A stretch of DNA of 24,472 bases from Pseudobdellovibrionaceae bacterium (GTDB lineage Bacteria; Bdellovibrionota; Bdellovibrionia; Bdellovibrionales; Bdellovibrionaceae), in contig JBGGMM010000134.1 of assembly GCA_041288045.1 (NCBI GenBank), positions 1 through 24,472 on the forward strand, in the 5' to 3' direction. A program made the position numbers and the translations under genes. Of the stretch, positions 1-24,472 are shown one piece after another; within the stretch, counting starts at the first letter, position 1, and each line of letters starts with the position of its first letter. The notes below the pieces were generated by a model. It had not been told where the DNA came from and did not search any database. It saw nothing but the letters and a program-made list of their open reading frames with translations.

Positions 1-161
1 GATGGAGCCGAGCCTGGGCTTCCTGCGGCTGTCGACCACGAAGCTCCGTTCCCGGATCCCCCTGGGCGCACGAAAAAGTCGGCGGCAAGAGCTTGCGCTG
101 AGGTGGCGCTAAGTAGAGCTCCTGCCAAATATTTGGCAATAGTAATGTATGCGTTTTTCAT
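1..161 (-). CDS. 5' part of a secreted hypothetical protein, running off the window start
   Basis: My translation from ATG at 161: MKNAYITIAKYLAGALLSATSAQALAADFFVRPGDPGTELRGRQPQEAQARLP, open to the edge. Sec-type signal peptide (AQA/ALA); purine-rich RBS AAGAGGGGGA at 171-180 (minus). Confidence 0.7.
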   Translation of the reverse strand, partial: MKNAYITIAKYLAGALLSATSAQALAADFFVRPGGSGNGASWSTAAGSPGSAP

Positions 162-567
162 AAAACGATTTCCCCCTCTTTAGAATTTACTGACCACGTT
201 AATGCTCTGCAAAACCCGTCGCAGCCTCAAATTTAAACACTCCCAGGCCCCAAACCATGGAAGTTGAGTTGAGAAGCCGAACGATTCGTTCTAAAACGAC
301 GAAGTTTTTGATACTTCTAAAAGTTCTTCGAAGACTTTCTGCTGAATCCTAAAGCATGTTAAATCGATGTTAAGCGGATTTTAGTTTTGGGATTGAAATA
401 AACAGATTTCGTGATAGCTCACATGATCTAAAGGTTCGACGCATCGTAATAATAATTCCAAAATTGAGACACTTCAGTCATCCGACATAAAAAATCAAAA
501 TCCCTCAGGGCAGATGTGGATTCATTTTTCTCGACAAGTTCAGGTGATTTTAAGATGCTACTTGGAA

Positions 568-1269
568 ATGTCACAGCCAAAGCAAGAAAACGCTCTGATC
601 AATCTGGCGTTCAATATTGTCATTCCCGTTTTAATTCTCAATAAAGGCTCGCAAAAGCTGGGAGCTGCCTATGCCCTTTTGATTGCTTTGGCTTTCCCTT
701 TGGCTTTTGGTCTTTTTGATCTCTACAAAAAACGCAAATGGAATGCCTTTTCTATTCTGGGATTCACCAATGTTTTGGTCACTGGAAGCCTGGCTGTGGC
801 CGGCCTCGGAGGCATTTGGTTTTCGATCAAGGAAGCTTTCTTTCCTTTTCTGATCGGGATTTTCGTTTGGTATTCTTCTTTAAGAGAAAAACCATTGGTG
901 CAAACTTTCCTCCTCAATCCCCACACCATGAACATTGAGACGATTGAAGAGAGATTAAAATCCAATCAAAAACAGGGCGAGTTTCTAAAGCATTTGCAAT
1001 TTTCAACCAAGCTTCTCGCTTGCTCTTTTTTTCTCAGTGCGGCTTTGAATTTTTTCTTGGCCGAAAGAATCTTCACCCCCTTGGCTGAGAGTCTCGACTC
1101 TGAGGCCAAATCCGTCGCCCTCAATCAGCAGATCGCGCAAATGACGACTTGGTCTTCGGTGGTGATTGTGATTCCATCCATGGTTTTTCTAATTGCGATT
1201 CTTTTGCATCTTCTCAAAGGCATCCGCCAACTGACGGGCCTTCAAACTGACGAAATTCTCAAAGGCTGA
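568..1269 (+). CDS. VC0807-like multi-pass inner membrane protein
   Basis: Likely start MSQPKQENALINLAFNIVIPVLIL at 568. About 6 hydrophobic segments; motifs ALAFP, W..IKEA..P and FFLSAALNF..A..I recalled as typical of this family. Confidence 0.65.
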   Translation: MSQPKQENALINLAFNIVIPVLILNKGSQKLGAAYALLIALAFPLAFGLFDLYKKRKWNAFSILGFTNVLVTGSLAVAGLGGIWFSIKEAFFPFLIGIFVWYSSLREKPLVQTFLLNPHTMNIETIEERLKSNQKQGEFLKHLQFSTKLLACSFFLSAALNFFLAERIFTPLAESLDSEAKSVALNQQIAQMTTWSSVVIVIPSMVFLIAILLHLLKGIRQLTGLQTDEILKG

Positions 1270-1941
1270 TCACTGCTCAGGATCATCAAAGACCGGCGGC
1301 GGGATTGGCTCTTCAAATTCCGGCGGCGGTGGAGGTGGGATTTCAGGCTCATAAAATTCAGGCGCTGGCGGCGGCGGCATCGAAGGCTCTGATGGCGGCG
1401 GTGGTGGCGAGCCAAAATCCATACTTCCAGCACCGGATCCCGAGCCAGCTCCTCCTCCCCGCACAGGGGATTTCATAAAACCAGGCTTGCCACCATAAAG
1501 AGCTCGTTTGCTCACATCCACACGCACGACCTTTTCATTCAAGCCGTACTCTTCTTCTTCGGTCAGTTTGACATTGGTTTTTCTCTGAGCCCTTTTGAGA
1601 TTTCGCTCTTGAACGTATTTCTGGCGGAGCTCTTCTAAATGCGCATCGTAAGCTTTTTTATTTTTTTTATCTTGATGGTATTCAGGGCTGCTTTCATCCA
1701 AGGCCTCGGCTTGCTTTGATTTCCAAGCTTTATAGGGTCCGACAGCTTCTTGCCGCTGCTTTTCCCATTCCTCTCGCTTTTTTTGAATTTCGCCGGCCCC
1801 CGAAAGTCGCTCCTGATCGTACTTTTGATTTTTTTCTTTCTGCTGTGCAAAACCCTTCAACCTCTCTTCTTCCGAGAACTCTTCGGCGTGAAGAAAGGAG
1901 AATGAAAACAGCAGAATAAAAGTGAAAAGCAGAGCTCGCAT
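1270..1941 (-). CDS. Secreted hypothetical protein: coiled coil, Gly/Ser linker, Pro/Glu-rich tail
   Basis: Start MRALLFTFILLFSFSFLHAEE at 1941 gives a clean signal peptide. Charged helical middle, GGGAGSGSGAGS linker, repeated PPPPP runs. Confidence 0.75.
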   Translation of the reverse strand: MRALLFTFILLFSFSFLHAEEFSEEERLKGFAQQKEKNQKYDQERLSGAGEIQKKREEWEKQRQEAVGPYKAWKSKQAEALDESSPEYHQDKKNKKAYDAHLEELRQKYVQERNLKRAQRKTNVKLTEEEEYGLNEKVVRVDVSKRALYGGKPGFMKSPVRGGGAGSGSGAGSMDFGSPPPPPSEPSMPPPPAPEFYEPEIPPPPPPEFEEPIPPPVFDDPEQ

Positions 1942-2026
1942 GCAGATTTCAGAATAAAGTCGGAAGCCCGGAAGAACAACTTTTCCCCTCGACCTTTGGA
2001 GAGAAGCCCGGTAGATTCTGGACCCT

Positions 2027-3031
2027 ATGATGGAAGTTCTTATTTTCGCTCTGAAAGCTTTAATCGTTGTTCTCAGTCTTGGCTCCATTCTCGTGCTGAT
2101 TGCTGTGCTGGCCTCTCGCGCCAGCCAGAAAAATGAGCTGGAAGTGGAACCTATTCATGAAAAATACAGAGACTTGGGATTTTTCTTAAAATCATTCACT
2201 TCTTCCAAAGAGGATTTGAAAGAAGAAAAGAAAAAGCGCAAAGCCGAAAAAAAGAACAAAGGCGAATTGGCTCCTAAAAAGAAAGTTTTTGTGCTCAATT
2301 TTGAAGGCGATATCAATGCCTCTCAAACTGAGAATCTCAGAGAGGAAATCACAGCTCTTTTACAGACGGCCACTCCGCAAGATGAAGTGGTGGTCAAAGT
2401 CGAAAGCCCCGGAGGCGTGGTTCATGGCTATGGACTGGCGGCCTCTCAGCTGCTCCGGATCCGTGAAAGAGGGATCCCCCTGACTGTCTGCGTTGATAAA
2501 GTGGCCGCCAGTGGGGGCTATCTGATGGCAGTGGTTGCCAACCGAATCCTATCAGCTCCTTTTGCCATCGTGGGATCCATTGGGGTTGTGGCCCAAGTTC
2601 CTAATTTGTATCGCCTTTTGAAAAAGCACGAAGTCGATTACAAAGAGTACACGGCCGGCGAATACAAGCGCACCGTCAGCCTTTTTGGCGAAATCACCCC
2701 CAAAGGCGAAGAGCGCTTCCAAGAACGACTGCATGACACGCATGTGCTGTTTAAAAACTTTGTGCATCAATTCCGTCCTCAGGTGGATCTGGATAAAGTT
2801 GCCACCGGTGATTATTGGTTTGGCGAAGAAGCCCGACAAATCGGCCTCGTGGATGAGCTTAAAACCAGCGATGATTATCTTTTAAGCTTCGGCAAAGACA
2901 TCCCTATCTTTGAACTGACCTTTGAAGTGAAACAAAGTTTGTCAGACCGCATATCAGGGCTTTTTGTGAAGGCCATCAATGCTTCTTTTGTCCAAATCTG
3001 GCAGCGTTTAGAGAAGCAAAAATTTCTCTAA
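2027..3031 (+). CDS. sohB: Inner-membrane serine protease SohB (peptidase S49)
   Basis: N-terminal TM helix, Lys-rich linker, motifs ESPGGVVHGYGLAASQL, DKVAASGGYLMA, GSIGV and TAGEYKRT. Confidence 0.93.
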   Translation: MMEVLIFALKALIVVLSLGSILVLIAVLASRASQKNELEVEPIHEKYRDLGFFLKSFTSSKEDLKEEKKKRKAEKKNKGELAPKKKVFVLNFEGDINASQTENLREEITALLQTATPQDEVVVKVESPGGVVHGYGLAASQLLRIRERGIPLTVCVDKVAASGGYLMAVVANRILSAPFAIVGSIGVVAQVPNLYRLLKKHEVDYKEYTAGEYKRTVSLFGEITPKGEERFQERLHDTHVLFKNFVHQFRPQVDLDKVATGDYWFGEEARQIGLVDELKTSDDYLLSFGKDIPIFELTFEVKQSLSDRISGLFVKAINASFVQIWQRLEKQKFL

Positions 3032-3080
3032 GCAGAAACGAACTTTTTTCTTAATTTGTCAGTCAACGCCTTAAAAACGC

Positions 3081-3110
3081 TTGGCTTTCCGCAACGAGTC
3101 TTGTTACATA
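3081..3110 (+). promoter_or_regulatory. Candidate sigma70 promoter of the opp operon
   Basis: TTGGCT at 3081-3086 and TG-T-TACATA at 3102-3110, about 65 nt upstream of the TTG start; RBS AGGAGG at 3163-3168. Confidence 0.35.
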
Positions 3111-3173
3111 GACGCGCTCCGCACAGAGTGGAGAAATTCGACATTTCGAGATGGGGTTGGTTAGGAGGCGTCA

Positions 3174-4145
3174 TTGAAAGACAAGGTTGTCAGCGTTCGC
3201 GGACTTGAGACGACATTTTTCTCAAAATCGGGTCCCTTTCGCGCCGTCAATAAAATTTCCTACGACATCAATAGAGGAGAAACTCTAGGGATCGTCGGCG
3301 AATCAGGTTGTGGGAAATCGGTGACTTCTTTTTCTCTCATGCGCCTCATCGAACGTCCTGGGCAAATCACCGGCGGCGAAGTCATCCTTCAAGGTCGCGA
3401 TCTGATGAAACTCTCGGAAGAAGAAATGGAATCCGTTCGCGGCGGTGAGATGGCAATGATTTTTCAAGAGCCCATGACAGCTCTGAATCCGGTCCTTACC
3501 ATTGGTCGCCAAATCGAAGAACAGATTCTTCGTCACAAAAAAAATCTCTCGGCTGCCGAAGTTCAGGAACGCGCAGTTGAAATGCTCAACTTGGTCGGCA
3601 TCCCCTCTCCGTCGGAGCGAGTGAAAAACTATCCTCACCAGCTCTCAGGTGGAATGCGCCAGCGGGCCATGATTGCTATGGCTCTTTCTTGCGATCCCAA
3701 ATTTCTGATCGCCGATGAGCCGACAACCGCTTTAGATGTGACCATCCAAGCGCAAATTTTAGAATTGATTCAGAATCTGCAAGAGCGCTTCAACATGACA
3801 GTGCAATTCATCACTCATGATCTGGGAGTCATTTCTGAAATCTCCGACCGAGTGATGGTGATGTATGGCGGCCATACTTGTGAAATCGCTGAAACCCAGG
3901 AGCTTTTTTCTCACCCGATGCACCCTTACACAGCCGCCCTGATCAGCAGCCGGCCCAAGTTTGGACAAAGAGTGAACCGCCTTCAAACCATTGAAGGCTC
4001 TGTCCCTGCTCCGCACGAGTATCCTCCTGGCTGCCCGTTTACCAACCGTTGTCCTCGAGCCACTGCCCAGTGCCGCGCTCATAAACCGCCACTGACAGAG
4101 CTGACACCAGGCCACTTTGTCTCTTGCTTTCATCCTGTGGGGTAA
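3174..4145 (+). CDS. oppD: Oligopeptide/dipeptide ABC transporter ATPase (OppD/DppD)
   Basis: Walker [17 protein letters not shown] signature, [15 protein letters not shown]-terminal Cys-rich oligo_HPY domain. TTG start with AGGAGG RBS. Confidence 0.92.
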
Positions 4146-4148
4146 TCT

Positions 4149-5138
4149 GTGACTGAGAATATTTTAGAAGTTAAAAATATCAAAAAATACTTCCCGATCC
4201 GAAAAGGTCTCTTGCTTCGCGAAGTCGGCCAAGTCAAAGCCGTGGACGATGTGAGCTTCACTGTTCGCAAAGGGGAAACCCTCGGCCTGGTGGGTGAATC
4301 TGGCTGTGGCAAATCCACTCTGGGTCGAACACTGATTCGACTCTATGAACCCACATCGGGTGGCATTCAGTTCAAAGGCAGCGACTTTCTCAAAGTCCGT
4401 GGCGAAAAGCTTCGAAAAATGCGCCGGGAAATGCAGATGATCTTTCAAGATCCTTATGCGTCTCTTGATCCGCGCATGACCGTCGGTCAAATCCTGGCAC
4501 AGCCCTTTGAAATTCACGGCATGCTGCCAGGCCAGCAGCGCATTGACCGAATCAAACAACTGCTCGAGACTGTGGGCTTGAAAGCTTCCCACATCAATCG
4601 CTACCCGCATGAATTTTCTGGCGGTCAAAGACAAAGAATCTCCATTGCCCGAGCTGTGGCTCTCAATCCAGAGCTGGTGATTGCCGATGAACCTGTCTCC
4701 GCTCTGGACGTCTCGATTCAGGCCCAAGTCCTCAACCTCATGAAAGATCTGCAAGAGAAATTGAATCTCACTTATGTTTTTATTTCCCATGATCTTTCGG
4801 TGATTGAGCATCTCTGCGATCGCATTGCCGTGATGTATCTTGGAAAAATTGTTGAGATCGCTCCTCGTGATGAGCTTTTCAAAAATCCTCAGCACCCTTA
4901 CACACAAGCTTTGATCGCTGCCATTCCACGAGTGGGAACTGGCAAGAAGAAAATGAAAAAAAGCCTGGGCGGCGAAGTCCCCTCACCCATCAATCCACCC
5001 AGTGGCTGTCCCTTTCACACTCGTTGTCCACACAAAATGGACATTTGCGTGCAGAAACTGCCAGCCCTTCTGAATTATAACAAAAACGAAGACCAGCACC
5101 GCACGGCTTGCTGGCTTTATGAAAATGTCGCAAAATAA
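4149..5138 (+). CDS. oppF: Oligopeptide/dipeptide ABC transporter ATPase (OppF/DppF)
   Basis: [62 protein letters not shown]. Confidence 0.92.
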
Positions 5139-5148
5139 GGAGACCTTC

Positions 5149-6846
5149 ATGAAAAAAACCATCATGAATGCACTGATTGCCACTGTTCTGAGCGCCACGA
5201 TGATCCAATCTCCCGCTCAAGCAGCTCTCAATAACAACGAATTCAAAATTGGGATCTCACAAGAATTCGAAACCCTCAATCCGATCATTTTCACCATGGT
5301 CGCCAGCGTCTATATGTACGGACTGGTTGGCCGCTCTCTAGTCGCCCTGGATGCCAATGGCAAATGGGTTCCGCAGCTCGCAAAGTCCATTCCCACTCTA
5401 GAGAATGGCGGCGCCAAGCTGGTCACTGTGAAAGGCAAAAAAACGGTCCAAGCCACTTGGGAAATTCTTGAGAAGGCCAAATGGGGCGATGGCCAACCCG
5501 TTGTCTGCGATGACTTCAAGCTAGCTCGCGAAATCGCCGAGAGCCCGAATGTTAGCGTTGGCGCCAAAGAAACTTTCACTCAAGTCGACACCATCGAATG
5601 GGATGCAAAGAATCCGAAGAAATGCACTTTCACTTACGACAAAGCCCGCTGGAATTTCAATCAGATCGGCCAGTTCTATGCAGTTCCGCGCCATCTGGAA
5701 GAAGCTGTGTTCAAAAAATGGAAAGATAAAAAAGAAGGCTATGAAACCAATAGCAACTACGCCAAGAATCCAACCATGGAAGGACTTTACAATGGTCCTT
5801 ACAAAATCCAAGAAGTGAAGTTGGGTTCGCATCTGACTTTTGTTCCCAATCCTCATTTCTATGGACCAGCTCCGCAGATCAAAAAAATTGTGATCAAACT
5901 GTTCCCCAACACAGCCACTCTAGAGGCGAATCTCCGCTCTGGAACAATTGATTCGATTTCCTCTTTGGGATTCACCATGGATCAGGCTTTGGCCTTTGAA
6001 AAGAAAGTCAAATCCGAAAGCCTTCCCTACAGTGTTGAATTCAAACCCAGCCTGACTTATGAACACATCGATCTGAATCTGGAAAACCCGATTCTGAAAG
6101 ACGTCCGCGTTCGTAAAGCACTTGTTTACTCGATCAACCGTGAAGACATGGTGAAAGCCCTCTTTGATGGCAAACAGCCAGTCGCTCTTCATAATTTGGC
6201 GACAATTGACCCTTGGTTTACAAGTGATCCTAAAAAAATCACCGTCTACTCATTTTCAAAAAGAGAAGCTTCAAAACTATTAGATGAAGCCGGATGGAAA
6301 ATGGGTCCAGATGGCGTGCGCATGAAAGACGGAAAGAAACTGTCTTTGACATTCATGACAACGGCTGGAAACAAAATCCGCGAAACAGTTCAAACATTTT
6401 TGCAAAATAACTGGAAAGCAGTTGGCATCGAAGTGGTGATCAAAAACGAACCAGCGCGTGTTTTCTTCGGTGAAACGATGAAAAAGCGCAAATACGGGGC
6501 GATGGGAATGTACGCTTGGATGTCGGCTCCTGAAAGTGACTTGAAACCAAGTTTCCACTCTTCACAAATTCCTTCTGCGAAGAATGGCTGGTCTGGACAA
6601 AACCAGATGGCTTGGAGCAATCCAAAAGTGGATGAAATTTGCGAAAAAATGGAAACAGAATTTGATCTGAAAAAGCGAATCGCCCTCGCTCAAGAATTCT
6701 TAAAACTCTACACAGACGAAGTTCCTGTGATTCCGCTCTACTACCGATCGGATATTGCTGTGAGCCCGCTAGCTCTGAAAAATTTCCGTCTGCCAGGCCA
6801 TCAGTACTCTGAAACCAACGAAGCTGAGACTTGGACTGTTCAATAA
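5149..6846 (+). CDS. oppA: Peptide ABC transporter substrate-binding protein (SBP family 5)
   Basis: ATG at 5149 with AAGGAG RBS; signal peptide ending PAQA; family-5 motifs (W.DG.P, NGPY, DVRVRKAL..SINRE, LLDEAGW, P.IPLY). Confidence 0.88.
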   Translation: MKKTIMNALIATVLSATMIQSPAQAALNNNEFKIGISQEFETLNPIIFTMVASVYMYGLVGRSLVALDANGKWVPQLAKSIPTLENGGAKLVTVKGKKTVQATWEILEKAKWGDGQPVVCDDFKLAREIAESPNVSVGAKETFTQVDTIEWDAKNPKKCTFTYDKARWNFNQIGQFYAVPRHLEEAVFKKWKDKKEGYETNSNYAKNPTMEGLYNGPYKIQEVKLGSHLTFVPNPHFYGPAPQIKKIVIKLFPNTATLEANLRSGTIDSISSLGFTMDQALAFEKKVKSESLPYSVEFKPSLTYEHIDLNLENPILKDVRVRKALVYSINREDMVKALFDGKQPVALHNLATIDPWFTSDPKKITVYSFSKREASKLLDEAGWKMGPDGVRMKDGKKLSLTFMTTAGNKIRETVQTFLQNNWKAVGIEVVIKNEPARVFFGETMKKRKYGAMGMYAWMSAPESDLKPSFHSSQIPSAKNGWSGQNQMAWSNPKVDEICEKMETEFDLKKRIALAQEFLKLYTDEVPVIPLYYRSDIAVSPLALKNFRLPGHQYSETNEAETWTVQ

Positions 6847-6886
6847 ACTGTTCAGTAGATTTTTGAGTTAAAAGAAGGACGAGCCC

Positions 6887-7843
6887 GTGACCACTTATAT
6901 TTTGCGACGATTGATTCAGACAGTGATCGTGATCCTGCTGCTGTCATATTTTTGTTTCTACGTGATGACCTTGATGCCTGGGGATCCAGTGGAATTGATG
7001 ATTCAATCCAATCCCAAAATCACATCTGAAGACGTGGCAAGACTTCGAACGCTCTATGGTCTCGACCAGCCTGCCTACAAACGCTATTTGAATTGGGCAG
7101 GCTCGATCACCCAAGGTGACCTTGGCTATTCGCGCACTTACCGAGTTCCTGTTTCTGAATTGATCGGCCCGAAACTGATCAATACTTTTATTCTTTCCAT
7201 GGCCTCATTAGGTTTGGCACTTTTGATTGCTGTTCCTCTGGGCGTCTACTCCGCTCTTCGAGCCGGCTCAAAGATCGATTATGCCGTTAACTTTTTCGCT
7301 TTTGCTGGAATTTCGGTCCCCTCCTTCTGGTTGGGAATTGTTCTGATCATCTTGTTTGCCGTGTGGCTTCCTTTATTCCCGGCTGGGGGGACGTTCACTA
7401 TTGGCGTTGAAGGCTCGATTTTGGATCGCGTGAAATACTTGGTGCTTCCGACTCTTTCCTTGGCTTACCTGCAAATTGGAACTTTTGTGCGCTACACTCG
7501 CTCTTCCATGATGGAGGCCATGAGAAATGACTACATCCGAACGGCCAAAGCCAAAGGTCTGTCTCGCAGAGAGGTCATTTGGAAGCATGGGTTTCGAAAT
7601 GCTCTTTTGCCTTTGATCACAATTGCCACTTTGTCTTTATCTGGCATTTTCTCCGGGGCTTTGATCACGGAGACGGTTTTTGCTTATCAAGGTGTTGGAA
7701 AGCTTGTTTATGATTCCATCATCAGCAATGACTTTAACGTCGCCATGGTCAGCTTTATTATTTCTGTGACCATGGTTTTAACGATGAATCTTCTGGCTGA
7801 TATTCTCTACGGGTTCGCTGATCCGCGAATTTCTTTTAAGTGA
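6887..7843 (+). CDS. oppB: Peptide ABC transporter permease (OppB/DppB)
   Basis: YILRRL, MPGDP, GDLGYS, SVPSFWLG, EAA loop DYIRTAKAKGLS, DPRI terminus; GTG start. Confidence 0.92.
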   Translation: MTTYILRRLIQTVIVILLLSYFCFYVMTLMPGDPVELMIQSNPKITSEDVARLRTLYGLDQPAYKRYLNWAGSITQGDLGYSRTYRVPVSELIGPKLINTFILSMASLGLALLIAVPLGVYSALRAGSKIDYAVNFFAFAGISVPSFWLGIVLIILFAVWLPLFPAGGTFTIGVEGSILDRVKYLVLPTLSLAYLQIGTFVRYTRSSMMEAMRNDYIRTAKAKGLSRREVIWKHGFRNALLPLITIATLSLSGIFSGALITETVFAYQGVGKLVYDSIISNDFNVAMVSFIISVTMVLTMNLLADILYGFADPRISFK

Positions 7844-7851
7844 GGTCCTCT

Positions 7852-9042
7852 ATGCACGAAACACGTCAACTCACCGATAAAGAGAAGCAGCAACTCGAGC
7901 AAGTTCTTCCCATGTGGAAGATTGTTCTCATTCAGTTTCTTGAGCACCGCATGGCAGTTGTTGGGTTTTCAACGATTCTGCTTTTCGTCATCATTGCGCT
8001 TTCAGCTCCTTTGATCAAAATGGCCACAGGTCTGGATCCTGAAGCGCAAAATCCTTTGAAACGCTACTTGCCCCCCAATTCAACTGCGACTTTACCCAAC
8101 GATCAACGGGAAGACCGGGTGATGCTGTTTGAAAGTCAGCATGCCGAAGGCCTGCCGGAATTTCGTCGTGAATTGATCGAAAAGGCAGTGGTCACTCCAG
8201 CCGCTGAAGAAGACGCTCTTTTTGATTTGGTTCGTAAAGAGACATCTGAGCTGCAGGAAGGCCTGAAATCGATTCAGCATCCTTTGGCTTCAGAATTTTC
8301 GAATATGACCAAAGATTTTGAAACTCGTCACCTGCTGGGAACGGATGAGCTGGGACGAGACGTCTTGATCCGCCTGGTTTATGGCACCCGCGTTTCTATG
8401 GGTGTGGGCGTGATGGTCGCTCTTTTCTCGGGCTTTATGGGGCTTTTGATCGGCTCACTGGCAGGGTTTTATGGCGGCTGGGTGGATACGGCCTTGATGC
8501 GGATCACGGATGCTCTTCTTTCGCTTCCGATCATGCCTTTTTTAATTGTGATTGCAGCCATTGATCTGAATAAGGTTCCGGCCTTTCAGTCCATCGTCGG
8601 TTCACAAAATGAAAGCATCGTCAAAATGGTTGTTATTTTGCTGCTTTTTTCTTGGATGACAATTGCCCTGCTTGTTCGCGGCAGCATTCTTTCTTTGCGT
8701 GAGCGTGAATTTATTTTGGCAGCGAAAACCTTGGGCGCAAAAGATTCAACCATCATTTTTAGGCATATGTTTCCCAATGTGATTGCACCTATGTTGGTGT
8801 CAGTGACTTTAGGGGTGGGAAACGCCATTTTGTTTGAATCCGCTTTGAGCTTTTTGGGCCTTGGGATTCAACCACCAACACCCAGCTGGGGAAATATGCT
8901 TTTCAATGCTCAGGAGCTGATTTCCGAAGCCCCGTTTTTAGCATTTCTCCCAGGTCTTTTGATTCTTTTGACGGTAATGAGCTTTAACTATTTGGGTGAC
9001 GGGCTTCAAGATGCCATCGACCCTAAAGCCATTCGTCGTTGA
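7852..9042 (+). CDS. oppC: Peptide ABC transporter permease (OppC/DppC) with enlarged periplasmic loop
   Basis: HLLGTDELGRD, REREFILAAKTLGA, ESALSFLGLG, PSWGNML, FNYLGDGLQDAIDP. ATG at 7852 has a GAGG RBS (alternative GTG at 7840). Confidence 0.92.
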   Translation: MHETRQLTDKEKQQLEQVLPMWKIVLIQFLEHRMAVVGFSTILLFVIIALSAPLIKMATGLDPEAQNPLKRYLPPNSTATLPNDQREDRVMLFESQHAEGLPEFRRELIEKAVVTPAAEEDALFDLVRKETSELQEGLKSIQHPLASEFSNMTKDFETRHLLGTDELGRDVLIRLVYGTRVSMGVGVMVALFSGFMGLLIGSLAGFYGGWVDTALMRITDALLSLPIMPFLIVIAAIDLNKVPAFQSIVGSQNESIVKMVVILLLFSWMTIALLVRGSILSLREREFILAAKTLGAKDSTIIFRHMFPNVIAPMLVSVTLGVGNAILFESALSFLGLGIQPPTPSWGNMLFNAQELISEAPFLAFLPGLLILLTVMSFNYLGDGLQDAIDPKAIRR

Positions 9043-9582
9043 TTAAATCGCGCTTTCAGCTGGCACATTTTCAACTGGAATCGGCTCTGGCAAATCCATT
9101 GTCGATTCATCTGACGGAAGTGGCGGCGCAGCTGGAGCCGGTCTCAATTGAACTGTCATTTCTGTCATGTCTGCGTAAGCCTTCTTGGATTTCTTGCCAG
9201 CTCTTTTTGAAGTCACCACGGCTGTTTTTCCGGCGCTTCCTTTTTTGATTTGCGCCCCACTTGATTTTTTTTCAACCGGAGTGGATTCGATTTCTTCGGC
9301 CGATGCTTTCGCCTTTGTCCCATTCATTTTCTTGAGCTCTTGCTCGTAATGAGATTTCAAATTCTGAAGCTTTTCAGCGTATTCTTTTTTGATCTGCTCA
9401 ATTTGCGCGTTTTTTTCATCGGTCACGCAAGTTCGATAGGTTTCAACTGCGACTTCTTTGGCTTTGATTCGGCAAGAAGCCTCAATTTCAGTCGAAGGAC
9501 GGATGGAGCTCATCGGAGCTTCCATAGGCGCAGCCCCGGCTGAAAATGTCAAAAAAAGAGAGATTGTAAAAATGGATTTCAT
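9043..9582 (-). CDS. Secreted hypothetical protein (Cys pair, coiled coil, disordered Lys/Pro-rich tail)
   Basis: Signal peptide MKSIFTISLFLTFSAGA; C-x13-C; RBS AGGAG upstream; follows the 9601-11628 gene after 18 nt. Confidence 0.75.
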   Translation of the reverse strand: MKSIFTISLFLTFSAGAAPMEAPMSSIRPSTEIEASCRIKAKEVAVETYRTCVTDEKNAQIEQIKKEYAEKLQNLKSHYEQELKKMNGTKAKASAEEIESTPVEKKSSGAQIKKGSAGKTAVVTSKRAGKKSKKAYADMTEMTVQLRPAPAAPPLPSDESTMDLPEPIPVENVPAESAI

Positions 9583-9600
9583 GGGGACTCCTCTGTGCAG

Positions 9601-11628
9601 TTATTCACACTTCAATTCGTTGATTTTCTGATCAATGATCGGCATTCGCTTCACATCCACACTGACCAGCTCCAAAAGCGCATCAACTCTCGACAAGCGG
9701 ACCCGTGGCGAATTGGGAACAAGATCATTCACTCCTAAGCAGCGTTCTTTTAAAGCATTGGACACTTGAGGCTCTAGCAAAAGAGGCCTCATCATCTGAC
9801 AAATGTATTTGAGAGTATCCCAAGCAACGATCATGGTTTTATAGCCGTCGCGCAGTGAGATCATACTCGTGCAAGCCTTTTCATGGGGGCTGCTTCGACC
9901 CGAAGTTGTGGCCACGTTTTTGGAATCCAAATAGGTCGGATTGAGAATTTTCAGGTTCATTTGGATTTTCTCAAACTCTGCAAAGTAATTGCGGTCCGTC
10001 TGGTCCTTTTTTCTTGGATGCCAGTACTTGAAAAGTTCATACAAATTCTGATCAAATTGGGAAGCGCCTTTTGCGAAATGATCCCGTAAAACCAGAAACT
10101 GCCGTTCATAGTAGTTCATCAAATCCATGATGGGATTTCGATAGGTGTCAAAACCTGGCAAGTAAAAATTCTTGGCATTTCCAAACCAAGCCTTCAAAAC
10201 ATCGGCTTGTTTTAGCATCGCATCGGTCTTGTTGATTGAAACTTGCAGCTTATTAAAAAGCTCATCCGTGTTCATTTTTTGAATCACTTCTTGAAAACTT
10301 TTAAGAAAATTGATGTTCTGCGAAGTTCGGTTGTAATCTTTTTTGCTGGCAATTCGGGTCCGCTTAAAATCCATCAAGATTTGAAAGCTTCGACGATTGA
10401 AAGTTGATAAATAGGAGTAGAGTTCTTTGGTTTTTTGAGCGCAACTTGAAAGACTTTGTCCTTCTTTCTCAAGGTCCGATTGAAATTGATTCACTTGCTC
10501 CTGAAACACAAAATCAAGAGAGGATTTTGGCAATGAAGAAAGCTCTAAAAGACGATTATTTGTCGAAATGATCTGATTTGAAAGATCGGAAATCGGGCCT
10601 TTTAAATTGCAAACCTGCTCATCAGTTCCAGTTTGGACCGAATCTCGAATTTCAGAGAATTTGATAAAATTCTTGTTTTGTTGATCAACTGCAGAAATCC
10701 ATTTGGATTCATCTAAAATACGAAGGTTCCGAGAATCGCCGGCCCTGATTCGATTCAGTTGTTCTTTCTCTTCTTTGATCGTTTGATTCAGTTTGTTTTT
10801 TTCTTTTTCAGGATTTGCCACAAGCCCTTGCAGCAAGCGCATTTTACCATATGTTTTGACCAGCTGACAGGTGTTCACCAGAATCGAGGTCCGATTTTCC
10901 TGCTTGTTGATATCCACCCGCTTTTGCGCCACTTGCGCATACTGCGTGACTGCTGAACTCACCATGGAGGCCCCGATGATCGCGGGAGCAAACTCTTGCA
11001 AGCCCGGAATTGTCGCGACGGCCTGGACTAATAGCGGCGAAATGTCTTCGACCATTTCAGCAACACCAAAAATGATTCTCTCTGACTTTGAGTAATGAGA
11101 ATTGCAATTTCGAGAAGAATGAATATTGAGAGAGTTCCGAGCCACCATGGTGTTGACTTCATTCAGAGTCTCAACCACTTCAGTCACTGCTTGTCTGGCT
11201 TTTTCCTGCTCCATCAGCGTCAGAAGATAGGCTTGGTGAGGAGTTAATGTGGCCTTGTTCAGGCCAGTGATACTTTCGGTGTATTGATCAGCCAGCTGAT
11301 CACTGATTGTGGAAATCCCTTCTTTGAGGGTTTCCAAAAGAGCATTGAGGATTTTTTGATTCTCCGGTTTTTCAAGATTGGAAGTGACGCAATCCGAATT
11401 GAGACCAAAGGGTTCATTGATTGCTTTTTTAAGAGCCGCCATGGACTGGTTCACTTGATCAAAGTCATTGTTTTTTAAAGCTTCACAACGAAATTCTTCA
11501 GGAATTGTCGCAATTGAAATATCAACGACAGATTTTTCATTTGCCAAAGAAACAAAAGGTAAAAAAACAACCCAGGCGACCCAGGTTTTTCTCGCAAAGC
11601 TTTTCAATGAATTGGACAACTTTCTCAT
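9601..11628 (-). CDS. Large secreted alpha-helical hypothetical protein (about 675 aa)
   Basis: Long ORF. Start MRKLSNSLKSFARKTWVAWVVFLPFVSLA at 11628 gives a signal peptide, with a GGTGGG RBS-like element. Many Cys and heptad-like segments. Confidence 0.75.
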   Translation of the reverse strand: MRKLSNSLKSFARKTWVAWVVFLPFVSLANEKSVVDISIATIPEEFRCEALKNNDFDQVNQSMAALKKAINEPFGLNSDCVTSNLEKPENQKILNALLETLKEGISTISDQLADQYTESITGLNKATLTPHQAYLLTLMEQEKARQAVTEVVETLNEVNTMVARNSLNIHSSRNCNSHYSKSERIIFGVAEMVEDISPLLVQAVATIPGLQEFAPAIIGASMVSSAVTQYAQVAQKRVDINKQENRTSILVNTCQLVKTYGKMRLLQGLVANPEKEKNKLNQTIKEEKEQLNRIRAGDSRNLRILDESKWISAVDQQNKNFIKFSEIRDSVQTGTDEQVCNLKGPISDLSNQIISTNNRLLELSSLPKSSLDFVFQEQVNQFQSDLEKEGQSLSSCAQKTKELYSYLSTFNRRSFQILMDFKRTRIASKKDYNRTSQNINFLKSFQEVIQKMNTDELFNKLQVSINKTDAMLKQADVLKAWFGNAKNFYLPGFDTYRNPIMDLMNYYERQFLVLRDHFAKGASQFDQNLYELFKYWHPRKKDQTDRNYFAEFEKIQMNLKILNPTYLDSKNVATTSGRSSPHEKACTSMISLRDGYKTMIVAWDTLKYICQMMRPLLLEPQVSNALKERCLGVNDLVPNSPRVRLSRVDALLELVSVDVKRMPIIDQKINELKCE

Positions 11629-11852
11629 AAACAACCCACCCAGTTTGATTCCTGCCATCCACCGGTTTCGACCGATGATCTTTATCTTCAGCGACCCACC
11701 ACCGAAGACTTCGATTGAGAATATGCCAAAATTTGTCCCATCTCTCCACCAAGAGTGACCGCAGAGATAAAAAAGAATGAAAAACCAAAGATTTTTCTGT
11801 TCATTTTTCCCAACTGTCATTTTTTTCGACAGCATTTCAATTCAAGCTCTCC

Positions 11853-12084
11853 TCAACTCCAGAGCAACTGCCAATCGGCTGTCGAAAGCCCTCTCAATCT
11901 TTGCTTGGAGTACTTGATCTCACCTTTCGCCTCTTTCTCATTGAGCCTGATATAATTCCTAACCGTGAGATAAGCCTTCCAGCCTTTCACGATGCGTGTG
12001 AAAGGCCGAAATTTCCAAAGCTTGGTCTTCCTTCCCCCTGTCTTTGTGGGGACTTGTCTTGATCCCGTAGTTGGGTGGGGGGTA
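11853..12084 (-). pseudogene. 3' fragment of an HUH/Y1 (IS200/RAYT-like) transposase gene interrupted by the IS110 element
   Basis: Encodes TPHPTTGSRQVPTKTGGRKTKLWKFRPFTRIVKGWKAYLTVRNYIRLN..., the LW..RPF.R and Y-x3-N catalytic region of Y1 transposases. Joins in frame to 13526-13905. Confidence 0.85.
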
Positions 12085-12091
12085 TCGTCTG

Positions 12092-12103
12092 TGAAAAACA
12101 GCA
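12092..12103. repeat. Subterminal inverted repeat, right end (TGAAAAACAGCA)
   Basis: Exact reverse complement of 13509-13520; 4 nt from the core. Confidence 0.92.
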
Positions 12104-12412
12104 AGAAAAAAATAAAAGTTTCCCCTAACTTGATCCTAGCTCAAATTCATCCATAAACTATTTGCTTTCGTCTCTCTCTACGCGGTGAAGATGATCTTTT
12201 CTAATGGACACATCTTTGATGCCTTTTCGTTTGCATTCAATCGTCTGTTAGGTGCCTCAAGGGCCATTCCATTCATTGTGGATATATGCGGAAGTCGGGA
12301 CAGTCGGTCACACTGAACCTGTCCTTTTTTCAAAGACGGTTACCATACCCATGGTCCTCTTGCTTCCATCCTGCCAAGACTCCTCATTCCTCGAAGAGAA
12401 CTGATAGGAAAA
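12104..12412 (-). ncRNA. Putative bridge RNA/seekRNA of the IS1111-type element (exact ends unknown)
   Basis: Non-coding region 3' of the recombinase. On minus it contains GGGTAT (12345-12350) and GTGACCGA (12304-12311), matching the two strands of the target, and ACAGACGA (12241-12248) and ATGT (12210-12213), matching the two strands of the circle junction. Each pair flanks a hairpin and is closed by a stem (folded by eye). Confidence 0.82.
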
Positions 12413-13432
12413 CTACTTCGGTAAATTCTCTAAAATTAAATTTTCATCGTATGCCTTTTTGTTCTTAACAATGCTCAAACAAATCGAAGCGACCTTGCGA
12501 GCCAGTGCTCTTCTCGCTACTCGTTTGTCGAGATTCTTTTTCTCAATGGATTCTAGGTAGAACTTTTTGAGTGCGGTTTCTTTTCCCATAATGATATTTA
12601 TCGCTGTTCCCAGGAAAGCCTCTTTAAGCTCCGATCTCCCATGAACAGAGCGGATTCTCACGGTAGCTCCATCACTTTCATCTCGATACTTAACAAGCAT
12701 CGAATACGCCCAAAGATGATGCTTACTCTTAAACCTTTTCCCATCACCAAGCCAAGCTGCAATCACATGGGCTCTGATGGGACCGATACCAGGAACTGAT
12801 TGCAATAACTCAACGGTAGAAAGAGCTAAAGTGTTGCTCTCAAGTAAAGCCTTAAACTCTGCGACCTGCCTATTCTTTTCGACAAGCTCAACAGACATTT
12901 TCTGAGCAACTAATTTTTTAATGGGATTTTCAATAAGTTCAAAAACTTCTGGCTTCTCCCAAAATCTTCCCCGAGTCTCTACGACAACAGCTTCAGAACG
13001 AAGTAAAGCTTTCAAATTCTTTCTCAGCACCACAAATCGACGAGAAGTATCAGTGTAGTATTTTACAAAAGCTCTGGAATCAAATTCAGCTGAATCACTG
13101 TGATGAACCTGAGTTAAATTTCCAGCCTTAAGCTGCATGGCCAAATGAAGTGCATCTCGATAGTCAGATTTAGGACCTGTCTTTTTGGGTAAGTAATTTG
13201 GATTGCAAATAATGAGTTCATCAACGCAGTCCTTCATAAAGCGATAGGCCCAGTGAGATGTATTTGTTTCTTCAAAAACAAGCTTTTTTACACCTGAAAT
13301 GCTTTTCAGAAAGCTTTTGATTTCTGCTTTTTTCGTGGCCATTTTTTTCTGATGGGTAATTTCGCCATCATCATTAAAAATCACAAAAGTTGATGTTTTA
13401 CTATGCAGATCTAATCCGATATAGTTCGTCAT
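12413..13432 (-). CDS. IS110-family recombinase (DEDD RuvC-like domain plus Tnp20 domain), 339 aa
   Basis: YIGLD (D8), VFE (E54), KSDYRDA (D90, D93), SVPGIGP, RFKS, AYSML..ES(253)DG, ALARK; AAGGAG RBS; no frameshift or internal stop. Confidence 0.95.
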   Translation of the reverse strand: MTNYIGLDLHSKTSTFVIFNDDGEITHQKKMATKKAEIKSFLKSISGVKKLVFEETNTSHWAYRFMKDCVDELIICNPNYLPKKTGPKSDYRDALHLAMQLKAGNLTQVHHSDSAEFDSRAFVKYYTDTSRRFVVLRKNLKALLRSEAVVVETRGRFWEKPEVFELIENPIKKLVAQKMSVELVEKNRQVAEFKALLESNTLALSTVELLQSVPGIGPIRAHVIAAWLGDGKRFKSKHHLWAYSMLVKYRDESDGATVRIRSVHGRSELKEAFLGTAINIIMGKETALKKFYLESIEKKNLDKRVARRALARKVASICLSIVKNKKAYDENLILENLPK

Positions 13433-13508
13433 GCAGTCTCCTTGGTGAATAGTTCGTTGTAAAAACCATTCTCTGGGGCTCCTGGTTGCTTTGGCAATCA
13501 GGAGCGAC

Positions 13509-13520
13509 TGCTGTTTTTCA
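13509..13520. repeat. Subterminal inverted repeat, left end (TGCTGTTTTTCA)
   Basis: Exact reverse complement of 12092-12103; 5 nt from the core. Confidence 0.92.
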
Positions 13521-13525
13521 TAATG

Positions 13526-13905
13526 TCGGTCACGAGCAACTTATTCTTCCCGAACTCCTGGGCGATTTGTCCTGCCACAACTCTTAGAAAATGCTGAGCG
13601 AGAGATCTTTTCGAGATTCTGATCAACAAATGAATGTGATCTCCACAAATGGCTTTCTGCTCGATTTTCACAAAGAACTTTTTCGAATAGCGCTTGAGCA
13701 CTCTTTCACAGATGGAAAAAGCAAGAGGTGAGCGAAACCCCCGGCGCATCCCAAGGCGATCAGCTTTCAGCACCAAATGAATGGGATCCTTCGAAGATAA
13801 AGACCTGGCACCACGGCCCAAGCGTTTTTGTCGTAAGATCCCGCCGTGTGTGTAGCGGAATTTCCAGTGAACTTTTCCAAATTCAAATCCTAGTTGGTGA
13901 CCCAT
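13526..13905 (-). pseudogene. 5' fragment of the HUH/Y1 (IS200/RAYT-like) transposase gene
   Basis: MGHQLGFEF...PIHLVLK...DHIHLLIR (HUH motif)...LLVTD; GGAGG upstream. It now reads into the IS end and stops at 13498. Confidence 0.87.
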
Positions 13906-13910
13906 ACCCC
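13897..13910 (+). repeat. 14-bp motif GTGACCCATACCCC, an inverted 13/14 copy of the reconstituted IS target GTGACCGATACCCC
   Basis: Read directly at 13897-13910 (+), overlapping the Y1 ATG (13903-13905). The other copy is on minus and is split by the IS. Confidence 0.75.
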
Positions 13911-14023
13911 GAAGAACCTCCATGACAAGCAGGGAGTGCAAGCCCAAGGCAGGGTTCAAGGCCAATCAGCGAGAGGAGAGAGCAAAGAGTGTCCGAAGGT
14001 CGATGGGAAAAGGAAAAGAAAGC

Positions 14024-14731
14024 TTAGTCTTCTTCTTGTTCGTCGGCTGTGTAGCGATCGTTGAGCCATGGGATGGCTGTGTTGGAGTAGCCGCGAACTT
14101 CCCAAAAGCCAGGGTGGTTTTCAGCGAGAAATTCGATGCCGGAAATCCATTTGGCTCCTTTCCAGGCCCAAAGTTGCGGAGTGATCATCCGAATCGGTCC
14201 TCCGTGCTCCTTGGGCAAAGGCTTTCCATTGGCCTCATAAACCAGGAGCACATCTTCCTTCATGGCTTCCGTCAAAGAGAGATTGGTGCTGTAACCGTCA
14301 CTGGCTGTGGTGAGCACAAAACGGGCTTCGGGCGAAACCCCACAAGCCAGCGCCAGATCAGAAAATCGCACTCCCCTCCAGTGGATGCCCAACTGACTCC
14401 AACCTGTCACACAATGAAAATCGGATTGATCTTGCACCTGGGGAAGTTTCTGTAAGTCCTCCCAAGTCCAAATTTTTGGAGATTGAACCAATCCCTTGAT
14501 TTCCAGTTTCCAATCTTTCAATTCGATTTCAGGATGCACTCCCAGATCCAGAACAGGCCAATTTTTCACTTCTCTTTGATCAGGCGGCAGCGAAGGCACT
14601 CCATCCCGATTCAGCGGGCCTGATCCCATGATTTCCAAAGAAGTCTGGATCCCCTGCTTTTTTTCAGCGCGAATGCGGGCCAGATCGGTTTTAGATTTCA
14701 CGAATTTTTCATTGATTTGATCTTTTGCCAT
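14024..14731 (-). CDS. Molybdopterin-dependent oxidoreductase, sulfite oxidase family (YuiH/MsrP-like, no Tat signal)
   Basis: LPPDQ...WPVLD, DFHCVTGWS, W.GV, YSTNL, EHGGPIR, WKGAKW, GFWEVRGY; ATG at 14731 with GAGGA RBS. Confidence 0.88.
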   Translation of the reverse strand: MAKDQINEKFVKSKTDLARIRAEKKQGIQTSLEIMGSGPLNRDGVPSLPPDQREVKNWPVLDLGVHPEIELKDWKLEIKGLVQSPKIWTWEDLQKLPQVQDQSDFHCVTGWSQLGIHWRGVRFSDLALACGVSPEARFVLTTASDGYSTNLSLTEAMKEDVLLVYEANGKPLPKEHGGPIRMITPQLWAWKGAKWISGIEFLAENHPGFWEVRGYSNTAIPWLNDRYTADEQEED

Positions 14732-14748
14732 CAATTCCTCGTGCTCGA

Positions 14749-15480
14749 TCAAAGCACGTCAGTGATCACACTGATAGCGCCCATTTGTAAATACTTTTGC
14801 ATTTCTGTTTTGCTTTTCAGAGTCCAGACAGCCACTGGAATTTTCTTTTTTGCCCAAAAAGTCATTGAAGATTCGGTGACCATCGCCTGGTCCAAATGCA
14901 GACAGTGAAAACTGAAAAAAGGCGCAAGCCACATGTGCTTTAAGAGATAGTGATTCTCTGGCTCATCAGAGGGGGTCACCAGCAAAGCTCTCGGCACTTG
15001 CGGCAAATGAAGGCTGATGCGATAAAGTGAGAAAGGATTGAAGCTAGAAAAGAGCACCCGGTTTTCAGCTTTCAGTTTGCGAACCACATCAGCGGTTTTT
15101 CTCTCTAAAGCATCGTCTAACTTTTTTACGCTCTTCAGTTCGATATTCACAAAACGCGGAACTTGCGGATCCAAAAGAACTTCCGCCAGAGTCGGCACTT
15201 GAGCGCGGTCTTTCAGCTGAACGGCGGTGAGATCACTCACTTTGTCATGCAGGCCCGCCAGTCGCAACAGATCCTCGTCATGAAAAATCACCGGGATTTG
15301 ATCCTTTGAAAGTCGGACATCGCATTCAAACATCAAAGCCCCTCGGGCTCGAGCCGCACGAAAAGCGGCAAGAGTGTTTTCCTGGGCGCCATCCCCACAG
15401 TAGCCACGATGAGCTTGCATTCGGGGTAGAACCAAAGCTTGCGAGGGCCATCTCTGAACATGAATCCATTTTTCAATCAT
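14749..15480 (-). CDS. Glycerophosphodiester phosphodiesterase (GDPD family)
   Basis: AHRG, ENTLAAF, ECDVRLSKD, IFHD, NIELK, SSFN, VWT, ITD motifs. Confidence 0.92.
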   Translation of the reverse strand: MIEKWIHVQRWPSQALVLPRMQAHRGYCGDGAQENTLAAFRAARARGALMFECDVRLSKDQIPVIFHDEDLLRLAGLHDKVSDLTAVQLKDRAQVPTLAEVLLDPQVPRFVNIELKSVKKLDDALERKTADVVRKLKAENRVLFSSFNPFSLYRISLHLPQVPRALLVTPSDEPENHYLLKHMWLAPFFSFHCLHLDQAMVTESSMTFWAKKKIPVAVWTLKSKTEMQKYLQMGAISVITDVL

Positions 15481-17471
15481 CAGTTCTGTTCCACTAAAAG
15501 GGGTTGATTTCTCGTGCCATGAATCTCCCAGAATTTCTTCTTGCTGCCTTCTGAAATTTGAATCTCTCCCGAAAGTTCGGCCTTTTCATTCCATTTTCCA
15601 GAAGATCGGAGCGCACCGCTTGCAGTTTGCGCTTGAAATTGATTCCAAGAAAGAGACTGAAATTTCTGTGTTCGAATGGTCGTCGTTGGCGCTGTCAGTT
15701 TAAAAGCGTTTTCAGCAGAGACTCCCATCAGAGGTTGGAAAATGGGAGCAACCGCTGATTGAGGGAAAATTTCCATTTGCGCAGCTGAAAGCTTCATCTG
15801 GATTTCATGATTGAGCGATTGAATCTGAGCTTTGGGTCTTTGAAATTTCACACCTTCAACAAAAAGCTGATCCCATTTCAAATTTCCACGAAGCTCAGAA
15901 ATCTGAGCTGACTGAAGCTGTGCCTTCAACTGCCCACTGAGAGCGCCCAAGCTGCCACCGCCAGTCATCAAAGTCTGAATTCGCGGCGAAAGCCCAAGCT
16001 CTGTGATCAAGGCATCGATCTGCATGCTTTTAAAACTCTTATCCGCCAAAATTTTCACTTTGCCTTCAAAAATCCCTTCCACAGGGCGAACTCGGTCAAT
16101 TTGAATGTTCCACTGATCTTTCTTGAGCTCCAACTCTCCACTGACCAAACTGAGAGTTTGAATTTGCCTGGAGCCACGATTTGAAAAAATAAATTCTAAG
16201 CCGGAATAATCACCCCGCAGATGCACCTGCTCTGGAGTCGTGAAATTCGCAGTGCCATTGAAAAGCCCCAAATGGCCAAGTGCCGGACTGGGATGGGGCC
16301 GATTGAGAAAAACCAAAAGCTCATTGATGTTCAGGCCGCGAATTTGAAATTCAATTGGCTTGAACCGAAGCGGCTGAAAACTTTGGATCTCAATTTGCTG
16401 ACTGGAAATTTCACCGAGATCGCCCTCCATTTTCACATTGCTGATGAAAAGTGGAGATTTTGCAATATTCGAAACTGGCCCCTCAGCCTTCATATGTCCT
16501 GAGATCCAAGCTCGCTTGCCATTGAATTCAGATTCGACATACCGGTATTTTTTTAAAATGGGGATGATCCGACTGAGAGGCAAATGACGAAGGTCCGCTT
16601 CGAAAGTGAGATTCTGAGTCTTCTGATCCAAAAAAGCTTTCAAATCGTATTGCCCTTCTCTCCACAGTCCTTTGATTGCAGTTTCAATCGAGGGGCTCTC
16701 TCCTTCCCTCAGATCGACTTGCAAATCGGCGTAGGCACCGTACTCGCGGGCCGATGATTCGCCCTCTAAATGAAGGCGCCCGATGAGTTGTATCCATCTC
16801 GGATCTTGATCGAGGAGCTGAGCTTTGAAATTTTCGATTTCAAATGAAGTAAAGGCCAAGGGCAAATAGTGAATTTTTAATTTTGATATCAAAACCGTAT
16901 CAATCGGATTTTCTCTGGGGACATTTTCAAATTTTCCCATCACAGGAGCTCTCTGGCTCGGCCCTGGAATCTGCGAAGAATTGGTTGGCTCAACGGAAGC
17001 CGCAGACCTCGAAGATGGAGGTTCAACCAAAGAAGCACTGCCTTCTTGTGCTGGGCACTGCCGAAAAGGTGTTTTCAAACTGAGATTCACTTCATCGGCA
17101 AGCACTTGATGAATGAGAATTTTCCCCTGGAATAAATGCTTCAAGGAAAGTGGCAGTCGAATTTCATTGATTTCAGCAAGCGGCGTGAACCAACAGGGAT
17201 TGACGGATTCAATTTTGACATTTTCAATCACCACGGCAAGGTCTGGCCAAAACCCACGTGCAAAGCTCACGTGAGCGGATTCAAATTGAATCGACAGATC
17301 CTTGTGAATATTTTGAGTGGCTTCGTACAGATGGACTTGCACTCGATCCGGAGAAACAGAGGCGCGAATGGCTAGCCCGATAAAAAAAGCCAGAAACAGC
17401 CCCATAAAGCTCAGACCCAAACCGGGCTGTTCAGCGACTAAATCTTTTTCCATCGGGGGAATGGGTGCCAT
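15480..17471 (-). CDS. Membrane-anchored beta-rich protein, AsmA-like
   Basis: Single N-terminal TM helix followed by long alternating beta-strand patterns; stop overlaps the GDPD start. Family assignment is inference. Confidence 0.55.
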   Translation of the reverse strand: MAPIPPMEKDLVAEQPGLGLSFMGLFLAFFIGLAIRASVSPDRVQVHLYEATQNIHKDLSIQFESAHVSFARGFWPDLAVVIENVKIESVNPCWFTPLAEINEIRLPLSLKHLFQGKILIHQVLADEVNLSLKTPFRQCPAQEGSASLVEPPSSRSAASVEPTNSSQIPGPSQRAPVMGKFENVPRENPIDTVLISKLKIHYLPLAFTSFEIENFKAQLLDQDPRWIQLIGRLHLEGESSAREYGAYADLQVDLREGESPSIETAIKGLWREGQYDLKAFLDQKTQNLTFEADLRHLPLSRIIPILKKYRYVESEFNGKRAWISGHMKAEGPVSNIAKSPLFISNVKMEGDLGEISSQQIEIQSFQPLRFKPIEFQIRGLNINELLVFLNRPHPSPALGHLGLFNGTANFTTPEQVHLRGDYSGLEFIFSNRGSRQIQTLSLVSGELELKKDQWNIQIDRVRPVEGIFEGKVKILADKSFKSMQIDALITELGLSPRIQTLMTGGGSLGALSGQLKAQLQSAQISELRGNLKWDQLFVEGVKFQRPKAQIQSLNHEIQMKLSAAQMEIFPQSAVAPIFQPLMGVSAENAFKLTAPTTTIRTQKFQSLSWNQFQAQTASGALRSSGKWNEKAELSGEIQISEGSKKKFWEIHGTRNQPLLVEQN

Positions 17472-17523
17472 GACCTCAGTCTCGCAAAGGCCTTAGAAAA
17501 AGCCAATGAAAGAGGTGGCGGCT

Positions 17524-18012
17524 TTACTGATACTTAAAGTCGATGACTTCGTACTCTTTTTCGCCTTTGGGAGAGTGCACCACAACAATATCACCGGACT
17601 TTTTGCCAATCAGGGCGCGGGCAATCGGTGACATGATCGAAATTTTACCAGCTTTCACATCAGCTTCATCAATCCCAACGATTTGGTAAGTCACTTTTTC
17701 TTCTTCTTCGACATCGGAAATTGTGACAGTTGCACCAAAAACCACTCGGTCCGCTTTGATTTCAGCAGGGTTGATGACTTCAGCAGTGGCAATTTTGCTT
17801 TGAATTTCAGCAATTCGACCCTCGATCATGCTTTGGCGCTCTTTTGCAGCTTCATACTCAGCGTTTTCGCTGATATCGCCTTGGGCACGGGCCTCTTCAA
17901 TCGCCTTAATGATATAAGGTCGCTCCTCTTGAAGGAGGCGCTTCAGCTCAGCTTCAAGCTGGGCTTTTCCTAAAACTGTCATCGGCATTTTGTCAGCGCC
18001 AGTAGAACTCAT
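17524..18012 (-). CDS. greA: Transcription elongation factor GreA
   Basis: EARAQGDISENAEYEAAKE, VVFGATV, YQIVG.DEAD, ISIMSPIARALIGK; AAGGAG RBS. Confidence 0.96.
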   Translation of the reverse strand: MSSTGADKMPMTVLGKAQLEAELKRLLQEERPYIIKAIEEARAQGDISENAEYEAAKERQSMIEGRIAEIQSKIATAEVINPAEIKADRVVFGATVTISDVEEEEKVTYQIVGIDEADVKAGKISIMSPIARALIGKKSGDIVVVHSPKGEKEYEVIDFKYQ

Positions 18013-18143
18013 AAAGGCTCCTTCAAAGAGGTAAGATAGCTACCAAAACCAGGTAAACCCAACAAGCTTTCCTTATTGCGCCAGGCGTTAAATGCTTATG
18101 ATACATGCAAATCCGCCTTACATCCAGATCCAAACAGCTTTGA

Positions 18144-18171
18144 TTGAACCTCGGTGGAACTGCTTTAGAAT
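18144..18171 (+). promoter_or_regulatory. Candidate sigma70 promoter for nrnA with a very short leader
   Basis: TTGAAC (18144-18149), 16 nt, TAGAAT (18166-18171), ATG at 18181; no Shine-Dalgarno. Confidence 0.45.
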
Positions 18172-18180
18172 ATAAAGTTC

Positions 18181-19176
18181 ATGAAAACATTGGCCTCTCG
18201 AATTCGCAGTGCTCAAAGTATTCTCCTCTCCACTCACCGGCAATGCGATGGCGATGGTTTAGGGGCCCAGCTGGCATTGTTTCATGCCTTCAAAGCTGGC
18301 GGAAAAGATGTTCACGTCGTCAATGTTGATGCCACCCCAAGAAAATACCGGTTTCTCCAGCCGGACCGATGGATTCAATATTTTGAAAAGACCCCGACCC
18401 TGCCGGATCCAATCGATTTAGCTTTGATTTTCGATACCAATGACGAACGCCTAGTGGAGCCTTTATTTTCTCCACTGAAAAAAATGGCAAAGTTAATCTG
18501 CTTTATCGATCATCATCCTGTTCTGAAGCAAGGCCCTCGGCCCACGAAAGAAAGCTGGATTGATGTGACTTCGGCAAGCACAGGCGAAATGGCTTATCGA
18601 ATGATCAAGGAGCTGGGGCTTCCGATCAATCGCGATGTGGCCCGCTGCCTTTACACCAGTATCACTTTTGACACTCAACTTTATCGCTTCGTTCGCAATT
18701 CTCCGATGTCTCATCGAATCGCTGCCGAAATGATGGAGCATGGAATCGACACAGAAGAAATCCATCGCCACTTGTTCGGCAATCAAACCGTTCAGAAAAT
18801 GGCCTTCTTGGCGCGAGCCCTGGGGCAGATCGAATATTTCTCTGATGGCAAGCTGGCTGTGCTTCGCTTGAAAGATGCGGATCTTTTCCATTACAATTTA
18901 GAGCCTGATGATTCACGCGATGTCATTGACATGCTGATGAATATTGAAAGCCTAGAAGCCGCTGCTTTGTTTCGCGAAGATGATCACAACAAATACAAAA
19001 TCAGTCTTCGCAGCAAAGGTAAAATTGAAGTTCTCTCAGTCGCTGAAAATATTGGCGGCGGAGGGCATGTGCATGCGGCTGGCGCTTTTGTTGAAGGTGA
19101 TTATGAAACCATCAAAGAACAAGTGGTCAATGAATTGATTTCTCTTTTGGACCAATCCCCGGCTTTGAGGAAATGA
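18181..19176 (+). CDS. nrnA: DHH/DHHA1 phosphoesterase (oligoribonuclease/pAp phosphatase NrnA-like)
   Basis: H..DGDG.G, IFD, IDHH, SASTGE, FDT, SLRSK, GGGGH..AAG. Confidence 0.9.
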   Translation: MKTLASRIRSAQSILLSTHRQCDGDGLGAQLALFHAFKAGGKDVHVVNVDATPRKYRFLQPDRWIQYFEKTPTLPDPIDLALIFDTNDERLVEPLFSPLKKMAKLICFIDHHPVLKQGPRPTKESWIDVTSASTGEMAYRMIKELGLPINRDVARCLYTSITFDTQLYRFVRNSPMSHRIAAEMMEHGIDTEEIHRHLFGNQTVQKMAFLARALGQIEYFSDGKLAVLRLKDADLFHYNLEPDDSRDVIDMLMNIESLEAAALFREDDHNKYKISLRSKGKIEVLSVAENIGGGGHVHAAGAFVEGDYETIKEQVVNELISLLDQSPALRK

Positions 19177-19448
19177 GCAATCGCAAAAAAAAATCCCCTA
19201 TCATCTGCCGCTGCAACAATGTCAGCCGGGAAACTATTGAGCAGGCCATTCGCGAAGGCTGCGATACCATGAATAAAATCTTTGACGCCACCACAGCTGG
19301 CGTTGGTCCCTGCGGCGGTTCTTGCCGGCGCAAACTTTTGCCACTGCTGGAGCACTATTTGGCAACTGGGACTTTTCCTGAAAAAATTGCTGAAGATTTG
19401 ACTGGAAAAAAAGATCCTACGTCTTCGGATTCAGGCGAAAATCGATAA
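19173..19448 (+). CDS. BFD-like [2Fe-2S] protein
   Basis: ICRCNNV...T.AG.GPCGGSC; ATGA overlap with the nrnA stop. Confidence 0.85.
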   Translation: MSNRKKKSPIICRCNNVSRETIEQAIREGCDTMNKIFDATTAGVGPCGGSCRRKLLPLLEHYLATGTFPEKIAEDLTGKKDPTSSDSGENR

Positions 19449-19833
19449 TTTTTTGCACATCCGGACGACAAGTGCCACAGGCGGTGCTGGCCGAAGTCTG
19501 CCGACTCACCACTTCGGGTTTGTGAGCTCCGGCGATAATCGCTTGATCGACGATTTCGGTTGCGACGGAGCGGCAATGGCAGAGTTCGGCGTGATTGTAG
19601 GGATACTCCCACTGGCCTCGGCTTTTGAGGAGCACTTCCTTCAGCAAAAGTTCCGAATGGCTTTTGCCTTGAGGGATCGGCCAGCTCTGGGGATGATTTC
19701 CGAATTGCATTTGATATTTTCGCACGAGGGATAAAAGCTCGGTGCAGCCAATGACTTTGACTCGAGGTTTCTCTTGGGTGAAATCGAACTCCAAAAGATC
19801 TCGTCCTTTGAGTTCAGCGCGAAACACTGACAT
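19417..19833 (-). CDS. Protein with a C-terminal BFD-like [2Fe-2S] domain
   Basis: LCHCRSV...TSASTACGTC at the C-terminus; N-terminal about 80 aa with one extra Cys (IGC). Confidence 0.85.
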   Translation of the reverse strand: MSVFRAELKGRDLLEFDFTQEKPRVKVIGCTELLSLVRKYQMQFGNHPQSWPIPQGKSHSELLLKEVLLKSRGQWEYPYNHAELCHCRSVATEIVDQAIIAGAHKPEVVSRQTSASTACGTCRPDVQKIIDFRLNPKT

Positions 19834-19846
19834 ACTCTCAGGTTAT

Positions 19847-20737
19847 ATGAGAATATGGATTCTTTCATCTGATTCTGAGTTGGCTTCGACAAAGAGACTG
19901 CTCACCGCCTGCAAAAAGTCCCGGCATGAGACGGAAGTCCTGAATCCCTTGGAACTGCATTTTGAATTCGGCAGAAAAGGATTAACTTTTTATCACTTGG
20001 GAAAAGCGAAGAAGCTGCCGGATCTGGCGCTGCCCCGACTGGGCTGGGGGAGCTTGGAGTATGGCCTGCGCTTGATTCAAGCTTTTGAAGTCGCAGGCGT
20101 CCCCGTTCTCAATTCGGCGGAAAGTTATTTGCGAGCCGTGGATAAACTGCGAAGCCTTCAGATTTTTCATCAATTGGGACTTCCGGTTCCACAGACTCGT
20201 TTTTCAGCTCTGACACTGAAAAGCGAATGGCAGCTTCTGAAAAATTCAAAGAAACAAGTTTTCAAAACTCTGACCGGTTCTCAAGGCTTCGGAGTGACCT
20301 GGGGTTTGAATCCCGCCCAATCTCAATCGCAAGTGGACGCCTTTCGCAATGTTAGCTCCCCTTTTTTCGCACAAGAGATGCTTGAAGAGTCCTTCGGAAA
20401 AGACATCCGAGTTTTTGTCATTGCCGGTGAGATCATTGCCAGCATGCAAAGACAGGGAGTCCGGGACGATCTGCGCTCGAATTTGCATCAAGGCGGAAGG
20501 GCCCGCAGGGTTCGCCTGTCGGCAGAGGAAAAGAAATTGGCACTTTCTGCAGTCGAAGCTCTGGGCCTTTTCTATGCCGGAGTGGATTTTCTCAGAACTT
20601 CGAAAGGGCCTTTACTATTGGAAGCAAATCCTTCTCCGGGATTCGAAGGCGTGAGCCGCGCTTGCGGTGTGGACGTGGCCCGCCAGTTGGTTTCTCAATT
20701 TGAAACTTCGGCTTCGCGTTCGCAAATGATCACTTGA
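19847..20737 (+). CDS. rimK: RimK-family ATP-grasp alpha-L-glutamate ligase
   Basis: Start MRIWILS at 19847; DKLRSLQ, PVPQT, GSQGFGV, QE..E, DIRVFV, RSNLHQGG, AGVD, LEANPSPG. Substrate not determinable. Confidence 0.82.
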   Translation: MRIWILSSDSELASTKRLLTACKKSRHETEVLNPLELHFEFGRKGLTFYHLGKAKKLPDLALPRLGWGSLEYGLRLIQAFEVAGVPVLNSAESYLRAVDKLRSLQIFHQLGLPVPQTRFSALTLKSEWQLLKNSKKQVFKTLTGSQGFGVTWGLNPAQSQSQVDAFRNVSSPFFAQEMLEESFGKDIRVFVIAGEIIASMQRQGVRDDLRSNLHQGGRARRVRLSAEEKKLALSAVEALGLFYAGVDFLRTSKGPLLLEANPSPGFEGVSRACGVDVARQLVSQFETSASRSQMIT

Positions 20738-20748
20738 TCGGGCGTTTC

Positions 20749-21678
20749 TTACCTCATTCCACTTTGTTGTCGATACTTGAAGCGATTGTGGGCTGCACAT
20801 AAAACCGTGAGATTTTCAGGAGTATCCGTCCCGCCAGCCCATCGGGGCATGATGTGTTCAACTTGTAACTTCCACGCGGAAGTGCAGGTCTTTTGTGATT
20901 TTGGATCTACGTACTGGCAGGTCGAATGCTGATGAAAAAGCGGTTGGTAAATTTTCTTTGGAGGCAGGGCCAACCGTTGGACTTTCTGATTTTGAGGTTT
21001 ACTCTGCACTTTCGATTTTTGTGCAATCACTCGATCAGAAAGATACTCAATCAAGGATCTTAAATCTCCATCGGGGACCACGTGAGACAAAAGGGATTTC
21101 ATTTTTTCTAGCTTTTCAAATTGCTCTTTTGTGAGCGTCAGTTCAATTCTCACGCTTTCATTTTTTTGAATTTTTTGGACTGTGTTCTCGATCAGAGGAA
21201 GGTCAAAGCCTTGAGCCACTATTTTCTGTGTTGTGCCGTGATCCCGGGCCTCACTTGCCGTCAGCTCTTGAATGATTTGAATTTTTGTCTTCGTGAGTTT
21301 TGATGAATCTTTTTCCTGTTTGTGAGATTTCAAGTACTCTCGAGACACCTTTTGAATTTCACTGACCTGAGAAAGACTTAGCTCCCCGCTCTGAATTTGC
21401 TTTGAAACTTCGGGAATTTCCAAGCTCAGCCTCATGGCATCGATCCGTCGCATGGCTGAAGCTGCAGAGTAACCGATGCCTTCTGTTAGGTAAGAGAATA
21501 AACTGCTATAACCCATTTTCAGAAAAAGCTGCCGGCGCTGGACTTCCTTGAGAAGCTCAAGAATTTCCGATAGGACTTCCCGTTCTTTTTGGACTGTTTT
21601 TTTTAAATTGCGATCGAGTTCGTGGTCCTTCAAATATTGATGATGGACTCTGTGCAATTTTATTTTTTGATCAGGCAT
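20749..21678 (-). CDS. HNH endonuclease with long N-terminal helical (DUF222-like) region
   Basis: C-terminal CQY..C..LQVEHIMPRWAGGTDTPENLTVLCAAHN is a Zn-binding HNH motif; N-terminal GYSSLFSYL...GYS..SAMRRIDA segment. Confidence 0.85.
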   Translation of the reverse strand: MPDQKIKLHRVHHQYLKDHELDRNLKKTVQKEREVLSEILELLKEVQRRQLFLKMGYSSLFSYLTEGIGYSAASAMRRIDAMRLSLEIPEVSKQIQSGELSLSQVSEIQKVSREYLKSHKQEKDSSKLTKTKIQIIQELTASEARDHGTTQKIVAQGFDLPLIENTVQKIQKNESVRIELTLTKEQFEKLEKMKSLLSHVVPDGDLRSLIEYLSDRVIAQKSKVQSKPQNQKVQRLALPPKKIYQPLFHQHSTCQYVDPKSQKTCTSAWKLQVEHIMPRWAGGTDTPENLTVLCAAHNRFKYRQQSGMR

Positions 21679-21942
21679 GTGCTTTCTCCGCTTTTTGAAT
21701 TCCGCGCGGAAGCGCTTTCTTCAAGTGAAAAAACCATACCATGGGTTTTAAAATTGCTTTTTAGATGATATCGCAAATGGGAATAGAATCTGCATTTAAA
21801 CGCTCGAGAGCCCTTGCTAATTCGATTCGATTTTGGAATTTGAAGTTTTCAAATTTCGAGACGAAAACAAGAGCCTACAACAGGTTTTAAGAGCTTGTTT
21901 TTCTCGTCAAATAATTTTTCACTTCAACGCGATGAATTTTTC

Positions 21943-22356
21943 TTACCGAAACCACTTTCTGTGCTCGACGATCAGACAGCGATTCGAGACCACTTTGAGA
22001 CCGGCTTTTTCGGCTCGGGCTTCGGCTTCGGGATGGGAAATTCCCAATTGCAGCCACAGCACTTCGACACCGCCCACACTGAGGACCTCGTCAACAACTT
22101 CAGGGATGCGATCGGAGCTTCGGAAGACGTCGATGAATTTTCGGTATTCGGCTGGGATTTCGCGAAGGCTTGGGAAAATTTGAAAGCGATTTTCATTGTG
22201 GGGTTTCGGGTAGGTTCCGACGATCTCCCAGCCCTGATCGCGCATATAGAGAGGCACATAATGGCTGGCTTTTTGCGAATCCGGGCTCAATCCATAGACT
22301 GCAAATTTTTTGTACTGATTCAGAAGATCTTTGATTTCAGAATCTTTGACATTCAT
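21943..22356 (-). CDS. CoA-binding protein (YccU-like)
   Basis: AVYGLSPD, SHYV, IDVFR, WLQLGI, AEKAGLKVV.NRC..VEH; GGAGGA RBS. Confidence 0.9.
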   Translation of the reverse strand: MNVKDSEIKDLLNQYKKFAVYGLSPDSQKASHYVPLYMRDQGWEIVGTYPKPHNENRFQIFPSLREIPAEYRKFIDVFRSSDRIPEVVDEVLSVGGVEVLWLQLGISHPEAEARAEKAGLKVVSNRCLIVEHRKWFR

Positions 22357-22385
22357 GGGCGTCCTCCCCTTGACTGAAGCCAGCT

Positions 22386-22553
22386 CTAAAGCTGGGACTC
22401 GTTCAGAGCATCCCGAACTTCGGGACTGTTGTCAGCATCCAACTTTTCGCCTGTCGTCGTCCCTACAGGAGTTTTTGCCGGATTGGATTCATTTCGTGGT
22501 TTTGCTGTGTCATTTTTTTGAGGAGTCACAGATTTGTCTTTATTTTGTGGCAT
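22386..22553 (-). CDS. Small hydrophilic protein, 55 aa (below the ORF-track cutoff)
   Basis: My translation: MPQNKDKSVTPQKNDTAKPRNESNPAKTPVGTTTGEKLDADNSPEVRDALNESQL*. Strong RBS GGGAGG directly upstream; fills the gap between co-oriented genes. Confidence 0.65.
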   Translation of the reverse strand: MPQNKDKSVTPQKNDTAKPRNESNPAKTPVGTTTGEKLDADNSPEVRDALNESQL

Positions 22554-22635
22554 AAAACCTCCCATTTTTGGGATTTACGATTCATGAGGGAAGACTGCAA
22601 AACACTGACCAGGGATCCATCCGGCAAAAATCGGC

Positions 22636-24006
22636 TCAATTCCCTTTTCGAAGCAATTCTGGAACAGCCTGGCGCCGATAAGAAAAAATTTTGCTGACAT
22701 CTCCGCGCACGAAACTGCCGCCGAAAATTTGGCCCAGTCTTCCAATCGGGAGACGGTAGCGGACAATGTCTCTCATCAAGGTGCCAGATCCCAAATCTTC
22801 GAATTGATGGCTGTGTTGCCATTTTTGGTAGGGGCCTTTGAGTTGGGTGTCGACGAAGAACTTTTCTGGTTGCCAGACTTCGATCAAAGTTCGCCAGCGC
22901 ATGGGAAGGCCGTGCACTTTCAGACTGTAATCGATCAAAGTTCCTTTTTCAATTTGTGAGGTCGAAGATTTTTCGACGTGAAATTGCAAAAGTGGCGGCG
23001 TGATCGCTTCCAAGTTTTCGGCTTTGGCGAAAAATGGGAAGACTTTTGACCTTGGAAGATCAAAGTACTGTTCAGCGAAAAAAATTTGATCTCCGCCTTG
23101 GTAGTAGCGACAGCAATCAGCAAAGGCACTTTCAAGAGTTGGAAACTGAAAATGGAATGTCGAGAGTCTTTCGCTCGTAACCCTCACCGAACTCAAAACG
23201 GCTTGGGCCATTTCTCCAAACAATGTCTGCAGAGCCAATTTTGGAACTGGAGGGCCCTTTCGGACTTGCAAGGCTTTGCAAAGTTCTTCGGTCCATTGGG
23301 CATTGGTCACCGGCTCGGGAGAAGTGGCATTGTAAATTCCCTCCATCGAAGAATCTTCGAGGGCCTTGATATAGAGATTCACCAAATCATGAAGGTGAAT
23401 CCAGCTCATCCATTGATTTCCCGAGGACAGAACGCCACCCACTCCCATTTGGAAAGGTGGAAGCATTTTCATCAAGGCGCCGCCAAAGGGTGAAAGCACC
23501 ACAGCGGTGCGCAGGATGACAAAGCGGGCTTTTGAAATTTTATGTTTCCCATCGAGAATGGCGTTTTCCCATTTTTCACAGACATCGGCGAGGAAGCCTG
23601 TGCCTTTGAGACTTTTTTCTGTCAGCGTTTCATCGCCACGATCACCATAGTAGCCGATGGCTGAGGCAGAGATCAAAATTTTGACTGTGGCTGGGAGGCT
23701 TTGGATCAAATGCTCACTGAATTCCTCACGGGAAGAGAGAATCTTTCTTTTTCGCTCCTCTGTCCACCTTCCCTCCCCGACATTTTCACCTGCCAAGTGA
23801 ATGACAGCTTCAACTTCATTTAGTGCCGGAGAATCGATAGCGCCTTTGCTCAAATTTCCCTCGATGATTTCCGCCGGGAATGGCAGCTCCAGCTTTGCTT
23901 TCCCGGCATTTCTAGAAAGAGCGATCACATGATGGCCCTTTCGGACCAAGGCTTTTCCAACTTCTTTGCCAATCAGACCGGTGGCTCCGGTGAGGAGAAC
24001 TTTCAT
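22636..24006 (-). CDS. TIGR01777 (YfcH-like) NAD-dependent epimerase fused to a C-terminal SRPBCC domain
   Basis: TGATGLIG, HLAGE, ASAIGYYG, GFLADVC..WE, WMSWIH; then VFPFF...NLEAITPP...FVDTQLKGPY..W.H.H.F...IF.YR. Confidence 0.9.
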   Translation of the reverse strand: MKVLLTGATGLIGKEVGKALVRKGHHVIALSRNAGKAKLELPFPAEIIEGNLSKGAIDSPALNEVEAVIHLAGENVGEGRWTEERKRKILSSREEFSEHLIQSLPATVKILISASAIGYYGDRGDETLTEKSLKGTGFLADVCEKWENAILDGKHKISKARFVILRTAVVLSPFGGALMKMLPPFQMGVGGVLSSGNQWMSWIHLHDLVNLYIKALEDSSMEGIYNATSPEPVTNAQWTEELCKALQVRKGPPVPKLALQTLFGEMAQAVLSSVRVTSERLSTFHFQFPTLESAFADCCRYYQGGDQIFFAEQYFDLPRSKVFPFFAKAENLEAITPPLLQFHVEKSSTSQIEKGTLIDYSLKVHGLPMRWRTLIEVWQPEKFFVDTQLKGPYQKWQHSHQFEDLGSGTLMRDIVRYRLPIGRLGQIFGGSFVRGDVSKIFSYRRQAVPELLRKGN

Positions 24007-24472
24007 TTTTGTTTTTCCTTTAAAGCTTTGTGAAAAGCGTGAAGGGCTCGGTCGCGGGCTTCGCTGTGGTTAATGATGGGCTCTGGATAGCGATCGGTTC
24101 CATATTCGGGAATCCATTTTCGAATGTACTCTTCATCAGGGTCAAAGCGTTCGGCTTGAGATTGCGGATTGAAAACACGAAAGTACGGCGCGGCATCGCA
24201 GCCAGTTCCCGCTGCCCATTGCCAGTTGCCATTGTTGCTCGCCAATTCGTAATCCAAAAGTTGAGAAGCGAAGTACCTCTCCCCTTCCAACCAATAAATC
24301 AAAAGATGCTTGGTGAGAAAGCTCGCAGTCACCATACGAGCTCGGTTGTGCATATAGCCTGTCGCCAGAAGCTCTCTCATGCCAGCGTCAACAAAAGGAT
24401 ATCCCGTTTTTCCTTCACACCATTTCTGAAAATCAGATTTGCTTTTTCGCCATTCCACTTTGTCGTACTCGG
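24003..24472 (-). CDS. phrB: Class I CPD DNA photolyase, 3' part (runs off the window end)
   Basis: W..GKTGYPFVDAGMREL..TGYMHNRARM, LLDYELASNNGNWQWAAGTG.DAAPYFRVFNP..Q..RFDP. Confidence 0.93.
   Translation of the reverse strand, partial: EYDKVEWRKSKSDFQKWCEGKTGYPFVDAGMRELLATGYMHNRARMVTASFLTKHLLIYWLEGERYFASQLLDYELASNNGNWQWAAGTGCDAAPYFRVFNPQSQAERFDPDEEYIRKWIPEYGTDRYPEPIINHSEARDRALHAFHKALKEKQK

Follow-up and report, generated by a model that had tools for sequence, protein, structure and literature searches.

Why should the last base of each long guide in a bridge RNA match the product of recombination rather than its substrate? The question is raised by an insertion sequence on a 24,472-nucleotide contig of a Pseudobdellovibrionaceae bacterium (assembly GCA_041288045.1, contig JBGGMM010000134.1; the whole stretch is the window analyzed here), in which both junctions between element and host recur inside the element as exact 9-mers. 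All four 9-mers were confirmed, at 12084-12092 and 12240-12248 for one junction and at 13525-13533 and 12303-12311 for the other. The original prediction put the chance of such a recurrence at about 0.1%, and first-order Markov resampling of the 309-nt region that holds the internal copies gave close values (0.17% and 0.04%), but this null overstates the surprise. A bridge RNA should in any case match at 8/9 positions, which leaves the ninth base as the one to be accounted for, and for the ninth-base claim alone we would put the chance in one copy at about 1/16.

The element and the gene that it interrupts comprise the following features.

12088-13528, minus strand: IS110-family insertion sequence of 1,441 bp, delimited by empty paralogous sites and by a contig joint that skips 1,441 bases
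12413-13432, minus strand: DEDD bridge recombinase of 339 aa, recognized by PF01548 and PF02371, by homolog alignment, and by HMM alignment to IS621
13509-13520, minus strand: left sub-terminal inverted repeat of 12 bp (perfect inverted pair I11)
12092-12103, minus strand: right sub-terminal inverted repeat of 12 bp (the other member of I11)
13529-13965, minus strand: 5' part of the interrupted host gene, a Y1/RAYT-like HUH transposase, from a weak Pfam Y1_Tnp match (E = 7e-4, below the cut-off)
11853-12087, minus strand: 3' part of the interrupted host gene, from the ORF translation, with the frame running on in the paralog C41

The Pfam domains, core, and guides place the element in the IS110 family (PF01548, 40.5 bits; PF02371, 41.3 bits; both above the cut-off), although its recombinase falls below the cut-off of NCBIfam NF033542 (118.6 versus 140). 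Traits of that family are present in the form of a DEDD RuvC domain and a Tnp domain with catalytic serine, scarless insertion at a short core, and four guide segments. Residues D8, E54, D90, D93, and S253 of the recombinase are invariant in an alignment of 60 homologs, and its nearest named loci belong to Bdellovibrionota. No relative was confirmed in viral contigs. The host gene has 10 further tblastn matches in the genome, and in C41 the frame is open across the insertion site. The element, which could be impaired, is the sole copy in a genome that is 83% complete.

Because the ninth-base claim hinges on the register in which the junctions are read, it is the empty sites that decide it, and they give the following assignment.

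13525-13533, minus strand: left junction, 5 host bases (13533-13529) and the donor-type 4-nt overlap (13528-13525), from empty sites and the contig joint
12084-12092, minus strand: right junction, 5 element bases (12092-12088) and the target-type 4-nt overlap (12087-12084), from empty sites and the contig joint

The uninterrupted target 12-mer has 15 copies in the genome, 3 of them (C2, C41, and C108) in paralogous flanks. The empty-site joint of 12084 to 13526, with 1,441 bases skipped and 3 letters ambiguous, occurs in one contig of run X1 and one of run X3 (soil); with 82% likeness and short sides, these contigs are probably paralogous empty sites and not excision products. An alternative register, with an empty site 3 bases longer, was rejected; its 14-mer has no copy in the genome. 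In the register adopted, the core common to both junctions is 3 nt (12085-12087 = 13526-13528), and the base directly beyond it differs between them (13525 at the left junction, 12084 at the right). Each guide has the base of the partner DNA at this position, and the original reading, in which the ninth base of each long guide fits the recombination product, thus agrees with the register taken from the empty sites. With the overlap positions named o1 to o4 in the direction of the element, and the donor-type overlap assigned to its left end, the ninth base is o4.

The predicted circle junction, when counted off from the repeats, has a symmetric 4|4|4 layout (4 bases, a 4-base overlap, and 4 bases), and a -35/-10 pair with 17-nt spacing and 7/12 consensus matches can be read across it. 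The circle joint itself was not among the matches listed for three contig sets, which as such cannot show absence. The 15 genomic copies of the target 12-mer compare with 0.08 expected; some of the sites lie in Y1/RAYT paralogs and some in a short repeat family (e.g., C2, C41, C108, C192, C119, and C231). Two homologous elements, L013 and L063, use the same target, which looks like a REP-type target.

The recombinase gene, on the minus strand, is followed downstream by a 309-nt noncoding region (12104-12412) in which we predict the bridge RNA, with these parts.

12232-12372, minus strand: predicted core of the bridge RNA, in which a common stem carries both loops, from a conserved scaffold with covarying stems, within the noncoding region 12104-12412
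12343-12351, minus strand: target loop 5' arm, the complement of the target overlap and right target, pairing with the top strand, from its scaffold position and a perfect overlap in L013 and L063
12303-12311, minus strand: target loop 3' arm, with 5 staying bases, 2 core bases, and the putative handshake dinucleotide 12304-12303
12267-12275, minus strand: donor loop 5' arm, pairing with the top strand, from homolog alignment
12240-12248, minus strand: donor loop 3' arm, with 5 staying bases, 2 core bases, and the putative handshake dinucleotide 12241-12240

Each loop has two 9-nt arms made of 5 staying bases and the 4-nt overlap. The 5' arms are complementary to the top strand, and the 3' arms have top-strand sense and so pair with the bottom strand. 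The 9-mers are the 3' arms of both loops and occupy fixed columns of the scaffold alignment, with the handshake dinucleotides in columns 108-109 and 208-209, followed by a closing UG; the actual guides for the top strand are found on the 5' side of the 9-mers (12351-12343 and 12275-12267). At the ends of the 3' arms, position 12303 in the target loop is donor-type and position 12240 in the donor loop is target-type. Short IS621-like right guides at 12281-12284 and 12207-12210, which lack a handshake match, were considered and rejected, as the first is a near-invariant scaffold word that ignores the target. A consensus fold from 15 sequences, one of them misaligned in the 5' part, has compensatory changes in 10/18 pairs and leaves o4 unpaired in both 3' arms. 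The single-sequence fold of the noncoding region is not better than those of its shuffles (z = +1.30), and no Rfam family matched the predicted RNA. Among the sequencing runs listed with a match, none was of RNA.

Both 5' arms are weaker in this copy than in its closest relatives. That of the target loop has one core mismatch and one distal mismatch, and that of the donor loop, which adjoins a 3-nt insertion relative to homologs, matches at 3/5 staying and 1/4 overlap positions. Run X1, which may be the sample of origin, has an identical contig across the region.

For comparison, 202 homologous loci were gathered, and those that retained both ends and had legible arms (57) were entered in a table. 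Two of these were dropped (L067, with a suspect flank, and L163, a second copy of L153), which left 55 elements that form 37 clusters at an identity of 70%. Of about 45 near-identical Acidobacterial copies, L050 and L124 were kept; exact duplicates and partial loci were omitted, and the best plasmid matches (ISSso6-like, 375 aa), whose arms did not resolve, were excluded from the counts. Three automated arm finders proved noisy; arm positions were combined from their outputs and partly set by hand in knowledge of the junctions, and 23/55 elements gave a usable target 5' arm. Left junctions carry the overlap of the element and right junctions that of the host. The tree requires 4 changes of donor o4 against 23 of target o4, which indicates that the left overlap is borne by the element and that calling one overlap donor and the other target involves no circularity. 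L153 and L163, copies of one element, differ at the right overlap only.

Donor and target are identical at o1 in 44 of the 55 elements, at o2 in 48, at o3 in 29, and at o4 in 7, a profile that fits a 2-nt core with 2 handshake positions. The 48 elements in which o4 is informative behave differently in the two loops. In the target loop, the 3' arm carries the donor-type base in 46, the target-type base in 1, and neither in 1, and over all elements it tracks donor C in 39/41 and donor T in 13/14 (the exceptions are L093, L096, and L056). L104, an environmental homolog, shows the C/T pattern the other way round. The 3' arm of the donor loop carries the target-type base in 28 and neither in 20, is donor-type in 0/55, and mismatches also in 7/7 elements whose donor and target are identical. 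Its base is A in 43/55, the other 12, non-A bases equal the target in 11 cases, and 17 of the 28 product matches come by way of the default A. Conservation of the product match, proposed as a check on the original prediction, is thus strong in the target loop and only partial in the donor loop, where the conserved rule is avoidance of a pair with the element's own donor more than a match to the product. The product-favoring, handshake-like reading itself gains support, as o4 is nonrandom across homologs and unpaired in the consensus fold. The target 3' arm of L093 ends in the base of the right junction and not the left, the sole clear reversal among the 55.

The remaining arm positions have a consistent polarity. 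The 5' arms are opposite to the 3' arms at o4 (donor arm donor-type in 46/48; target arm target-type in 15/19, with 23 arms usable), and o1 of the donor 5' arm agrees with the donor in only 15/55. At o3, the target 3' arm is donor-type in 22/26, and the donor loop, unlike a handshake, is donor-type in 10, target-type in 7, and neither in 9. When the overlap pairs are counted after exchange, the 3' arms gain pairs in 47 elements, are unchanged in 8, and lose pairs in none (n = 55), and the 5' arms never gain (0/23). Permutation gives p values of at most 0.003 over cluster draws, which kinship among the elements makes overstated; tree-aware tests, with at best 3 independent pairs per contrast, are not significant (p = 0.25 to 1). 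None of the donor-T and donor-loop-G contrasts on the tree is opposite in direction.

What can be said of the mechanism leans on IS621. According to the text of PMC11208158, the strands of IS621 are cut 4 nt apart, the overlap consists of a 2-nt core and two handshake positions, the 3' arm carries the handshake guide (HSG), and the only donor-loop (DBL) base to block recombination is one that pairs with the donor; in the accounts of these guides (PMC11208158 and PMC13626964), postexchange handshake pairing promotes insertion and preexchange pairing locks the complex. By analogy, we think it likely that the ninth bases are the handshake guides of a mirror-image bridge RNA, with homology to IS621 pointing to bottom-strand transfer. 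The bottom strand, with which the 3' arms pair, would be cut first, 3' of the overlap, through a phosphoserine at S253, as the IS621 mechanism suggests. The 4-nt end would then swap loops and gain pairs, from 6 to 8 Watson-Crick pairs over both overlaps in this copy, and this gain would favor insertion, disfavor excision, and leave both junctions fixed in their bottom-strand version. In the target loop, the base would be tuned to the fixed donor, and the donor-loop base would mainly shun the donor pair, with A as its default. The absence of donor-type bases at donor-loop o4 (0/55) fits the IS621 rule that a donor-pairing base blocks recombination. Bottom-strand transfer, moreover, would leave the donor overlap on the left and the target overlap on the right, as seen here, whereas top-strand transfer would leave the reverse, as in IS621. 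Transfer of a single strand has parallels in the preprint texts, which describe integration of CazIS110-1 as mainly one-stranded and report that a single strand is excised in IS621.

Alternatively, the top strand might be cut first, as in IS621, with the ninth bases driving a later bottom-strand exchange that resolves the Holliday junction. The ninth bases do pair with the bottom strand, the bottom-strand exchange of IS621 is so far uncaptured according to the text of PMC11208158 and of a preprint, and the frequent distal mismatches of the 5' arms (such as those at donor o1) could ease release of the top strand. We nevertheless regard this order of events as unlikely: the bases sit on the 3' arm, which in IS621 holds the strand cut first; the 5' arms gain no pairs, so that a top-strand-first exchange would be without drive; and the junctions carry the bottom-strand version, where an exchange of both strands would be expected to yield a heteroduplex giving both. 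If this reading were nevertheless true, it would represent a control of directionality at an exchange step that is uncaptured for bridge recombinases in the literature consulted.

It is also doubtful that the ninth bases serve RNA structure or protein contact and not DNA pairing. In that case, the target-loop base would pair inside the RNA with the 5' arm of the donor loop, and the base in the donor loop would be a drifting scaffold A. The best intramolecular partner of target-loop o4 is indeed o4 of the donor 5' arm (0.91; C-G in 37 and U-A in 12), and the predominance of A at donor-loop o4 would suit a scaffold base. This complementarity is forced, however, since both arms read the donor on opposite strands, and the consensus fold pairs neither base. 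Where donor-loop o4 is not A, it agrees with the host target in 11/12 cases, over about 5 to 6 changes on the tree, and the U columns that would partner it best are near-invariant and lack covariation. Finally, it seems very improbable that the 3' arms read the inserted junctions as 9-bp substrates in excision or half-match reactions and thereby aid excision, for although each 3' arm fits one junction 9/9 in this copy and the text of a preprint reports donor-loop-only excision of IS621, the locking of the IS621 complex by preexchange HSG pairing means that a 9/9 junction match should suppress excision, and the donor-loop base fits the junction in only 28/55 elements.

Several homologous loci have features of their own. 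A sister subclade (L014-L016, L064, L065, L068, L069/L070, and L072) appears to be inserted in a conserved motif, with wobble positions at o1 and o4; from the translated motif, its flanks hold what we take to be serine recombinase (resolvase) genes. A further subclade adjoins tRNA-Ser genes on the opposite strand (L076, 1798-1887; L091, 2374-2466), and in L091, whose right end is missing, the tRNA directly follows the donor 3' arm. Beyond the right end of L067 and of L026 lies another copy of the downstream region of the same element, which in L067 starts at the overlap of the target 3' arm; this arrangement may be either a half-match rearrangement or a misassembly. L181 and L041 have internal deletions of the bridge RNA, that of L181 lying between repeated scaffold words of both loops, and group II introns lie inside the bridge RNA region of L201 (961-1205) and L166 (2606-2841). 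A Bdellovibrionota subclade (L003, L149-L154, and L163) has little target specificity past the 2-nt core, and its o3 and o4 vary freely.

To place the mirror-image arrangement among canonical IS1111 elements, we gathered members with IS4321 from R751 as the query and accepted 8/15, a set in which the target arm of L211 was picked one base off register and that of L226 fits the flank at 3/5. In these 8, target o4 is donor-type in 6/7, donor o3 is target-type in 6/7, and donor o4 is donor-type in 0/8; IS4321 and L210, which carries the published ISEc11 target, fit the same four-arm scheme. Ten distinct elements, drawn from 31 loci, make up an Acidobacterial canonical set. Here, target o4 is donor-type in 2, target-type in 2, and neither in 4, and donor o4 is donor-type in none. 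At o3 of this set, the target loop is donor-type in 6/9 and target-type in 0, and the donor loop is target-type in 6/9 and donor-type in 0. By these counts, canonical IS1111 elements have the same polarity, weaker at o4, with the weight of o3 and o4 varying. A 3|4|3 junction fits IS4321 and 6 others of the 8 accepted (L210 has 3|4|2), and such a symmetric junction, with the donor overlap on the left, would account for the 7- and 3-bp ends of IS1111. Ten Acidobacterial genomes, when searched, yielded 2 matches.

The element shares with IS1111 its 12-bp perfect sub-terminal repeats, its long downstream noncoding region, and a top-strand complement lying 5' of the bottom-strand match. It departs from the IS1111 group in its terminal extensions, which are 8 and 4 bp here and 6 and 2 bp in other members of the clade, against 7 (or 6) bp on the left and 3 bp on the right. 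Full-length kinship with the IS1111 transposase is absent, the alignment to IS4321 covering 49 residues only, and in place of the G, P, and G of the motif GL-P----S(t)G the recombinase has M, K, and D. In a quick tree of 70 proteins, which omits L050, L124, and L190 as short, its clade stands apart from canonical IS1111 and ISSso6-like proteins, a placement that carries a long-branch warning and was made without an IS110-group outgroup.

Compared with IS621, as the text of the published accounts describes it, the element has the same two loops of two arms and the same 4-nt overlap; in both, the 3' arm ends in a dinucleotide whose pairing increases after exchange, and one base in the donor loop has to stay unpaired with the donor. 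By the definition of a handshake guide, the position and the gain in pairs agree and pairing with the top strand does not. The original suggestion that the bases might be placed differently from those of IS621 therefore does not hold within the RNA, where both are the last base of the 3' arm (82/167 in IS621), but it does hold for the DNA strand. Unlike in IS621, the RNA is downstream of the recombinase, reversed guide order makes the handshake arm pair with the bottom strand, it is the 3' arm that forms the long guide with the good match, and the donor overlap is at the left junction. The texts consulted establish handshake guides in IS621 and call them conserved among IS110 elements, for which a covariation signal is reported at the proximal handshake base (81/166); here it is the distal base (82/167-like) that discriminates.

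Among IS1111-type elements, those with seekRNAs (ISEc11, ISKpn4, ISPa11, and IS4321) have sub-terminal repeats, a downstream RNA, and a top-strand complement on the 5' side, as here, and their guide order is given as reversed in the text of PMC11187229, a description that includes neither a donor loop nor a handshake. They differ in their extensions (7 and 3 versus 8 and 4 bp), and our recombinase is on a separate branch. The bridge RNAs predicted for ISCARN28, ISAzs32, and ISPa11 (PMC11208160) similarly lie in the right end and have donor guides in a multi-loop; handshake bases are not mentioned in the text, and guide order may stand in a figure. In the literature searched, mostly open-access text without figures, we found no description of handshake guides for IS1111-type elements, and the text of Siddiquee et al. 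leaves open whether the reversed guide order reflects a different IS1111 mechanism. Our comparison suggests that IS1111-type elements are the same machine read on the other DNA strand, a model that yields the testable prediction of bottom-strand transfer and shows which guide bases must be set when such elements are reprogrammed. Judged from the sequences, the device is a known one in mirror orientation: the handshake is known from IS621 and the reversed order from IS1111, and the joining of both is the extension made here.

Follow-up and report, generated by a model that had tools for sequence, protein, structure and literature searches.

The 24,472-nt stretch of DNA from a soil bacterium analysed here (the window) carries on its minus strand what we regard as an uncharacterised, divergent IS1111-type element, and the 325-nt non-coding region (NCR) downstream of its transposase gene very probably encodes a two-module bridge/seek RNA. 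The element has definable boundaries and a matching empty site, its NCR contains strings that match its own junctions, and in relatives the RNA structure covaries while the guides change together with the targets. The original prediction, made from the letters of this DNA, had proposed an IS1111-type element with a guide RNA in the downstream NCR, and the Pfam domains, the 12-bp repeats and the 325-nt NCR point to the same kind of element. All of the strings it quoted were read on the minus strand where it had placed them.

Boundaries of the element

The insertion belongs to the IS110 family, lies on the minus strand and spans 1441 bp when counted with one copy of its CGA core. Its parts are listed below in window coordinates, with the evidence for each in brackets.

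12085..13528, minus strand: IS1111-type insertion sequence, both CGA copies included (junction reads, contig joins and joined-flank ORF)
13526..13528, minus strand: left CGA core copy (junction sequence and contig joins)
12085..12087, minus strand: right CGA core copy (junction sequence and contig joins)
13525-13521, minus strand: left 5-nt terminal extension CATTA (precedes TGAAAAACAGCA)
13509..13520, minus strand: left subterminal inverted repeat TGAAAAACAGCA (12/12 inverted match to the right arm)
12092..12103, minus strand: right subterminal inverted repeat TGCTGTTTTTCA (12/12 match to the left arm)
12091-12088, minus strand: right extension CAGA (follows TGCTGTTTTTCA)

Read on the minus strand, the left junction, which lies upstream of the transposase gene, is GTGAC-CGA-CATTA and continues into TGAAAAACAGCA. 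The right junction is ACAGA-CGA-TACCCC, and the order downstream of the gene is TGCTGTTTTTCA-CAGA-CGA-TACCCCCC. The subterminal repeats are set back from the ends of the element by 5 nt on the left and by 4 nt on the right. The NCR downstream of the transposase gene measures 325 nt, compared with 93 nt of non-coding sequence upstream.

The IS1111 group is defined by subterminal inverted repeats of 7-17 bp and short terminal extensions (PMC11208160, PMC11187229), and its transposases are 330-350 aa long (PMC11187229). We place the element in this group because it has 12-bp subterminal repeats with extensions, a long downstream NCR and a transposase of 339 aa. As far as can be judged from sequence, it has the structure by which both the IS1111 group and bridge/seek RNAs are defined. 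The element is present in a single copy in the 2.89-Mb, 249-contig, 83%-complete assembly; metagenome assemblies often collapse or lose repeats, so this copy number is uninformative.

A divergent transposase

12413..13432, minus strand: transposase gene, 339 aa, with a DEDD/RuvC-like N-terminal domain and a Transposase_20 C-terminal domain (ORF and Pfam)

Both domains of the transposase score above their Pfam cut-offs, the N-terminal one with PF01548 (DEDD_Tnp_IS110; 40.5 bits, cut-off 29, E 3.1e-10) and the C-terminal one with PF02371 (Transposase_20; 41.3 bits, cut-off 21.3, E 2e-10). The NCBIfam model NF033542, 'IS110 family RNA-guided transposase', aligns over its full length (4-326) with E 3.2e-34, and its 118.6 bits lie under the curated cut-off of 140. 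The protein is a divergent member of the IS110 family.

Residues D8, E54, D90, D93 and S253, which we take to be the catalytic residues, are invariant among 60 homologs. The match to the IS621 and ISCro4 structures is confined to the C-terminal part, with E about 0.002 (for IS621, E 0.0015 over residues 188-329), and in this distant match to the IS621 transposase structure (8wt6) S253 is aligned to the ES-G of IS621. The C-terminal motif reads M-L-V-K-Y-R-D-E-S-D-G in the window and AMLVRHxDESDG in the consensus of the clade. Relative to the motif reported for IS1111, GL-P----S(t)G (PMC11187229), the window retains L and S, has another residue in place of P and carries a D between S and G.

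The protein is remote from named elements. Annotated plasmid-borne IS110-family genes are at most 29% identical to it in a plasmid search, and its nearest named match is ISSso6 with 24% identity. Of 2685 candidates, 116 are homologs of the transposase at E up to 0.001; the most similar of them (P0002, P0003, P0005 and P0006) are 84, 76, 66 and 65% identical to it and are encoded on short contigs. Scanning genome contigs with this one protein produced 76 pattern matches, none of them a relative. The earlier description of the system as likely uncharacterised held, and it is very distant from anything that has been characterised.

Target site and interrupted gene

13526..13923, minus strand: N-terminal part of an interrupted Y1-transposase-like (RAYT-like) gene (Pfam Y1_Tnp below cut-off; NCBIfam REP_Tyr_transpos, E 0.0043)
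11853..12084, minus strand: C-terminal part of the interrupted Y1-transposase-like gene (ORF list and joined-flank ORF)

When the flanks of the element are joined through one CGA, they form a 209-aa ORF that is 93.3% identical over its full length to an intact paralog. The interrupted gene is a weak relative of Y1/HUH transposases that is present in multiple copies. The flanks of the element match six other places in the assembly, and we examined five distinct paralogous sites, two of which (C41 and C2) carry uninterrupted GTGACCGATACCCCCC and three of which carry variants that differ by one or two bases. In addition, position 12084 is joined to position 13526 in contigs from two of three public DNA runs, with 1441 bases skipped and 3 ambiguous letters. 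Since the joining contigs (DNA runs from one study) show 19-31 further differences from the window, we interpret them as paralogous empty sites and not as excision of this copy. The empty site is real and the insertion is precise: the original prediction had read the empty site as GTGAC-CGA-TACCC with a CGA core, and the junctions, the intact paralogs carrying GTGACCGATACCCCCC and the contig joins all agree with that reading.

The 14-mer target GTGACCGATACCCC occurs in nine exact copies in the 2.89-Mb genome, where about 0.02 would be expected, and its number rises to 24 copies when up to one mismatch is allowed and to 54 with up to two. Three of the exact copies lie in paralogs of the Y1 gene and four in another repeat context, a fifth copy of which carries GTGACCGATACCCC with one mismatch. 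Each Y1 gene contains two inverted variants of GTGACCGATACCCC, located at 13897-13910 and 13728-13741 in the window. In the related element L036 the same 16-mer is used, at a site that adjoins a Y1 homolog (49% identical) but lies outside it. In its behaviour the target resembles a REP-type motif associated with a RAYT-like gene, and REP-type targeting is a known habit of IS110-family elements (PMC12288879). A separate occurrence of GTGACCGA at 9419-9426 was considered as a second target and rejected, as it is only a half-site inside an unrelated ORF with no Pfam match.

Relatives and the structure of the NCR

In order to compare the NCR with those of related elements, we collected the DNA of homologs with 27-54% transposase identity. 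Of 401 genomes of the same phylum, 20 contributed, and of 199 confirmed metagenome loci 80 were retained; the metagenome scan for transposase relatives found nothing above 54% identity. A nhmmer search with the window NCR gave matches in 16 of 66 downstream regions, the best being L036 (E 1.7e-13), L010 (E 1.4e-11) and L039 (E 2.8e-10). The alignment used below consists of the window and 22 relatives with complete, non-redundant NCRs, whose transposases are 33-54% identical to that of the window.

RNAalifold recovered four of the five helices unaided (P1, P2, the base of the target-loop hairpin, and the small hairpin), with compensatory changes at 11 of 15 pairs, and the fifth helix, P3, was added by eye. 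Across the 23 sequences, the 20 pairs of the five helices are 92.4% paired, compared with 77.6% in column shuffles, none of 500 of which reached the observed value. Changes on both sides are found at 14 of the 20 pairs, and slid controls are 35-57% paired.

The original prediction had proposed folding and a covariance model of homologous NCRs as a check: there are five covarying helices and a covariance-model match with E 4.7e-6. The minimum free energy (MFE) fold of the whole window NCR is no better than that of shuffled sequences (z 0.30; 62 of 100 shuffles reach an equal or better fold). Such a fold is uninformative for a protein-bound RNA with large loops. A scan of positions 11800-13800 against Rfam 15 at E up to 1 gave no match, which says only that no curated model matched.

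Target-binding module

12290..12367, minus strand: predicted target-binding module, 78 nt (covarying P1 and P2 helices)
12367-12363 with 12294-12290, minus strand: P1, GGAAG with CTTCC (compensatory changes at 5/5 pairs, 23 sequences)
12357-12354 with 12301-12298, minus strand: P2, GGAC with GTCC (compensatory changes at 2/4 pairs, 23 sequences)
12345..12350, minus strand: right target guide GGGTAT (complementary to top-strand A-TACCC, the last core base and right flank)
12316..12341, minus strand: hairpin AACC..GGTT in the target loop (base covaries at 3/4 pairs; present in the MFE fold)
12304..12311, minus strand: left target guide GTGACCGA (identical to the top-strand left flank and core)

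The first module corresponds to loop 1 of the original prediction, which had been read as the target-binding loop. That reading held: GGGTAT and GTGACCGA lie between two helices, and the module covaries in relatives. The two guides are placed between P1/P2 and the internal hairpin and overlap at the last base of the core. The hairpin is short in the window and about 70 nt longer in relatives that target resolvase genes. The top-strand-complementary guide is placed 5' of the bottom-strand-complementary one, which agrees with the order described for IS1111 elements in PMC11187229; the original prediction had noted that the target-guide order of IS1111 members differs from that of the IS110 group.

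GTGACCGA is found three times in the window, namely at the left junction, in the NCR and at the unrelated half-site at 9419. A core-touching match of at least 8 nt to the target top strand was obtained in 103 of 5000 dinucleotide shuffles of the NCR. The 6-mer GGGTAT alone was reached in 1083 of 5000 NCR shuffles, which is chance level, so the window by itself gives this guide no independent support. GGGTAT covers one base of the core, compared with all three in the right target guide of L036 (TATGG here, TATCG in L036).

Donor-binding module

12233..12289, minus strand: predicted donor-binding module closed by P3 (covariation and covariance model)
12289-12286 with 12236-12233, minus strand: P3, GCAT with ATGC (90% paired, 3/4 pairs compensated)
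12266..12280, minus strand: block homologous to the right donor guide of the family, left-end-complementary (position by homology)
12252..12265, minus strand: small hairpin GGCC-CTTGA-GGC(A)C in the donor loop (94% paired in the family; extra A in the window)
12241..12248, minus strand: left donor guide ACAGACGA (identical to the right-end extension and core)

A covariance model of the donor module only, built from the 22 relatives without the window, matched the 24.5-kb window once on both strands taken together, at 12225-12292 on the minus strand (full length, 30.4 bits, E 4.7e-6), and this was also its only match in the 2.89-Mb assembly. Within P3 the window has A-U at a position where the consensus is U-A. 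Both loops appear to share one layout, in which a top-strand guide, a hairpin and a bottom-strand guide follow each other.

ACAGACGA is likewise found three times in the window, at the right junction, in the NCR and on the plus strand at 6712; a core-touching match of at least 8 nt to the donor top strand was obtained in 166 of 5000 NCR shuffles. The right donor guide of the family is a conserved block between P3 and the small hairpin, with the consensus CCAACATTGTCATGG, which is complementary to GA-CAATG at left ends. The corresponding block of the window is CCACAATGAATGGAATGG, which has a 3-nt insertion relative to the covariance model. Its longest exact match to the left end is 4 nt, and only CACAATG (12280-12274) pairs with the left extension CATTATG, at six of seven positions by eye, with the core unpaired. 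Counted by eye in the same register, the right donor guide pairs at 6 of 10 positions in the window, compared with 9 of 10 in L036, a 54% relative that uses the same target and has nearly the same ends. The left-end guide of the window is weak. Either this copy has undergone some decay or these guides can do without pairing to the core.

Guides track junctions among relatives

Covariation between guides and targets in homologs had also been named beforehand as a check, and it was found for all four guide classes. We compared the longest exact match of four RNA blocks with the junctions of the same locus and with those of other loci, using 20 loci; L010, L062 and L018 were left out, as they have no reliable left end, and the test of the right flank also omitted L067 and L016, which reach contig ends. 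The left target guide matched its own flank over 6.05 nt on average, compared with 3.80 for permuted flanks, and the right target guide over 5.72 compared with 3.73 (n=18). For the left donor guide the values are 6.30 and 3.76. The right donor guide block, which precedes the small hairpin, was compared with the left end and gave 5.05 and 3.80. In every class none of 5000 permutations reached the observed value; as the loci are related and 7 of 20 belong to one target class, these counts should not be read as probabilities. Examples in which guide and junction are the same string are CACTGTCAGA in L039, TGTCACGG and AGATCTGATG in L055, ATACTGGT in L051 and ACAAGCGA in L037.

In 18 of 20 loci the left target guide and the left donor guide end in the same triplet, and this triplet varies by locus (CGA, AGA, GGT, GGC, CGG, TGA), as a shared core predicts. 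As judged by eye, the core triplet of the guides stands at the left junction in most loci, and 9 of 18 loci have a different triplet at the right junction. Among the targets of the series are the REP-like motif, sites adjoining tRNA-Ser genes and a site that is conserved in serine-recombinase genes. Left flanks of the loci of the resolvase clade gave a Resolvase match, whereas their right flanks alone gave no Resolvase match.

In the window itself, 5 of 5000 NCR shuffles had both 8-mers, and a single one of the 5000 had the 6-mer as well; loop 1 and ACAGACGA therefore exceed what chance would give. A looser test, which used the longest match to 27-nt junction strings and is loosened by runs of A, was reached by 47 and 225 of 2000 shuffles. 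Loop 2 of the original prediction was thereby retained in one part: ACAGACGA is supported as the donor guide for the right end and core, both by its joint occurrence with GTGACCGA and by the family test.

Proposed mechanism

12099..12104, minus strand: -35-like TTGCTG in the right end (computed spacing to the -10-like sequence)
13522-13517, minus strand: -10-like TATGAA in the left end (17 nt from TTGCTG in the circle form)

In the mechanism that we propose, by analogy with ISEc11 and IS621, the element would excise as a circle that joins ACAGA-CGA-CATTA, and the circle would create a TTGCTG-17-TATGAA promoter, a concept described in PMC12288879 and PMC11187229. The transposase and the RNA would then be transcribed together. 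Module 1 (12367-12290) would form the target loop, held by P1 and P2, in which GGGTAT would pair with the top strand to the right of the insertion point. Module 2 (12289-12233) would form the donor loop, closed by P3, with a 5' block that is only weakly complementary to the left end in this copy. The complex of RNA and protein would pair with the REP-like site GTGACCGATACCCC and recombine at CGA. We infer by the same analogy that the RNA is made, binds the transposase and directs recombination, and that this copy is active; the word programmable, as used in the original prediction, would apply to the element by inference from its family.

Alternative explanations

12210..12240, minus strand: hairpin drawn in the original prediction, with TTGAATGC at 12240-12233 and GCATCAA at 12222-12216, and ATGT at 12213-12210

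The original prediction had drawn loop 2 with ACAGACGA, a hairpin TTGAATGC-N10-GCATCAA, ATGT as the second donor guide and closure by CTAA/TTAG. That the loop is built in this way is quite improbable. Folding energy favours the drawn hairpin: in the ensemble of the window the 3' strand of P3 pairs downstream with a probability of 0.76 and forms P3 with 0.02, the downstream helix exceeds a pairing probability of 0.5 in 9 of 23 sequences (P3 in 3 of 23), and a downstream helix of 4-6 bp can be drawn in 22 of 23. Comparison speaks for P3, which is specific to cognate sequences (5.00, compared with 4.38 when permuted; 0 of 5000), while the downstream helix is not (4.83 compared with 4.65; 771 of 5000 permutations reach the observed value). 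The 45 nt after P3 contain no cognate complementarity to the left end (4.55 compared with 4.63; 3556 of 5000), and the model built without the window aligns ATGC of the window to the upstream GCAT. ATGT has four letters, and 3481 of 5000 NCR shuffles contained a donor-complementary match that reached the observed length, so the window alone gives it no support. The TTGAATGC/GCATCAA hairpin is an alternative pairing of the 3' strand of P3, favoured by energy and disfavoured by comparison, and this part of the earlier loop 2, together with the ATGT guide, was not upheld, as it conflicts with P3 and shows no cognate signal.

Two further explanations bear on whether the predicted two-module RNA is functional in this copy or present at all. 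The RNA gene may be homologous to functional bridge RNAs in a copy that is decaying or crippled, blind to its own left end and stuck in place, which we consider unlikely. The right donor guide block with its 3-nt insertion and lack of core pairing, the right target guide with TATGG where L036 has TATCG and pairs the whole core, and the single copy of the element in a genome with nine exact 14-mer targets would all fit such decay. However, the transposase ORF is full length and has all residues that are invariant in the family, there is no mismatch in the two subterminal repeats, the other three guides match exactly, and copy number says little where assemblies lose repeats; in addition, Siddiquee 2024 found a short RNA with target matches only to be sufficient for movement of ISEc11 (PMC11187229). 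It is far less probable still that the matches are a coincidence, or a fossil of the target inside the element, and that there is no guide RNA. The unremarkable fold of the whole NCR, the empty Rfam scan and a look-up of RNA runs containing this stretch, which gave none, are what this explanation would lead one to expect, but it leaves unaccounted for the rarity of the joint 8-mers among shuffles, the occurrence in relatives of the same architecture with different guides that track different targets, and the detection of the donor module by an independent covariance model. The two-module RNA in an IS1111-type element thus remains the reading that we strongly favour.

Comparison with known systems

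The element resembles ISEc11, ISPa11, ISKpn4 and ISPst6 (PMC11187229) in its subterminal repeats and in the long NCR downstream of tnp, and its transposase, like theirs about 340 aa long, has the same length as that of ISEc11, 339 aa. In sequence it is very distant from these elements, and no named relative exceeds 29% identity in the collections searched. With the IS1111 seekRNA elements described in PMC11187229 it shares the order of guides around the hairpin, with the top-strand-complementary guide 5', an order that was found experimentally for the IS1111 target loop by Siddiquee 2024 (PMC11187229), and a circle-junction promoter can be drawn here too. The short seekRNAs of IS1111 elements are reported to be 70-100 nt long (PMC11187229), and the target module here has 78 nt. 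Differences from these elements are the C-terminal motif (L-V-K-x4-S-D-G here, GL-P-x4-S(t)G as reported in PMC11187229), the target, which is here a REP-like 14-mer tied to Y1-transposase genes, and the fact that the RNA described here is predicted from sequence.

The predicted RNA is similar to the bridge RNA of IS621 (PMC11208160) in having two loops, one guide for each strand, and a core that is common to the guides, and the two recombinases are alike in their DEDD N-terminal domain and serine-bearing C-terminal domain. In contrast to IS621 (PMC11208160), the RNA is located in the right end and not in the left, the guides of each loop come in the opposite order, the core seems to be a triplet where IS621 has a CT dinucleotide, there are long subterminal repeats, and the donor loop is closed by just 4-5 bp. 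Bridge RNAs in the right end were predicted by Durrant 2024 in 93.0% of the IS1111 elements in ISfinder (PMC11208160). The present element is thus a new example of a known system and not a new kind. The pairing in those predicted RNAs extends over 8-14 nt, to which the guides of 6-8 nt found here are comparable; the donor-loop consensus here is a simple loop with one small internal hairpin.

Like IS621, ISPpu9 and ISPpu10 (PMC12288879), the element is inserted into a short, highly repeated motif. In the present case the motif is in addition part of a multi-copy Y1-like gene, both internally and at its 5' end, so that this insertion disrupts a gene of another mobile element. In biological terms one mobile element homes on another here, which is nothing unusual, and no new mechanism is revealed. 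We also considered that this environmental clade might form an IS1111-like subfamily of its own, distinct in its mechanics, given the S-D-G serine motif, the guide order of both loops, the weak P3 with its competing hairpin and the core mismatches at junctions; this seems unlikely to us. If it were true, competition between P3 and the downstream hairpin could convert the RNA from an inactive precursor into an active bridge and back, and the mismatches at right junctions would show that target cores without a match are tolerated, and which core each product retains.

Genome engineering is the field for which bridge/seek RNA recombinases are now being mined, and so far only a few orthologs have been tested. 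The present element is a further, divergent ortholog of IS1111 type; its target guides and one of its donor guides are legible in the DNA. It comes with a natural series of 23 members in which targets, donor ends and the core triplet appear to have been re-programmed. Such a series offers testable rules of guide placement for IS1111-type RNAs, which are less understood than that of IS621.

Insertion sites of related elements

A sister clade of the element (transposase identity 43-47%) occupies one conserved insertion place within serine-recombinase genes, and its target-loop hairpin is about 70 nt longer. Its members are the loci L037, L038 and L045, to which L040, L041, L043 and L009 were added by eye. 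In L038, L045 and L037 the left flank encodes part of the Pfam domain Resolvase, reaching profile position 128 of 145, and its coding sequence ends in QLERDLI(A/C); the right flanks go on with ERV.... To the right of L040 (…GCCGA|CTGTTCATCTCC…) lies a second copy of this element, entered at its left-target-guide region, and this guide DNA resembles the left half of the target; L040 looks like an insertion into DNA encoding the element's own guide.

Two further relatives, L049 and L064 (approximately 39-40% identity), have element ends that adjoin tRNA-Ser genes:

L049:1798-1887, tRNA-Ser, opposite strand
L064:2233-2325, tRNA-Ser, opposite strand

The right target guides of both match the 3' end region of the tRNA (GGAGGAGAG). 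The flank of L052 is similar to these flanks, and tRNA calling at the L052 flank returned no tRNA.

In nine of 18 loci (from 20 related loci) the right-junction triplet is not the core triplet of the guides but AGA, GGA, TGA, GAG, CAC or another. At the left junction, the triplet adjoining the extension is identical to the core of the guides when the windows are read by eye, with one or two loci excepted; this agreement is partly circular because the script located the left triplet through guide matching. The pattern points to a tolerance of imperfect target cores, which would come to lie at the right junction.

Predicted junction promoter in the circular form

Two promoter-like elements lie at the ends of the element:

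12099-12104, TTGCTG, right repeat
13517-13522, TATGAA, left end

In the circular form they would be separated by a computed 17 nt, a spacing from which junction-promoter geometry is predicted. Relatives carry TTGC.. and TATAAA at corresponding places, as judged by eye.

Target motif and its host gene family

In aligned contigs of the DNA runs, the summed word depth of the flanks, which belong to the Y1-transposase-like gene family (11850-12070 and 13540-13800), is 40-90, compared with approximately 3-4 for the element itself; that community therefore holds many variants of the Y1 gene, and the element is rare in it.

The target, the 14-mer GTGACCGATACCCC, recurs across the 2.89-Mb assembly: nine copies are exact, rising to 24 with at most one mismatch and 54 with at most two. 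A 13-mer of the target is also matched with two mismatches at 12779-12791 (+), opposite the transposase's helix-hairpin-helix codons (PGIGP), probably by chance. Each Y1-transposase-like gene has one direct and two inverted variants of the 14-mer; motif search in the interrupted gene gave:

13897-13910, +, inverted variant of the 14-mer target
13728-13741, +, inverted variant of the 14-mer target

The 14-mer motif also recurs in another repeat context, where GGTTGGCTTTGGATTCTTGAGAT precedes it, on contigs C119, C192 (twice), C231 and C87 of the same assembly. Together with the Y1-transposase-like genes, the motif looks like a REP/RAYT-type system.
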